Origin: Alphaproteobacteria bacterium
GTDB taxonomy: Bacteria > Pseudomonadota > Alphaproteobacteria > RF32 > CAG-239
NCBI GenBank assembly: GCA_017621635.1
Contig: JAGASU010000027.1
Location: forward strand, 1 to 45,522
DNA: 45,522 nucleotides
Reading direction: 5' to 3'
This document shows positions 1 through 45,522 of the stretch, piece after piece; within the stretch, counting starts at the first letter, position 1; every line of letters begins with the position of its first letter. The position numbers were made by a program, and so were the translations under genes. A model generated the notes under the pieces. The model did no database searches. It had not been told where the DNA came from and saw nothing but the letters and a program-made list of their open reading frames with translations.

Positions 1-690
1 AAAGCATTAAAAGAAGCTGTTGACAGTGCATTTGACGCCTACCTTAAAGATACTAAAAACAGCCTGTATTGCATCGGCTCTGTTGTCGGCCCGCACCCTT
101 TCCCTACAATAGTCAGAGATTATCAGTCTGTCATCGGAATAGAAGCACGCACACAAATGCTGACTGAAACAGGAAAACTTCCCGATTATGTCATAGCCTG
201 TGTCGGCGGCGGCAGCAACGCCATCGGCATATTCTCCGGCTTTCTTGACGATTCTTCCGTTAATCTGTGCGGCGTTGAACCTTTGGGCAAAGGAACAAAA
301 CTGGGGGAGCACGCCGCTTCTATAACCTATGGAAGAGAAAGCATTATGCACGGCTTTCGCTCCCTTGTTCTTTTAGATGACAATAACAATCCCGCACCCG
401 TTTATTCTGTTGCCAGCGGTCTGGACTATCCTTCCGTCGGCCCCGAACACGCCTATTTAAACAGCACTAAACGTGTAAAATATGTCGTCATTACCGATAA
501 AGAATGTTTAGACAGCTTTTATCTCTTACCCAAAACAGAAGGAATTATTCCGGCGCTTGAAAGCTCTCATGCTCTGGCTTACGCCCTGAAATTAGCCAAA
601 CAATTGCCGGCTTCTCAACAAATATTGGTAAACCTCTCCGGCCGTGGAGATAAAGATATTGATTTTGTCGCTGAAAAATATGGTATCTGA
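1..690 (+). CDS. trpB: Tryptophan synthase beta chain (5'-truncated by window edge)
   Basis: Frame is open from base 1 (KALKEAVD...[21 protein letters not shown]). Motifs [33 protein letters not shown] and NLSGRGDKD. Confidence 0.95.
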
Positions 691-714
691 AAAATTAGCC
701 ACACCTTGCATACA

Positions 715-744
715 AAAAAGCCTTGTTAACAAACAAGGCTTTTT
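715..744. terminator. Bidirectional intrinsic terminator between trpB and tRNA-His
   Basis: AAAAAGCCTTGTT-aaca-AACAAGGCTTTTT hairpin flanked by A/T tracts, between convergent genes. Confidence 0.8.
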
Positions 745-748
745 AATC

Positions 749-825
749 TGGGGCGGACGATCGGGCTCGAACCGACGACAACCGGTACCACAAACCGGGG
801 CTCTACCAACTGAGCTACGTCCGCC
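749..825 (-). tRNA. tRNA-His(GTG) with encoded G-1, C73 and CCA
   Basis: Reverse complement GGCGGACGTAGCTCAGTTGGTAGAGCCCCGGTTTGTGGTACCGGTTGTCGTCGGTTCGAGCCCGATCGTCCGCCCCA folds as a cloverleaf with anticodon GTG. Confidence 0.95.
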
Positions 826-973
826 ATTGCTCCCAATCTTTTACTAATAATATTTTAGAAAGTCAAGCAAAAAAATATAAACTTTTTTTATCTTTATAAA
901 AAGAAATTAACAATTTATTTTCTTTTTCGTGCCATTATACTCACATTCAATGTATAAATAAGGATTCTTTGTA

Positions 974-1879
974 ATGTATATATTAAAAAAGTTTTGTTTA
1001 ACCCTGCTTTGCTGCAATCTCTTTGCTGTTTCTGCCCTTGCTTCCGGCACGTCTTCCATCGTTATTGACGCTAAAAGCGGCAATATCTTATACTCAAATA
1101 ATGCCGAAGAGTTGCGCTATCCCGCTTCTTTAACCAAACTGATGACCCTTTACATTACATTTAATGCTCTTGAATCCGGAAAATTAAAGTTAACCGACAA
1201 GCTCAAAGTCTCCCGCACGGCAGCCTCCCGCTCTCCTTCAAAACTCGGGGCGCCCGCCGGTTCATACATTGACGTTAAGACCTTGATTCAAGCCCTAATC
1301 GTCAAATCTGCCAATGATTGCGCCACTGTTTTGGCCGAAGCCCTAAGCCCGAGTGAAGCCGAATTTGCCGAGCTGATGACCAAAACCGCCCGCAAACTCG
1401 GAATGCACCGCACCACGTTTAAAAATGCTTCCGGTCTGCCAAACTCTGCGCAAAAAACCACCGCGAAAGATTTAGCCATTTTAGGTGCCGCTATTTATCA
1501 TCACTTCCCGCAATATTATCCCATGTTTTCTTTAACCGAGTTTCAATACAACGGCACAACCTATAAAACTCACAACTACCTTTTACACGATTCGCTCGGC
1601 ACGGATGGTATGAAAACCGGTTATACCGCCGCTTCCGGCTTTAATATCTTAACTTCCGCCCAACAAGGCAATTATCGTGTCATTGCCGTAACCCTCGGAC
1701 ACAAAAAAGTTAAAGAACGCGATCAGGATGTTTCCAAAATGATGGAATTATCTCTCAATCACATCAAAAAGAATCAACGCGTAAACACAAACAGCCTAAA
1801 GAGCGCTATCAATAACTCGCTTAAAAGCTCCAAAACCAAAACAGCTTACAACCATTCTCCGCGTAAATATCGCCGTTAA
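974..1879 (+). CDS. D-alanyl-D-alanine carboxypeptidase (peptidase S11)
   Basis: Signal peptide; SxxK (PASLTKLM), SxN (SAND) and KTG (MKTGYT) motifs. Confidence 0.92.
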   Translation: MYILKKFCLTLLCCNLFAVSALASGTSSIVIDAKSGNILYSNNAEELRYPASLTKLMTLYITFNALESGKLKLTDKLKVSRTAASRSPSKLGAPAGSYIDVKTLIQALIVKSANDCATVLAEALSPSEAEFAELMTKTARKLGMHRTTFKNASGLPNSAQKTTAKDLAILGAAIYHHFPQYYPMFSLTEFQYNGTTYKTHNYLLHDSLGTDGMKTGYTAASGFNILTSAQQGNYRVIAVTLGHKKVKERDQDVSKMMELSLNHIKKNQRVNTNSLKSAINNSLKSSKTKTAYNHSPRKYRR

Positions 1880-1884
1880 TAAAA

Positions 1885-2553
1885 ATGCCAGCACCTGATG
1901 TTCATATTGTCATTATTGACGGCAAATCCGGCTCCGGCAGAAAAACGCTTGCTTTTGAGCTGGCGTTAACTTTGCTTTACAATGCGCAAAAGACAGCCCT
2001 GCTTCTAACACCCGATTCGCCCTTGCGTCAAACACTCCAAAAAAGAAAAGAGAAATTTCCCGCACTTCTCACACCGGCAATTTTAAACCGCGAAGAATTT
2101 GCAACCAGAGCCAATGAGTTCAACGCCGTCATCATCCCCGAAACAAATGCCAAAGACGACCTTGCCGCTCTTGCATCAACTTATATAACAATACTGCCGG
2201 CAAACAAAAAAAATGCGGAATTTTTCAGAAAAAATCCTTCTTATATAAATAGTATCTGGGAATTAAAAAAGAAAATCGCCGCCACCTATAACCATAGTTT
2301 GGACTGGGTTGTCTGTGAAAACAACCTCTCCGGCCGTTTTTTGGAGGAACCTTCCGCCGAATTAGCCGCCGTCGCCCGCACTTGCGGTTTTCGCACAACC
2401 GCCCCGCTTAACCGCCGCTCGGCTTATCAAACCGCCGCAACCGGTATTTCTGCACAAGACAAATCCTTGGCAGAACTAAAAAATACCATGACTTATGAAG
2501 ACATTTGCGCCAAAAGGGAACTCACAAAACTTGCAGAATTCATTTTCAGTTAA
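1885..2553 (+). CDS. mipZ: Divergent MipZ-like ParA-family protein
   Basis: N-terminal HIVIIDGKSGSGRKT (degenerate deviant Walker A). WELKKK...LDWVVCENNL and GFR...RRSAY resemble MipZ blocks (WE.RK.R...IDW...NRL; GFR...ERVI). Confidence 0.65.
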   Translation: MPAPDVHIVIIDGKSGSGRKTLAFELALTLLYNAQKTALLLTPDSPLRQTLQKRKEKFPALLTPAILNREEFATRANEFNAVIIPETNAKDDLAALASTYITILPANKKNAEFFRKNPSYINSIWELKKKIAATYNHSLDWVVCENNLSGRFLEEPSAELAAVARTCGFRTTAPLNRRSAYQTAATGISAQDKSLAELKNTMTYEDICAKRELTKLAEFIFS

Positions 2554-2629
2554 TAAATAATCTTTACAAGCCGCAGTTTTTGTTTTAAACTCTGCGGCAA
2601 ATATATCATATATTTTGAGGAAAATTTAG

Positions 2630-4249
2630 ATGATACAAACAATTAACACCGTTCCCTATACAGACCAGAAAATGGGTACCGCCGGTTTAAGAAAGAAAAC
2701 CCGTACCGTTATGCAAAAAAACTATCTTGAAAATTTTCTGCAAAGCATTTTTAACACCATTCCCGACTTAGATAAAAAATCCTTTTTAATCGGCGGCGAT
2801 GGCCGTTATATGAATAAACAGGCCATTCAGACAATTATCAAAATAGCCGCAGCCAATGGTGTCAAAAAGCTTTATGTCGGGCAAGACGGCCTTGTTTCCA
2901 CACCGGCCGGCTCGCATATTATCTTAAAAAATCATTTAGACGGCGGCTTTGTCCTCTCCGCCTCACATAACCCCGGCGGTATTGACGGCGATTTCGGTAT
3001 AAAATACGCCACGTCTTCCGGCGGCCAATGCCAGCCGTCTGAGAGCGACGCCATTTACAAACAAACTCAAACCATATCAGAATATAAAATATCGGATTGT
3101 CCTGATTTTGACCTTACAAAACTGACCGTCTACCATTGCGAAAACACTGAAATCGAAGTCATAGATCCTTATATCGACTATATTGAGATGATGAAAAATA
3201 TCTTTGACTTCCCCAAATTGAAAAAACTCTTAAGTTCGAGTTTTCGCTTTGTCTTTGACGCAATGAACGGTGTAACCGGCCCCTACGGCAAAAAGATTTT
3301 TGAAGAAACCTTAGGCGCCCCAGTCGGTTCCGTCATAAATGCCGTCCCTTTAGAAGACTTCGGCGGGCTTCATCCCGATCCGAACCTGATTTATGCCAAG
3401 CATTTGGTTGACCTGATGTATTCCGAAGCCGCTCCGGATTTTGCCGCCGCCAATGACGGCGATGGCGACCGGAATATGATTTTAGGACAGGGCTTTTTTG
3501 TCACCCCAAGCGACTGTCTGGCGATTCTGACCGACAATTATAAGCTCATTCCTGCCTACAAAAACGGAATATACGGCGTAGCCAAATCCGCCGCAACTTC
3601 TATGGCTGTTAAACGTGTTGCCGATAAGCTTAATCTTGATTTTTATGAAGTGCCGACCGGTTGGAAATATTTTATTCATTTAATGGACAGCAACCGGATA
3701 ACTTTCTGCGGTGAAGAAAGTTTTGGCACCGGCGCCTCGCATATCCGCGAAAAAGACGGAATATGGGCAACGCTCTTTTGGTTAAGTATTATTGCCGATA
3801 CAAATAAATCCGTCAAAGAGATTGTTTTACAACACTGGAAAAAGTATGGTCGCACTTACTTTTTGCGTAATGACTTTGAAAATATCCCGCAAGAAACCGC
3901 CGACAAACTTATGGCTGACCTTGAAAAGAAACTTCCGACCTTAATCGGCAAAGAATTTAACGGTTACACTGTTTCCGAGGCTTATCCGTTTATATACAAC
4001 GATCCTGTTGACCATACTTCCACGCAAAACGGCTTGATTGTTCACTTTACAGACGGCTCGCGCATTGTTTATCGCCTTTCCGGCACGGGAACAAACGGCG
4101 CAACTTTAAGAACTTATATCGAGCGTTATGTCACAGACAAACTTCTGGAAGACCCTGAAATTATGCTTGAAACCTTAAGTGCCGCTTCCCGTACGATTTC
4201 GGAAATCACTTCCCGTACCGGCAAAGAACGCCCCGATATTATAACTTAA
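2630..4249 (+). CDS. pgm: Phosphoglucomutase
   Basis: GTAGLRK, SASHNP (phospho-Ser), DGDGDR metal loop, GEESFG and RLSGTG motifs. Confidence 0.95.
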   Translation: MIQTINTVPYTDQKMGTAGLRKKTRTVMQKNYLENFLQSIFNTIPDLDKKSFLIGGDGRYMNKQAIQTIIKIAAANGVKKLYVGQDGLVSTPAGSHIILKNHLDGGFVLSASHNPGGIDGDFGIKYATSSGGQCQPSESDAIYKQTQTISEYKISDCPDFDLTKLTVYHCENTEIEVIDPYIDYIEMMKNIFDFPKLKKLLSSSFRFVFDAMNGVTGPYGKKIFEETLGAPVGSVINAVPLEDFGGLHPDPNLIYAKHLVDLMYSEAAPDFAAANDGDGDRNMILGQGFFVTPSDCLAILTDNYKLIPAYKNGIYGVAKSAATSMAVKRVADKLNLDFYEVPTGWKYFIHLMDSNRITFCGEESFGTGASHIREKDGIWATLFWLSIIADTNKSVKEIVLQHWKKYGRTYFLRNDFENIPQETADKLMADLEKKLPTLIGKEFNGYTVSEAYPFIYNDPVDHTSTQNGLIVHFTDGSRIVYRLSGTGTNGATLRTYIERYVTDKLLEDPEIMLETLSAASRTISEITSRTGKERPDIIT

Positions 4250-4263
4250 AAAAAGAGAGCTGA

Positions 4264-6915
4264 ATGTTTAAAACAGACCAAGACATACGTCCGGATAAAA
4301 TTCTTGAAAAACGATTGTTGCTGCTTGTTTTCGTTTTAACCGCAACCATTGTCAGCATAGGCTTTTTATTTGCCTATCCGGCATATCTGCGCCCGATTAT
4401 TTTATCCGTCTTTATCTTTATCATTTTAAGCATTTACATCACAATCACCATATTAAAATCCGGTGAAAGCGCAATCCTCTACGGCGGCTTGGCCAACGAA
4501 ATTTTAAAAGACCGCAAAATCTGCTACACCATTCTCAACACGGAAGGTAAAACCGTTTTGCAAAACGAAGCCGCCAGAGAGTTCTTAAAGAAAATTCCCG
4601 TTTTGACTTTTTTACAGGAACACGCCGTTTCTGATGAAAATAATCTTCAAAAGCTAAAACAGTTACAACTCTCAGCCGAACATTTTAAAGAGGAAACGCT
4701 TGAGATTGCCCTGAAATTTGATAACAAAACCGTCTTTTCCGGTCAGGAATGGTATCGTGTCACCTTACGCCCCGTCAGCATAAGCCAAACGGATAACACT
4801 CAAAAAATTTCAAATTTTGACTTAAAATACAACACTTATCTTTTTTGGAGCTTAGAAAATATCACTTCAGAAAAAACGATGGATGCAATTTTTCAAGAAG
4901 AACGCCGTGCCTTTTATAACTTTTTAAATTATCTTCCTCTCGGTCTTTATCTCGCAAATGACAAAGGCAAAGTTGAATACGTCAATAAAACTTTAAGTGA
5001 TATTCTAAACACCCCTAAAAAAGACATCCTCGGGCAGGAAATATCTTCTTTTCTCCCTAAAAACGCCACTACCGAGCAAAAATTGCCCAATGGCAGCACA
5101 CAATATACGACATATGTCAAAAACGCCGCTAAAGAAATCACCGAGTATCTTGTCAAAGTTGACTGTTTTAAGGAAGGAAACGAAGTTCAAACCCGCGGTA
5201 CCGTCATTGGCAATATTCCCACTAACGCCGGTTTGAAACAAGCCTGCGAACAAGCCGTCTCTGAGGTAAACACCATCTTTAACCTCTCTCCGTTCGGAAT
5301 GATGATGTTGGATTTAGACCTTGTCATAAAACGCACAAACCAACGTTTTTTAGACATTCTGGGCGTACCGTCAACTTCCCAATTATTAAACAATTATCTC
5401 ACTAACTATCTTGATGAAGAAAGTATCACCAAAATAAAAAAACAGTTGGCTTCGTTTAAGGCAGAAAACACCAAGCTGCAACCCGCTTATTTTGACTTAA
5501 ACTTAAAAGAAAAAAATAAAACCAAGATTCTCCGCCTTTATATCTGCCCGCTGTTTTCTTCTACTATTCAAATAAAAGAAAACATCAAAGGAATTGTTTT
5601 ATTCTGTTTAGATACAACCGAGCAGAAAAACCTTGAAACACAATTTGCCCAAGCTCAAAAAATGCAGGCAATGGGCCAGCTTGCCGGCGGAATTGCCCAC
5701 GATTTCAATAACCTTTTAACTGCAATGATAGGTTTTTGCGACCTCTTGCAACAGCGCCACAGCATAGGCGATTCCTCTTATGCCGACATTATGCAAATAA
5801 AACAAAACGCGATTTGCGCCGCAGAGCTTGTCCGCCAGCTCCTCCAGTTTTCAAGAAAACAACCGCTGCAACCGAAGTTAAACGATATTACCGACATCCT
5901 CATAACGTTCACCCCGCTCTTAAAGCGAACTGTCGGCGAACAAGTGGAATTAAAATTTCATCACGGAGAAAATCTGGATAACATAAAGGTTGATAGTGTA
6001 CAATTCCTCCAAGTCGTCCTCAATCTTTGCGTCAACGCCAAAGACGCTATGAACAAAAAAGGCACGCTCACCATCTCAACCCAAAAAGAAACACTGCTCG
6101 AGCCTTACCATTTCGGCGCTGAGGTTATTGAAAGCGGATCTTTTATCCGTATGGATATCACCGATACAGGCTGTGGTATTCCACTTGAAAATATGTCCCG
6201 AATTTTTGAGCCGTTTTTTTCCACCAAACAAAATGTTGTCGGCTCCGGCACAGGGTTGGGACTAGCCACCGTGTACGGTATTGTCCGTCAAATGGAAGGC
6301 TTTATCAAAGTAAAAAGCACCATAAATGTCGGCACAACATTCTCAATCTATCTTCCTGCCTATCCGGCACAAGAACTCAGTGAAGAAACAACAAAGAAAA
6401 ATCTTCAAACCCTGAATGACAAACGCGGGCGTGCCGTTCTTACGCCGACGCCGGCGCCGCTCAAGACGCCGGAAAACAGAGAAGAAAAACTTATCTTAGG
6501 CTTAAGCCTGAACGCCGCCGATGATTTGGCTAAAACGCCCGAAGATATTGACAAGACAAGAATTCTCTTAGTAGATGATGAAAACTCTGTCAGAACATTT
6601 GCCCTGCGTGCATTGCGCAAAAAAGGCTATGATGTTGTTGGCTGTAATTCTGCCGAAAATGCACTTGAAACACTTGAAACAGATAAAAACTTCCAACTTC
6701 TCATCACCGATATGGTTATGCCGGGGCAAAATGGTATTGAACTTGCAAAACAAGTGCTTGAAATACTGCCGGACATCAAAATCATTTTAGCTTCCGGTTA
6801 TTCCGAAGACATCTTAAAAGGTGAATACGCAGACATTGACAATATGTCATTTATCCCCAAGCCGTTCAGCTTAAGCGATTTAACCCAAAAAGTTTACGAG
6901 GTAATGACGTCATAA
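4264..6915 (+). CDS. cckA: Hybrid sensor histidine kinase/response regulator, CckA-type
   Basis: Two N-terminal TM helices, PAS-like region, H-box QAQKMQAMGQLAGGIAHDFNNLL, HATPase (NAKDAM, DTGCGI, GTGLGL) and C-terminal receiver (LLVDDE, TDMVMP, KPF). Confidence 0.85.
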   Translation: MFKTDQDIRPDKILEKRLLLLVFVLTATIVSIGFLFAYPAYLRPIILSVFIFIILSIYITITILKSGESAILYGGLANEILKDRKICYTILNTEGKTVLQNEAAREFLKKIPVLTFLQEHAVSDENNLQKLKQLQLSAEHFKEETLEIALKFDNKTVFSGQEWYRVTLRPVSISQTDNTQKISNFDLKYNTYLFWSLENITSEKTMDAIFQEERRAFYNFLNYLPLGLYLANDKGKVEYVNKTLSDILNTPKKDILGQEISSFLPKNATTEQKLPNGSTQYTTYVKNAAKEITEYLVKVDCFKEGNEVQTRGTVIGNIPTNAGLKQACEQAVSEVNTIFNLSPFGMMMLDLDLVIKRTNQRFLDILGVPSTSQLLNNYLTNYLDEESITKIKKQLASFKAENTKLQPAYFDLNLKEKNKTKILRLYICPLFSSTIQIKENIKGIVLFCLDTTEQKNLETQFAQAQKMQAMGQLAGGIAHDFNNLLTAMIGFCDLLQQRHSIGDSSYADIMQIKQNAICAAELVRQLLQFSRKQPLQPKLNDITDILITFTPLLKRTVGEQVELKFHHGENLDNIKVDSVQFLQVVLNLCVNAKDAMNKKGTLTISTQKETLLEPYHFGAEVIESGSFIRMDITDTGCGIPLENMSRIFEPFFSTKQNVVGSGTGLGLATVYGIVRQMEGFIKVKSTINVGTTFSIYLPAYPAQELSEETTKKNLQTLNDKRGRAVLTPTPAPLKTPENREEKLILGLSLNAADDLAKTPEDIDKTRILLVDDENSVRTFALRALRKKGYDVVGCNSAENALETLETDKNFQLLITDMVMPGQNGIELAKQVLEILPDIKIILASGYSEDILKGEYADIDNMSFIPKPFSLSDLTQKVYEVMTS

Positions 6916-7652
6916 TGGAAAATCGCCTCAAAAACAAATCCGGACAATATCTTCTCAAATTCACACCCAACGCTTATATGGGCGAAGAAGATTTTTTAGT
7001 CGCCCCTTGCAACGAAACCGCCTATAAAGCCGTAACACTATGGCCCTATTGGCAACATTTTGCCCTTAATATCTTCGGTCCCAAAAGCTCAGGAAAATCA
7101 CATCTTGCCCAAATCTGGGTAAACAGAATACAAATGAGCCTCCCCCGCCCGATACAAATCCCCGTTGTTCCGGCACAACATATTAATATGAAAAATCTCA
7201 ACAAATACGCTAATGAAAACCCGTTTTTGGTCATAGAAAATCTTGACGGCTCAGTCAATGAAGAAGCCTTTTTTCACCTCTACAACCATTATAATGTAGA
7301 TGGCAAATTTATATTGTTCACCTCAGAACTCCCCCCCTCAAAACTGCCGTTCAAACTTCCGGATTTGCGTTCCCGATTAAACATCATCCCGACCGTTGAA
7401 ATCCTGCAACCGGACGATACAATGTTAACCGCGCTTATTGCCAAACTTTTTAACGACAGGCAAATCATCATCTCGCAGGATATTTTGGATTACATCTTAA
7501 AACATACTGAACGCTCCTTCAACTATGTCGCCCGATTAATAGAAGAAATTGACGACATTTCATGGACATACGGCCGCGCCATATCTATCCCGATCGTCAA
7601 AGACGCCCTGACTAATTTAAATAAAAACCAACAGTTGGAACTTTTTATATGA
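6915..7652 (+). CDS. hdaA: DnaA regulatory inactivator HdaA
   Basis: N-terminal clamp-binding-like QYLLKF, GPKSSGKSHL and LPDLRSRL; DnaA AAA+-like without a DNA-binding domain. Confidence 0.88.
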   Translation: MENRLKNKSGQYLLKFTPNAYMGEEDFLVAPCNETAYKAVTLWPYWQHFALNIFGPKSSGKSHLAQIWVNRIQMSLPRPIQIPVVPAQHINMKNLNKYANENPFLVIENLDGSVNEEAFFHLYNHYNVDGKFILFTSELPPSKLPFKLPDLRSRLNIIPTVEILQPDDTMLTALIAKLFNDRQIIISQDILDYILKHTERSFNYVARLIEEIDDISWTYGRAISIPIVKDALTNLNKNQQLELFI

Positions 7653-8551
7653 ACTCGCATTATAACCAAAACATAAACGGCTGGATAATCCTTGATAAAC
7701 CTCAAGGCGTCAGCTCTAATCAGGCCTTGCGCAAAATTCAATATCTGCTCCGCGCCAAAAAAGCCGGACATATCGGTACGCTGGATCCTTTTGCAACCGG
7801 TGTTTTACCCTTGGCATTCGGTGAAGCAACAAAGCTCATCCCCTATCTTGAAGGAAATGAAAAAACCTACGAGTTCACGCTTAAATTCGGCACCGCCACC
7901 ACCACGGCAGACACCGAAGGCGACATTTCAGAAACATCAAAAACAATCCCGAGCATAGAGGAAATACAAAACATCTTACCGCAGTTTATCGGTAACATCA
8001 GCCAAATACCGCCCAAATATTCCGCCATACATATTAACGGAAAACGTGCTTACGATTTAGCCCGCAAAGGCGTAGAATTTGAAATTCCCTCCCGTCAAAT
8101 CATCATTAAAGAACTCGTCCTTCTAAACGCCCGCTTAGACCAACAGGAAGCCGATTTTAGAGTCACCTGTTCCAAAGGCACCTACGTCCGCACACTGGGA
8201 ACGGATATTGCCGCCGCCCTCAACACTTGCGGGCATTTAACCGCTCTGCGCCGCACTCAAAACGGATTTTTTAGCCTTTCTGATACGATTTTACTGGATA
8301 ATTTAAAAAATATATTATATAAGAGCAGCGGAGTTTCTCCTCTTAAACCGGTTGAAACATTTCTGTGCGACATCACGGTTATCGCTTTAACCTCGGAGCA
8401 AGCTCTTAAGCTTAAAAGCGGACAAACGCTTGATTCAAAAGATTTAATTCCGTTTGATTCAATAGCTACCGCCTGCTATGAAAATAAGCTTATCGCCCTG
8501 ATCGAAACCAAAGAAAACAAAGTTTTCCCGATTCGGGTATTTAATTTATAA
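7649..8551 (+). CDS. truB: tRNA pseudouridine(55) synthase
   Basis: LDKPQG, GHIGTLDPFATGVL, PPKYSA and SKGTYVR motifs; lies upstream of rpsO. Confidence 0.96.
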   Translation: MNSHYNQNINGWIILDKPQGVSSNQALRKIQYLLRAKKAGHIGTLDPFATGVLPLAFGEATKLIPYLEGNEKTYEFTLKFGTATTTADTEGDISETSKTIPSIEEIQNILPQFIGNISQIPPKYSAIHINGKRAYDLARKGVEFEIPSRQIIIKELVLLNARLDQQEADFRVTCSKGTYVRTLGTDIAAALNTCGHLTALRRTQNGFFSLSDTILLDNLKNILYKSSGVSPLKPVETFLCDITVIALTSEQALKLKSGQTLDSKDLIPFDSIATACYENKLIALIETKENKVFPIRVFNL

Positions 8552-8578
8552 ACGCTAAATTTAATAAGGAAATAAAAG

Positions 8579-8848
8579 ATGTCGATTACAAATGAAAAAA
8601 AACAAGAAATTATTGCTCAATATGGCACAAAACAAGGCGATACCGGTTCACCGGAAGTTCAAATCGCAATTTGGACATATCGTATCAACGCCTTGATTGA
8701 ACACTTCAACACACACAAGAAAGATTTACACTCTCGTCTTGGCTTGATGAAGATGGTTAGCCGCCGCCGCCACTTATTAGATCACTTAAAGCGGGCGAGC
8801 GAAGAAAGATATCAAACATTGATTAAAAAGTTAGACTTGCGTAAGTAA
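8579..8848 (+). CDS. rpsO: 30S ribosomal protein S15
   Basis: [10 protein letters not shown]...[11 protein letters not shown]; 89 aa. Confidence 0.98.
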
Positions 8849-8858
8849 TGTTTGAAAA

Positions 8859-8890
8859 CAAATAGCGGGGCAATGGGGCTCCGCTATTTG
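8859..8890 (+). promoter_or_regulatory. Stem-loop between rpsO and pnp (terminator or processing hairpin)
   Basis: CAAATAGCGGGGC...GCTCCGCTATTTG inverted repeat at the position where rpsO-pnp operons carry regulatory hairpins. Confidence 0.6.
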
Positions 8891-8941
8891 AAAATCCTGA
8901 TATAATGTCAGGTGAGGTATTTTATAGGAAAGGTAAAAAAT

Positions 8942-11056
8942 ATGGTCAATTGGAATGTGCACCGCAAAGAAATTCAATGGGGCGGTCGCAAATTAGTTTT
9001 AGAAACAGGTAAAATCGCAAAGCAGGCAACAGGTGCCGTTTATGCAAGTTATGGAAATACGGTCGTTGTTGCAACTGTTGTTGCTGCAAAAGAAGCAAAA
9101 GCTGATCAGGATTTTTTCCCTTTAACTGTTAACTATCAGGAAAAATATTATGCAACCGGCAAAATCCCCGGCGGCTTTATGAAACGTGAAGGCAAACCTT
9201 CCGAACGTGAAGTTTTGGTTTCCCGCCTTATTGACCGCCCGATTCGTCCGTTATTTCCTGACGCATTCAAAAATGAAGTTCAAATCGTCTGCACCACAAT
9301 TGCACACGATAAAAAGACAGACTCAGACATTTTAGCAATGATTGCCGCTTCTGCCGCATTAGCAGTTTCCGGCATTCCGTTTTTAGGTCCGATTGGCGCG
9401 GCCAAAGTCGGCTACATCAACGGAGAGTATGTTTTGAACCCGACAGTTGAAGAGTTAAAAAATTCCGAGTTGGAATTAACCGTTGCCGGAACAAGCGAAG
9501 GCGTTTTGATGGTTGAATCCGAAGCCAATGAACTCTCGGAAGAAACAATGTTAAACGCCGTTATGTTCGGTTTTGATAACTTCCAAAGCGTTATCAATAT
9601 GATAAACGAACTCAAAGCCGAAGCCGGCAAAGAGCCGTGGGAATCACCGGTATTTCCGCCGGAGTTTGATGAACTCTACAATCGTATTGAAAAAGAATTT
9701 CGCGCCAAATACGAAGAAGCTTTCAACGAAGTGGACAAACAAAAACGCTCAACCCGTTTAGGCGAATTAAGCGCTGAAGTTAATGCTACTATTGATCCGG
9801 AAAACGAGTTTGAAACCCGTTATGCTTTAGATGCTGTTGAAAAATTAATGCACTCGGTAATGCGTGAAAAAGTATTAACCACCGGCTCGCGTATTGACGG
9901 CCGTGACACCAAAACTGTCCGCCCGATTACCTGTGAAGTTAATTTATTGCCGACAACACACGGCTCTGCCCTGTTCACCCGCGGTGAAACGCAGGCTTTG
10001 GTTGTAACAACCTTAGGCACCGGTGAAGATTCACAAATCATTGACGGTTTAATGGACGAATCACGCCAAGACTTTATGTTAAACTATAACTTCCCGCCGT
10101 TCTCGGTTGGCGAATGTGGCAGATTAGGTTCTCCGGGGCGTCGTGAAATCGGTCACGGTAAACTTGCATGGCGTGCTATTCACCCGATGTTACCGAAAGA
10201 CAAGGCCGAATTTCCTTATACAATCCGCGTTGTTTCGGATATTATGGAATCAAACGGTTCTTCCTCAATGGCAACCGTATGCGGTTCTGTCTTGTCTTTG
10301 ATGGACGCCGGTGTTCCGTTGAAAAAGCCTGTTGCCGGTATTGCTATGGGTTTAATCAAAGAAGACGATGGCAGAGTTGCGATTTTGACTGATATCTTGG
10401 GCGATGAAGACCACCTTGGCGATATGGATTTCAAAGTTGCCGGAACAAAAGACGGCGTAACCGCTTTGCAAATGGATATTAAAATCACCTCCATCACCAA
10501 AGAGATTATGAAAAATGCTTTAGCTCAGGCACACGAGGGACGTATTCACATTTTGGGTGAAATGGCCAAAGCTTTGGCTGAACCTCGTCCGGAAGTTTCG
10601 CCGAACGCGCCGCGCATCATCACAATCAAAATTCCGGTAGACAAGATTCGTGAAGTCATCGGTACCGGTGGTAAGGTTATTCGTGAAATCATCGAAAAAA
10701 CCAACACCAAAATTGATATTGAAGATGACGGAACAGTCAATGTTGCAGCCGTCGACAAGAAAGACGCTGAAGCAGCGCTTGACATCATTAACGGTATCGT
10801 TGCTGTTCCTGAAGAAGGCAAAAACTACCACGGTGTCATCACCAAGATTATGGACTTTGGTGCTTTCGTCCGCTTCTTAGGCTCAACCGAAGGTTTGGTA
10901 CACATTTCTGAAATCAAAAACGAACGTATCGCTTCCGTAACTGATTTCTATAAAGAAGGTGATCAAATCTGGGTTAAATGTATGGGTACGGACAATCGCG
11001 GTAAAATCAGACTTTCCGCCAAACGTGTTAATCAGGAAACCGGTGAAGACGCTTAA
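8942..11056 (+). CDS. pnp: Polyribonucleotide nucleotidyltransferase (PNPase)
   Basis: [25 protein letters not shown] and DMDFKVAG motifs with KH and S1 domains. ATG at 8942 preferred because it follows AGGAAAGG. Confidence 0.98.
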
Positions 11057-11073
11057 GTCTTAAGCCTTTAAAC

Positions 11074-11112
11074 AAAAAAATAGTGTCTGTTTTAGCAGAC
11101 ACTATTTTTTTT
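11074..11112. terminator. Bidirectional terminator after pnp
   Basis: AAAAAAATAGTGTCTG...CAGACACTATTTTTTT hairpin. Confidence 0.85.
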
Positions 11113-11251
11113 ACTTTCCGTACAGCATACGCATGTATTCAAAAAGAACAATCGCACAAAGCAAAACCCCGACGAGCCAATACCCGCAACATAGCGCAAT
11201 AACTGCAACTAAGAGCAAAACAACAACTGCTCCGAAATACTTTTCAATCAT
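11111..11251 (-). CDS. 46-aa small membrane protein (below ORF-track cutoff)
   Basis: MIEKYFGAVVVLLLVAVIALCCGYWLVGVLLCAIVLFEYMRMLYGK*. Preceded by a TTGACA-17-TATCTT promoter (11319-11291) and ends at the pnp terminator. Confidence 0.6.
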   Translation of the reverse strand: MIEKYFGAVVVLLLVAVIALCCGYWLVGVLLCAIVLFEYMRMLYGK

Positions 11252-11348
11252 AACGCAAATTATTAAATTAATAATATTCTAAACGTCATCAAGATAGCAT
11301 TTAAAAGAAGCTCTGTCAATTATTTAGTTCGGAGTTTTATAAAATTTC

Positions 11349-11507
11349 GCTGATAAAAAACGATCCTTTTTTCTACACAACTATAATACCACAAAGTTAA
11401 AAATAAGTAAACTTAAAAATCATTTAAATACATAGACCTACTCCCAATCCTCTGTAAAACCGAAGCTCTCCTTACCTGCTGAAAAAAAAGGATCGTTTAT
11501 TTTCAGC
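11349..11507. promoter_or_regulatory. Candidate invertible promoter (inverton), currently facing away from the gene at 11522
   Basis: Inverted repeats at 11349-11372 and 11484-11507 (22/24 match; perfect 15-bp core AAACGATCCTTTTTT) enclose 111 bp containing a minus-strand TTTACT-17-TATTAT promoter. Confidence 0.7.
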
Positions 11508-11521
11508 AGAAAGGAAAACCC

Positions 11522-12205
11522 ATGAGCTATAAAATTTCACAACAAGATATTGACACCATAAAAACTAATGGTACACCCGTTGTCAGCGGAACAATGAGAT
11601 ATGTTATCCCGCTTGATAAATTGTCTAATAAATTTGATTTTATTAACCCCAAAGACGCCGGCACCGAATGGGGAAACCAAAGCCTAAAAGGTGACGGAAA
11701 CGATATTTTACTACTAAACGGCTTAACCCCCGAACAAATAGAAAAAATTGAAACCTATGCCGCCAAATTTGAGCAAGAAAAACAAAAACCAATCTCTGAT
11801 ATGCACTTAGTCGAATTAAAGCAATTTATGTCCTACCTGTCAAAAAACGGCTTTAATGATGTCTATTGTTCCGATAAACAATATATGGAAACATCATTAA
11901 CCGCAAATGATTCAAACAAGCGTATCGGCCTCTACGCCCGTAACAAAGACGCTGTCTGCCGCGCCGCAGTCCTTCCATTAGGCACGGTTTATAGTGACGG
12001 TCAAAAAGAGCAGATAGCAAATGTTGAAGGTGCTTTACTGATTGTTCCCGAATCCGGCCGTCAAGAAGACATTCGTATTACCAATGTCCCAGAAGATTAT
12101 GCACCCCTATCAGGCAAAGACCAAATAACCTCGTTGATTCACTTAAAAGCTGATGCGTCTAAACACCAAACAGCTCAGTTTGCAAAGCAAAATGACGGCA
12201 GATAA
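11522..12205 (+). CDS. Hypothetical protein downstream of the invertible segment
   Basis: 227-aa ORF with RBS AAAGGA and no signal peptide; ends ...KQNDGR; followed by a terminator. Confidence 0.8.
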   Translation: MSYKISQQDIDTIKTNGTPVVSGTMRYVIPLDKLSNKFDFINPKDAGTEWGNQSLKGDGNDILLLNGLTPEQIEKIETYAAKFEQEKQKPISDMHLVELKQFMSYLSKNGFNDVYCSDKQYMETSLTANDSNKRIGLYARNKDAVCRAAVLPLGTVYSDGQKEQIANVEGALLIVPESGRQEDIRITNVPEDYAPLSGKDQITSLIHLKADASKHQTAQFAKQNDGR

Positions 12206-12227
12206 AACAGCACTCACGTTAATATCA

Positions 12228-12256
12228 AAAAAGCGGCAGAGTTTCTGCCGCTTTTT
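12228..12256. terminator. Bidirectional terminator
   Basis: AAAAAGCGGCAGA-gtt-TCTGCCGCTTTTT between convergent genes. Confidence 0.85.
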
Positions 12257-12275
12257 ATTTCAATCATCGGTAAAA

Positions 12276-13355
12276 CTAAATTTCGCCGACATACATACCC
12301 ATATCAACCGCGGCACGAACATAAACGCTGTCTTTATTAAGCATTGTCGTTCCTTCGGCAACAACTTCTTCTAACGGATAAGTATCAATTTTATCACCAT
12401 TTAAGGCTACCATAACATCTGTCTTGCCTTCTTTAAGAAGCTCAACCGCCTTTGCACCGAAAGCACAAGCCAAAGCTCTGTCAAACGCTGTCGGATCACC
12501 GGCACGCTGAACGTGACCGAGTTTGGTAACGCGGGTCTGGAAACCGGAATATTTTTGGTTAATAGCTGCACTCAAATATTCGCCGATACCACCGTTAATC
12601 TTCTCACCGATAAGGTTTTTGCTATTAGAAACCATCTCACCCGATTCGGTATGAACCCCCTCGGAAACTACAATCACCGCATGATTTCTGCCACGAGCCT
12701 TAATGCTTTTTAATTTATTGATAATCCCGTCAATCGTATAAGGAATTTCAGGAACCAAGCATACATCGGCAAAACCGGCAACAGCTGAGTGCATAGCCAA
12801 ATGTCCGGCATCACGTCCCATAACTTCCAAAATCAAAGCGCGCTGATGCGAACGCGCTGTCTTCCACAAAGCGTCAACCGCTTCAACACAAACCTGACAA
12901 GCCGAATTAAAGCCGACCGAATATTGTGTAAGCGGCGTGTCGTTATCAATCGTCTTCGGAATACCGACCATCTTAACGCCCGCATTGCGGCAATAATTGC
13001 TGACAATGTTCATGCTGCCGTCACCACCGACAACAACGACGGCGTCCAACCCTAACTCAGCAACACCTTTGCCGAACCGTTTGGAAATTTCTGCCTGCGA
13101 TTCCATCTTAACCCCCTTATTTAAAGAGCCTAAATAAGAACCGGCAATCCGCGGCCATGGCGTGTCAACAAAATTGCTCTCGGTTAAAATCTCATAAGAC
13201 AGCGGGGCCTCGGTCAAGCCGTCTGTTCCGTTATGAATACCATAAACTTCCCATCCGTACTTTGCAGCGGAACTAACCACCGAAGAAACCACGGCATTTA
13301 AGCCGGCGCAATCGCCACCGCTTGTCAAAATACCGATTTTTTTAATTTTCGTCAT
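12276..13355 (-). CDS. pfkA: 6-phosphofructokinase (probably ATP-dependent)
   Basis: TSGGDCAGLN, GGDGS, PKTIDND, EVMGRDAG and LGHVQRAG motifs. Confidence 0.93.
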   Translation of the reverse strand: MTKIKKIGILTSGGDCAGLNAVVSSVVSSAAKYGWEVYGIHNGTDGLTEAPLSYEILTESNFVDTPWPRIAGSYLGSLNKGVKMESQAEISKRFGKGVAELGLDAVVVVGGDGSMNIVSNYCRNAGVKMVGIPKTIDNDTPLTQYSVGFNSACQVCVEAVDALWKTARSHQRALILEVMGRDAGHLAMHSAVAGFADVCLVPEIPYTIDGIINKLKSIKARGRNHAVIVVSEGVHTESGEMVSNSKNLIGEKINGGIGEYLSAAINQKYSGFQTRVTKLGHVQRAGDPTAFDRALACAFGAKAVELLKEGKTDVMVALNGDKIDTYPLEEVVAEGTTMLNKDSVYVRAAVDMGMYVGEI

Positions 13356-13561
13356 ACTCTAATCCTTGCATTATAATTCAGACCATTTTTTAGCATAGAT
13401 ACCTGATAATTTAAATATTGCCAGCAGAATTTTATTTTTTTTCACTAATTTTTACTTTCCGCTGTGAAAAAAACTTGATTTTTAACAAAAAATAGGGTAT
13501 ACTGCCGTCAAATAATGAGAATCGCATTTATTGCGCTCAAACACTTTTTTCGGAGACAAAA

Positions 13562-13774
13562 ATGGCTAATTCAAATTCTTTCAATAAACTTCAAGTTCAG
13601 CTTTGCGAATTAAAACTTGAAGAAAGAAGAGTCAAATCAGATATAACCAAACTGGTAAAAAACCAACAGATGATTGATTTTTACCAAGCTCAGCAATTAA
13701 ACAAATTAAAAACCTCCGTTAAAAGCAAAATCCAAAAAATAGAAACCTTAATTAACCCTAATATTATCGCATAA
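13562..13774 (+). CDS. DUF465/YdcH-like small coiled-coil protein
   Basis: 70 aa, helical, with C-terminal INPNIIA matching the alphaproteobacterial DUF465 ...PDIIA ending. Confidence 0.65.
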   Translation: MANSNSFNKLQVQLCELKLEERRVKSDITKLVKNQQMIDFYQAQQLNKLKTSVKSKIQKIETLINPNIIA

Positions 13775-13819
13775 TCTGCCACTTCAAGATACACCGGCGC
13801 AAATTTGTGGGCTAAAAAA

Positions 13820-14974
13820 ATGAAAAACAGCAAATACACTTTCCCTCTCCTCGTGATATTTGCTGTTTTCATTTTATGCGCTGTTTCCTATATTCTGTTT
13901 ATCTATAAAACCGACTATCTGAAAATCTTTGTCGTATACTACAAACCGGCACCAATAATAAAAACAGAAATTTTCGAACCCCTGCAAGGCGGCAGAAAAA
14001 TTGTCAACACCCCCTCTCGCCGAGGGACCTTCACTCAAGATGAAATCACTTGGTTAAAGGATAATATGATAGGCGACGACACCGGCGACAATATTTCCGA
14101 ATTAAACCGTAACTTTGCCGAAATCACCGCCCTTTACTGGATTTGGAAAAACACCTCGTCCCCCTATGTCGGGATGTTTCACTACCGCCGTTTTTTAAGT
14201 ATCAACGCTAATGCACATTACCCGATGGTAAATTTCCCTTCAATGCGCTTTCGCACACTCGGCTTAAAACACTTGGAAAGCTTCTCAAAAGAATTTTTAC
14301 ATGACCTTGAACTTGAAAAAAAATATATTCTCCCGTGGTTTGCCACGCATGATATTTTGGTTTCCGAACCGATTAAGCTTAACGCCTATGAGCAATACCA
14401 AAAAGAACACGTCATCTCAGACTTAAACAAAGCCTTAGATATTATCAAACAAAAATACCCCGAGATGCACGCCTTTGCCCTGCAAACCCTCAATAGTCAG
14501 AACGGCTTTTACCCGACCAATATGTTTATCACCCGTCGTGACGTACTAAACAGATATGCCTCTTGGCTGTTCAGTATTCTCCTACCGCTTTATGATGAGA
14601 TAAAAGAAAAGGTTAATGCCCGCGATACCGAACAAAAATTAGCCTTTGCCTATCTCTCGGAACGTTTGTTCACGGTTTATCTGCGTTATGAGCAACAAAC
14701 CCACGGCTTGCGCATTAAAGAATTTCCTTTTGCCCTGGCCTCAAACTTTTTCACCCCGCCGGCCGATATGCCTTATATTATCTTAAAAACGCCCGAATGG
14801 GAAGACGTATTTATCGCCCAGTCAGAAAATCGGATCTGCAGTTTTAATAACAAATTTAAAAATTGTGCCAAGTTCAAAATCGCCCCCAATGGCCGCTTAA
14901 AAGCAGTTTGGGATAACGGCGGCACATCCTTTTTTAAACACAACGCCGACAATACGTTCGAACTTGAAAAATAA
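13820..14974 (+). CDS. DUF4422 domain protein (putative glycosyltransferase, surface polysaccharide)
   Basis: N-terminal TM anchor; DDTGDNISELN..AEITALYWIWKN, VGMFHYRR, NMFI and YLSERL motifs. Confidence 0.8.
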   Translation: MKNSKYTFPLLVIFAVFILCAVSYILFIYKTDYLKIFVVYYKPAPIIKTEIFEPLQGGRKIVNTPSRRGTFTQDEITWLKDNMIGDDTGDNISELNRNFAEITALYWIWKNTSSPYVGMFHYRRFLSINANAHYPMVNFPSMRFRTLGLKHLESFSKEFLHDLELEKKYILPWFATHDILVSEPIKLNAYEQYQKEHVISDLNKALDIIKQKYPEMHAFALQTLNSQNGFYPTNMFITRRDVLNRYASWLFSILLPLYDEIKEKVNARDTEQKLAFAYLSERLFTVYLRYEQQTHGLRIKEFPFALASNFFTPPADMPYIILKTPEWEDVFIAQSENRICSFNNKFKNCAKFKIAPNGRLKAVWDNGGTSFFKHNADNTFELEK

Positions 14975-15075
14975 GTAAAAAATTATTATTTTTTTCATCA
15001 AATTAACCGAACATAAATAAACCGCCGCATAAAATAACAAAAATTTTGTTTTAATCCTTATCTGACGGAAGAAAA

Positions 15076-17025
15076 ATGCACGCAATACACTCGCTTATTG
15101 TTGACTTAACGCTGATTACAATTTATGCCGGACTAACCACCTTACTCTGCAAAAAACTAAAACAACCGATTGTTTTAGGCTACGTCTTAGCCGGTATTTT
15201 TGCCGGCCCCTATTTTAATTTTCTTCCGACCGTCAGCGACAAAGAAGACCTCACTTTGTGGGCGGATATCGGCGTTATTTTCCTTCTCTTCGGCTTAGGA
15301 CTTGAATTTAGTTTCAAAAAAATGCTAAACGTCGGCAAAGCTGCAATGATTACCGCCAACGCCAACATTATTTTTATGCTCTTTTTAGGCTACAACACCG
15401 GACTTTTACTCGGCTGGTCTACCATGGACAGTTTTTTCTTAGGCTCAATGATTTCTATGTCCTCCACCACCATCATCATCAAAACCTTTAATGAGCTTAA
15501 CATCAAAAAACAACGTTTCACTGACTTGGTGTTCGGCGTCCTAATTGTTGAAGATTTAATGGGAATCTTGCTCTTGGTTCTCCTCCCGACTATTGCCATG
15601 GGTTCCACCATTAACGGTACCGAGCTGGCCTTAAGTACGTTAAAACTCATATTTTTCTTAATTCTTTGTTTTATCACCGGCATTTATCTCGTCCCCACCT
15701 TTCTAAATAAAGTCGAAAAACTCTTAAGCGATGAAATGCTGTTGCTCATCACCATCAGCCTCTGCTTCGGTATGGTTCTTCTAGCCACTTCCTCAGGCTT
15801 TTCTTCTGCTTTGGGCGCATTCATTATGGGCTCGATTTTAGCAGAAACTTCCCTAATCGAACGTATAGAAAAGAATTTAAAACCGCTAAAAGACTTCTTT
15901 GGTGCCGTTTTCTTCGTTTCCGTCGGTATGATGGTTGACCCAGCCATGTTCATTACCTACGCCAAACCTATATGCATTATTACCATCATCGTCATTCTTG
16001 GTATGGTAACTTTCTCAACATTAGGCTTCACAGCCTCTGGAGAAACGTTAAAAACATCCGTTTATGGTGCATTTTCTTTAGCCCAAGTCGGCGAATTTGC
16101 TTTTATTATCGCCTCACTCGGTATGAGCTTAGGCGTTTTAAGCCCTAAAGTTTATCCGATAATCGTTGCCGTTTCGGTTATCACCACCTTTTTAACCCCG
16201 CTCATGATAAAATCAGCCGATCCGGCTTATAAATACCTTAACAAAAAACTTCCCGAATCTTGGCTGACATACATTAACAAATACGCCTCCTCCGCCACAA
16301 TAACCCATAACGAGGAACGCTTATGGAGCGCCTTATTTAAGAGTTATCTCTTGCGCTTAACGCTCTTTTCAATTATTCTTTACAGCATCATTGCTTTTTC
16401 AACAGCTATTCGCCCGTTTGTCCGCCAAATTATTCCCTACCGAATTTTAGCTAATATCCTGATGACTTTCTTAACATTTTTACTAATGTCCCCTTTCTTA
16501 AAAGCTCTCATCGGTTGGAATATCATCACTTCAAAATTCATAAAAACCAAACTGCACTGGTTGTTTCCCAAAAAACAAACCGATGAGCTTGAATTGGCAC
16601 GTACCTGCGAAAAAGAAAGCCACCATCCGGACACTGCAAATGCCCTCAAAACGGCTGCCTGTGCTGTTTTGGATGAAAAGACGCTACGCCTGCGCAACTT
16701 TTTCGCCGAAAAAAACCAAGTTTCCAGAATTTACTATAAACTCTGGATGGCCAAAAAAGCAAACCGCCTGCCGCTGATTATTTTAACCAGTTTCAGAATA
16801 CTTGTGTCATCTTTCTTCATCGTTACGGTTGTTCACAAATTTTTAAGCGAAAACCCGAAATTGACCTTTATCCTCTTACTGTTAACAATCTTTTCGGTTT
16901 CTCGATCCCGTTGGTTATTAGATCAATACTTAAAAATTGAAACGCAGTTCTTAAACAATCTCAAAGGACGCACCCCTTCTAACCCCGACAATGAAGAAAA
17001 AACGCCACCTACATCTCCGGCATAA
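15076..17025 (+). CDS. CPA2-family cation:proton antiporter
   Basis: Multiple TM helices; QPIVLGY, GLGLEFS, SMSSTTII, LIVED and AQVGEFAFII motifs. Confidence 0.9.
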   Translation: MHAIHSLIVDLTLITIYAGLTTLLCKKLKQPIVLGYVLAGIFAGPYFNFLPTVSDKEDLTLWADIGVIFLLFGLGLEFSFKKMLNVGKAAMITANANIIFMLFLGYNTGLLLGWSTMDSFFLGSMISMSSTTIIIKTFNELNIKKQRFTDLVFGVLIVEDLMGILLLVLLPTIAMGSTINGTELALSTLKLIFFLILCFITGIYLVPTFLNKVEKLLSDEMLLLITISLCFGMVLLATSSGFSSALGAFIMGSILAETSLIERIEKNLKPLKDFFGAVFFVSVGMMVDPAMFITYAKPICIITIIVILGMVTFSTLGFTASGETLKTSVYGAFSLAQVGEFAFIIASLGMSLGVLSPKVYPIIVAVSVITTFLTPLMIKSADPAYKYLNKKLPESWLTYINKYASSATITHNEERLWSALFKSYLLRLTLFSIILYSIIAFSTAIRPFVRQIIPYRILANILMTFLTFLLMSPFLKALIGWNIITSKFIKTKLHWLFPKKQTDELELARTCEKESHHPDTANALKTAACAVLDEKTLRLRNFFAEKNQVSRIYYKLWMAKKANRLPLIILTSFRILVSSFFIVTVVHKFLSENPKLTFILLLLTIFSVSRSRWLLDQYLKIETQFLNNLKGRTPSNPDNEEKTPPTSPA

Positions 17026-17629
17026 TTTCCGGCTCAAGTTTATGCTTGACGATATAACGGGAAAGAGTCAGTCTGTCAACCCGAAGCACACGCGCAATTT
17101 CTGATTTTGAAACATTGTCTACACGCATAGAGGTAATCTGTCGCTCTTTTCCGGCTAACTTTAAATGGCTGTTACGCCGTCCTTTGGGACGCCCCAAAAC
17201 CCGTCCCTCGGATTTTAGGCGCAGCAACGCCTCTTTTGTCCTCTGTGAAATAAGATTACGTTCAATCTCTGCCGACAATCCGAAAGCAAAAGCCAAAACC
17301 TTAGACTGAATATCCGTTCCCAAACGATAATTATCCTTAATCGTCCATACTTGAACCCCGTTTGACATGCAATAATGCAAAATACTCATAACCTGCAATA
17401 AATTACGCCCCAAACGTGAAAGCTCGGAAGCAATCAAAATATCGCCGTCCTTTAATTTTTTCAAAAGTTTTCCCAGTTTGCGCTTTTCCAGCTCTTTTGT
17501 CGCACTGATAGTTTCCATAATCCACTTTTCAATAATCATCTTATTATTAAAAGCATACGCTTTGATTTCAAAACGCTGATTTTCCGTTGTTTGCTTATCC
17601 GTACTAACTCTGATATATCCATAAATCAT
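17009..17629 (-). CDS. mpi: Mpi-family (master DNA invertase-like) serine recombinase
   Basis: Catalytic MIYGYIRVSTDKQT, SELSRLGR, the Mpi-typical WTIKDNYRLG.DIQSKVLAFAFGLSAEIERNLISQRTKEAL block and a C-terminal HTH. Confidence 0.85.
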   Translation of the reverse strand: MIYGYIRVSTDKQTTENQRFEIKAYAFNNKMIIEKWIMETISATKELEKRKLGKLLKKLKDGDILIASELSRLGRNLLQVMSILHYCMSNGVQVWTIKDNYRLGTDIQSKVLAFAFGLSAEIERNLISQRTKEALLRLKSEGRVLGRPKGRRNSHLKLAGKERQITSMRVDNVSKSEIARVLRVDRLTLSRYIVKHKLEPEIMPEM

Positions 17630-17757
17630 AATATAGTCCTTTCTTTTCTGAATTTACGTTCAAAAGAACTATGTCATTTTTTGAATAAACACACGTATAA
17701 AAAAATTACAAACAGGACTAATAAAAAACAGGCCCCGTGACCGGAGCCTCCAACAAT

Positions 17758-18063
17758 CTAATTCGCTGTTCCGAAATTCCTTAGGTTCTGAATAATGGAT
17801 TGCGCCGCAGATTGCGATTCTTCGCTAATTCCTGCCGACTGCAAAGCTAGCTTGCGCAAACAAATGCTGACCAACTCGTCAGATGTGGCACTCAGCCCTT
17901 GAACAAATAACGTTCCCGCCTGAAATTTGGCCGTTGCTTCGCTAATCAAACAAGCCCTCATCCTCGTTTTCATTGAAGCATTAGCATCAACAGTCGTATA
18001 ACGGGAGGTATCCGCGCACCCTGCCATCAACGTCAAAACCATACAACACAAAATCTTTTTCAT
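17758..18063 (-). CDS. Hypothetical lipoprotein
   Basis: MKK-hydrophobic-LMAGC lipobox; RBS AGGAGA. Confidence 0.75.
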   Translation of the reverse strand: MKKILCCMVLTLMAGCADTSRYTTVDANASMKTRMRACLISEATAKFQAGTLFVQGLSATSDELVSICLRKLALQSAGISEESQSAAQSIIQNLRNFGTAN

Positions 18064-18126
18064 CTCAAGTCTCCTTTAATCTGCTCATACTTCCCGTAGC
18101 ATAACGGCATAATGTTAACAACAGCT

Positions 18127-19458
18127 TTACAAATACTTATATCTATTCCGATATTTCAAAATAAGCGTAACACTGACAGACAACGCAATCACTTCTGCCA
18201 CAATAATCGAACTCCAAATTCCGTTTAAACCGAAGAAAATCGGCAAAATCATCACGCACCCGCATTCGCAGACAAGTGTCCTCGTCACAGAAATAACCGC
18301 CGACACAATCCCGTTGTTTAATGCCGTAAAAAATGCCGAAGCATAAATATTAAACCCTGCCAGCAAAAACGATATTGCATAAATTCTAAAGCCGTAAGTC
18401 GTCATATTCAAAAGATTTTCATCAAAACCGACAAAAATTCTTGCCAACAATCGTGCCGAAAGCTCCGCAAGCAAAGTTAACACAACCGCTGAGACACCGA
18501 TAAAAATAACATTTTTCTTAAACAAGCTTTGCAATTCCCGCCAATCCTTAGCTCCAAAATGATAGCTGACAATCGGATTGCTGCCGATAGAATAACCGAT
18601 AAACACTGATAAAAAGATAAAGTTAACATAAGAAATCACCCCAAACGCAACAACGCCGTTTTCCCCATTTATCCGTAAAAGCTGATAATTATACAAGATA
18701 TTCACAATAGAAACAGAGATCTGCCCTAAAAACTCACTCAAACCGTTTGTGCAAGATTTAAACAAGGCCTTTCCGTAAAACTTTGTTTTAACTAACCGTA
18801 AAGGAGAAGTATTCGGGCAAGCAAAATATAATAAAGGTATCACACCACCAATTATTTCCCCAATAACAGTTGCCCACGCAGCCCCGACGACACCCCACTC
18901 AAAATAAACAATGAATAATGCATCCAACGCCATATTAACCAAACCGGCAGATATGGTAATAAACATCCCGAGTTTTGGTCTTTCCGCCGTTATCATAAAA
19001 CCTTGAAACATAAACTGCAGCATAAAAACCGGAATAAATAACAGCAAAATGCGTCCATACAAAAGGGACTGCACCATAAGCTCTCCCTCAACGCCAAACA
19101 CCGCTAACACCGGCTCCAGCGCCACCAAGGCAATAACAGACACAACCACACCGAAAATAACACTTGCATATACCAACATAGAGAATATCTGATTAGCCAT
19201 AAACCGATTTTTCTCACCCAACGTTTTTGCAATCAGCGCACTACCACCGGTTGAAAACATAAACCCAACCGCAGCCAAAATCATCAAAAACGGAAACACG
19301 ATATTAACCGCAGCAAACGGTGTCGCACCCACATAATTAGAAACAAAAACCCCATCAACAATACTGTAGATAGATGTAAAAATCATCATTAAAATAGACG
19401 GCGCCGTAAACCTCAACAACTTCGCAAACGTAAAATGTTCCGAAAGTTTAATCTCCAT
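18127..19458 (-). CDS. MATE family efflux transporter
   Basis: About 12 TM helices; YSIVDGVFVSN, NMALDALFI and GVVGAAWAT motifs. Confidence 0.92.
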   Translation of the reverse strand: MEIKLSEHFTFAKLLRFTAPSILMMIFTSIYSIVDGVFVSNYVGATPFAAVNIVFPFLMILAAVGFMFSTGGSALIAKTLGEKNRFMANQIFSMLVYASVIFGVVVSVIALVALEPVLAVFGVEGELMVQSLLYGRILLLFIPVFMLQFMFQGFMITAERPKLGMFITISAGLVNMALDALFIVYFEWGVVGAAWATVIGEIIGGVIPLLYFACPNTSPLRLVKTKFYGKALFKSCTNGLSEFLGQISVSIVNILYNYQLLRINGENGVVAFGVISYVNFIFLSVFIGYSIGSNPIVSYHFGAKDWRELQSLFKKNVIFIGVSAVVLTLLAELSARLLARIFVGFDENLLNMTTYGFRIYAISFLLAGFNIYASAFFTALNNGIVSAVISVTRTLVCECGCVMILPIFFGLNGIWSSIIVAEVIALSVSVTLILKYRNRYKYL

Positions 19459-19663
19459 ATCTCACCTGTAATACAATTAATCTCGTCATTTCCTAAATAA
19501 GCAATTTATCTAAAATAAAAACAAAAGTCAAAAAATCAAATAACCTTATTATATAATCATCCCGCCCAATATAAAATAATTCCTTTCAATATGACTTTAT
19601 TAAACAAATTTTAATAATATTTTACTATCAACATCACACGAAAAAGCACCTAAAGGCAAAACA

Positions 19664-20005
19664 ATGAAAAGCATATACCCCGTCATCCTTCTGATAATTT
19701 CTAACATATTTATGACCTTCGCATGGTACGGACACTTGCGTTTCAAATCATACAGCCTTTGGATTGTTATTTTATCAAGCTGGCTTATCGCCTTTTTTGA
19801 ATATTGTTTTCAAGTCCCCGCAAACCGTATCGGACACGAATTTTATACCGCAACCCAGCTTAAGGTAATGCAGGAAATCATTACTTTAACAATCTTTGTC
19901 TTCTTCTCCGTTTGGTACTTAAAAGAAGACTTCCGCTGGAATTACGCCGTCGGCTTCGCCCTAATCCTGCTGGCCGTCTTTTTTGTTTTTAAAAAATGGG
20001 ATTAA
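19664..20005 (+). CDS. DMT family small membrane protein (DUF486)
   Basis: SNIFMTFAWYGHL, AFFEYCFQVPANRIG and QLKVMQE signature. Confidence 0.88.
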   Translation: MKSIYPVILLIISNIFMTFAWYGHLRFKSYSLWIVILSSWLIAFFEYCFQVPANRIGHEFYTATQLKVMQEIITLTIFVFFSVWYLKEDFRWNYAVGFALILLAVFFVFKKWD

Positions 20006-20061
20006 AATATCAATAACTTCTTCTTACAAAAAAACGCCCCCAAAGGAGCGCTTTAAAAAAT

Positions 20062-20148
20062 TGGTGCGCTAGGCCGGAATCGAACCGGCACGGGATTGCT
20101 CCCAACAGATTTTAAGTCTGCAGCGTCTACCTGTTCCGCCACAAGCGC
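20062..20148 (-). tRNA. tRNA-Leu(TAA)
   Basis: Reverse complement GCGCTTGTGGCGGAACAGGTAGACGCTGCAGACTTAAAATCTGTTGGGAGCAATCCCGTGCCGGTTCGATTCCGGCCTAGCGCACCA; long variable arm; CCA encoded. Confidence 0.95.
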
Positions 20149-20322
20149 TTATCACCAACAACAAGCTTTATACAAACAAAAAAAAATAATTGCAACATAA
20201 AACTTGTATTTTTTTCACTTTCCGCTAAACTTCTTTTGTTTTAAGCATACAGCGTATGCTTTGGTGTAACATCGTATGCGGCAGAAACAGCGTTTCGGCA
20301 TACATTTTTGAAAGATATTTAT

Positions 20323-21123
20323 ATGAAACCTATCAACAAAAAGCTTCAATCTACCAAGAACAAGCTAAGCGAAGTCCCCTTTCGCAAGCTTATTCCGAAT
20401 ATTGTAACAATGTTAGCGCTTTGCTCCGGCATCACCTCAATCCGCTATTCTATGCAGGAAAACTGGGAAAAAGCGGTAATATTTATTTTTTTGGCCGCTT
20501 TGTTTGACGGCTTAGACGGTCGTGTTGCCCGTATGCTCAAAGCCTCATCAAAATTCGGCGCTGAACTCGATTCTCTGAGCGATTTCGTCAGCTTCGGCGT
20601 TGCACCTGCTATTTTAATGTTTCAATGGTGCTTGTTTGATTTACCCAAAATCGGCTGGTTTTTCTGCCTTCTTTTTGCAATGGGAATGGCTATGCGTCTG
20701 GCGCGCTTTAATACAATGCTTGAAGATGACACGATTCCGCCCTATTGGTCACATTATTTCACCGGTGTTCCGGCTCCGGCCGCCGCCGCAATGGTAATTA
20801 TGCCCATTTTAATAAGCTTTGACTGTAAAGAAGCTCTGCCTTATATGCGCACACACCTGTTCTGCGGTGTGTGGATGTGCATTGTATCATATCTTGAAAC
20901 CAGCCGTATCCCGACAATTTCGCTCAAAAAAGCCAAAGTTCACCCCTCAATGATAGTCCCGCTGTTGTTGATAGTAGCCCTGCTTGCAAACTTTTTATTC
21001 ACGCAAACATGGCTCACTCTGGGCGTTTTAACCGGCTTATATGCTTTGTCGATTCCATACGGCATTATCCGCTTCTTGCAAGATAAGCACGCGTATGAAA
21101 AAGAGTTCAATAAAGCAAATTAA
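20323..21123 (+). CDS. pssA: CDP-diacylglycerol--serine O-phosphatidyltransferase
   Basis: CDP-alcohol phosphotransferase motif DGLDGRVAR...FGAELDSLSDFVSFGVAPA; RLARFN; FTGVPAP. Confidence 0.88.
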   Translation: MKPINKKLQSTKNKLSEVPFRKLIPNIVTMLALCSGITSIRYSMQENWEKAVIFIFLAALFDGLDGRVARMLKASSKFGAELDSLSDFVSFGVAPAILMFQWCLFDLPKIGWFFCLLFAMGMAMRLARFNTMLEDDTIPPYWSHYFTGVPAPAAAAMVIMPILISFDCKEALPYMRTHLFCGVWMCIVSYLETSRIPTISLKKAKVHPSMIVPLLLIVALLANFLFTQTWLTLGVLTGLYALSIPYGIIRFLQDKHAYEKEFNKAN

Positions 21124-21127
21124 ACAT

Positions 21128-21155
21128 AAAAGGGGAGTAAAAACCTCCCCTTTTT
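21128..21155 (+). terminator. Intrinsic terminator after pssA
   Basis: AAAAGGGGAG...CTCCCTTTTT hairpin. Confidence 0.7.
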
Positions 21156-21200
21156 CAAAAACTTCTTGCTTTTTAAAATAACAAGCGTATAAAAACTTAC

Positions 21201-21230
21201 GCTAAACAGCACCCCTGGAGGCTGTTTGGC
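21201..21230 (+). promoter_or_regulatory. rplY 5' leader hairpin
   Basis: GCTAAACAGC-acccctggag-GCTGTTTGGC stem-loop between the promoter-like region and the RBS of rplY. Confidence 0.5.
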
Positions 21231-21263
21231 TGTTTAATTTAACAAAAACAAAAGGATAAAACA

Positions 21264-21554
21264 ATGTCAGAAATTACATTTAACGCAAATTTGCGCGAAA
21301 ATGCAGGTAAGGGGGCAGCTCGTGCGTGTCGTAGAGAGGGCCGTATTCCTGCAGTTATTTATGGCGGCAAAAAAGACGCTGTAAACATCAGTCTTCATCC
21401 GGTTGAGCTTGAAAAAGCTTTGGATATGGCAGACTTCTACAAATCTGTTATCACCGTTTCCGTAAACGGCAAAAATGAAAAAGTAATCTGCAAGGATGTT
21501 CAATTCCATCCGGTATCAGATATGCCGATTCACGTTGACTTCTTACGCAAATAA
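21264..21554 (+). CDS. rplY: 50S ribosomal protein L25 (short, single-domain form)
   Basis: GKGAARACRREGRIPAVIYG...DVQFHPV..PIHVDF; upstream of pth. Confidence 0.95.
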   Translation: MSEITFNANLRENAGKGAARACRREGRIPAVIYGGKKDAVNISLHPVELEKALDMADFYKSVITVSVNGKNEKVICKDVQFHPVSDMPIHVDFLRK

Positions 21555-21563
21555 GAGGATAAA

Positions 21564-22136
21564 ATGTTTTTAGTGGCAGGACTTGGAAATCCCGGAGAGG
21601 AATATGCAAAAACCCGCCACAACATAGGTTTTATGGCGGCTGATGAGATTCACAGCCGCTATAACTTTACCCCCTTCAAGGCAAAGTTTGAAGGTTTGCT
21701 TGCTGAAGGAACAATTGACGGCGAGAAAGTTTTGCTCCTCAAACCGCAAACATTTATGAATCTATCAGGTCAATCCGTTGGCAAAGTTGCTAATTTTTAC
21801 AAAATTCCGCCGCAAAATATTATCGTTATTCACGATGACAAAGACCTTGCACTTGGCAAACTTAAAGCCAAAATCGGCGGTTCCGCCGGCGGACATAACG
21901 GTTTAAAAAATATCGATTCGCAAATCGGTCAGGAATACAACCGTATTCGTATTGGCGTTGGCTCCCCAAAAGAACACAACACCGACACCGTAAATTTTGT
22001 GCTTTCCCGATTCTCTAAAGCTGAAATGGACATTTTACAAGAAAGACTGGACTTTATTGCCGCCACAGTGGGCGAGCTAATCAAAAAAGGCATCGCACAA
22101 TATTCTAATCTTATAGGTCAGCACAATCAAAAGTAG
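21564..22136 (+). CDS. pth: Peptidyl-tRNA hydrolase
   Basis: GLGNPG, TRHNIGF, KPQTFMNLSG and GGHNGLK motifs. Confidence 0.97.
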   Translation: MFLVAGLGNPGEEYAKTRHNIGFMAADEIHSRYNFTPFKAKFEGLLAEGTIDGEKVLLLKPQTFMNLSGQSVGKVANFYKIPPQNIIVIHDDKDLALGKLKAKIGGSAGGHNGLKNIDSQIGQEYNRIRIGVGSPKEHNTDTVNFVLSRFSKAEMDILQERLDFIAATVGELIKKGIAQYSNLIGQHNQK

Positions 22137-22235
22137 GCTCAAGCACATTTTTTTATTGCATTTTTCTATTGCAAAACAAACATATCTCTAGTATAACCGC
22201 CACATAATAAAAACAATTCTTAAAGGAGCTTTCAA

Positions 22236-23348
22236 ATGGGATTTAATTGTGGCATTGTTGGTCTTCCAAACGTTGGCAAATCCACACTTTTTAACGCTTT
22301 AACCCAAACTATCGCCGCGCAGGCGGCAAACTTTCCGTTCTGCACGATTGAGCCGAACACCGGACGCGTCGCCGTACCGGACAAACGTTTGCAGGAATTA
22401 GCAGATATTGTCCACCCGAAAAACATTGTTCCGACACAATTAGAGTTCGTTGATATTGCAGGCCTTGTAAAGGGAGCGTCCAAAGGTGAGGGCTTGGGAA
22501 ACCAATTTTTAGCCAACATCCGTGAAACTGACGCGATAATTCACGTTCTCCGCTGTTTTGAAGATGGCAATATTACGCACGTTGAAGGCTCGGTAGACCC
22601 GATTCGCGATGCTGAAATTGTTGAAACCGAACTGATGATTGCCGACCTTGAATCTCTGGAAAAACGCTTTGAACAAACCAAGAAGAAAGCCCAGACCGGT
22701 GGAGATAAAGAAGCGGCCGTTCGCGCCCGTGTGATGGAGCCGATTATTAACGCCTTACGCGAGGGCAAGCCGGCTCGCACCGCCGCTCCGTCAGAAGCAG
22801 ACAAAGACGCTTATAAACAATATCAGATGATGCAACTTTTAACTTCCAAACCGGTTTTATACGTCTGCAATGTAGATGAAGAAAGCGCAGCAACCGGCAA
22901 CGAATTTTCTAAACGTGTGTTTGAAAAAGCAGCAAAAGAAAACGCCAAAGCCGTCATTATCTCCGCCGCTATCGAGTCTGAAGTGGCACAACTGGATAGT
23001 GAAGAAGAAAAGCAGGAATTTCTTTCCGCCTTAGGGCTGGAAGAAACCGGTCTTACCAAAATCATCAAAGCAGGCTACGCTCTTTTAGGGCTGGAAACTT
23101 ATTTCACCGCCGGCCCGAAAGAAGTTCGCGCGTGGACATTCCTCAAAGGCTCAAAAGCCCCACAATGCGCCGGCATTATTCACTCTGACTTTGAACGCGG
23201 TTTTATTCGCGCCGAAACCATCGCTTATGATGATTACATCAAATATAACGGCGAGCAAGGCTGCAAAGAAGCCGGCAAAATGCGCTCCGAAGGTAAAGAA
23301 TATGTCGTAAAAGACGGTGACCTGCTAAATTTCCTATTTAATGTATAA
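22236..23348 (+). CDS. ychF: Redox-regulated ribosome-binding ATPase YchF
   Basis: GLPNVGKST, FCTIEPN, DIAGLVKGAS and TGS domain. Confidence 0.97.
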   Translation: MGFNCGIVGLPNVGKSTLFNALTQTIAAQAANFPFCTIEPNTGRVAVPDKRLQELADIVHPKNIVPTQLEFVDIAGLVKGASKGEGLGNQFLANIRETDAIIHVLRCFEDGNITHVEGSVDPIRDAEIVETELMIADLESLEKRFEQTKKKAQTGGDKEAAVRARVMEPIINALREGKPARTAAPSEADKDAYKQYQMMQLLTSKPVLYVCNVDEESAATGNEFSKRVFEKAAKENAKAVIISAAIESEVAQLDSEEEKQEFLSALGLEETGLTKIIKAGYALLGLETYFTAGPKEVRAWTFLKGSKAPQCAGIIHSDFERGFIRAETIAYDDYIKYNGEQGCKEAGKMRSEGKEYVVKDGDLLNFLFNV

Positions 23349-23351
23349 CAT

Positions 23352-23377
23352 AAAGGCGGGGCTTCCCGCCTTTTTTC
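23352..23377 (+). terminator. Intrinsic terminator after ychF
   Basis: AAAGGCGGG-gctt-CCCGCCTTTTTT. Confidence 0.85.
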
Positions 23378-23459
23378 ATAAAAATCTTGCAATTTAAACA
23401 CATTACGGCTAGACTGCTCCTAAATCAAAATCATTATGTCTAACTAAATTTTTATAATT

Positions 23460-23864
23460 ATGAGCCAATTTTTAGAATTTGCCAAACGGCATTTTGCCGA
23501 AAAGCTCGGCGTTTCCGCAGAAGAAGTGGAAAAATGGTACGATTTCGTAAATAAAAACTTTTCTATTTCCATTACAAGCAGTAAATTTATGCATCCGGAT
23601 GCCCCCGAAACGTTTTCTGCCCGCCTGGTCTACTTCGATGAAGATGACGATTACGGAACAATGGAATATCTGGCTGGTTTCCAAACATCGACCGGACAGT
23701 ATGAATTTAACACGCCGGAAGAAGCTCTGAATATCGCCCTGCAAAAGGTTAACAGTATCGAATTTACCCGCTTCTTCAAAATCCCGTCTAAGGCCTTAAT
23801 TCTGTTTGACACAAAGCAGAAAAAAGAACATATGTTGGAATACAGTTCTTATTTCAAACATTAA
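23460..23864 (+). CDS. Hypothetical protein
   Basis: 134-aa ORF with its own promoter-like region and a downstream terminator (AAAAGCAGGA...TCCTGCTTTTT). Confidence 0.7.
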   Translation: MSQFLEFAKRHFAEKLGVSAEEVEKWYDFVNKNFSISITSSKFMHPDAPETFSARLVYFDEDDDYGTMEYLAGFQTSTGQYEFNTPEEALNIALQKVNSIEFTRFFKIPSKALILFDTKQKKEHMLEYSSYFKH

Positions 23865-24125
23865 CCATCAAAAGCAGGAAAATTCTCCTGCTTTTTTTAT
23901 ATCAAAATATAAATATATTTAATAGCATACAAAATTTCCCCTGATTCTCTCTAAAAAACCAAAAAATGACATAAAAGCAGAACCTTTTTAAAATTTTAAT
24001 CAAAAAAGTTACTTATATTTAATATTTATCATCGTATGAATAAGAGTATACGAATGAAGTTCATTGTAAAAAAAATTATTATACAAACAAAAACATCTTA
24101 AAAACAGATTTAAGGATCCAAATTA

Positions 24126-24869
24126 ATGAAAAAAATTACTTTAGCAATTTGCATATTCTCAACAATTACCAGCATCACGGCCTATGCACAAAACGTTAAC
24201 AACATTCCTGAATATCTTGATTACAAAGGAACCCGCTACGTCCCGATTTCAACATCAACAAACAAATCTCAAAATTTTCAACTTTCAAAAGAAGCCACCG
24301 CTTCTCACACCGTCTATAACCAATACAACAGTTACATACAATCGCCCAAATTTGGTTTCAAACCATACATCGGTGCAGACATAAATTATGCAATGGTCAA
24401 ATATAACAATTCCGATCCATACAGCAGATTAAACAATGATAAATATTATTCTTACACCTTAACTGCCGGCGCCAGATTTAACCGTTATTTAGGCGTAGAA
24501 TTATTTATGGAACAATCTGATGAAAAGAGCAATTCGGAAAAATTAGCCAAAGATTTTAGCGTAACCTATAAAACCAAATACAATGCTTATGGTATTGATT
24601 TCATTGGTTATCTTCCTCTTGTTCAAAATCTGGAGCTACTGGCCGCATTAGGTTTCGGAGAATATAACTTTGATCTAAATGTCAGCAGTCCGGCTCAGGT
24701 TGCATTAAAACAAATTGAAAGTACGGCTTGGCGTGTTGGTGGTGGTATACAGTATAACTTTAACCAACATTTCGCTCTGCGTACCATGGCAAGATATGTC
24801 CTCTTAAACGAAAGTTTTGCCATGAAAAATATGCTGGAAGTTTCACTTGGTATAAGATGTTCATTCTAG
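24126..24869 (+). CDS. Outer-membrane beta-barrel protein (OmpA/Omp25-like 8-stranded)
   Basis: Signal peptide (AYA), amphipathic strands (KPYIGAD, GARFNRYLGVE, GGGIQYNF) and C-terminal Phe. Confidence 0.82.
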   Translation: MKKITLAICIFSTITSITAYAQNVNNIPEYLDYKGTRYVPISTSTNKSQNFQLSKEATASHTVYNQYNSYIQSPKFGFKPYIGADINYAMVKYNNSDPYSRLNNDKYYSYTLTAGARFNRYLGVELFMEQSDEKSNSEKLAKDFSVTYKTKYNAYGIDFIGYLPLVQNLELLAALGFGEYNFDLNVSSPAQVALKQIESTAWRVGGGIQYNFNQHFALRTMARYVLLNESFAMKNMLEVSLGIRCSF

Positions 24870-24907
24870 ACCCCACATCAATCTTTATCCGGTTATTCAA
24901 ATAACAA

Positions 24908-24933
24908 TAAAGCGGGAGAAACCTCCCGCTTTA
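24908..24933. terminator. Terminator between convergent OMP and trxB
   Basis: TAAAGCGGGAG-aaac-CTCCCGCTTTA. Confidence 0.8.
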
Positions 24934-24951
24934 TCTCTAGTCAAGCCAAAC

Positions 24952-25887
24952 CTATTCAACATCTAAATATTCAATTGCATCCATCGCCGCTTTTGCCCCG
25001 CTGCCGGCAGAAATAACCGCCTGCTTATATTTCGGGTCTTTCACGTCTCCGGCTGCAAACACGCCTTCAATATCCGTTTGCGAACAGTTTTCATGCGTAA
25101 CAATATATCCCTTGCTGTCCAAAACCAAATTACCTTTAAAAATCTCGGTGTTAGGCTGGTGTCCGACTGCAACAAAAATACCATCAGCCTGCAATTCTTT
25201 GACAACATCGCTTTCCACATTTCTAATTTTAAGCCCCGTTACCTTCCGCGGCTCATCTTCACCCAAAATTTCTTCAACAACGCTGTCCCATTCAATCGTA
25301 ATCTTGCGGTTATTAAAAATCTTATCCTGCAAAATCTTATCTGCCCGCAACTGATGGCGCCGGTGTACTAAAATAACCTTATCGGCAAGCGTTGCCAAAT
25401 AAAGTGCTTCCGCCGCCGCGGAATTACCGCCGCCGATAACCGCAACCGTCCGCCCGCGATAAAAGAAACCGTCGCACGTCGCACACGCGGAAACCCCGTA
25501 ACCTAAAAATTTCTTTTCCGAAGCAATATTAAGCCATTTTGCCGAAGAACCTGTTGCCACAATAACCGCTCTTGCCTTGTAAGAATGTCCGTTTTCCGAA
25601 CTGCAAACAAACGGTCTGTGTGCAAAATCAACCTCCACAATGTTATCGTTAACAAACGAAACCCCGAGTTTCAACGCCTGTTGTTTCATCTTGTCCATCA
25701 GCTCATACCCGCTGATTTCTTCAAACCCCGGATAATTTTCAATACTGTTGGTCATCGTCAGCTGTCCGCCTTCCTGATTGCCTGAAACAATCATCGTATT
25801 AAGGCCGGCTCTCGCCGCATAAATTCCTGCCGTGTATCCGGCAGGTCCGGACCCTAAAATCAACAAATCGGCCGTATATAGTGCCAT
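24952..25887 (-). CDS. trxB: Thioredoxin reductase
   Basis: GSGPAG, CATCDG, GGGNSA and FAAGDV motifs. Confidence 0.97.
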   Translation of the reverse strand: MALYTADLLILGSGPAGYTAGIYAARAGLNTMIVSGNQEGGQLTMTNSIENYPGFEEISGYELMDKMKQQALKLGVSFVNDNIVEVDFAHRPFVCSSENGHSYKARAVIVATGSSAKWLNIASEKKFLGYGVSACATCDGFFYRGRTVAVIGGGNSAAAEALYLATLADKVILVHRRHQLRADKILQDKIFNNRKITIEWDSVVEEILGEDEPRKVTGLKIRNVESDVVKELQADGIFVAVGHQPNTEIFKGNLVLDSKGYIVTHENCSQTDIEGVFAAGDVKDPKYKQAVISAGSGAKAAMDAIEYLDVE

Positions 25888-25896
25888 AATCTTCTC

Positions 25897-26577
25897 CTAA
25901 TTTAATAGTTTCAACGTATTTTCGCGCAATTTTTTAACACGAAGAGCTTTTTCTCCCTCTCCCGATAACTCATAAACAGCAGAAAGTTTGCTCAAAATAT
26001 CAAGCGTATCCTGATATTTCATATAAAAGCTTTCATCTTGTGCCATAACTTCAGCCAGAGCTTTCTCCAAAAACTTGGCTTTAACCGCTAATTCTCCGGC
26101 ATTTTGTGCCAAAAGCACATAAGCGGCAAATTTTTCCTCCTTAGTATGATTTTCAGCCCAGGTTTCCTCAACCTTAACCAAAGCCTCCTCGTCACCTAAA
26201 TAATAATAAATATCTTTCAAAATGAGTAACACGCGATTCTTTTCTTCAACGCTTTTAGCATAAAGCAAAGCCTGATTGTAATATGTCGCCGCAAGAAAGT
26301 ATCGCTGATTATCTTGTTTTTGTAAAGCGTCTTCATAATAAATATCGCCAAGTTTTATATTAACCCAATACAACACAGACATAACCTGCTGCGAATAAAC
26401 CTCGCTCGACTGCAAAAATTTCATAAAATAACGCAAAATTGCCCCATATTGAACGATTTTAGCCTCGTTATTCAAAAAAGACTCACGTTCCTGCACCATT
26501 TTATAAAGATACAAAAAATGGTTTTCGGGACTGTCAGCTTTAGTCGCCGCCACCTTTAACATTTCAGGCTCCGCCAA
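25897..26577 (-). CDS. Hypothetical helical (TPR-like) protein
   Basis: 226 aa; KLGDIYY..A..YYNQAL TPR-like pattern; sits in an operon with its neighbours. Confidence 0.65.
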   Translation of the reverse strand: MAEPEMLKVAATKADSPENHFLYLYKMVQERESFLNNEAKIVQYGAILRYFMKFLQSSEVYSQQVMSVLYWVNIKLGDIYYEDALQKQDNQRYFLAATYYNQALLYAKSVEEKNRVLLILKDIYYYLGDEEALVKVEETWAENHTKEEKFAAYVLLAQNAGELAVKAKFLEKALAEVMAQDESFYMKYQDTLDILSKLSAVYELSGEGEKALRVKKLRENTLKLLN

Positions 26578-26580
26578 AAA

Positions 26581-26856
26581 CTATAAAATGCCGCCCGTGT
26601 TCAAACAATAATCTTCATTGTTAAGTTGATACTTTTTATGAACCGGACAATCCTGACACAAACAACCACGGTTTTCATGAATACAATTGCTTTTTTCAAA
26701 CGCGCAAAACATCAGCTCCATATGCGCCGTATCATTAATATGTGACATATCAAGCGCAATCTCATCGCTGTTCTTCATCTTGCAATGCGTGGTATAAGAA
26801 GGACAGCCCAAACATAAACACGACTTAGCGTTATCAATCGTTTTTTCTACATGCAT
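26581..26856 (-). CDS. DUF2769-like cysteine-rich protein
   Basis: CxCxxCPSY...FC...S.CI....GCxCxxCPV...Y.L...YC pattern; ATG 26856 follows GAGGAG. Confidence 0.72.
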   Translation of the reverse strand: MHVEKTIDNAKSCLCLGCPSYTTHCKMKNSDEIALDMSHINDTAHMELMFCAFEKSNCIHENRGCLCQDCPVHKKYQLNNEDYCLNTGGIL

Positions 26857-26944
26857 ATTTTTTCTCCTCAAAAGTGTTTTTACTTAAAACAAAATATGCC
26901 TGCTCCTCTCTCAAAACAATTCCCCCTCTCCCTAGATTTACGTT

Positions 26945-27229
26945 TTATATCCGCACAAACCGCCCTTCTTTAACCGGCGGCAAACCATACCCTGCTTCCG
27001 GCAAAAAGGAAACCTTGTCAACTCTTGCAAACAAAGGCCCTTGATAACAAGATTGCACCATTTCATTAACAGCCCTGTCTTCACCGCTCATAAAAATTTC
27101 GACACTGCCGTCCGATTCGTTTCTGACCCAGCCCGAAACACCGCCGATTGCCGCAGCTTTCATAACGGCCCAGCGCCTGAAGCCTACCCGTTGAACCCGT
27201 CCTTCAATCTTTAAATAAACCTCTTTCAT
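26945..27229 (-). CDS. acyP: Acylphosphatase
   Basis: GRVQRVGFR, GWVRNESDGSVE and GP..ARV motifs. Confidence 0.93.
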   Translation of the reverse strand: MKEVYLKIEGRVQRVGFRRWAVMKAAAIGGVSGWVRNESDGSVEIFMSGEDRAVNEMVQSCYQGPLFARVDKVSFLPEAGYGLPPVKEGRFVRI

Positions 27230-27716
27230 AACCTGCTCTCTCTAATTCTTGCAACTTGTTTTTAATCTCACGTTGCCGGCTTTCCGCCTCCTCGGTCAGG
27301 CCCCATTTTTCTTGTTGGCAGATTTCTTCATAAAATGCCAGCTCAAAGGCCTCCGTAAGGCTGATTTTTCGCTCCACAGCCAAAACAGCAGCCAAAACAG
27401 ACCTCAGCTCCGTCGCAACCAAATATATATAAGCCGCTTTATCGCCACAACAAGTTTCAAAATATCGCAAAAAAGCTTTTTTTTGCTCTAAATTGGAACA
27501 AGGCACTTCCAACCCCTCCGTTATAACAAACGATGTCTCAAGAACCGTATTTGCCTCTGCAACCGCTTTTTTAATCCGCTCTTGCCAGTCATAAGGCATT
27601 TCTTCAGAAACAAACAATAAACTGTCGCACATAACAAAAGAACCGAGCTTGCTAACAAGCTCGTTCTTTTTTAGTAAAGCTTCCTCAAAAGCCTTGTTAA
27701 TTTGGCTGTTGGACAT
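27204..27716 (-). CDS. ATP12 F1-ATPase chaperone-like protein (N-terminally shortened)
   Basis: C-terminal SVLAAVLA...EAFELA..EE..QQEKWG..EEA resembles ATP12; syntenic with rarA-rluC-asmA. Confidence 0.62.
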   Translation of the reverse strand: MSNSQINKAFEEALLKKNELVSKLGSFVMCDSLLFVSEEMPYDWQERIKKAVAEANTVLETSFVITEGLEVPCSNLEQKKAFLRYFETCCGDKAAYIYLVATELRSVLAAVLAVERKISLTEAFELAFYEEICQQEKWGLTEEAESRQREIKNKLQELERAGYERGLFKD

Positions 27717-29847
27717 TTTTGTTCTTTTCAACCTTTCCTGTCAGCAAGTTAAACAGCCCTTTTGTCGTGTCCTTAACCACACCGACACTGTCATCTAAAA
27801 TTTTGCCGACATCTTCCGAAGTTGTCTTAGCCACATTTTCAGGTTTCGGAAATCTGCTTTCATACCCTGTTCCCGCCAAAGCCGTATAACAAGGAGAGCC
27901 GTCATTTTCCAAAAGCATTTGCGCCCCCAGATAAACCGGCCCGCTTGTCGTCACACCGACAATCGTTTTAATAGCGTTAGCGCTGTCAACCCCGATACTT
28001 GGCGATTGGATTGTCCCCGTCAGCTTAACCAAAGAAGACAAAGCCTTGGCAATATTTGTATCAGTCAATTTTCCGGCAAACGGTTTAACACTGAAACTGA
28101 TTTTATCATTTTTCAAATTAACATCGCCGTTCGCCACAATCGTAAATTTATCCGCATTCAAAACAACACCGCTCGGGAATTTTGCCAACCCGTTCGCCAC
28201 ATCCGCGCGAACAACAGCGCATTTTAAATTCAAATCATCATTGCCTTTGGTAATATTAAGCGTGTTAAACAACTGAGAAACAATATTGCCTTTCATCATC
28301 CCGATATTTCCCAAATGCAACTCTGATTTATCGACGATTCCGACAATCTGTCCGTTAAGCCCCTCAACAACCTCGGCATAAGTATTTCCCGTACCATTTA
28401 AGTTAACATATAAATCCGTAACACTGCCGCTGATAAAATTAAACGAAGACGTATCCGCATTAAGCGTTTTCATCAGCTCCGCCAAATTCAAACCGTTCAC
28501 GGCAGCATTAACCCCCAAGCTCCGGTTATTGCCGTTTAAGGTCGCATCTGCTTTGATTGTTCCTTGTGCAATTTGCCCTTTGAGCACCTTAACAACCGCT
28601 GTTTTATTATTAACTGTTGCATTAAGCACCAAATTTTTAACCAAAACCGCCTGTCCGCTTGTAACCTGAGCCACGTTCACATCAACATTCGCATTAACCA
28701 TACCGAGCGCTTCAAAGTCAATTTTCTCTTGCGGAACCAAACTTGTTGCCTGCGCAGATTTAATTAAAGAAAGCCCAAACGCCGTTTGCGCCTTTTCCTC
28801 AAAACTCTTAATATCAATTTTATCCGAATTAAGTGCTGCTTGAATATTCGGCACATTTCCCGCCAAATCAGCCTGAGCTTTACCCGTTATTTTATTACCG
28901 CTCAAAACAAAACTGTTTATAACGGCTTCAACTTTTTTCAAATCACCTTTAACCGACACATCAGCCGATTCGCCATAGCCGCTGTTTTTGCCCATAAAGC
29001 CTTTAGCCGTAACATTACCGTCAAAACGGATATCGCTCAAAACATCAAAAAGCTTCATATCAACACCGACATTAATTCCCATAACGTTAACATCTGCCTT
29101 CACCGGATATCCTTCAGAAGATTGCAACCGGCTCAAAGCACCCAGCATTCCCTGCCCGCTATACAAACCTTTGTTAACATTAAAGCTGAAATCAACATTC
29201 TTATCCCTGTTCTCATCAAGCTTCAAACTCTCAATATCATATGTCTGGCTTTTGCCTGATTTATCTTGATAGTTGATGATAACATTATCAAACGCAAGCT
29301 GTTTAACCACGATTGAACTCAGCATATCGGCAACTTCTTTATTCCCGCCGGCAGCCTTTTCAACATCAATTTCCACCGCCTCGGCAGATTTAATCAGCTC
29401 AAACTTAAAAGAAGTTTCAACTTCCTTGTTTTCCTCTTCCGTCTTGCCGGGAACATCAAACTCCCAGTTAGCCATACCGTCCGCCCGTTCTTCTAAATTA
29501 ACTTCGGCATTGTTAATCTTAAACGTATCAATCACAATATTCTTCTTCAGCAAGGGCAAAACGGCTACACCCAAATCCACCGACTGGGCTTTTGCCATAA
29601 CCGGATTATTAGCCCATGTTGCATTGGCAAAAGAAACATCCTTAATCTCAATCACCGGATTAAAAGACGGCTTCACGGCAACATCTCCCAAAGCAAGCTT
29701 TCTTCCGGTTGCATTATAAACCGTTGTTTCAATCATTCCCTTATAACGGTTAAAATCAACTTGTGTCAGCGCGATATACCCGCCGATTATAATCACTAAA
29801 CAAAGGCAAACCGCCGTAATAAAAATAATCTTCAAAGCTTTTTTCAT
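27697..29847 (-). CDS. AsmA family protein
   Basis: N-terminal TM helix, DFNRYK..IE..V..ATGRKL, long beta-rich body and AsmA-like C-terminus. Confidence 0.85.
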   Translation of the reverse strand: MKKALKIIFITAVCLCLVIIIGGYIALTQVDFNRYKGMIETTVYNATGRKLALGDVAVKPSFNPVIEIKDVSFANATWANNPVMAKAQSVDLGVAVLPLLKKNIVIDTFKINNAEVNLEERADGMANWEFDVPGKTEEENKEVETSFKFELIKSAEAVEIDVEKAAGGNKEVADMLSSIVVKQLAFDNVIINYQDKSGKSQTYDIESLKLDENRDKNVDFSFNVNKGLYSGQGMLGALSRLQSSEGYPVKADVNVMGINVGVDMKLFDVLSDIRFDGNVTAKGFMGKNSGYGESADVSVKGDLKKVEAVINSFVLSGNKITGKAQADLAGNVPNIQAALNSDKIDIKSFEEKAQTAFGLSLIKSAQATSLVPQEKIDFEALGMVNANVDVNVAQVTSGQAVLVKNLVLNATVNNKTAVVKVLKGQIAQGTIKADATLNGNNRSLGVNAAVNGLNLAELMKTLNADTSSFNFISGSVTDLYVNLNGTGNTYAEVVEGLNGQIVGIVDKSELHLGNIGMMKGNIVSQLFNTLNITKGNDDLNLKCAVVRADVANGLAKFPSGVVLNADKFTIVANGDVNLKNDKISFSVKPFAGKLTDTNIAKALSSLVKLTGTIQSPSIGVDSANAIKTIVGVTTSGPVYLGAQMLLENDGSPCYTALAGTGYESRFPKPENVAKTTSEDVGKILDDSVGVVKDTTKGLFNLLTGKVEKNKNVQQPN

Positions 29848-29853
29848 ATCAAG

Positions 29854-30783
29854 CTACTCCTTAAAATTTAACCCTAACGTCTTCAAACTTTCTTTAAAAT
29901 AATCCGGCAGTTTTGCCTTGATTATAACTTTTTTGCCATAAACCGAAGATAAATCAATTTTATAAGCATGCAAGTATAATTTGTTGGCAAACAAGCTGTT
30001 TTTTTCTCTCTCCTCGCCAAAATACTTGCCGTCTCCCGCAATCGGCGTTCCGAGATATTCCAAATGCGCGCGGATTTGGTGTGTCCGTCCGGTCAGGGGA
30101 CTTGCCGCAATAAGAGCATACCTGTCCCCGACATTGTCCAACACCTCATACGTCGTCACAGCGGGTTTTCCTCCTTCCAACACCTGAACGCGCCCATCCT
30201 CTTTTTCAAGCGGTGCCTTAATTTCACCGCTGTTCTTTTGCGGAACACCGCGCACAAGAGCCAGATATGTCTTTTGTAACGTATGTTCTCTAAAAGCCTT
30301 TGTCAAGGTATCCGCCATTTTGCGATGACGCGCCAAAACCAAAACCCCGCTTGTATCTTTATCGATTCTGTGAACGAGCTTGGGCTTTTCTTCCTGACCA
30401 AATTTTAACGCCTCTAACATACCGTCAATATGACGTAGCGTGTTTGTCCCGCCCTGCACTGCCAAACCGGACGGTTTATTTAAAACAATGATATTGTCAT
30501 CTTTATAGATAACCATATCCTCAATATAACGGGCGTCCTTTTCCGAAACCGTATCATGGATAATTTCTTTTTTCTCATTTTCAAGCGGCGGCACCCTGAC
30601 TTCCTGCCCGCTCAAAAGCCTTGTGTTCGCTTCCGCCCTTTGCCCGTTCACTTTAATCTGTTTGGTGCGCAAAAGCTTTTGCAGTCTTCCCAAACTCAAC
30701 CCCGGATAATACTTCAAAAACCATCTGTTCAAGCGGATTCCGTCATCTTCCGGTTTAATTTTAACTAATTCCACACCACTCAT
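29854..30783 (-). CDS. rluC: RluA-family 23S rRNA pseudouridine synthase with S4 domain
   Basis: RLNRW S4 domain, NKPSGL, VHRIDKDTSG, TGRTHQIR and LHA motifs. Confidence 0.88.
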   Translation of the reverse strand: MSGVELVKIKPEDDGIRLNRWFLKYYPGLSLGRLQKLLRTKQIKVNGQRAEANTRLLSGQEVRVPPLENEKKEIIHDTVSEKDARYIEDMVIYKDDNIIVLNKPSGLAVQGGTNTLRHIDGMLEALKFGQEEKPKLVHRIDKDTSGVLVLARHRKMADTLTKAFREHTLQKTYLALVRGVPQKNSGEIKAPLEKEDGRVQVLEGGKPAVTTYEVLDNVGDRYALIAASPLTGRTHQIRAHLEYLGTPIAGDGKYFGEEREKNSLFANKLYLHAYKIDLSSVYGKKVIIKAKLPDYFKESLKTLGLNFKE

Positions 30784-32108
30784 TTGTCTTCTTCCTTTTG
30801 TTGCTTTCGTGCTCGTTGTTTCTCGATTCTGAGTTTATCAAAATAATCGATTCGCTTCTTTATTTCTCTTTCAAATCCACGGTCAACCGGATTATAAAAC
30901 CGTCGCCGTCCCATCTCCTCGGGAAAATAATTTTGCCCCGAAAAACCGTCTTCCAAATCTTGGTCATAAATATAGCCGTTACTATACCCCAAATTCTTCA
31001 TCAACTTGGTTGGCGCATTCAAAATATGCTTCGGCGGCATAAGCGAGCCGGTCTGTCTTGCCGCTGTCATTGCCTTATCCATTGCTTTATAAACCGCCGC
31101 TGATTTTGGCGCCGTAGCCAAATAAGCCGTCAACTGCATAACTGCCAATTCTCCCTCCGGATGTCCGAGCCGCTCATATGTTTCCGCACACGCCATCGCC
31201 TGTACCACCGCATTAGGGTCTGCAAGCGACACATCTTCAATAGAAAACTGAATAAGCCGTCTTAAAATATACCGCGGATCTTCACCCGAAGTCAGCATTC
31301 TGGCCACCCAATAAAGCGCCGCGTCCACATCAGACCCGCGCAAAGACTTATGCACCGCCGAAATCAAATTATAATGTCCGTCCCGCCCTTTATCATACAC
31401 CGGCGCCCGCGAACGGATAATTTTCATTAATTTCTCTTTATCAAAAATCTCATCTGGCTTGGCATACGCCCAAACGCTCTCCGCCAAATTAAGAATATAG
31501 CGCCCGTCGCCGTCAGACACGTTTTTCATAAATTCCCTTGCTTCTTCATCAAGCGGCAGTTTTTGCCCTTCTTCTTTTTCTGCACGCTGCAGCAACTCCT
31601 CAAAATTTTCCGCCGTCAGCCGGTTTAACACAAACACCTGACATCTGGATAACAACGCCGCATTCAGCTCAAAAGACGGATTCTCTGTCGTCGCTCCCAC
31701 CAAAATAACCGTTCCGTCTTCAACATACGGCAAAAAGCCGTCTTGCTGGGACTTGTTAAACCGGTGTATTTCATCAACAAACAATAATGTTCCCTTGCCC
31801 TGCGTGGCTCGCCGGTCTTTTGCATACTGGAAAACCCGCTTTAAATCCGCCACACCCGAAAAGACAGCCGAAATCTGCTCAAAATAAAGATTCGTATGTT
31901 CGGCAATCAATCTGGCAATGGTCGTTTTTCCACACCCCGGAGGTCCCCATAAAATAAAAGAAGACACACGTCCGGTAACAAGCATTCTCCCCAAAGGAGA
32001 ATCTTCACCCAAAACCTGCTCCTGCCCGACCACATCTTCAAGCTTCTTCGGACGAAGCCTGTCTGCCAAAGGCCTTTTAATTTTATGCGAAAATAATGTA
32101 TCTTCCAT
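30780..32108 (-). CDS. rarA: Replication-associated recombination protein A (RarA/MgsA)
   Basis: PLADRLRP, GPPGCGKTT, DEIHRFNK, ATTENPSF and HKSLRGSD motifs. Confidence 0.97.
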   Translation of the reverse strand: MEDTLFSHKIKRPLADRLRPKKLEDVVGQEQVLGEDSPLGRMLVTGRVSSFILWGPPGCGKTTIARLIAEHTNLYFEQISAVFSGVADLKRVFQYAKDRRATQGKGTLLFVDEIHRFNKSQQDGFLPYVEDGTVILVGATTENPSFELNAALLSRCQVFVLNRLTAENFEELLQRAEKEEGQKLPLDEEAREFMKNVSDGDGRYILNLAESVWAYAKPDEIFDKEKLMKIIRSRAPVYDKGRDGHYNLISAVHKSLRGSDVDAALYWVARMLTSGEDPRYILRRLIQFSIEDVSLADPNAVVQAMACAETYERLGHPEGELAVMQLTAYLATAPKSAAVYKAMDKAMTAARQTGSLMPPKHILNAPTKLMKNLGYSNGYIYDQDLEDGFSGQNYFPEEMGRRRFYNPVDRGFEREIKKRIDYFDKLRIEKQRARKQQKEEDK

Positions 32109-32200
32109 CTTAACTCAAAAAATTATTTATCTAAACATACACCTCATAACACAAAATTTCAAAAGCTACAACTGGATTTTTTCAAAATAAGATAAAACGC

Positions 32201-32229
32201 TTTACTTTTTCAAAAAAATTAAATACGCT
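32201..32229 (+). promoter_or_regulatory. Sigma70-like promoter for the pilin leader
   Basis: TTTACT-17 nt-TACGCT. Confidence 0.5.
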
Positions 32230-32260
32230 TTATCTCGGATAAGACGATAGTCTGTCTGGG

Positions 32261-32422
32261 GTGTGGAAACCTCTTTATCGGCGTCTGTGTAAAGACGAGA
32301 CTTTTGCACGCTTTCTGGTCAGCGACTGGAAGGCGGCAAAATATGCTTATATTCAGTTAATATGTCGCACTATTCCGATAAATAGTTTCCAACTTCCAGT
32401 CGCCTTATCGGCGACTTTTTTT
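32261..32422 (+). ncRNA. C4/CI-like antisense RNA with upstream target boxes and overlapping terminator
   Basis: 11-bp stem 32322-32332/32393-32403 encloses two hairpins. Loop CCGATAAA is complementary to TTTATCGG (32274-32281) and GTTTCCA to TGGAAAC (32264-32270). Terminator GTCGCC-ttatc-GGCGAC-T7. Confidence 0.62.
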
Positions 32423-32450
32423 ATTGTACTGATAACAGGGAGTTTTTAAA

Positions 32451-33086
32451 ATGGAAAGAGAGGAATTTGGCCGTTCAATGATAGAAATGCTTGGAGTCCT
32501 TGCTATTGTCGGGATTTTATCTGTTGGTGCTATCTCAGGTTTTCAAAAAGCAATGTTTAAATATAAGCTGCAAAAGACAACCGAAGAATATAATATGTTC
32601 TTTCAAGATACTTTGAAATATCAAAAAGAACTCGTCAACTTGCGTAGAGGACAAAAACCAGGAGAAGGTAACCATTATCAGATAGGGCAACTATTAAATG
32701 ATATGGGGCTTGTACCTGCAACTTGGCAACAAACAGGTCAACTCATCTACGATAGATTAAACAACATAGTCAATCCAAAGATTCACCTTACTAATAATAA
32801 ATTAGATTTTGCCATATACGTAACAACTAATGACACCTCAATTTTTATGTGTGAGGCCATTTATCGAGATGTTTTTATGCAATTTAGTGACAATTTACTT
32901 TTTGTGCAAACTTATCGCAAAGATAGCGAAGGGAGCGCAAGCGGAACAAACACATATTACGGAAACCTCTATTGTAACGGCACAACAAAAAAATGCATTA
33001 AAGATATAACATTTACTGATGTCAAATCTGCTTGCAGCGTTTGTGAAGATAATGATGAAGTTTGTATTATTAAAATAGACTTCTAA
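32451..33086 (+). CDS. Type IV pilin/pseudopilin-like protein
   Basis: Short leader, G/RSMIEMLGVLAIVGILSVGAI (Glu+5 and hydrophobic helix) and Cys-rich C-terminus. Confidence 0.8.
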   Translation: MEREEFGRSMIEMLGVLAIVGILSVGAISGFQKAMFKYKLQKTTEEYNMFFQDTLKYQKELVNLRRGQKPGEGNHYQIGQLLNDMGLVPATWQQTGQLIYDRLNNIVNPKIHLTNNKLDFAIYVTTNDTSIFMCEAIYRDVFMQFSDNLLFVQTYRKDSEGSASGTNTYYGNLYCNGTTKKCIKDITFTDVKSACSVCEDNDEVCIIKIDF

Positions 33087-33191
33087 CTAACCACATCCCA
33101 CAAAAACTCCGACAAAAAACACATACCTCTTGACTCTGAACAATAAAGTTATACTATCACCTAAAAGAAATAACCACATAGGATAAATAAT

Positions 33192-34004
33192 ATGAGTTTT
33201 AAAGATTTAGGGTTAAGCGAGCAAACAATTCAGGCCATTAACGATTTAGGTTACCAAGAACCCACCACCGTCCAAAAAGACGTTATCCCGTCTATCCTTG
33301 AGGGCAAAGATGTTTTCACGATTGCCCCCGGCGCCTGTGGCAAAACTTGTTCATACATTTTCCCGCTGGTTGACATTATTTCAAGAAAAAACGGACAGAA
33401 TATTTTAATCATCACCCCCGGCGCAAAAGAATCCGTCAATATTTCAGACAAATTTTCCGTATTTAATAAATATCACGCGGCAAGCGAGCCGACTGATGAA
33501 AACAACACGGAAGAAAACACCGACAATGAAGCCAATGTCATCATCGCTACGCCAAAGCTTTTACTTGAAAACATTACGGAAAACAATCTTGACGTTTCAA
33601 ACGTAAGCATTCTTGTTGTAGATGACATCAATCTAATCAAAAAGAACCGCCAACTGGCCAATCTTGAGAAAATTCTTGATATGCTTCCGGCTGAAAAGCA
33701 AAATATCGTTTTCACCAACCGCCGCTCTAAAGAAACACAAAACACTTTAGACAAGATTTTAAAAACCCCGGCGGAAATCAAAATAGATAAAAATAAAGAA
33801 AGCGAAGTCGAAGGCCTTGCTCAAAACGAGCCGGTTTTACCCGCTAAGCCTGCAGAAAGTGCTAAAAAGTCTGAACGCCGCGGAGCAAAGATGCACCAAG
33901 AAAACACGCAAGACAAAAAAGCCTTGGAACTCGCCCGCCGCTATAAAATCTTCGGTAAAAAAACGCCCGCTTTCTTACTTGAAGACGCCAAAGCAGTTTC
34001 TTAA
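33192..34004 (+). CDS. Degenerate DEAD-box helicase-like protein (N-terminal domain only)
   Basis: Q-motif SFKDLGL...GYQEPTTVQ, motif I APGACGKT, IIATP, and VVDDIN in place of DEAD; no HELICc domain. Confidence 0.75.
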   Translation: MSFKDLGLSEQTIQAINDLGYQEPTTVQKDVIPSILEGKDVFTIAPGACGKTCSYIFPLVDIISRKNGQNILIITPGAKESVNISDKFSVFNKYHAASEPTDENNTEENTDNEANVIIATPKLLLENITENNLDVSNVSILVVDDINLIKKNRQLANLEKILDMLPAEKQNIVFTNRRSKETQNTLDKILKTPAEIKIDKNKESEVEGLAQNEPVLPAKPAESAKKSERRGAKMHQENTQDKKALELARRYKIFGKKTPAFLLEDAKAVS

Positions 34005-34086
34005 AAGAAAATTAAAAAAAAACTTGCGCTATTTTTTTCAAGGTTTTATACAAAAAGAAAAACATTAACTTAATATGGAGATCTAA

Positions 34087-34842
34087 ATGTCAGGACACTC
34101 CCAATTTAAAAACATCATGTACCGCAAAGGCGCACAAGATGCAAAAAAAGCAAGAGTATTTGCAAAATTAGCCCGTGAAATCACAGTTGCCGCCAAAAGC
34201 GGTCTTCCCGAGCCGGATAAAAACCCCCGCTTAAGGCTGGCCATTCAGGCAGCCCGCGCAGAAAGTATGCCTAAAGATAATATCGAGCGTGCTATTGCCA
34301 AGGTAACTCAGGTAGCCGGCGGAGCAGATTTTACAACCATGCGTTATGAAGGCTTTTCCCCCAACAAAGTCGCTATCATCGTTGAAGCCTTAACTGATAA
34401 TAAAAACCGTACCGCCAGTAACGTTCGCTCTATTTTCGGCAAACGTGGCGGCGCTATGGGTGAAACAGGTTCTGTTTCTTTCAATTTCGAACGTATCGGC
34501 TATATTGAGTATCCTCTCGCCGTGGCTGACGCTGATAAGATGTTTGAAGAAGCGCTTGAAGCCGGTGCCAATGAAGTGATTTCCGAAGATGAAATTCACG
34601 CCATTGAAACCCTGCCTGATGATTTATCTGTCGTAACCGACGCTTTGGAAAAGAAATTCGGCACACCGTCCGCTTCAAGGCTTGACTGGAAACCAACCGT
34701 TAAAACCGAAATCACTGATTTGGAAACGGCTAAAAAATTCTTGGAATTTATCGACGCTCTTGAAGAAGATGAAGACGTACAACACGTTTACCACAATGCC
34801 GAAATTGCCGACAGCATTATGGCTGAGCTTGAGGCTGAATAA
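34087..34842 (+). CDS. yebC: YebC/PmpR family protein
   Basis: MSGHSQFKNIMYRKGAQD, NPRLR, YEG and TDNKNRT motifs. Confidence 0.96.
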   Translation: MSGHSQFKNIMYRKGAQDAKKARVFAKLAREITVAAKSGLPEPDKNPRLRLAIQAARAESMPKDNIERAIAKVTQVAGGADFTTMRYEGFSPNKVAIIVEALTDNKNRTASNVRSIFGKRGGAMGETGSVSFNFERIGYIEYPLAVADADKMFEEALEAGANEVISEDEIHAIETLPDDLSVVTDALEKKFGTPSASRLDWKPTVKTEITDLETAKKFLEFIDALEEDEDVQHVYHNAEIADSIMAELEAE

Positions 34843-35330
34843 TGCGGATTCTTGGTTTGGATCCAAGCATTTCCTCAACCGGTTGGGGCATAATAGATAC
34901 AAACGGAAACCGTCTGTCCTATGTGGCAGACGGTTTTATTGCAACCCCGCCCAAAGCCCCGCTTTCCAAACGTTTAAATATGATATACACCGAGCTTAAA
35001 CGCATCATAGAACTTTACCGCCCCGATGAAGCGTCAATTGAAATAACTTTTCTGAATAGTAATCCCGAAACGTCATTAAAACTAAGTATGGCGCGCGGAG
35101 TCGTCTTCCTGATGCCCTCGCTTTATAACATTCCTTTGTTTGAATATGAAGCAACCAAAATCAAAAAAGCCTTAACCGGTATCGGCAAGGCTGATAAAAA
35201 CCAAGTTGAAACAATGGTAAAAATTTTGCTCCCCGGTTGCCGTCCCAAAAACAACGACTCGTCAGACGCCTTAGCCATTGCAATAACACATTGCAACTTT
35301 CGCTCGTCTTATAAAGATCATATTGTCTAG
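34842..35330 (+). CDS. ruvC: Holliday junction resolvase RuvC
   Basis: ILGLDPS..STGWG, SIE, IKKALTG.GKADK.QV and DSSDALAIA motifs. Confidence 0.95.
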   Translation: MRILGLDPSISSTGWGIIDTNGNRLSYVADGFIATPPKAPLSKRLNMIYTELKRIIELYRPDEASIEITFLNSNPETSLKLSMARGVVFLMPSLYNIPLFEYEATKIKKALTGIGKADKNQVETMVKILLPGCRPKNNDSSDALAIAITHCNFRSSYKDHIV

Positions 35331-35995
35331 GCTAAAACTTCCTGCAAATAATCTTTATTTGCTTCCAAAAAAGACTTTGCGATATCGCCGCCTTCTGCCG
35401 TTCCTTCATACCAAAAGAAATTCTTGCCATGGTTTTTTAATTCCATAACCGCTGGCTTCGTCATTTCTTCATATTCAGCCAGACGCTCCGGCAAAACCTC
35501 ATCATCTTTACGTTTAATCAACTTGCCGCCGCACGAACAAACGCCATCACCGACATCATGTGCCATACCGCACTTTTCACAAATGCGCCGATTCTTGACG
35601 CGTTCCAAAATAAGTTCTTTAGGCGTATCCCTGAAAATAACCGCACTTTTAAACATCTTTAACAGCTCACCAAAAGCCTCAACCTGTCCGACAGTCCGCG
35701 GATAGCCGTCTAAAATAAGCACTTTGGCTTTAACATTTTTAAGTTCTTCTTTCAACATCTCATTGATAATTCTATCCGGAGCCAAACCGCCCTCTTTCAT
35801 ATTTGCAGCCAGCTCTTGTCCGAGCCGCGTATTATTCTTTTTTTCCCTGCGAATCATTTCACCGATAGAAATATCGGCAATATCATCATCTCTAAACCCA
35901 TAGATTTCTTTAAGTTCTTTAACCAAAGAAGAGGCAATATAGCCTTTTCCCGAAGCAGGTGCGCCAATCAGCGAAATAACAAATTTTTTATTCAT
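35327..35995 (-). CDS. adk: Adenylate kinase-like nucleoside monophosphate kinase (Zn-lid type)
   Basis: GAPASGKG, ISIGEMIR, ILDGYPRT and CxxC...CxCGG..RKDD lid; ATG 35995 follows AGAGGA. Confidence 0.8.
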   Translation of the reverse strand: MNKKFVISLIGAPASGKGYIASSLVKELKEIYGFRDDDIADISIGEMIRREKKNNTRLGQELAANMKEGGLAPDRIINEMLKEELKNVKAKVLILDGYPRTVGQVEAFGELLKMFKSAVIFRDTPKELILERVKNRRICEKCGMAHDVGDGVCSCGGKLIKRKDDEVLPERLAEYEEMTKPAVMELKNHGKNFFWYEGTAEGGDIAKSFLEANKDYLQEVLA

Positions 35996-36073
35996 ATTTT
36001 CTATTCCTCTTTCCGCAAAAAAGCTCCAAACATCCGTTGAAGCTCTTCCACCATAAAACAAAAATGTTAATTT

Positions 36074-37240
36074 TTATTTTACATAATCATCTATATCGTC
36101 AACATAAACCTCTTCAAATTCCGCCCCGAAATTCCCCTCACCGCTGACATCATAAACATAAGGTTCATTTTTAGATTCCGCATCATCTGAAGGACGAGCT
36201 AAATGAACCCGTTCATGACTGTCATTAGCTGAAAAATTTTGTTTTTTAGATTCAGGCTTTTTAGCCCCACCTTCCTCAATCACCTCAACCGGAGCCAGAC
36301 TTTCTGAACTTTCGTCATCGCCCAAATCAAGCTTTTGTCGTCTAGGTGTTTCATCTGCATTCAAGCGTTCCTCTTTAACCTGAGGTTTAACAGGAGTTTT
36401 CTCCGGCTCTCCCAAATCTTCTTCATCTTCAACGGCTGATAATTCCGGACTGAGCGGGTGAGCATCTTTCGGCAAACGAATCATTCCATAGCCATATCCG
36501 CCGCCGTTAGCAGGTCCGGATAAACCGATTGAATAATACCCGCCGATATACCCGTAATCCAAATCAATATAATCAACCGTAAACATCACGCGGACTGTCG
36601 TCGTTCCGACGCTGGTCATATCACATTTAAAACCGTTGCCGTTTAAAACAATCTCATTGTTTCCTTTTACATACAACATCGCTTTATCAGGTTTGCAAAC
36701 ACTGGGAGTCTGCCCGTTATAACTTAAATTATATCCAAGTACTAAATTTAGAGCCGTGTTCCCTTTAACGCTGGACGCATCAATAATTTTTACCCCGTCA
36801 AAAAAGACATACGCCGGCGTAACGCCGATTCTCGCCGGAACCGTCAAATACGGATTAACGCACACATGCGCCTGAGCATTTGCTTCACATAAAAGCGCTG
36901 TCGCATCCAGATTATTATCCGTCAAATGCGCCAAAGAATTATAAATATACTCTCTGGACATAGAAAGCTCGGCCGGAGCGCACTGCTTATCCCGACAAAC
37001 AATAACCGAATTTAAAGGCGGAATCCTTTTATTAAAAACTTTGGCAGCAACATCAGGCTGCATAACAAACGCTTGCGATTCTTCAGACGACATATACTGA
37101 TCAGAATATAAGCTGCTGTTCTCTGCGCCATAAGGCGAAACAACCGTCAGACGATCCGCGTCAGACTCCCCGTTTGTACACGAAGCGACACAAACAACGC
37201 CGGCAGCTAAACATAATTGAAAAAATATTTTATTGCGCAC
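36074..37240 (-). CDS. Hypothetical lipoprotein with Cys-containing core and acidic tail
   Basis: VASC lipobox, paired cysteines and low-complexity acidic C-terminus. Confidence 0.72.
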   Translation of the reverse strand: MRNKIFFQLCLAAGVVCVASCTNGESDADRLTVVSPYGAENSSLYSDQYMSSEESQAFVMQPDVAAKVFNKRIPPLNSVIVCRDKQCAPAELSMSREYIYNSLAHLTDNNLDATALLCEANAQAHVCVNPYLTVPARIGVTPAYVFFDGVKIIDASSVKGNTALNLVLGYNLSYNGQTPSVCKPDKAMLYVKGNNEIVLNGNGFKCDMTSVGTTTVRVMFTVDYIDLDYGYIGGYYSIGLSGPANGGGYGYGMIRLPKDAHPLSPELSAVEDEEDLGEPEKTPVKPQVKEERLNADETPRRQKLDLGDDESSESLAPVEVIEEGGAKKPESKKQNFSANDSHERVHLARPSDDAESKNEPYVYDVSGEGNFGAEFEEVYVDDIDDYVK

Positions 37241-37303
37241 GCTAACTAACCTTTAATCAAAATTAAGTATATACTACAAAAACACTATAAGGAAAGTCCG
37301 CTA

Positions 37304-37831
37304 ATGGAAAGAAAATTGTCAAAAATATACACACAATATAAAAGCTTACCTCTTTTACTGTTAATCATCGCCTGCTTTTTTCTCAAAATCTGCAAAGCCG
37401 AGGAAATAATATCATCTCCAACCAATCCGCTGAAAGTGGTAGACGGTGACAGTCTGGAAATCGGTTCATCACGCATTCGCTTAACCGGCATTGACGCACC
37501 TGAATATTTCCAACAGTGCAAACGCAAAAACAAAAAGCTCCCCTGCGGCAAACAGGCCACCGAACACTTAAAAAAACTGACAAATAATAAGACCGTTCGG
37601 TGTGTCATTCATCAAAAAGACCGTTACGACCGTTTTCTTTGCACCTGCTACGTTGATGAGCTTGACTTAAACGCCGAGATGATTCGCTCGGGCTTTGCCG
37701 TAACTTATCTTGACAGCCCCTACAACACCGAACAAACCGAAGCCAAAACAAAAAAGCGGGGAATTTGGCAGACAAAATTTATGCAGCCCCGCCTCTATCG
37801 CCGCTTAAAGGAGCTGCAAAAAAGCAAATAA
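37304..37831 (+). CDS. Thermonuclease (SNase) family protein
   Basis: VVDGDSL, IRLTGIDAPE, DRYDR and A...KRGIW motifs. Confidence 0.92.
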   Translation: MERKLSKIYTQYKSLPLLLLIIACFFLKICKAEEIISSPTNPLKVVDGDSLEIGSSRIRLTGIDAPEYFQQCKRKNKKLPCGKQATEHLKKLTNNKTVRCVIHQKDRYDRFLCTCYVDELDLNAEMIRSGFAVTYLDSPYNTEQTEAKTKKRGIWQTKFMQPRLYRRLKELQKSK

Positions 37832-37927
37832 TTTAAATTTTACATCAGATTCTTATTGACTCCTTAAAAAACTTATGTATAGTGCACAAAAAAGTTATGT
37901 TTAAATCTACAAAACAGGTGAATTAAA

Positions 37928-38227
37928 ATGTATGCAGTAATTAAAACAGGCGGCAAGCAATATAAAGTAGCGTCCAACGACGTTATCAAAATCGAAAAAA
38001 TTGCCGGTGACGCCGGAAGCGAAGTAATTTTTAACGAAGTCTTGGCTATGGACGAGACCGTTGGCACTCCTTTTGTTGCCGGCGCAAGCGTAAAAGCAAC
38101 CATCGTTAAACAAGCCAAAGACGCAAAAGTTATCGTTTTCAAAAAGAAAAGAAGACAAAACTACCGTCGTAAAAACGGTCACAGACAAAACATCACACTC
38201 GTTAAAATCACCGAGTTGTGTAAATAA
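37928..38227 (+). CDS. rplU: 50S ribosomal protein L21
   Basis: [14 protein letters not shown]...GHRQ. Confidence 0.98.
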
Positions 38228-38246
38228 TTAACTAGGAGTTTTTAAA

Positions 38247-38504
38247 ATGGCACATAAGAAATCAGGCGGTAGCTCATCAAACGGACGCGATTCTATCGGA
38301 CGTCGTTTAGGTGTTAAAAAATTTGGCGGTGAATCTGTAATCTCCGGCAACATCATCATTCGTCAACGCGGAACAAAATTCCACCCCGGCGAGAATGTTG
38401 GCATGGGTAAAGATCACACCATTTTTGCAACCACGGAAGGAAAAGTTGAGTTTAAGACAAAAGCTAATGACAGAACTTATGTTTCTGTTGTCCCTGCTGA
38501 ATAA
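38247..38504 (+). CDS. rpmA: 50S ribosomal protein L27
   Basis: [22 protein letters not shown]. Confidence 0.98.
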
Positions 38505-38588
38505 TCTTTCTCATAAAGAATAAAAAGGGGGTGCCAGACATCCCCTTTATTTTTCAAAAAAACAGGATACATATTCCCATCAGGTTAA

Positions 38589-39680
<1,092 letters not shown>

Positions 39681-39695
39681 TTTTAGGAGCATAAA

Positions 39696-40040
39696 ATGAG
39701 TACGACAGACACAACATTGCTTGAGTTAATTGAAAAAACATTAGACGACAACAAAGCCGAAAACATCGTCACCATAGACCTCAAGGGCAAGACCTCAATT
39801 GCCAACTATATGGTCATCGCCAGCGGTACTTCAAACCGCCATGTCGCCGCACTTGCCGATAAGCTCAAATACACCTTAAAGCAAAACGGCTATAACACCA
39901 CTTCAGAAGGCGAAGAAAAAGCCAACTGGGTTTTAATCGACGCTTTTGATGTCATTGTACACATTTTCTGCCCCGAAGTCCGCGACTTCTACAATCTTGA
40001 AAAAATGTGGAACACCGCCGCCGAATTAAGAAAAAATTAA
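39696..40040 (+). CDS. rsfS: Ribosome silencing factor
   Basis: LDDNKAENI, IASGTSNRHV and WVLID..DVIVHIF..R.FY.LEKMW motifs. Confidence 0.96.
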   Translation: MSTTDTTLLELIEKTLDDNKAENIVTIDLKGKTSIANYMVIASGTSNRHVAALADKLKYTLKQNGYNTTSEGEEKANWVLIDAFDVIVHIFCPEVRDFYNLEKMWNTAAELRKN

Positions 40041-40243
40041 ACACCAGACTTAAAACTAAATAAATGATACAAAGCCGAATGCCTCTTTAGAGGCATTTTT
40101 GATAACAACAAATATTTACTTTAGATTCTATCGCTTTTGCGACCATATAACTATTTATTTTCTATAAAATAAAGGCGTTGACAAATACTGATATTTAATG
40201 TAGTATGGACAAAATAGGTGAACTTTTAATAGGAGATGGGATT

Positions 40244-40882
40244 ATGAACCAAAAAACAGATAAGTGGGGTGATTTGTATGACACTATGAAAAATGCCGCA
40301 AAAGAGGCTGTGACACAGGTTGAAGCTTTTTGCGGCGTAGAGAGTGCAAAAAGAACCTTAAAAAAACGCGAAGAAGATAAAGTAATTTCCCAATATTTCG
40401 GCGATAAAGTATTTAAAAACCTACCAGAAGCATCGTTACGCGGATATGCAAGAAAAATTATACAATATCAAAACGATGATTATGTAAAAAATCCCGAAAA
40501 TTATTCAATAAAAAGTCTTACTCAAAATGTTCGTTCTCAGGCTTCTAAGAGACAATTTGATAAAGATCACCATATTGAAGCAAGCCTCAAAAAAGCCGGG
40601 TTGACAAGTAAAGAGATTAACGACTATCACCGAATACAAGAATATGCCAGCTTCGGAATGGATGCATCTATTGCTAGTATGGGAAAACCTCTTTTAGAAA
40701 AGATAGATAAAGCTCTGGAGGAATCAATGTCCACACAGACTGTAGCAGAATTTCGCAAACAATACAGAGGAAAATCATTCTCAGAAATTCACGATAAATG
40801 CTACGACCCTGAACTAACCCATAAACAACAGAAAATTTTAGATAGCTACCAAAGCAACGTTGTATTAGGCAGTTATCGCTAG
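40244..40882 (+). CDS. Hypothetical protein
   Basis: Promoter TTGACA-17-TAGTAT; RBS AGGAGA before ATG 40244; charged helical protein ending ...LGSYR. Confidence 0.75.
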   Translation: MNQKTDKWGDLYDTMKNAAKEAVTQVEAFCGVESAKRTLKKREEDKVISQYFGDKVFKNLPEASLRGYARKIIQYQNDDYVKNPENYSIKSLTQNVRSQASKRQFDKDHHIEASLKKAGLTSKEINDYHRIQEYASFGMDASIASMGKPLLEKIDKALEESMSTQTVAEFRKQYRGKSFSEIHDKCYDPELTHKQQKILDSYQSNVVLGSYR

Positions 40883-41017
40883 AACTTTCTGACAAGCTAA
40901 ACACGGCATCTTAAAAATGCACATGTTTAGCTTGTGCGGATTTTAAAAAAAATACTTGATTTATTAATTTACAACGTGTATCTATGCTGACGTGACAAGA
41001 AATTGCCACCCAAAGCT

Positions 41018-41093
41018 AGGGGTATAGCTCAGTTGGTAGAGCACCGGTCTCCAAAACCGGGTGTCGTGAGTTCGAATCTTACTGCCCCTGCCA
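41018..41093 (+). tRNA. tRNA-Trp(CCA)
   Basis: AGGGGTATAGCTCAGTTGGTAGAGCACCGGTCTCCAAAACCGGGTGTCGTGAGTTCGAATCTTACTGCCCCTGCCA. Confidence 0.97.
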
Positions 41094-41270
41094 TTAAAAA
41101 GGTCCGCTTTATGCGGACTTTTTTAATGGCATTTAGGGAAAGTTAGGTTCGAACTCACGAAGAAGTGAGTTTGACCAGGAGGATAAGGCGGGCGGAAGAA
41201 CGCCGGTCAGCATAGCTGATATCCGACGCAGCGGCGAAGCAAAACATAGCCTATCTTACTGCCCCTGCCA
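41094..41270 (+). repeat. tRNA-linked repeat unit 1 (ends in an 18-nt copy of the tRNA-Trp 3' end)
   Basis: ATCTTACTGCCCCTGCCA at 41076-41093 recurs at 41253-41270; the unit is nearly identical to 42457-42625. Confidence 0.9.
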
Positions 41271-41327
41271 CTCAAGACAAGCCGTCCGAAAGGGCGGTTT
41301 TTCTTTTATAAAACAAGCGCTTAACCG

Positions 41328-41466
41328 AGTCCGTGTGAGGCGTGCCAAATGAGGCTGTTTGCGCCGCTACGGAAAGTTTCACTTTCCTACTTGCGCAAAC
41401 AACTAAGTGTTCCTGCGGCTGAAGCCTAGCAACACTAAGCGAAGTTTCCCGCTGGTTACACGGACT
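41328..41466. mobile_element. MITE/REP-like palindromic element
   Basis: Terminal IR AGTCCGTGT/ACACGGACT; nested internal stems (GTTTGCGC/GCGCAAAC, GGAAAGT/ACTTTCC, AGTGTT/AACACT); no ORF. Confidence 0.55.
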
Positions 41467-41583
41467 ATCCCAAACAAAATCCTTTGTTTTACAAGCATTT
41501 AATGCAGTTTGAATCTTGTTGAATTTCGGGATATATTATAGTTTAGAATGAAAATTTTTATTGTTTTGTATTATTCTTATACT

Positions 41584-41967
41584 CTAACCTTTTTTTCTGG
41601 TAAAGGCAATGATTAAAGAAATGAATGACATTCCCAAACTTATGTAGGCCAAGCTGAGAAGAAAACGCACAATAAATTCTTCAGAATAAGAAACGAAATA
41701 AACGCTTCCTAAAAAGACTATTGTTGTTATTATCATAAAATACGGAATCCAACCAATGGCGCACAGGTAATATGATGTTTTTGGGTAATCGGATATAAAA
41801 TTTGATAAAAATTTAGGTGTTTTGTTAAAGCAAAGCATAAATATACAAATGATAAACAATAAAAATAAAATATCAGAGAGAATTTCAAAACCCAGTAAGG
41901 AAAGAGGAGTTTCTAAAACACCTGATAATCCGCCTAATACAAGCGCTTCTTTTGACCATAATTTCAT
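41584..41967 (-). CDS. Small multi-TM membrane protein (immunity-like), copy 1
   Basis: 127 aa with about 4 hydrophobic segments; paralogue of 44683-45075. Confidence 0.8.
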   Translation of the reverse strand: MKLWSKEALVLGGLSGVLETPLSLLGFEILSDILFLLFIICIFMLCFNKTPKFLSNFISDYPKTSYYLCAIGWIPYFMIITTIVFLGSVYFVSYSEEFIVRFLLSLAYISLGMSFISLIIAFTRKKG

Positions 41968-42022
41968 TGTTTGTACTCCTTTTCCGAATTAGTTGGGTTA
42001 GTTTATAATAATATTTATTTCT

Positions 42023-42301
42023 TTATTTTTTCTTACGACTGCGGCAACTTTCATTGTAAGCATTAATACTATGAGCAAGGTGTGAACCCCCGAAAGAACC
42101 TTTGTTATAGGCTTTTATGGCTTGTCCAATATATGGAATTTTAGTAATAGCATAATCTCCAATGATCGAACCTGTTGAGATGGGTTTAGAAACAGCCGCA
42201 TCTTTTCTGATTTTAATGAAATTTGACGCAATTCCTTTAGCAGAGCAATCGTTATTATAACGAGATGCCGCTTTTGTTGATGTTGATAATTTTTTAGGCA
42301 T
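42023..42301 (-). CDS. Small cationic two-Cys protein (bacteriocin/toxin-like)
   Basis: 92 aa, K/R-rich ends, Gly/Ala/Ile-rich core, Cys19/Cys86; RBS AAAGGA; immediately upstream of the membrane protein. Confidence 0.62.
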   Translation of the reverse strand: MPKKLSTSTKAASRYNNDCSAKGIASNFIKIRKDAAVSKPISTGSIIGDYAITKIPYIGQAIKAYNKGSFGGSHLAHSINAYNESCRSRKKK

Positions 42302-42332
42302 TTGAATATCCTTTTTTAATAGTTAAACATAA

Positions 42333-42346
42333 TGATAGCGCTATCA
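42333..42346. promoter_or_regulatory. LacI-family/cre-like operator
   Basis: Perfect palindrome TGATAGCGCTATCA just downstream of a minus-strand TTGATT...TATAAT promoter-like region. Confidence 0.55.
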
Positions 42347-42446
42347 ATTATTATATAGGTAAAAAGTTTTATTAAAATCAAGAGTTGTACAAAATATTTT
42401 TTTATCTTTTTTGTTTGTATGAGAATAGTCCGTGGATTGCCCTATA

Positions 42447-42627
42447 TGCCCTGCCATTAAAAAGGTCCGCTTTATGCGGACTTTTTTAATGGCATTTAGG
42501 GAAAGTTGGTTCGAACTCACGAAGAAGTGAGTTTGACCAGGAGGATAAGGCGGGCGGAAGAACGCCGGTCAGCATAGCTGATATCCGACGCAGCGGCGAA
42601 GCAAAGCGTAGCCAATCGTCTGCCACT
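42447..42627 (+). repeat. tRNA-linked repeat unit 2 with eroded tRNA-end copies
   Basis: Starts TGCCCTGCCA, is near-identical to 41094-41250 and ends CTGCCACT. Confidence 0.9.
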
Positions 42628-42690
42628 TAGGATTCATTTCTTCATTATTTTTTCAAATACAAAAAAGTCTTCTATTCCCGAAATATCGTT

Positions 42691-42840
42691 GCCTTGTTAG
42701 ACACTTGGTACTTATCTTCCAACGAATATTGTAACGATGGGTATGCGTGCCTGTACAATATATACGACGGCAATAAAAGTATGGATGATAAGTGCAGTAC
42801 TGCTACCAGCGTTCGTCCGATGATAGCGATTGAAATTTAA
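42691..42840 (+). pseudogene. C-terminal remnant of a DUF1566/CLec-fold-like protein
   Basis: Start-less frame TWYLSSNEY...A.L.NIYDG......K......VRPMIAIEI* followed by a terminator. Confidence 0.55.
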
Positions 42841-42843
42841 AAC

Positions 42844-42877
42844 AAAAAGAGTCCTGAAAAATCAGGACTCTTTTTTT
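42844..42877. terminator. Bidirectional terminator
   Basis: AAAAAGAGTCCTGA-aaaa-TCAGGACTCTTTTT. Confidence 0.85.
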
Positions 42878-43542
42878 TACTTTAGTTCATAAACGGTCAC
42901 CTGACGAATTTTATATCTGGTAACAAGCATTCCTGGTCTGACACCTGCCCAACGCGGTTCTCCTAAAACTCTTAATATTGTTTTACTTCCGTCTGTAAAG
43001 GACACATCCAAAACAAATATGTCCGCCAAAATACAGAAACCGGAATAGTAATAAGGGTTGAAATATCTTCCATTGCGCCAATACCGACTCTTACCACGTG
43101 AAGCGATACATTTAAATTGTTCTGCTGTCCAGTTTAAGCCTATGTCTACAGACTTCGCCCGATAATGTTGGCACAATTTAACATCTTTTACTCTTAATAA
43201 TGTTTTATTGCTTTTCGTAACCATTTCACAAACCTTGCCATCACAGTACATATACGTTTCTTGATTTTCTTTATAATCTTCAAGATTGAATTTGACTTGA
43301 TTAGCATAATACACTTCAGATTCAGAATCCTTATCAATAAATACACGTTTTAAAGTCCAGTAGTCCGTATATATCATACGAACTGCATTGACTCCCGACC
43401 CGAATTTCACGAGTATTTCATCATCAGAAAACCAATGACTTAGTCTGTATCTTTTAGGCTGAGATAGCTCGTAAAAGTTAATTTCACTAAATGAATCAAA
43501 GCTAAACATCAAAGCTATGAAACAAAAAAATAACCTTAACAT
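42877..43542 (-). CDS. Hypothetical exported protein
   Basis: 221 aa, N-terminal signal-peptide-like segment, several Cys; no recognised domain. Confidence 0.7.
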   Translation of the reverse strand: MLRLFFCFIALMFSFDSFSEINFYELSQPKRYRLSHWFSDDEILVKFGSGVNAVRMIYTDYWTLKRVFIDKDSESEVYYANQVKFNLEDYKENQETYMYCDGKVCEMVTKSNKTLLRVKDVKLCQHYRAKSVDIGLNWTAEQFKCIASRGKSRYWRNGRYFNPYYYSGFCILADIFVLDVSFTDGSKTILRVLGEPRWAGVRPGMLVTRYKIRQVTVYELK

Positions 43543-43850
43543 AATACAACCGGAATATTTAAAGAGGTTTGTTTGACCGGATCCTCCTGATTAATAATTG
43601 ATTAATAATAAATTCGTAACAACAAGTATACAAATAAAAAAGTTTTTTGTCAACTCTGTTTGATTTTTTTAAAGTAAAGAAAAAACTCCCCGTCAAGAGA
43701 TTATCCTGCAAAGCAAAAATATAGTTATTGACATCCAAAAAATAATTTAATATGTTGATAGCCAACGAGATAGAAAGCATTAGAAATTTACCCCTGTAAA
43801 CAAACAATGTTATCTGTCGATTTAATCAATCTTTTTGAAATGGTATAGCT

Positions 43851-44042
43851 ATGGGAAACACAAGTCCGATACAATTTTTTAGGCAAGTAAAGCAAGAAGT
43901 AAAAAAAGTTACTTGGCCTTCCAAAAAAGAAGTCATCAACGCCACAAGAATGGTTATCATTGTTGTCGCGATTGCTTCAATATTCTTCTTTTTCGTTGAT
44001 ATGTTCTTTGCGGCCATTGTTAGTGCCATCTTTAAATATTAG
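43851..44042 (+). CDS. secE: Preprotein translocase subunit SecE
   Basis: QFFRQVKQEVKKVTWP plus a single TM helix; upstream of nusG. Confidence 0.96.
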   Translation: MGNTSPIQFFRQVKQEVKKVTWPSKKEVINATRMVIIVVAIASIFFFFVDMFFAAIVSAIFKY

Positions 44043-44053
44043 GAGTTTATCCC

Positions 44054-44587
44054 ATGACTGCTCGTTGGTATGTTGTTAACGTATATTCCGGTTCGGAAAA
44101 AAAGGTTGCTGAGTCAATCCGTGAACAAGCCGTTTTGAAAAAAATGGATGATAAGATTTTGGAAGTTTTGGTTCCGACCGAACAAGTCGTTGAAGTAAAA
44201 AAAGGTGAAAAGGTAAACGCCGAACACAAATTTTTCCCCGGCTACATCTTAATCAAAATGGAAATGAATGATGATACATGGCATATCGTAAAAGGTACGC
44301 CTCGCGTCAGCGGCTTCTTAGGCAGCCATAACAAACCGCAAGCTATCAGCGAAAGAGAAGTAAAGCGCATTATGGAGCAAATCGAAGAAGGGATTGAGCG
44401 TCCGCAAACTCAGGTTTACTTTGAAGTCGGCGAGCAGATTCGCGTCACAGATGGCCCGTTTGCTTCCTTCATCGGCGTGGTTGAGGAAATTGATACCGAA
44501 AAATCTCGCTTAAAAGTTTCTGTTTCGATTTTCGGTCGTTATACGCCGGTAGAGTTGGAATTTAACCAAGTCGAAAAAATCGCTTAA
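44054..44587 (+). CDS. nusG: Transcription termination/antitermination factor NusG
   Basis: WYVV...SGSE, FFPGYIL, KOW DGPFASF and IFGR.TPVEL motifs. Confidence 0.98.
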   Translation: MTARWYVVNVYSGSEKKVAESIREQAVLKKMDDKILEVLVPTEQVVEVKKGEKVNAEHKFFPGYILIKMEMNDDTWHIVKGTPRVSGFLGSHNKPQAISEREVKRIMEQIEEGIERPQTQVYFEVGEQIRVTDGPFASFIGVVEEIDTEKSRLKVSVSIFGRYTPVELEFNQVEKIA

Positions 44588-44682
44588 GTAATTCATAAGT
44601 CAAAAAATAAAAACCACCATATGAATTGTCCAATTTGTTTAAGAGGCTGTTCATATGGTGTTTTTTCAAGCCCAAACAACAC

Positions 44683-45075
44683 CTATTTATTTGTTTTTCT
44701 AACCAAGGCTGTAATTAACGATACAAGCGCCAAATAAATTGTTGTGTATGGGTAAAACATAATATGCATACCGTATTCTACCGTAATATCAGAGTAATTT
44801 ATAATATATCCGCTTCCAATCAGCAAAACAAACACAATAAACATAAAGTATGGTATCCAACCAATCGCTGTCAGATAATATGATGTTTTTGGGTAGTTTG
44901 ATATAAAATTTGATAAAAACTTTGGTGTTTTGTTAAAACACAGCATAAACATACCAAGGATAAATAATAAAAATAAGATACCGCTAGTGTTTTCAAACCC
45001 TAAAAAGGAAAGAGGAGTTTCTAAAACACCATATATTCCGCCTAATACTAAAGCTTCTTTTGACCATAATTTCAT
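44683..45075 (-). CDS. Small multi-TM membrane protein (immunity-like), copy 2
   Basis: 130 aa; 67 of the first 78 residues are identical to 41584-41967; shares an 18-nt RBS region with it. Confidence 0.8.
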   Translation of the reverse strand: MKLWSKEALVLGGIYGVLETPLSFLGFENTSGILFLLFILGMFMLCFNKTPKFLSNFISNYPKTSYYLTAIGWIPYFMFIVFVLLIGSGYIINYSDITVEYGMHIMFYPYTTIYLALVSLITALVRKTNK

Positions 45076-45204
45076 TGTTTGTACTCCTTTTCCAAATATT
45101 GCACGATGTGTCCGCCATTAAAAAAAACATTTCTAAGCTACCACAAAAAATAGACAGTTCATTTTAGGGGGGGGTATTTTTACATCAATTCAAATCAACT
45201 TTTA

Positions 45205-45522
45205 CTACCACGAATAAGTCAATCCGGCATCTACGCCATAGGCTTTATAATCGCTGCCAAATGTATAATGAGCCGATGTATAAGCGGAAACACGCGGCGC
45301 CAAACCGAATTTAGCCCCGATCTCCATTTTTCCTAAAGTCTGATTCTTATAAGTGTTGATTGAAGATAAAGTACTGATGTTTGTTTTATCTCCCATAGCG
45401 TAGGTCTGAATAACCGAAGGCTTGATATAAACTTTTGCTGTTTGCCCGTCATTTGCACAAAACAAATGCTCAATGCGAAGACCTAATTCGGCTTCCATAT
45501 AATGCATCAAATCAAAATCAAC
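45205..45522 (-). CDS. Autotransporter beta-barrel C-terminus (5'-truncated by window edge)
   Basis: Frame is open to the window end; amphipathic strands (YIKPSVIQT, GKMEIG, GVDAGLTYSW) with terminal Trp. Confidence 0.8.
   Translation of the reverse strand, partial: VDFDLMHYMEAELGLRIEHLFCANDGQTAKVYIKPSVIQTYAMGDKTNISTLSSINTYKNQTLGKMEIGAKFGLAPRVSAYTSAHYTFGSDYKAYGVDAGLTYSW

Follow-up and report, generated by a model that had tools for sequence, protein, structure and literature searches.

A probable Mpi-type ON/OFF promoter switch in front of a gene for a conserved 227-residue protein in a gut alphaproteobacterium

Global promoter inversion by Mpi-type recombinases is a textbook mechanism of surface diversification in gut Bacteroides, and the Bacteroides fragilis system was reportedly described by Coyne et al. 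in 2003. The Hin, Gin and Cin invertases act at hix or gix sites and require an enhancer bound by Fis, and their genes lie inside or beside an invertible segment of about 1 kb. The abstract of PMC3798978 concerns invertases of this type. Excerpts from PMC8375218 and PMC10403206 describe Mpi of B. fragilis as a master serine invertase acting on many invertible promoters. Those from PMC8375218 also give the repeat consensus, ARACGTTCGTN, and a length of 183 to 186 bp for the invertible promoters of Bacteroides intestinalis. Inverton surveys (PhaseFinder, DeepInverton) report such elements in Proteobacteria. The excerpted text of PMC11602134 mentions Alphaproteobacteria and names neither the present lineage, nor its sites, nor alphaproteobacterial Mpi-type regulons; its supplementary inverton tables may hold related entries. 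Our literature search returned no paper connecting gut Alphaproteobacteria with switches of the Mpi type, although the supplements of inverton surveys may contain some.

The window analyzed here is a stretch of 45,522 nucleotides from the 1.64-Mb genome (G000) of an uncultured alphaproteobacterium of animal guts. It carries, at positions 11522 to 12205 on the plus strand, a gene for a soluble 227-residue protein whose family is small and conserved; a 24-nt inverted repeat precedes the gene. The left arm (11349 to 11372) and the right arm (11484 to 11507) are complementary at 22 of 24 positions (92%) and lie 111 nt apart; both mismatches fall in the outer part of the repeat, leaving a perfect 15-bp stretch, AAACGATCCTTTTTT. 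A preliminary description of the locus had proposed exactly this repeat. It is the only pair of 24-nt inverted arms with at most two mismatches and a gap of 30 to 300 nt in the whole window, and no such pair occurred in 20 shuffles of the window that preserved dinucleotide composition, confirming that the repeat is beyond chance.

The arms, correctly placed in that description, are each only part of a longer element: they form the central portions of two sites, each 34 bp long and built on the pattern CTGCTG-A8-CGATCC-T8-CAGCAG. The right site (11476 to 11509; core GGATCG at 11490 to 11495, central AT at 11492 and 11493) is strong: its sequence, CTGCTGAAAAAAAAGGATCGTTTATTTTCAGCAG, is a near-perfect 34-bp palindrome whose halves show 0 and 1 mismatches to the half-site consensus. 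The dyad previously claimed for it was recovered, with 17-nt arms at 11476 to 11492 and 11493 to 11509 (88%). The left site (11347 to 11380; core CGATCC at 11361 to 11366, central AT at 11363 and 11364) is weak and qualifies as a full dyad on its outer half only. That half, TCGCTGATAAAAAACGA, is a good half-site with 3 mismatches to the consensus, and the inner half, TCCTTTTTTCTACACAA, is degenerate (5 mismatches in 14 positions), which might slow or block recombination. The central dinucleotide AT is common to both sites, and their centers (11363/11364 and 11492/11493) define a putative invertible segment of 129 bp (11364 to 11492) in which no open reading frame (ORF) of at least 20 codons was found except chance frames. 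The sequence AAACGATCCT matches the Mpi consensus ARACGTTCGT, as quoted in PMC8375218, at 8 of 10 positions, as had been stated, a 10-mer match that is not significant alone.

A promoter-like sequence of the sigma-70 type, with an extended -10 element, lies between the sites on the minus strand (11411 to 11383), with the -35 element TTTACT at 11411 to 11406, a 17-nt spacer and TGg preceding the -10 hexamer TATTAT at 11388 to 11383. As proposed earlier, it reads leftwards, away from the 227-residue gene. It matches at 9 of 12 positions and has the TG before the -10 element; the interval from 10900 to 12400 holds 3 promoter-like sites and shuffled sequences 3.6 ± 2.1, placing the match, taken alone, at chance level. 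In an alignment with the orthologous units of two other species (G024 and G017), conservation within the segment is highest over the -35/-10 region. The ribosome-binding site AAAGGA (11510 to 11515, plus strand), 6 nt before the ATG, lies outside the segment, again in keeping with the preliminary description. By coordinate arithmetic, a flip about the site centers would put the -10 element at 11468 to 11473. The distance from there to the start codon (ATG, 11522) would be 48 nt, close to the roughly 50 nt first estimated. Downstream of the gene, a hairpin with a perfect 13-bp stem and A/T runs on both sides (12228 to 12256) is likely a two-way terminator common to this gene and a convergent phosphofructokinase-like gene, which would make the 227-residue gene a one-gene unit.

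We consider it highly probable that the region from 11347 to 11509 is a serine-recombinase invertible promoter serving as an ON/OFF phase switch for the gene at 11522 to 12205, presently OFF. By analogy with established serine invertases, a recombinase dimer would bind each site and the two dimers would synapse; the four strands would be cut at the central AT with a 2-nt stagger, one half would turn by 180 degrees and the ends would be religated. The turned segment would present TTTACT-17-TGgTATTAT at 11445 to 11473 on the plus strand. In the ON state, transcripts would begin within the right site, some 40 nt ahead of the ATG, and extend through the fixed ribosome-binding site. The output would be on/off expression of the 227-residue protein in part of the population.

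In the present orientation the promoter faces a 46-codon hydrophobic ORF (11111 to 11251, minus strand), 95 nt past the left site. A true switch might then act as a toggle, boosting this putative membrane protein in one state and the 227-residue protein in the other, so that two products alternate. The small ORF does look coding: it is kept in the corresponding locus of a close relative (L008) with two synonymous changes and one conservative change, as read by eye. However, it has a fixed promoter-like site of its own (11319 to 11291), with a perfect TTGACA, a 17-nt spacer and TGnTATCTT, and L008 keeps both the ORF and the TTGACA site although the switch is gone. The distal flank also varies among the other species that carry the switch (G024, G017, G248 and G202), where an ABC transporter gene or a recombinase gene is found instead, leaving the 227-residue family as the one partner that accompanies the switch throughout. 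A toggle is therefore unlikely, and because the small ORF also has its own promoter, the main output of the ON/OFF switch would be the 227-residue protein.

The palindromes are also sized like a dimeric operator, and as RNA the region from 11340 to 11521 folds better than 200 of 200 shuffles (z = -4.39). Both features would be expected if the palindromes bound a regulator, or formed RNA hairpins affecting transcription or translation, with no DNA rearrangement. The strong folding signal, however, arises because the region contains the inverted repeat itself, and no Rfam family reached its gathering score there. Such a reading would moreover leave unexplained both the matching central dinucleotides of paired sites and the reverse-complemented segments of orthologous loci described below, and we regard it as extremely improbable.

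A homologous gene occurs in four other species (G017, G024, G202 and G248), each with the same kind of switch upstream. Overall, a search of 283 genomes of the order yielded 7 homologues, and 5 of these are preceded by such a switch. The promoter points towards the gene (ON) in G017 and G202 and away from it (OFF) in G000, G024 and G248. The inner segment of G017 aligns with the reverse complements of those of G000 and G024 with scores of 48 and 57.5, as opposed to 7.5 on the same strand, whereas the G000 and G024 segments align with each other on the same strand (49) and not on the opposite one (4.5). The promoter facing the gene is TTTACA-17-TGgTATTAT in G017 and TTGCAT-17-TGgCATAAT in G202; G202 and G248 are a more distant pair, from other genera. 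The orthologous units thus differ by an exact reverse-complementing of their inner part, with the outer half-sites, the ribosome-binding site and the gene unmoved. The preliminary description had taken an absence of inverted related genomes as grounds for abandoning its proposal; one related genome, G017, is inverted, and G202 and G248 between them show both states.

Within the sampled population, only one state was seen. Contigs from all four metagenome runs cross the switch in the orientation of the window, without any strand-changing joint: record 4 of run X1, record 14 of X2 and record 19 of X3 with 0 differences each, and record 29 of X4, a pig-gut run from an independent population, with 37 differences and 4 gaps. 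X1 to X3 are runs of the source samples. Among the sequencing runs found to hold the stretch, 0 are recorded as RNA. These were assembled Logan contigs, in which minor variants drop out, and they constitute weak counter-evidence. Likewise, four further switches of G000 have orthologues in its nearest relative, G298, and each is oriented alike in the two genomes. For the switch of the window, both orientations are found between species and not in the contigs of the four runs, which are OFF only; the differences between species could in principle reflect old events rather than ongoing switching. No deletion form like that of L008 was present in the contigs of the four runs. The single joint at the switch, which goes back by 33 nt (from 11509 to 11477) in X1 to X3, was rejected as a rearrangement, being a match of the palindromic right site to itself. 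Extra depth at 11411 to 11511 and loose contig ends stem from contigs of other switches, such as the C10 and C20 units.

The close relative (L008 in G298) has neither the inner switch nor the 227-residue gene, so the locus is dispensable, and certain lineages could retain it as a decaying remnant. What L008 lacks is 11362 to 12204, a stretch that starts within the left site and reaches the end of the gene, and not the 163-bp unit.

The switch is one member of a large family, as the genome scan suggested in the preliminary description revealed. A loose half-site filter was passed by 69 34-mers in G000, whereas shuffling the genome left 8. Of the 69, 35 have the core xG-WW-Cx and occur in pairs (31 if a 141-bp overlap common to contigs C20, C62 and C109 is counted once). 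A stricter site pattern gave 22 forward matches in G000, and its reversed control gave 0 in each of the 41 genomes searched. The 35 paired sites form at least 16 switches, including that of the window. The central dinucleotide (AT, TA or TT) is identical within the pair in 16 of 16, and all pairs of the nonpalindromic class (TT) are inverted, TT versus AA, which fits the requirement of religation after a 2-nt staggered cut. The center-to-center length is 85 to 86 bp in 13 of the 16, the 129-bp segment of the window being longer. TT-class sites, such as those of C1 and of the G024 orthologue, match the published Bacteroides Mpi repeat at 9 of 10 positions. The inner segments of TA-class units, of which an 86-bp one on C41 (1096 to 1214) is an example, are 78 to 96% alike. 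One class builds its promoter across the crossover. The genes adjoining the sister switches largely encode surface or secreted proteins. A branch of the contig graph, from C109 to either C20 or C62 just past a switch, was considered as evidence of inversion and rejected: all three contigs share the entire switch in one orientation, and the branch reflects alternative flanks only.

The copy number and the similarity of the TA-class inner segments might suggest MITE-like mobile elements of 120 to 160 bp, with the 34-bp sites as terminal inverted repeats, spread through intergenic regions with chance outward promoters and not flipping today. Such elements would accommodate three observations: at three loci a unit and the gene beside it occur in only one of the two genomes G000 and G298, the surroundings of the gene and its switch are not the same in G024, and the contigs of the four runs show no inverted form. 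Yet each end is itself a dyad, as befits a recombination site bound by a dimer and superfluous for a transposon end, and a mobile element would not be expected to turn its inner part exactly around with outer half-sites, ribosome-binding site and gene in place, nor to keep central dinucleotides that match within every one of the 16 pairs. The site cores are similar to those of Mpi, in a genome that encodes Mpi recombinases, and in two other genera the recombinase gene is adjacent. Finally, the empty sites in L008 and in contig C100 of G000 are not clean excisions at unit ends; the cassette missing from C100 is bounded by terminators rather than by sites. We therefore hold MITE-like elements to be highly improbable here, and a real Mpi-type invertible promoter in the window to be supported.

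The window also encodes a serine recombinase of 206 residues (17009 to 17629, minus strand), 5.5 kb from the switch, which is the favored invertase. The protein scores 308 bits against NF009949, the "master DNA invertase Mpi family" (cut-off, 272), residues 1 to 200 matching positions 1 to 200 of the 203 of the profile, and a six-frame search with this profile gave 307.4 bits for the gene. Residues 2 to 143 match PF00239, the catalytic domain of resolvases (E = 2.5e-33). By comparison, 1 of 14 control genomes scored above the NF009949 cut-off. G000 encodes four Mpi paralogues, on C30, C47, C79 and C123 (the gene at 17009 to 17629), three of which exceed the cut-off and the fourth of which reaches 254 bits; all four keep the N-terminal serine motif YIRVSTDKQ. 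In G248 and G202, a recombinase gene immediately adjoins the switch, divergent and outside the segment, and its product is 65 to 68% identical to the 17009 paralogue versus 52 to 59% to the other three. The 17009 paralogue is the likeliest enzyme here, with a chance that we put at about even. The proposal that it drives the switch in trans is thus upheld as to its family, while with four paralogues its assignment is only favored.

Searches around related recombinases revealed exact-family sites within 8 kb at 0 of 80 loci, L008 with its deleted switch included, with a filter too narrow to show absence because site arms differ between species. In a quick tree of 84 sequences (the 80 best matches and the four paralogues of G000; C70 was too distant to be included), rooted at the midpoint only and with the careful search unfinished, the Bacteroidota sequences cluster tightly in a single clade within a diverse set of alphaproteobacterial sequences; the tree, so rooted, names no donor of a recombinase transfer.

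The target had been called an orphan gene, a label that does not hold, as 32 homologue clusters of its product were found. The predicted structure of the family is confident (pLDDT 87). The best Pfam match was Helicase_IV_N in 6 of 29 members (E = 0.0067), below any cut-off, and NCBIfam, PADLOC and PHROGs gave nothing usable. Against the PDB, the sequence profile reached at best E = 0.76, and a Foldseek search of the model gave 0 of 180 matches at E ≤ 0.001, with a best TM score of 0.19. The ESM Atlas yielded no usable match by features and structural TM scores of at most 0.33, computed on the Atlas's own poor model. Pattern searches gave 161 matches in JGI metagenome contigs and 8 in viral contigs, 0 being confirmed in either set. 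The switch thus singles out an unannotated, confidently folded family without a PDB match, and the part-time expression of its member would point to a costly or antigenic function.

Taken together, and only tentatively, with a probability well short of even, these observations could be read as an inversion network with several recombinases and several site classes, different in kind from the model known from Bacteroides. Four Mpi paralogues would act on 34-bp dyads whose AT, TA and TT centers form mutually incompatible classes, and this incompatibility would keep the switches, numbering more than 16 in 1.6 Mb, from recombining together. The minimal 85- to 86-bp loops, of fixed helical phase, would be incapable of forming a classical enhancer-dependent invertasome. 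In the TA class the promoter would be split, with the -35 element on the segment and the -10 element (TACAAT) straddling the crossover in the fixed flank, and inversion would assemble TTGACA-17-TACAAT. Each switch with its gene would be a mobile accessory cassette, sometimes with its own recombinase, the 227-residue gene being one; its product would be a cytoplasmic protein of new fold, kept phase variable because its activity, for instance in defense, is costly.

At least 16 switches in 1.64 Mb indicate that unrelated gut residents have this strategy in common or have exchanged it. The 34-bp dyad with central WW offers a site model for recognizing phase-variable genes in metagenome-assembled genomes of unculturable organisms. 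The 85- to 86-bp spacing and the crossover-spanning promoters raise the question of how serine invertases synapse sites eight helical turns apart.

Compared with surveyed invertons, the element has the familiar layout of a promoter flanked by inverted repeats beside a gene. Like Hin, Gin and Cin, the system involves a serine recombinase of small size, whose DNA-binding part is C-terminal, and dyad sites with A-tracts beside a 2-bp crossover, and like Hin it would invert a promoter. It is not a Hin/Gin-type cassette, the recombinase gene lying 5.5 kb away, and unlike theirs, the segment (129 bp, or 85 to 86 bp in sister switches) is gene-free and leaves no room for a classical enhancer loop. 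With Bacteroides Mpi it shares the curated recombinase family and largely surface or secreted proteins beside the sister switches. It also resembles the system outlined in the excerpts cited above in a probably related repeat core (ARACGTTCGTN versus AAACGATCCTT, AAACGTACCT and AAACGTTCCT here) and in its layout, in which a single recombinase or a small number of them, with genes at a distance from the sites, would serve many dispersed segments that carry promoters. In contrast to that system, the host is an alphaproteobacterium with TTGACA/TATAAT-type promoters, the sites fall into three central-dinucleotide classes alongside four paralogous recombinases, and the target in the window is a soluble protein rather than a capsule locus. 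The 34-bp dyads with A8/T8 tracts likewise differ from the short 10-bp repeats, and the 85- to 86-bp units from the 183 to 186 bp of B. intestinalis, in the excerpts from PMC8375218. What sets these switches apart from known ones is that they are mostly compact units of 85 to 86 bp and that one class carries its promoter across the crossover.

The element upstream of the 227-aa gene (11522-12205, plus strand) is supported as a true invertible promoter of the Mpi type that stands in the OFF state, i.e., pointing away from the gene, and it is likely a recombinase-driven switch. Repeat searches recovered the inverted repeat of the preliminary description, with 24-nt arms at 11349-11372 and 11484-11507 that are 92% complementary and 111 nt apart, and likewise reported the right arm as an internal dyad (11476-11492/11493-11509). 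These repeats are the sole pair in the whole window with 24-nt arms, no more than two mismatches, and a separation of 30 to 300 nt, and no such pair arose in 20 dinucleotide-preserving shuffles. The minus-strand promoter that had been proposed, TTTACT-17-TGgTATTAT (11411-11383), was picked up by a consensus scan. That scan found three promoter-like sites around the switch against 3.6 +/- 2.1 in shuffles, i.e., no excess, so that the promoter needed support of another kind.

A genome-wide search revealed that the repeat core sits inside a 34-bp near-palindrome, CTGCTG-A8-CGATCC-T8-CAGCAG. In the window, the right site (11476-11509) is nearly perfect, and the left site (11347-11380) has a good outer half and a degenerate inner half. 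With a loose half-site filter, 69 such 34-mers were found in the genome of the window (G000; 1.64 Mb in 135 contigs, 41% G+C, completeness 97.9%, contamination 6.0%), versus 8 in a shuffled genome. The core xG-WW-Cx is present in 35 of the 69, or 31 if the 141 bp common to contigs C20, C62, and C109 are counted once. Scanning the genome for further inverted pairs, as had been suggested, showed that the sites are paired and form at least 16 two-site units. These belong to an AT class (the window, C10, C83, C95, C93 at 3976, and C109), a TA class (C4 twice, C13, C22, C32, C41, C100, and C107), and a TT class (C1 and C93 at 11621). The central dinucleotide is identical between partners in all 16 pairs, those of the TT class being TT versus AA. 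This is a requirement of serine recombinases, which make a 2-nt staggered cut at the site centre and need matching overhangs for religation. Site centres are 85 or 86 bp apart in 13 of the 16 units and 95, 97, and 129 bp apart in the remaining three, the window having the 129-bp spacing. A spacing of 85 to 86 bp amounts to about eight helical turns, very short for bringing two recombinase dimers together in a synapse; every site has A8/T8 tracts, which may bend the DNA intrinsically. The site pattern occurs 14 times in G298, the closest relative of G000, and in 5 of 24 other genomes of the genus; it was found in none of 16 genomes outside the genus, and a reversed-pattern control gave no match in any genome searched.

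Fifteen two-site units of the AT, TA, or TT class are thus present in G000 besides that of the window. Seven of the eight TA-class units (L100 3289-3408, L104 1561-1680, L105 4312-4431, L106 1096-1214, L111 4174-4292, L112 5215-5333, and L098 8071-8189) have a TTGAC(A/T)-17-TACAAT promoter in one orientation only; the eighth lies at L098 3411-3530. This promoter is split by the crossover: its -35 element, TTGAC(A/T), is carried by the invertible segment next to the strong site, and its -10 element, TACAAT, starts at the crossover, within the outer half of the weak site, which is fixed. The resulting 11/12 match to the consensus exists in one orientation only. In the assembly six of the split promoters are OFF and need inversion, and one, at 8071 of C4 (L098), is ON. 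The other units are of the AT class (L099 5947-6066 and L110 3976-4095), of the TT class (L110 11621-11740), or located at L097 3619-3747, L103 4721-4851, L108 1618-1737, and L109 5067-5186. The genes flanking these sister switches encode two autotransporters with PMP repeats, a TrbC/VirB2-type pilin, an ankyrin-repeat protein, an FHA-domain protein, a weakly PMT_2-like membrane protein, and several secreted proteins without a family.

Three loci showed additional features. Exactly 141 bp including a whole switch are common to three contigs (L103 4712-4852, L101 1-141, and L102 1-141), with two different continuations past the strong site. Only six contig-end 141-mers are shared among the 135 contigs, this switch among them, and the branching may reflect variation between strains or a larger rearrangement there. 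In L099 (contig C10), a third site with the core CGATCG (6198-6231) lies 165 bp past the pair, making two alternative inversions conceivable. Finally, a similar dyad pair with a different core, GGTTGG/CCAACC, spans 142 bp end to end at L107 4049-4190 and may be a fourth class or a relic.

Among 35 other genomes of the genus, only two encode a homologue of the 227-aa protein; across the order, the count including G000 is 7 of 283 genomes, from 3 of 24 genera. Five of these seven genomes have a two-site unit upstream of the gene. The preliminary description had taken an absence of the inverted orientation from related genomes to speak against a switch, and that orientation is present. The promoter points away from the gene in G000 and is oriented likewise in G024, but the segment is reverse-complemented in G017, where TTTACA-17-TGgTATTAT reads towards the gene, with the site, the RBS, and the ATG downstream of it in that order. 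Global alignment of the G000 and G024 segments gave 49 on the same strand and 4.5 after reverse complementation, versus 7.5 and 48 for G000 and G017 and 7.5 and 57.5 for G024 and G017. In G202, from another genus, TTGCAT-17-TGgCATAAT reads towards the gene, and in G248, likewise from another genus, the promoter points away from it; their segments also align better reverse-complemented (30 versus 12.5), and their site arms have diverged. In the alignment of G000, G024, and G017, conservation within the segment is highest over the stretch from -35 to -10 and the degenerate half-site next to it, a result that provides the support for the promoter that the scan alone did not give.

Assembled contigs of all four metagenome runs span the switch in the orientation of the window. 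Three of these runs are possibly the source of the window and are not independent, and the fourth represents a relative from pig gut (37 differences and 4 gaps over 650 nt). No joints that change strand were reported in these contigs; as contigs suppress minor variants, their uniform OFF state leaves switching neither demonstrated nor excluded. G000 and G298 have four other switches in common, each in the same orientation in both. Ongoing inversion within a population is what we infer.

In the mechanism we propose, one recombinase dimer would bind each site, and the dimers would synapse and exchange strands at the central AT (11363-11364 and 11492-11493), turning a 129-bp segment. The promoter would then lie at 11445-11473 on the plus strand, 48 nt before the ATG, and the ON transcript would start in the right site and include the fixed RBS AAAGGA (11510-11515). 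In the present state, the gene would be insulated between a perfect 16-bp hairpin at the end of pnp (11074-11111) and a perfect 13-bp hairpin downstream (12228-12256). The promoter currently reads towards an unannotated-looking ORF for a hydrophobic 46-aa product (11111-11251, minus strand). We regard this ORF as a bystander rather than a second output, because it has its own promoter-like site, TTGACA-17-TGnTATCTT (11319-11291), and is kept, with two synonymous changes and one conservative change, in L008, a stretch of G298 without the switch.

The ORF at 17009-17629 (minus strand) encodes a resolvase catalytic domain (PF00239, E = 2.5e-33). Its description as Mpi-like was borne out by a score of 308 bits against a cut-off of 272 for NF009949, the NCBIfam model "master DNA invertase Mpi family serine-type recombinase," a cut-off passed in only 1 of 14 control genomes. 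Four paralogues of ~200 aa are present in G000, on C123 (the 17009 gene), C47, C30, and C79, with NF009949 scores of 307, 306, 274, and 254 bits; two large serine recombinases and a fifth, only distantly related small one are also encoded. Two open frames that match the Mpi profile weakly, at C47:10286-10852 (45.9 bits) and C101:23252-23704 (68.4 bits), may be degenerate or divergent recombinase genes; one of them directly follows the C47 paralogue. The switches of G202 and G248 each have an Mpi-like recombinase gene immediately upstream, in divergent orientation, whose product is 65-68% identical to the C123 paralogue versus 52-59% to the other three. The 17009 gene is favoured as the cognate enzyme because these switch-adjacent recombinases are closest to it; the chance that it serves the window switch is about even. 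In these two other genera, the recombinase gene, the switch, and the gene of the 227-aa family make up a compact module (recombinase genes at L116, about 2-544, minus strand, and L117 2383-2979). Beyond gut Alphaproteobacteria, the best recombinase matches are from Bacteroidota, at 64-69% identity, and in a quick midpoint-rooted tree the Bacteroidota Mpi-like recombinases (L042-L086) group tightly in a single clade, the alphaproteobacterial branches around it being more diverse, a hint of exchange between gut phyla.

Neither a signal peptide nor a membrane segment is discernible by eye in the 227-aa protein. It has no match in Pfam, NCBIfam, PADLOC, or PHROGs, and none of its 32 homologue clusters has a name. 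Strongly conserved motifs of the family include NPKDAGT..G.Q.LKGDGNDILLLNG and ANVEGAL...RITNVP.DY. Its structure was predicted confidently (mean pLDDT of 87.3), and no neighbours of the model were found in the PDB. Our guess is a costly cytoplasmic activity. The gene is accessory. In L008, exactly 11362-12204 is missing and only a half-site is left (13426-13439), between flanks that are 91-97% identical, and in G024 the gene and switch adjoin an ABC transporter gene, not pnp and pfk. G000 and its close relative G298 (91-97% nucleotide identity) differ at three loci in whether such a switch-plus-gene cassette is present, the other two being L123 1457-2154 versus 8423-8454 of C100 and L130 1408-2619 versus 5286-5324 of C19. 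The empty sites contain a half-site at most, and one lies between two terminators. In this comparison, the cassettes behave like accessory units that are mobile.

In the literature texts searched, neither this lineage nor these sites were found described; an inverton survey mentions Proteobacteria and Alphaproteobacteria in general terms (PMC11602134). The system of G000 works like the Mpi network of Bacteroides, for which a repeat ARACGTTCGTN and, in Bacteroides intestinalis, promoter segments of 183-186 bp are given (PMC8375218), and in which deletion of mpi is stated to lock all capsule promoters (PMC10403206). The G000 enzyme passes the curated test of that family. In contrast to the Bacteroides network, the G000 system has another host phylum and promoter type, sites that are long A/T-tract dyads of three crossover classes, four paralogues, a very short fixed spacing, split promoters, and, for the window switch, a non-surface target. 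The window switch is thus known Mpi-type switching in a new form.

Follow-up and report, generated by a model that had tools for sequence, protein, structure and literature searches.

The window analysed here, a stretch of 45,522 nt taken at its full length, carries on its reverse strand a gene for a small serine recombinase (Table 1). The reading frame at 17009..17629 is real and its translation contains the block WTIKDNYRLGTDIQSKVLAFAFGLSAEIERNLISQRTKEAL by which the first-pass annotation had recognised an Mpi-family invertase, together with the catalytic motif YIRVSTDKQ, a GRP arm and a C-terminal helix-turn-helix region. Against NCBIfam, the product matches NF009949 (master DNA invertase Mpi family serine-type recombinase) at 308 bits (E 2.7e-92), above the curated cut-off of 272 bits and over model positions 1-200 of 203; the genome-wide search with the same model gave 307.4 bits for this gene. 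The runner-up family, YneB, reached 34.1 bits against a cut-off of 175 and resolvase-type families stayed below 35 bits, so that the proposed Mpi identity stands and Tn3/Pin-type alternatives find no support. Pfam places the Resolvase domain (PF00239) at residues 2-143 (E 2.5e-33), and the best solved relatives are two structures of the Gin invertase, 4m6f (E 1.5e-14) and 3uj3 (E 4.6e-14), with whose N-terminus YIRVSTDKQ aligns; the gamma-delta and Tn3 resolvase chains follow behind Gin at about 1e-10. The phylogeny agrees, placing the gene inside an Mpi clade of an 86-row tree, far from the other resolvase-like genes of the genome. Judged by its sequence, the product is a small serine invertase of the Hin/Gin type that belongs to the Mpi family.

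Table 1. Features of the window and resolvase-like paralogs elsewhere in the genome
Feature	Position	Strand	Remarks
Mpi-family serine DNA invertase gene	17009..17629	-	206 aa, ATG start; from ORF and family scans
Left recombination site	11349..11376	.	Outer arm GCTGATAAAAAA and core CGATCC (11361-11366) kept; inner arm degenerate
Right recombination site	11475..11510	.	Full dyad GCTGAAAAAAAA-GGATCG-TTTATTTTCAGC; core 11490-11495
Putative invertible segment between the sites	11377..11474	.	One orientation seen at the locus
Promoter-like site in the segment	11383..11411	-	TTTACT, 17 nt, TATTAT, TG before; faces away from the 227-aa ORF
227-aa ORF, presumed regulated gene	11522..12205	+	Absent from the closest relative, G034
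46-aa hydrophobic small ORF	11111..11251	-	Other side of the element; downstream of the fixed promoter-like site
Fixed promoter-like site, TTGACA-17-TATCTT	11319->11291		Upstream of the 46-aa ORF
Resolvase-like paralog, catalytically dead	C47:10286-10852		DNA-binding tail kept
Resolvase-like paralog, catalytically dead	C101:23222-23857		DNA-binding tail kept

Within approximately 3 kb of the invertase gene lie a Na+/H+ exchanger (PF00999), a MatE transporter, a DMT_6 protein and a 101-aa ORF without a family. No transposase, phage gene or flanking repeat adjoins the gene, the single inverted repeat found around it is 73% complementary and looks like chance, and no recombination site occurs within 5 kb, the nearest element being 5.5 kb away. 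The neighbours are housekeeping transporters, in line with the earlier observation that no transposase, prophage or invertible segment is adjacent. The description of the gene as stand-alone therefore holds for its context and fails for its copy number, given four Mpi-like paralogs in the genome. The NF009949 search of the 1.64-Mb genome returned three copies above the cut-off and a fourth at 254.5 bits; all four retain the serine motif and the GRP arm, and for each of them the closest other row in the tree is no more than 58-64% identical. Of other recombinases the genome has three of the tyrosine type, namely two Xer-like proteins of about 310 aa and a third encoded next to a resolvase on contig C70, and one large serine recombinase of 557 aa on contig C6. 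Both that resolvase and the C6 protein look as if carried by mobile elements.

Mpi matches are present in 30 of the 35 other genomes of the genus (31 of 36 with this one). Among the best 80 of 517 related loci, 16 keep the place beside the Na+/H+ exchanger (L009-L023, 15/15, and L070; 77-98% identity). In the tree, the 47 Pseudomonadota rows group without exception in a single clade (SH-aLRT 99), which lies within a set of Bacteroidota rows. Bacteroidota are the probable source of the enzyme, with the capture dating far back. Since the position by the exchanger is conserved across the genus, a transfer, if there was one, would be ancient and not recent. Wide presence in the genus, conserved synteny and the single clade all speak against a recent date for the horizontal acquisition put forward earlier.

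Genome-wide, about 17 short elements were found, each bounded by two inverted copies of a 30-nt dyad, GCTGA8-NGWWCN-T8CAGC, with 70-130 nt between the paired sites. None of them adjoins an Mpi paralog, and the contigs of three of the four paralogs carry no element. A profile search (nhmmer) gave 29 matches at E<0.01 on 16 contigs, nearly all of them paired 70-130 nt apart; the strict dyad pattern occurs at 22 sites in this genome (reversed control, 0), and the 12-mer AAAGGATCGTTT occurs 13 times in 1.64 Mb, against about 0.2 expected by simple arithmetic. By core sequence, the 17 elements fall into eight GGTACG, six GGATCG, two GGAACG/GGAACA and one GGTTGG, and in most pairs the two cores are inverted relative to each other. 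The central dinucleotide is AT or TA, hence palindromic, in 14 of the 17 elements, and such a centre would not by itself fix site polarity for a serine recombinase. The elements sit at the 5' ends of genes encoding autotransporter beta-domains with Pmp repeats, ankyrin repeats, a TrbC/VirB2-like pilin, glycosyltransferase-like membrane proteins, orphans and others; no RNA family was found by Rfam at the four element-bearing loci scanned. The regulon of dispersed targets that had been predicted for the enzyme thus has its counterpart in some 17 paired-dyad elements, one of them inverted between close relatives, and our literature search found no paper describing this alphaproteobacterial system.

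The element at 11349-11510, singled out earlier as a candidate target 5.5 kb from the gene, does belong to this dispersed family, and one orientation of it was seen. Between the end of its right site and the ATG of the 227-aa ORF lie 11 nt by the nhmmer match (11510) or 14 nt by the dyad (11507). By our own arithmetic, inversion would turn the promoter-like site of the segment round so that transcription would begin about 40 nt before this ATG (11522). The ORF product has no Pfam family and no usable Atlas match (Atlas model pLDDT 0.42). Promoter-like matches in the window region number three against a shuffle mean of 2.0, that is, no enrichment, and none of the hairpins that the dyads would form, with stems almost purely A:U, was called a terminator there. 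Element and ORF are both missing from the closest relative. Logan contigs from four gut metagenome runs hold the element in the window orientation only (4/4), a result that is uninformative on inversion because these contigs drop minority variants; three of the four runs may also be the source sample. A joint that "goes back 33" and loose ends at 11370, 11477 and 11510 in the Logan data were discarded as cross-mapping from other copies of the site.

Comparison of this genome (G000) with G034 provides one case of inversion. At C1:39629-39747 the flanks are colinear in the two genomes, and the 89-nt inner segment matches at 83 of 89 positions as the reverse complement against 47 of 89 in direct orientation. 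The inverted match holds for both tandem copies in G034, and the breakpoints fall inside the 6-bp core. On contig C4, two paralogous copies (C4a and C4b) share their outer flanks and have reverse-complementary inner segments, and so represent opposite states. The bin contains a single k=141 assembly fork, from C109 to either C20 or C62, and its branch point lies directly after a site. Three of the four loci compared between G000 and G034 have the same orientation, and some elements are present or absent between the two genomes along with the adjacent gene. Upstream of 30 relatives of the C1 membrane protein, repeats of the site type occur in G000, G034 and G024 only, the remaining rows being distant paralogs.

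The largest core class shows a promoter-like arrangement. In all eight GGTACG elements one outer flank reads TACAAT, and this flank is gene-proximal in each of the seven that can be assessed (for C4b the gene beyond the flank falls outside the contig). On the invertible segment stands TTGACA (seven elements) or TTGACT (one), which in one state lies exactly 17 nt upstream of TACAAT. By sequence, the eight elements resemble promoters divided in two, TTGACA belonging to the invertible segment and TACAAT to the fixed flank. A strict sigma-70 scan returned no promoter in several elements. An internal gene-facing promoter (TTGTCA, about 17 nt, TAAAAY) was also considered; the strict scan does not support it for the GGTACG class, and it is kept as the weaker alternative.

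Across 61 related genomes, the paired-site pattern occurs in 8 (reversed control, 0/61), the strict dyad in 8 and a relaxed A8/T8 dyad in 13. On the co-occurrence of enzyme and sites, which the first-pass annotation had proposed as a check, all eight genomes with the paired pattern belong to this genus and carry Mpi, a weak association because 31 of the 36 genomes of the genus are Mpi-positive anyway. Of those 31, 23 lack a paired site of this type. A de novo search for inverted-repeat pairs gave 0 of 19 autotransporter start regions from ten Mpi-positive genomes without the site type, 0 of 16 start regions from five Mpi-negative genomes and 2 of 8 regions in this genome itself, so the search cannot discriminate. 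Four Bacteroidota genomes and one other alphaproteobacterial genome, all of them encoding close Mpi relatives, lack the dyad A5-SGWWCS-T5, so conservation of the enzyme family does not extend to the type of site.

Taken globally, we consider it likely that the invertase and its three paralogs, jointly or in parallel, serve the roughly 17 dispersed promoter elements in trans. Mechanistically, recombinase dimers would bind the A-tract arms and synapse both sites, and strands would be exchanged within the 6-bp core, flipping the 70-130 nt between them. A promoter, or the -35 half of one, would thereby come to face the adjacent gene or to face away from it. Surface and host-interaction proteins would then be expected to undergo combinatorial phase variation, among them autotransporters, ankyrin-repeat proteins, glycosyltransferase-like membrane proteins, a pilin-like protein and orphans such as the 227-aa ORF. 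We infer from the sequences which enzyme acts, the position of crossover in the core, the promoters, the ON and OFF states and the flipping of the window's element; the link between Mpi and the sites is drawn because there are few alternatives, namely two Xer-like tyrosine recombinases and one more on a putative mobile element.

The sites could be real and invertible without the window's copy being their enzyme, if the four paralogs divided the work, for instance by core type; this copy would then serve one class, or targets not recognised here. We find this possible, if on balance unlikely. The presence of four divergent paralogs alongside four core classes fits such a division, as does the lack of this site type in most Mpi-positive genomes of the genus. 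On the other hand, one genome (G017, 70% complete) has a single Mpi match, an apparent syntenic ortholog (L015) of the window's copy, and still contains two paired sites; the arms are also alike in all classes, so that one DNA-binding domain could read them all. An extended form of this division, which we regard as rather doubtful, would join the observations into a multi-enzyme network where the four paralogs split the 17 or so switches by central dinucleotide, with AT, TA and AA/TT centres giving separately tunable circuits, and the two dead paralogs (Table 1) act as site-binding regulators. For the largest class of elements, TTGACA would be a -35 element on invertible DNA and TACAAT a fixed -10 element, with the 17-nt spacer doubling as the recombinase-binding arm, so that recombinase occupancy and promoter activity would be mechanically coupled.

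Flipping by another recombinase (XerC/D, the small C70 resolvase or the 557-aa protein of C6), with an unrelated role for Mpi, seems improbable to us. Twelve-nucleotide arms around a 6-bp spacer do resemble the core sites of tyrosine recombinases, and no Mpi paralog is linked to an element; however, the tyrosine candidates are few, the two serine candidates appear to belong to mobile elements, and the A-tract half-sites fit a Hin-type reading, in which such half-sites are read by the GRP arm and the helix-turn-helix. Still less probable is that the dyads are REP/MITE-like or terminator-like repeats whose inverted copies underwent rare homologous or replication-slippage recombination. Presence or absence of some elements with their genes, and the shared orientation at three of four loci, would be expected of a repeat family, but location at gene 5' ends with fixed polarity (the TACAAT flank gene-ward in 7/7), breakpoints inside the core, inverted cores in most pairs, and nearly pure A:U stems with no terminator call in the window region all argue otherwise. 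Finally, small serine recombinases are usually element-borne, yet a purely local role in a Tn3-like transposon, plasmid or prophage, as resolvase or invertase, is hardly credible for a gene with housekeeping transporter neighbours, no flanking repeats, maintained synteny with the exchanger and a family score so far above those of the resolvases.

Phase variation by master invertases is a hallmark of gut Bacteroidales. Should the system proposed here, a trans-acting Mpi enzyme with dispersed promoter elements, be active, that strategy would be shared by an uncultured alphaproteobacterial lineage of the animal gut whose genomes are very small, and the genes varied would be autotransporters, ankyrin-repeat proteins and glycosylation genes, likely host-interaction factors. 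The elements would be compact natural switches of about 100 bp, and their possible split-promoter design would be of interest for synthetic biology and would bear on site choice by serine invertases.

Among known systems, the arrangement of one enzyme serving several dispersed switches recalls RecV of Clostridioides difficile and the Tsr-type invertases of Bacteroides, as described in PMC5903667 and PMC4747536. RecV and the Tsr-type enzymes are tyrosine recombinases, whereas this genome has of that type only the two Xer-like genes and the one on a putative mobile element. In the survey PMC5903667, which included four Alphaproteobacteria, none of these gave an inversion signal.

The likeness to Gin/gix and its relatives (Hin/hix, Cin, Pin) concerns structure, Gin being the closest solved protein, and the sites, each of which pairs two A-tract half-sites about a short core in a manner that may resemble hix. 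Unlike the Din-family invertases, which lie in or beside a single invertible segment with a cis enhancer, this gene lies at least 5.5 kb from any site and has about 17 targets. The title of Patrick et al. 2003 (cited in PMC3090145) already likens repeats of B. fragilis to hin repeats.

The nearest parallel is Mpi (FinA, Ssr2) of Bacteroides fragilis, likewise a small serine invertase and filed in the same NCBIfam family. It too is unlinked to its targets, many dispersed short promoter segments bounded by inverted repeats of a common consensus at surface-structure genes. Here, in contrast, the enzyme comes from an alphaproteobacterium whose genome of 1.6 Mb holds four paralogs instead of one master enzyme, the elements are shorter (70-130 nt between sites), and the A8/T8 dyad was not found in the four Bacteroidota genomes encoding close relatives. 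In place of capsule operons, the genes presumed to be controlled encode autotransporters, ankyrin-repeat proteins and orphans, and eight of the elements appear to split their promoter across the crossover.

The recombinase gene encodes a 206-aa protein whose translation contains the sequence block by which the first-pass annotation had recognised an Mpi-type enzyme. Pfam and NCBIfam scans identified a PF00239 Resolvase catalytic domain (E 2.5e-33) and a match of 308 bits to NF009949, "master DNA invertase Mpi family serine-type recombinase", spanning model positions 1-200 of 203. With a curated cut-off of 272 bits and a runner-up family at only 34 bits, the protein belongs to the Mpi family rather than to the resolvases. 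Its nearest solved chains are those of Gin invertase (4m6f and 3uj3, E ~1e-14), followed by the gamma-delta and Tn3 resolvases (E ~1e-10). As previously claimed, inspection of the neighbouring ORFs revealed no mobile genes beside it: the surroundings comprise a Na+/H+ exchanger, a 101-aa ORF without family, a MatE transporter and a DMT protein.

The candidate target proposed near the gene proved to be a real inverted-repeat pair, with 24-nt arms that are 92% complementary and 111 nt apart, and a member of a dispersed site family. Both arms are dyads in their own right, ~30 nt long, GCTGAAAAAAAA-NGWWCN-TTTTTTTTCAGC. In the source genome G000 (1,640,374 bases in 135 contigs, 97.9% complete, 6.0% contamination, 41% G+C), the 12-mer AAAGGATCGTTT occurs 13 times against ~0.2 expected by simple arithmetic. 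A loose dyad search returned 60 matches, compared with 1-5 in five shuffles; a profile search (E<0.01) returned 29 on 16 contigs, and the strict dyad pattern 22 sites, with 0 in the reversed control. Nearly all sites are paired, 70-130 nt apart, with cores inverted relative to each other; in the C83 and C95 elements (C numbers denote contigs), the two cores stand in direct orientation. We counted 17 elements (8 with GGTACG cores, 6 GGATCG, 2 GGAACG/GGAACA and 1 GGTTGG), a predicted multi-target regulon such as had been proposed for this lineage. The window also holds two identical 19-nt hairpins (TGCCATTAAAAAGGTCCGC / GCGGACTTTTTTAATGGCA), 1.36 kb apart.

Invertase, paired-site elements and associated features of the window and of genome G000
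Feature	Location	Strand	Size or remark
Mpi-family serine recombinase ORF	window 17009..17629	-	206 aa
Arms of the window's element	window 11349-11372, 11484-11507		
Hydrophobic small ORF	window 11111-11251	-	46 aa
Hairpins	window 41089-41131, 42452-42494		
Paired-site elements	C1, C4a, C4b, C10, C13, C20=C62=C109, C22, C32, C41, C46, C83, C93a, C93b, C95, C100, C107, window		three sites on C10
Resolvase-like ORF without catalytic serine motif	C47:10286-10852	+	C-terminal GR...HTH tail kept
Resolvase-like ORF without catalytic serine motif	C101:23222-23857	-	C-terminal GR...HTH tail kept
Autotransporters with Pmp repeats, beside elements	C93		853 aa and 839 aa
Autotransporter with Pmp repeats, beside element	C95		at least 864 aa, runs off contig end
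Ankyrin-repeat proteins, beside elements	C13, C107		
GtrII-like membrane protein, beside element	C1		weak match
Other element-side ORFs			glycine-zipper lipoprotein, TrbC/VirB2-like protein, Bax1-I protein, FHA protein
Orphan ORFs, beside elements			several

Four element loci of G000 were compared with their orthologues in G034, the closest relative, whose Mpi shares 98% identity. Three of them are colinear; at the fourth, C1:39629-39747, colinear flanks enclose an inverted segment, the 89 nt between the cores matching both tandem copies in G034 at 83/89 positions as reverse complement versus 47/89 in direct orientation, with breakpoints within CGTTCC/GGAACG. Within G000, C4a and C4b have common outer flanks and mutually reverse-complementary inner segments. 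The window's element appears in a single orientation in the contigs of four runs, which cannot show minority forms.

The sole k=141 assembly fork kept in the bin leads from C109 to C20 or C62 and branches directly after the right-hand site, one left flank and one element being joined to two different right flanks; this suggests either that a remote site took part in recombination or that a duplicate has been collapsed. G034 is without window positions 11362-12204, comprising most of the element and the downstream 227-aa ORF, and retains a half-site. Presence or absence of an element with its adjacent gene distinguishes G000 from G034 at this locus and at two others (L090 versus C23, L091 versus C100), and these units behave like cassettes.

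All eight GGTACG-class elements carry TACAAT at one outer flank, formed from half a core plus flank. This flank is gene-side in 7/7 assessable cases; for C4b, the contig stops before the gene is reached. The invertible segment bears TTGACA (7) or TTGACT (1) at one of its ends, exactly 17 nt upstream of TACAAT in one inversion state. Mechanistically, inversion would bring this hexamer to or from that spacing, and only C4b shows the 17-nt state in the present assembly. Since the eight copies are homologous, the pattern reflects conservation and not eight independent events. The alternative to this possible split promoter, an internal promoter aimed at the gene, appears to fit the elements of the autotransporter genes, in which the -10-like blocks read TAAAAT, TAATAT and TAAATT. 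The sole promoter-like site of the window's element, TTTACT-17-TATTAT with a TG, lies on the minus strand and points away from the 227-aa ORF; by our own arithmetic, after inversion the start would fall ~40 nt before its ATG. We infer the ON and OFF assignments of the elements from sequence.

The 227-aa ORF has no family match and no Atlas relative. Across the window's element from this gene, the 46-aa ORF has its own promoter-like site (TTGACA-17-TATCTT, 11319->11291). The complete 1184-aa autotransporter of C95 was rejected as a target, as its gene terminates shortly before the element. For genomes of this small size, autotransporter beta-domains are numerous (10 matches in G000, 2-11 per genome across 36), and a family of 480-550-aa membrane proteins (C1:39761-44501), one member with a weak GtrII glucosyltransferase match, has matches in 36/36 genus genomes, often 3-5 each. 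The paralogous surface-protein genes C83:1-1739 and C95:24064-26768 are 98.5% alike over the element and the first ~80 nt beyond; another block of 421 nt, where the contigs end, is 97.4% alike, and the middles (1.1 kb versus 2.1 kb) are unrelated.

The window's Mpi gene is not single-copy in G000: three copies exceed the NF009949 cut-off (C123, the window's contig, 307.4 bits; C47, 306; C30, 274.1) and a fourth, Mpi-like copy on C79 falls below it (254.5 bits). These four paralogs are the obvious candidate enzymes for the elements. Four weak resolvase-like matches complete the NF009949 results. The genome has one large serine recombinase (557 aa), and its tyrosine recombinases number only three: two are Xer-like and the third adjoins a resolvase on C70. 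The two serine-less resolvase-like ORFs, one of which sits 234 nt downstream of the C47 paralog, may be site-binding regulators.

Among 60 relatives searched at E<=1e-40, Mpi matches occur in 30/35 other genomes of the genus (at most 6 per genome), in the sole genome sampled from a second genus of the family, and in only 1/24 other families of the class. The closest public loci come from MAGs labelled uncultured Alphaproteobacteria, mostly of animal guts, and NCBI annotation names relatives P0003 and P0082 in Alphaproteobacteria MAGs as Mpi family. The window's copy and the exchanger stand tail-to-tail in 16/80 loci (L009-L023, 15/15, and L070), with exchanger identities of 77-98%; the Mpi gene has therefore passed vertically within the genus. 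A tree was built from 86 rows: the 4 paralogs, 2 outgroups and the best 80 of 517 related loci. Its root depends on very long outgroup branches, and its sampling favours the query. In it, one clade (SH-aLRT 99) unites all 47 Pseudomonadota rows with the paralogs and one Elusimicrobiota-labelled row, nested among Bacteroidota rows and adjoining three Bacteroidales MAGs. This topology fits a single ancient transfer out of Bacteroidota and later duplication. The Elusimicrobiota-labelled contig (L033, Candidatus Ruminimicrobiellum), with its Mpi gene inside the alphaproteobacterial clade, could represent mis-binning or transfer.

The suggested co-occurrence of enzyme and sites stood in one direction: the paired-site pattern is present in 8/61 relatives, all eight within the genus and Mpi-positive, and in 0/5 Mpi-negative genomes of the genus. 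It did not hold in the other, as 23 Mpi-positive genomes are without the pattern; in ten of these, 0/19 autotransporter start regions have inverted-repeat pairs. The dyad is also missing from four Bacteroidota genomes encoding close Mpi relatives. Taken together, co-occurrence weakly supports a possible enzyme-site link.

Literature searches turned up no publication on Mpi-type switches from Alphaproteobacteria of the gut. Excerpts of PMC5903667 describe Mpi as a notable exception among invertases, acting at a distance, and give 0/4 Alphaproteobacteria as positive in an inversion survey; an excerpt of PMC10403206 reports that mpi deletion locks promoters, and in passages of PMC11602134, Alphaproteobacteria appear solely in a GC-content comparison. 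The first-pass annotation was largely right in its overall reading, and the G000 system is best described as a master serine invertase with dispersed, predicted invertible promoters, a kind already known. Its host, copy number, site sequence and cargo set it apart from the known systems of this kind, as perhaps does its promoter design.

Follow-up and report, generated by a model that had tools for sequence, protein, structure and literature searches.

Organization of the locus

The window analyzed here is a DNA stretch of 45,522 nt from an alphaproteobacterial genome (assembly GCA_017621635.1, contig JAGASU010000027.1). Its segment 32201–33086 carries a pilin-like gene. The region in front of it (32201–32450) probably comprises a promoter and, behind that, a leader transcribed into some 190 nt of RNA (Table 1). 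The gene encodes a 211-aa product in which the motif G-RSMIE-hydrophobic is visible by eye. TIGR02532 scores 11.9 bits on it (cut-off 16.3), other pilin models give E values of 0.03–0.06, below their cut-offs, and no Pfam family was found. The genome contains 20 ORFs with a pilin-like N-terminal motif and also encodes a prepilin peptidase.

Table 1 Features of the leader and of the gene behind it, in window coordinates
Feature	Position	Strand	Sequence and remarks
Promoter-like site	32201–32229	+	−35 TTTACT 32201–32206, 17-nt spacer, −10 TACGCT 32224–32229
P0, 5′-end hairpin of the leader	32237–32257	+	Counterpart of the first c4-a1b1 hairpin
Possible local box-1 hairpin	32258–32273	+	GGGG-UGUGGAAA-CCUC; 4-bp stem, 8-nt loop showing box 1
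Box 1 (a1-like)	32264–32270	+	TGGAAAC; read from the sequence
Box 2 (b1-like)	32274–32281	+	TTTATCGG; pairs with CCGATAAA 32375–32382
P2 hairpin	32282–32297	+	CGUC...GACG; helix 2, 92.9% of cells paired
S1, candidate decoy (anti-antiterminator) strand	32302–32320	+	Forms the long hairpin P3 with S2
Predicted C4/sRNA-Xcc1-like core (antiterminator fold)	32322–32403	+	From covariation and the sRNA-Xcc1 model score
Outer stem, 11 bp	32322–32332 with 32393–32403	+	GCGACTGGAAG with CTTCCAGTCGC; encloses two hairpins
Hairpin 1 of the core	32333–32338 with 32363–32368	+	GCGGCA with UGUCGC
Hairpin 2 of the core	32369–32373 with 32382–32386	+	ACUAU with AUAGU; CCGATAA in the loop
Core 3′ junction	32385–32391	+	GTTTCCA; partner of box 1
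Predicted intrinsic terminator	32398–32423	+	AGTCGCC/GGCGACT 32398–32416, then a T run
Shine–Dalgarno-like site	32437–32442	+	AGGGAG, before the pilin-like gene
Pilin-like gene	32451–33086	+	211-aa ORF, N-terminus GRSMIEMLGVLAIVG

An earlier sequence-only reading of this DNA had described the 11-bp stem, the two hairpins enclosed by it, the two boxes and their complements in the loop region, and all of them are found where it placed them. The promoter-like site is absent from the output of a general promoter scan; a strict pattern search finds −35 and −10 elements at the same distance at 19 of 33 homologous loci. At 28 of these 33 loci, the position of P0 is taken by a hairpin with an energy of −5 kcal/mol or lower; the sequences differ between loci, and the mean energy is −6.9 kcal/mol versus −3.2 kcal/mol for shuffles. 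The terminator hairpin is built from seven pairs, five of them G–C, and the 3′ end of the outer stem doubles as its left arm. A repeat finder returns the matching inverted repeats I1, I2, I15, and I16.

Two conserved folds of one leader

The RNA from 32230 to 32430 folds with a minimum free energy (MFE) of −75.5 kcal/mol, compared to −47.0 ± 4.2 kcal/mol for 200 shuffled sequences (z = −6.75), none of which folds as well. Six paralogous leaders in the same genome share the fold. Across 35 homologous leaders, the terminating fold has 96.5% of its cells paired and two-sided changes at 19 of its 40 pairs, in an alignment that had itself been fitted to this fold; the covariation is reached by 0 of 500 shuffles, and slid controls are 28–51% paired. 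Hairpin P3 (S1/S2, helix 3) contributes 17 pairs, of which eight are changed on both sides (93.7% paired), and the terminator helix (helix 4) is paired in 100% of cells, with four of its seven pairs changed on both sides. P2 is missing from relatives of the G060 type.

The antiterminator fold is conserved in the same leaders. Its 15 pairs, eight of them changed on both sides, are 99.4% paired, a figure that covers the outer stem and hairpin 1, and no shuffle out of 500 attains this. The stem of hairpin 2 (ACUAU/AUAGU) is conserved with 0.09 and 0.21 differences per site. Three strands covary jointly, for example at alignment columns 60, 107, and 174. G–U pairs are invariant at one position of the helices and common at others, so the element acts as an RNA, made from the plus strand of the window.

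Mutual exclusion of the main stem, which belongs to the antiterminator, and the terminator had been proposed from the sequence; the modeled folds support it, and both structures are conserved across the 35 leaders. Because the folding model admits no pseudoknots, what would keep the two structures apart is S1, the GGGGU/ACUUC pairing, and presumably steric hindrance. The GGGGU/ACUUC pairing, with ACUUC at 32392–32396, is the alternative to the local box-1 hairpin, and its pairs (4–8 with 206–210) are formed in 33 to 35 of the 35 leaders. The box helix and the outer stem might nevertheless coexist, by analogy with C4 bound to its target.

Boxes and their partners

Box 2 is complementary to the loop of hairpin 2 over 7–9 bp in every one of the 35 homologous leaders, and the mean energy of the cognate pairing is −7.85 kcal/mol versus −1.13 kcal/mol for non-cognate combinations. 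The a1-like box is complementary to the core as well (alignment pairs 10–16). In the folded leader, boxes and partners come together as one long helix inside a single RNA. The earlier reading had suggested looking for this leader in front of further pilin genes and checking whether loop and boxes covary; the outcome is positive in 35 of 35 leaders. With 0.60 differences per site, the boxes vary like free loops (0.42–0.64), and the six leaders of the window’s own genome all have different boxes. Uniqueness within genomes is partial: two leaders of genome G015 have identical boxes, and the strongest non-cognate box pairs within a genome are as strong as cognate ones. Box uniqueness is therefore unusable as an argument for action in trans.

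The heptamer TTATCGG does recur in the terminator loop, as had been pointed out, but the recurrence is coincidental, being independent of the box sequence in paralogues. At C57, the terminator differs at a single base of the 3′ arm and keeps the TTATCGG loop, yet the boxes differ.

The leader as a probable transcription attenuator

The leader is probably a self-contained, Rho-independent transcription attenuator of the C4/sRNA-Xcc1 kind, rebuilt from it. As expected of an attenuator, a G+C-rich hairpin with a U run lies before the gene and an alternative helix uses the 5′ arm of this hairpin, both being conserved. The 3′ half (32322–32403) would fold as the outer stem around the two hairpins; this fold takes the left arm of the terminator, so the core would act as an antiterminator. 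The boxes in the 5′ half would pair in cis with the hairpin-2 loop and the core junction, and S1 with the left strand of the outer stem. Together, the box and S1 pairings would dismantle the core and free the terminator, and transcription would end at about 32422, 28 nt upstream of the gene.

The predicted energies favor the terminating fold: the margin is 13.0 kcal/mol for the complete leader and 6.8 kcal/mol as long as the 3′ arm of the terminator has yet to be made; several leaders have two folds of nearly equal energy until the terminator is complete. Since the terminating fold is the more stable one, the leader would be off by default, and read-through would require something that occupies the 5′ half. 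When the boxes are blocked in silico, the antiterminator becomes the MFE structure in 18 of 35 truncated leaders; blocking the boxes together with S1 turns all 35 to the antiterminator. We infer from the folds that termination takes place in the cell and that off is the default state. One RNA run (0.05 share of words) yielded eight contig pieces from the leaders and genes of relatives (85–99% likeness), two of which continue beyond the terminator region; contigs of this kind cannot show starts, ends, or levels.

Distribution and downstream genes

A covariance search with model R1, built from the paralogues of the window’s leader, detects the motif in 41 of the 61 genomes searched; within the genus, 34 of 35 genomes have it. 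A single genome may hold as many as 10 matches. The genes that follow the leaders (n = 35) are pilin-like in 12 cases and encode OmpA-like small outer-membrane barrels in 13, and the rest are other genes. The element is thus not pilin-specific. Sequence types II and III retain the pairing logic and lose the junction sequences, and G060 carries tandem units without a downstream ORF. A 16-mer scan of contigs gave the motif at 20 of 80 loci, most of the matches being chance ones from unrelated phyla.

Alternative explanations

C4 and CI RNAs act in trans, and C4 is processed to about 77 nt by RNase P. Correspondingly, a core of about 80 nt could be excised from the leader and pair with the boxes and S1 of nascent transcripts from the same locus, which would turn read-through up or down in a locus-specific manner. 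This is unlikely, although a number of observations would fit it. The architecture is the same as that of C4/CI, the tandem units of G060 stand without an ORF, the boxes vary as fast as free loops and differ among the six leaders of the genome, occupation of the 5′ half in silico turns all 35 leaders, and the genome encodes Hfq. Against it, every transcript has one 5′ half and one core, so that a cis partner is always nearer, and box repetition in G015 and the strength of non-cognate pairs weaken the locus address.

The search for targets points the same way. The window’s boxes have 69 loose matches in the genome, and among the matches listed just two are exact, namely the box pair and the site opposite its partner on the other strand; no second exact target was found among them. 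The comparison covers C123 and C57 in full and, among the matches listed, C83 and C80. The suggestion that the element acts in trans on paralogous pilin loci accordingly finds no target for the window’s boxes among the matches listed for the genome. Between the terminator and +100, no cognate-specific a2/b2-like site exists either (−9.80 kcal/mol for cognate versus −9.40 kcal/mol for non-cognate pairs, 28 distinct leaders). Without such a downstream target, the C4-style control through translation that had been invoked has no basis here.

An extension of the trans mechanism, which we regard as a long shot, is that each copy is a locus-addressed, RNA-only epigenetic switch in which a core released from one transcript captures the matching boxes and S1 of the next nascent transcript from its locus; the core of that transcript could then fold as antiterminator, so that more core RNA is made in a positive loop. 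If true, single pilin, porin, and lipoprotein genes would have heritable on and off states, that is, phase variation without a change of DNA. An RNA switch built from a phage immunity module would then operate beside the DNA-inversion switches that the same genome has for other pilin paralogues.

The fold could also be decided by protein binding to the 5′ half or the core, with Hfq or a dedicated antiterminator that recognizes RNA as the binder; we give this a slim chance. Energetics that are off by default need a helper, Hfq is at hand, hairpin 1 contains A-rich AAUAA/GAAUA, and Rfam classes IsrK, which is related to the 5′ element, among the RNAs that bind Hfq. No candidate gene was found, however; CsrA was not found in the genome, and the loci examined have no conserved neighboring regulator.

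Slimmer again is the chance of a riboswitch, in which the multi-helix junction of one fold would bind a small molecule or an ion and thereby shift the leader toward terminator or antiterminator. The platform is the classic one, unpaired CCUCU, RUAG, AAAAUA, AAUAU, and CACUAU are conserved at the junctions and in hairpin 1, the envelope proteins form a coherent gene set, and the folds are nearly balanced in some members. Yet the conserved loop motifs are common to sRNA-Xcc1, types II and III do without the junction sequences, and the long helices (~20 bp and ~18 bp) strongly favor one fold with no ligand. No riboswitch family matches at its gathering score or at E ≤ 10. No GGDEF domain was found in the genome (97.9% complete), which makes c-di-GMP, the usual pilus signal, unlikely. 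As the main reading, a riboswitch was dropped on the likeness to sRNA-Xcc1/C4 and on the lack of GGDEF.

Leader-peptide attenuation and a DNA inversion switch have next to nothing left in their favor: the 62-codon ORF (GTG, 32261–32449) noted earlier exists but is spurious, as stop codons interrupt it in 33 of the 35 homologues and its start codon is not conserved, and the inverted repeats do flank ~93 bp, yet inversion of 32282–32374 is ruled out by G–U pairs, meaningless in DNA, that are invariant or frequent in the helices and by hypervariable arms unlike recombinase sites.

Implications

C4, CI, IsrK, and sRNA-Xcc1 are known from phages, integrons, and islands, where these small RNAs keep toxic or lytic genes in check. 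If the attenuator reading holds, as it probably does, the C4/sRNA-Xcc1 plan has been recast as a compact leader that switches between terminator and antiterminator. It would have spread to many chromosomal surface-protein genes in uncultured gut and rumen Alphaproteobacteria, and it illustrates how bacteria carrying the leader may vary their surface. The reading suggests a role, open to testing, for the upstream a1/b1 sites, which are annotated only as “putative” in P1, and it groups sRNA-Xcc1, a poorly understood family, with C4-type RNAs. The natural box pairs, mostly different from one another, are possible parts for RNA-based gene control.

Such leaders are undescribed in the full-text literature searched (sRNA-Xcc1, c4-a1b1, C4, isrK, pilin), and candidate lists from gut metagenomes are only partly checkable. 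One such candidate, HMP2_1648 of Fremin and Bhatt 2021, comprises 70 sequences that are mostly from “Azospirillum sp.” gut genomes and lie near autotransporter genes (PMC8040213); it might overlap with the leader motif.

Comparison with known systems

Terminator/antiterminator riboswitches and T-box leaders resemble the leader in having mutually exclusive helices, an upstream deciding domain, and a promoter-proximal position. They differ in the nature of the deciding domain, which in the leader simply complements the antiterminator domain. No features for binding a ligand or a tRNA were recognized in the leader, and no Rfam family of that type matches it.

A likeness also exists to P4 CI with seqA/seqC and to Gifsy-1 IsrK/STnc1160, where an upstream element likewise pairs with a downstream core in one leader. 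As described in PMC4825925, pairing of the upstream element with the downstream core governs termination in P4, and IsrK has two folds (structures A and B) of one transcript whose output is orf45-anrP translation. By the same account, P4 differs from the leader in that pairing occurs in trans and on two sides, and IsrK in that a short RNA ends at its own terminator ahead of the core (PMC4825925). The leader, by contrast, has one terminator, after the core. P4 was compared by description and not by its sequence. The isrK model, which is below threshold on the window, matches the a1b1 region of P1.

The C4 system of the P1/P7 immI region (C4, RF01695; c4-a1b1, RF03163; clan CL00128) matches the leader piece for piece, with the P1 layout taken from the P1 record and the Rfam alignment. 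In both, a promoter is followed by a hairpin of ~7 bp, then by box 1 in the 8-nt loop of a hairpin with a 4-bp stem, and by an 8-nt box 2. A core of 77–82 nt follows 40–66 nt further on; its outer stem encloses two hairpins, the loop of hairpin 2 holds the complement of box 2, and the 3′ junction holds that of box 1. The leader thus has what structurally characterizes C4 (an outer stem, two hairpins, b′ in the hairpin-2 loop, and a′ in the 3′ junction) and c4-a1b1 (P0, a box-1 hairpin, and box 2, both boxes being complementary to the downstream core). An earlier view of the cis helix as unrelated to C4 was overturned by this match.

At the level of covariance models, the likeness to C4 fades. 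The Rfam search that had been proposed for C4 and c4-a1b1 gave nothing at E ≤ 10: the C4 model (gathering score 45 bits) has no match on 32000–32600 or 32316–32412, and c4-a1b1 stays below its gathering score of 46.7 bits, with no family at E ≤ 10 on 32226–32300. On P1 itself, the two models score 68.8 and 51.0 bits, and in the window’s own genome C4 reaches at best 19.7 and 19.3 bits, in two other places where sRNA-Xcc1 matches below threshold. The design of P1 C4 and P4 CI that had been recognized in the leader consequently holds for the P1 a1/b1-c4 architecture and not for the C4, c4-a1b1, and isrK models, which remain below threshold. Several parts also differ. Unlike P1, the leader has no a2/b2 target at the ribosome binding site and lacks the terminator-like hairpin between boxes and core; it alone has the decoy strand S1 and an intrinsic terminator that overlaps the outer stem. 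P1 carries its copy before icd/ant, whereas the leader occurs in many copies before chromosomal envelope-protein genes.

The best-scoring family is sRNA-Xcc1 (RF02221), described as a trans-acting sRNA of mobile elements. Its model gives 33.6 bits on the core, below the cut-off of 53, with E = 7.9e-5 in a 97-base search and over the full model length; no Rfam model attains its cut-off on the window. The same model scores 27–41.6 bits in 13 of 19 divergent leader loci. Six sub-threshold matches occur in the window’s own genome, where the folds show the leader architecture, and R1 also matched two of these six sites. Above its cut-off, sRNA-Xcc1 is found in five of 121 genomes of the class, and one genome, G051, has three sRNA-Xcc1 cassettes at 55.8–57.9 bits plus an R1 leader. 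Loci L199, L197, and L198 score 110.6, 46.8, and 38.1 bits with R1 and 41.6, 38.6, and 40.6 bits with sRNA-Xcc1. Such intermediates link the window’s leader to bona fide sRNA-Xcc1, and the leader would descend from a module of mobile elements. Two sources place sRNA-Xcc1 upstream of and co-directional with symE or an ORF6N-protein gene (bioRxiv 10.1101/2025.06.18.660453; PMC7313666).

Leader and sRNA-Xcc1 have in common the three-way junction, AAUA...GAAUA in hairpin 1, and a similar 3′ tail. The bona fide cassettes of G051 also display a GAGG-box-CCUC hairpin (4-bp stem, 8-nt loop) and another box, and their core holds partners that covary with the boxes. Unlike the leader, they have a terminator-like hairpin ahead of the core and a b2-like site ahead of the ORF, and they have neither S1 nor a terminator that overlaps the core, both of which are present in the leader.

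Organization of the leader

Every feature that the sequence-only reading had named was present at its position (Table). The segment 32230-32430 folds with an energy of -75.5 kcal/mol, compared with -47.0 ± 4.2 kcal/mol in 200 shuffles (z -6.75). The 62-codon ORF is not a meaningful part, as its frame is interrupted by stops in 33 of 35 homologues, and the recurrence of TTATCGG in the terminator loop carries no weight either, the loop sequence being independent of the boxes among paralogues. At 32178-32232, a 27-base direct repeat (TTTTTCAAAATAAGATAAAACGCTTTA / TTTTTCAAAAAAATTAAATACGCTTTA, 81% identity, 28 bases apart) overlaps the predicted promoter at its -35 and -10, and could be a promoter element that was duplicated or a site for protein binding.

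Table. Parts of the leader in the window
Feature	Position	Strand	Remark or basis
P0, 5′ hairpin	32237-32257	+	
GGGG-UGUGGAAA-CCUC hairpin		+	4-bp stem, 8-nt loop; loop contains box 1
Box 2	32274-32281	+	8 nt
Core	32322-32403	+	CCGATAA in hairpin-2 loop (stem ACUAU/AUAGU); GTTTCCA in junction
Outer-stem arms, 11 bases each	32322-32332 and 32393-32403	+	sequence read
CCGATAAA/GTTTCCA	32375-32391	+	complements TGGAAAC/TTTATCGG at 32264-32281
Terminator hairpin, then T run	32398-32416	+	sequence and terminator scan
GTG ORF, 62 codons	ends 1 base before the 211-codon ORF 32451-33086	+	ORF reading

Two conserved folds and the box helix

The alignment of homologous leaders (A3; 35 leaders from 30 genomes) was fitted to the terminating fold, and the alternative, antiterminator fold played no part in building it. 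The terminating fold comprises a closing helix (GGGGU/ACUUC), box helix a, hairpin P2, the long hairpin P3 (strands S1 and S2), and the terminator. In this alignment fitted to the same fold, 96.5% of cells are paired and both sides change in 19 of 40 pairs; none of 500 shuffles matches the pairing, and slid controls reach 28-51%. In the alternative fold, S2 pairs with UGUCGC (32363-32368) and with CUUCCAGUC (32393-32401), with 99.4% of cells paired, both-side changes in 8 of 15 pairs, and no equal among 500 shuffles. S1, S2, and the third strand covary jointly, for example in columns 60, 107, and 174, with 13 changes from G-C to A-U and 14 from C-G to U-A. As judged from the aligned sequences, in which G-U pairs are invariant or frequent, the helices pair as RNA of this strand.

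The second box helix is too variable to be aligned by column. Taken singly, each of the 35 leaders is complementary there over 7-9 bp, and the mean energy is -7.85 kcal/mol for cognate versus -1.13 kcal/mol for non-cognate combinations, which bears out the proposed covariation between loop and target boxes. From the conserved folds and the box complementarity it follows that the boxes are two strands of a helix within a single molecule. This intramolecular helix does not speak against a C4 reading, as the sRNA-Xcc1 matches and the phage P1 layout agree with the C4 plan.

Predicted switching and candidate signals

The leader is most likely an attenuator that would be off by default, with the 5′ half deciding. 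In fold-energy and blocking calculations, which cover nested structures only, the terminating fold has an average advantage of 13.0 kcal/mol in the full leader (35 leaders) and of 6.8 kcal/mol in the RNA before synthesis of the terminator's right arm; six of the 35 members have the two folds no more than about 1.6 kcal/mol apart. Free folding forms the terminator in all 35 leaders. When the boxes are blocked in silico, the antiterminator is the MFE structure in 18/35 truncated leaders, and with S1 (32302-32320) blocked as well, it forms in 35/35 truncated and 25/35 full leaders. A pseudoknot in which box helix and outer stem coexist may also occur. Taken together, fold energies and blocking results suggest that the 5′ half acts as an anti-antiterminator, that the terminating fold is the preferred, default-off state, and that whatever ties up the 5′ half would turn the gene on.

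One candidate for this signal is the core RNA itself acting in trans, by analogy with short IsrK, which acts on its own long transcript according to excerpts of PMC4825925. The boxes are as variable as free loops (0.60 differences per site) and all different among six own-genome leaders, and tandem units without an ORF exist in another genome (G060). However, a cognate-specific target was not found in the downstream region, nor a second exact target for the window's boxes in the own genome, where trans targets had been suggested; two leaders of a further genome (G015) have identical boxes, and the cis partner is present every time. A protein is another candidate; Hfq is encoded in the own genome (rated 97.9% complete), in which CsrA was not found. 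The last candidate is a small ligand, and no GGDEF domain was found in the same genome.

Copies, distribution, and downstream genes

The covariance model R1 was built from six paralogous leaders of the own genome (1.64 Mb, 41% G+C). With BLAST and R1, this genome holds six copies at 129-177 bits (contigs C123, C57, C83, C126, C114, and C80) and weaker relatives. Among 61 genomes searched, R1 matches 41, including 34 of the 35 other genomes of the genus (at most 10 matches per genome). Beyond the genus, it matches the one genome searched from another genus of the family, the one from a second family in the order, and 4 of the 23 other families in the class. Scanning named genomes by 16-mers turned up 80 loci, 20 of them with the motif. 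All 20 lie in metagenome-assembled genomes (rumen, gut, and similar samples) whose titles read Alphaproteobacteria, proteobacterium/Proteobacteria, "Azospirillum sp.", or "Acetobacter sp.".

One locus (L193, G060:C24:17269-18418, minus strand) contains two complete promoter-leader-terminator units in tandem, whose starts are 290 bases apart; their boxes differ, and neither has an ORF behind it. About 60 conserved nt follow each unit and include CCAGAAGUU, complementary to the 3′ strand of the antiterminator; the next gene encodes glutamyl-tRNA synthetase. These units look like stand-alone RNA genes.

Behind the 35 aligned leaders lie 12 pilin-like genes (motif GRSMIEML), 13 genes whose products have a signal peptide and repeats rich in tyrosine (4/4 scanned match OMP_b-brl/OmpA-like barrels), and 10 others, among them genes for lipoproteins, small membrane proteins, a hexapeptide transferase, and an N6_Mtase-like protein. 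The element, proposed as a pilin gate, is thus not specific to pilin genes.

Prepilin-model matches of the window's protein are all below cut-off; a prepilin peptidase is encoded on contig C85. The own genome has 20 counted pilin-like genes (20-23 loci, including 32451-33086). In this 1.64-Mb genome, at least 20 such genes share an invariant N-terminus (GRSMIEMLGVLAIVG); the glycine of the presumed cleavage site is followed by arginine, an unusual residue there in a prepilin, and no Pfam family matches them. Type I leaders, the window's type, precede 5/20, and another 5/20 have leaders that differ in sequence type but follow the same logic of pairing. Most remaining genes have a different device upstream, a 101-bp segment with inverted repeats (C108:5314-5446, C113:1799-1931, C120:3184-3316, and C90:4269-4401). 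The flanking repeats are imperfect, 16 bp long, and of the ATAAACCTTGGTTTAT / ATAAACCAACCTTTAT type. The C108 segment has the opposite orientation to that of C113 (alignment score 69 inverted versus -14 direct), with nearly identical gene-side flanks. By sequence, these segments resemble invertible promoters of the fimS type and would amount to phase variation at the DNA level within the same gene family.

Probable kinship with C4 and sRNA-Xcc1 modules

The leader works like, and probably descends from, C4/sRNA-Xcc1 modules, below the model thresholds and without their downstream target. The Rfam models C4 and c4-a1b1, suggested as a check, did not reach threshold on the window, nor did isrK. 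When 19 divergent leader loci were scanned permissively against Rfam, sub-threshold matches were to one family only, sRNA-Xcc1 (RF02221), in 13/19 loci at 27-41.6 bits (cut-off 53), always on the 3′ half. Its model structure is exactly the antiterminator fold. Searched alone, the window's core reaches 33.6 bits across the whole model (E 7.9e-5 for 97 bases, cut-off 53), a match absent from the 601-base Rfam scan. Six further own-genome sites (24.6-37.2 bits, cut-off 53) fold with the leader architecture; two are also matched by R1, and two give the only own-genome C4 matches (19.7 and 19.3 bits). A cognate-specific downstream (a2/b2-like) site was not found (cognate -9.80 versus non-cognate -9.40 kcal/mol).

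Across the class, sRNA-Xcc1 occurs at E <= 0.001 in 22 of 121 genomes and over cut-off in five. One genome (G051) holds both an R1-found leader and cassettes that pass the cut-off: at L214 (G051:C1:749239-752323), three tandem 994-bp cassettes each carry sRNA-Xcc1 at 55.8-57.9 bits. Upstream lie a GAGG-box-CCUC hairpin, comparable to the window's box-1 hairpin, and a second box, which covary with the core between tandem copies; a terminator-like hairpin stands before the core and a b2-like site before an ORF. In excerpts of the literature, sRNA-Xcc1 lies upstream of symE in integron cassettes of Xanthomonas (bioRxiv 10.1101/2025.06.18.660453) and of an ORF6N protein gene in APSE phages (PMC7313666), and a genome table for Xylella has it beside C4 and isrK (PMC12189769). 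In the full-text literature searched, with the original sRNA-Xcc1 paper and the c4-a1b1 supplement outside its scope, such leaders are not described; one gut-metagenome candidate RNA may overlap with the motif.

The annotated P1 record has the order promoter, a1 (7 nt), b1 (8 nt), c4 (77 nt), a2, b2, and icd. In P1 (L211), the Rfam isrK model, filed outside the C4 clan, matches the a1b1 region and a terminator-like hairpin before c4 (23231-23312, 35.1 bits, cut-off 50), which agrees with excerpts of PMC4825925, where IsrK is described as structurally homologous to P4 seqA.

The proposed two-box C4-like architecture is supported by the shared plan of window and P1. In the Rfam alignments, c4-a1b1 of P1 has a 7-bp hairpin, directly followed by a hairpin with a 4-bp stem and an 8-nt loop containing a1, and then b1; P0, the box-1 hairpin, and box 2 repeat this order and these shapes. 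C4 of P1 is an outer stem around two hairpins with the b1 complement in the hairpin-2 loop and the a1 complement in the junction after it, and the window's core carries its box partners likewise. Two elements are new relative to the phage plan: the decoy strand S1 and an intrinsic terminator that takes the end of the outer stem as its left arm.
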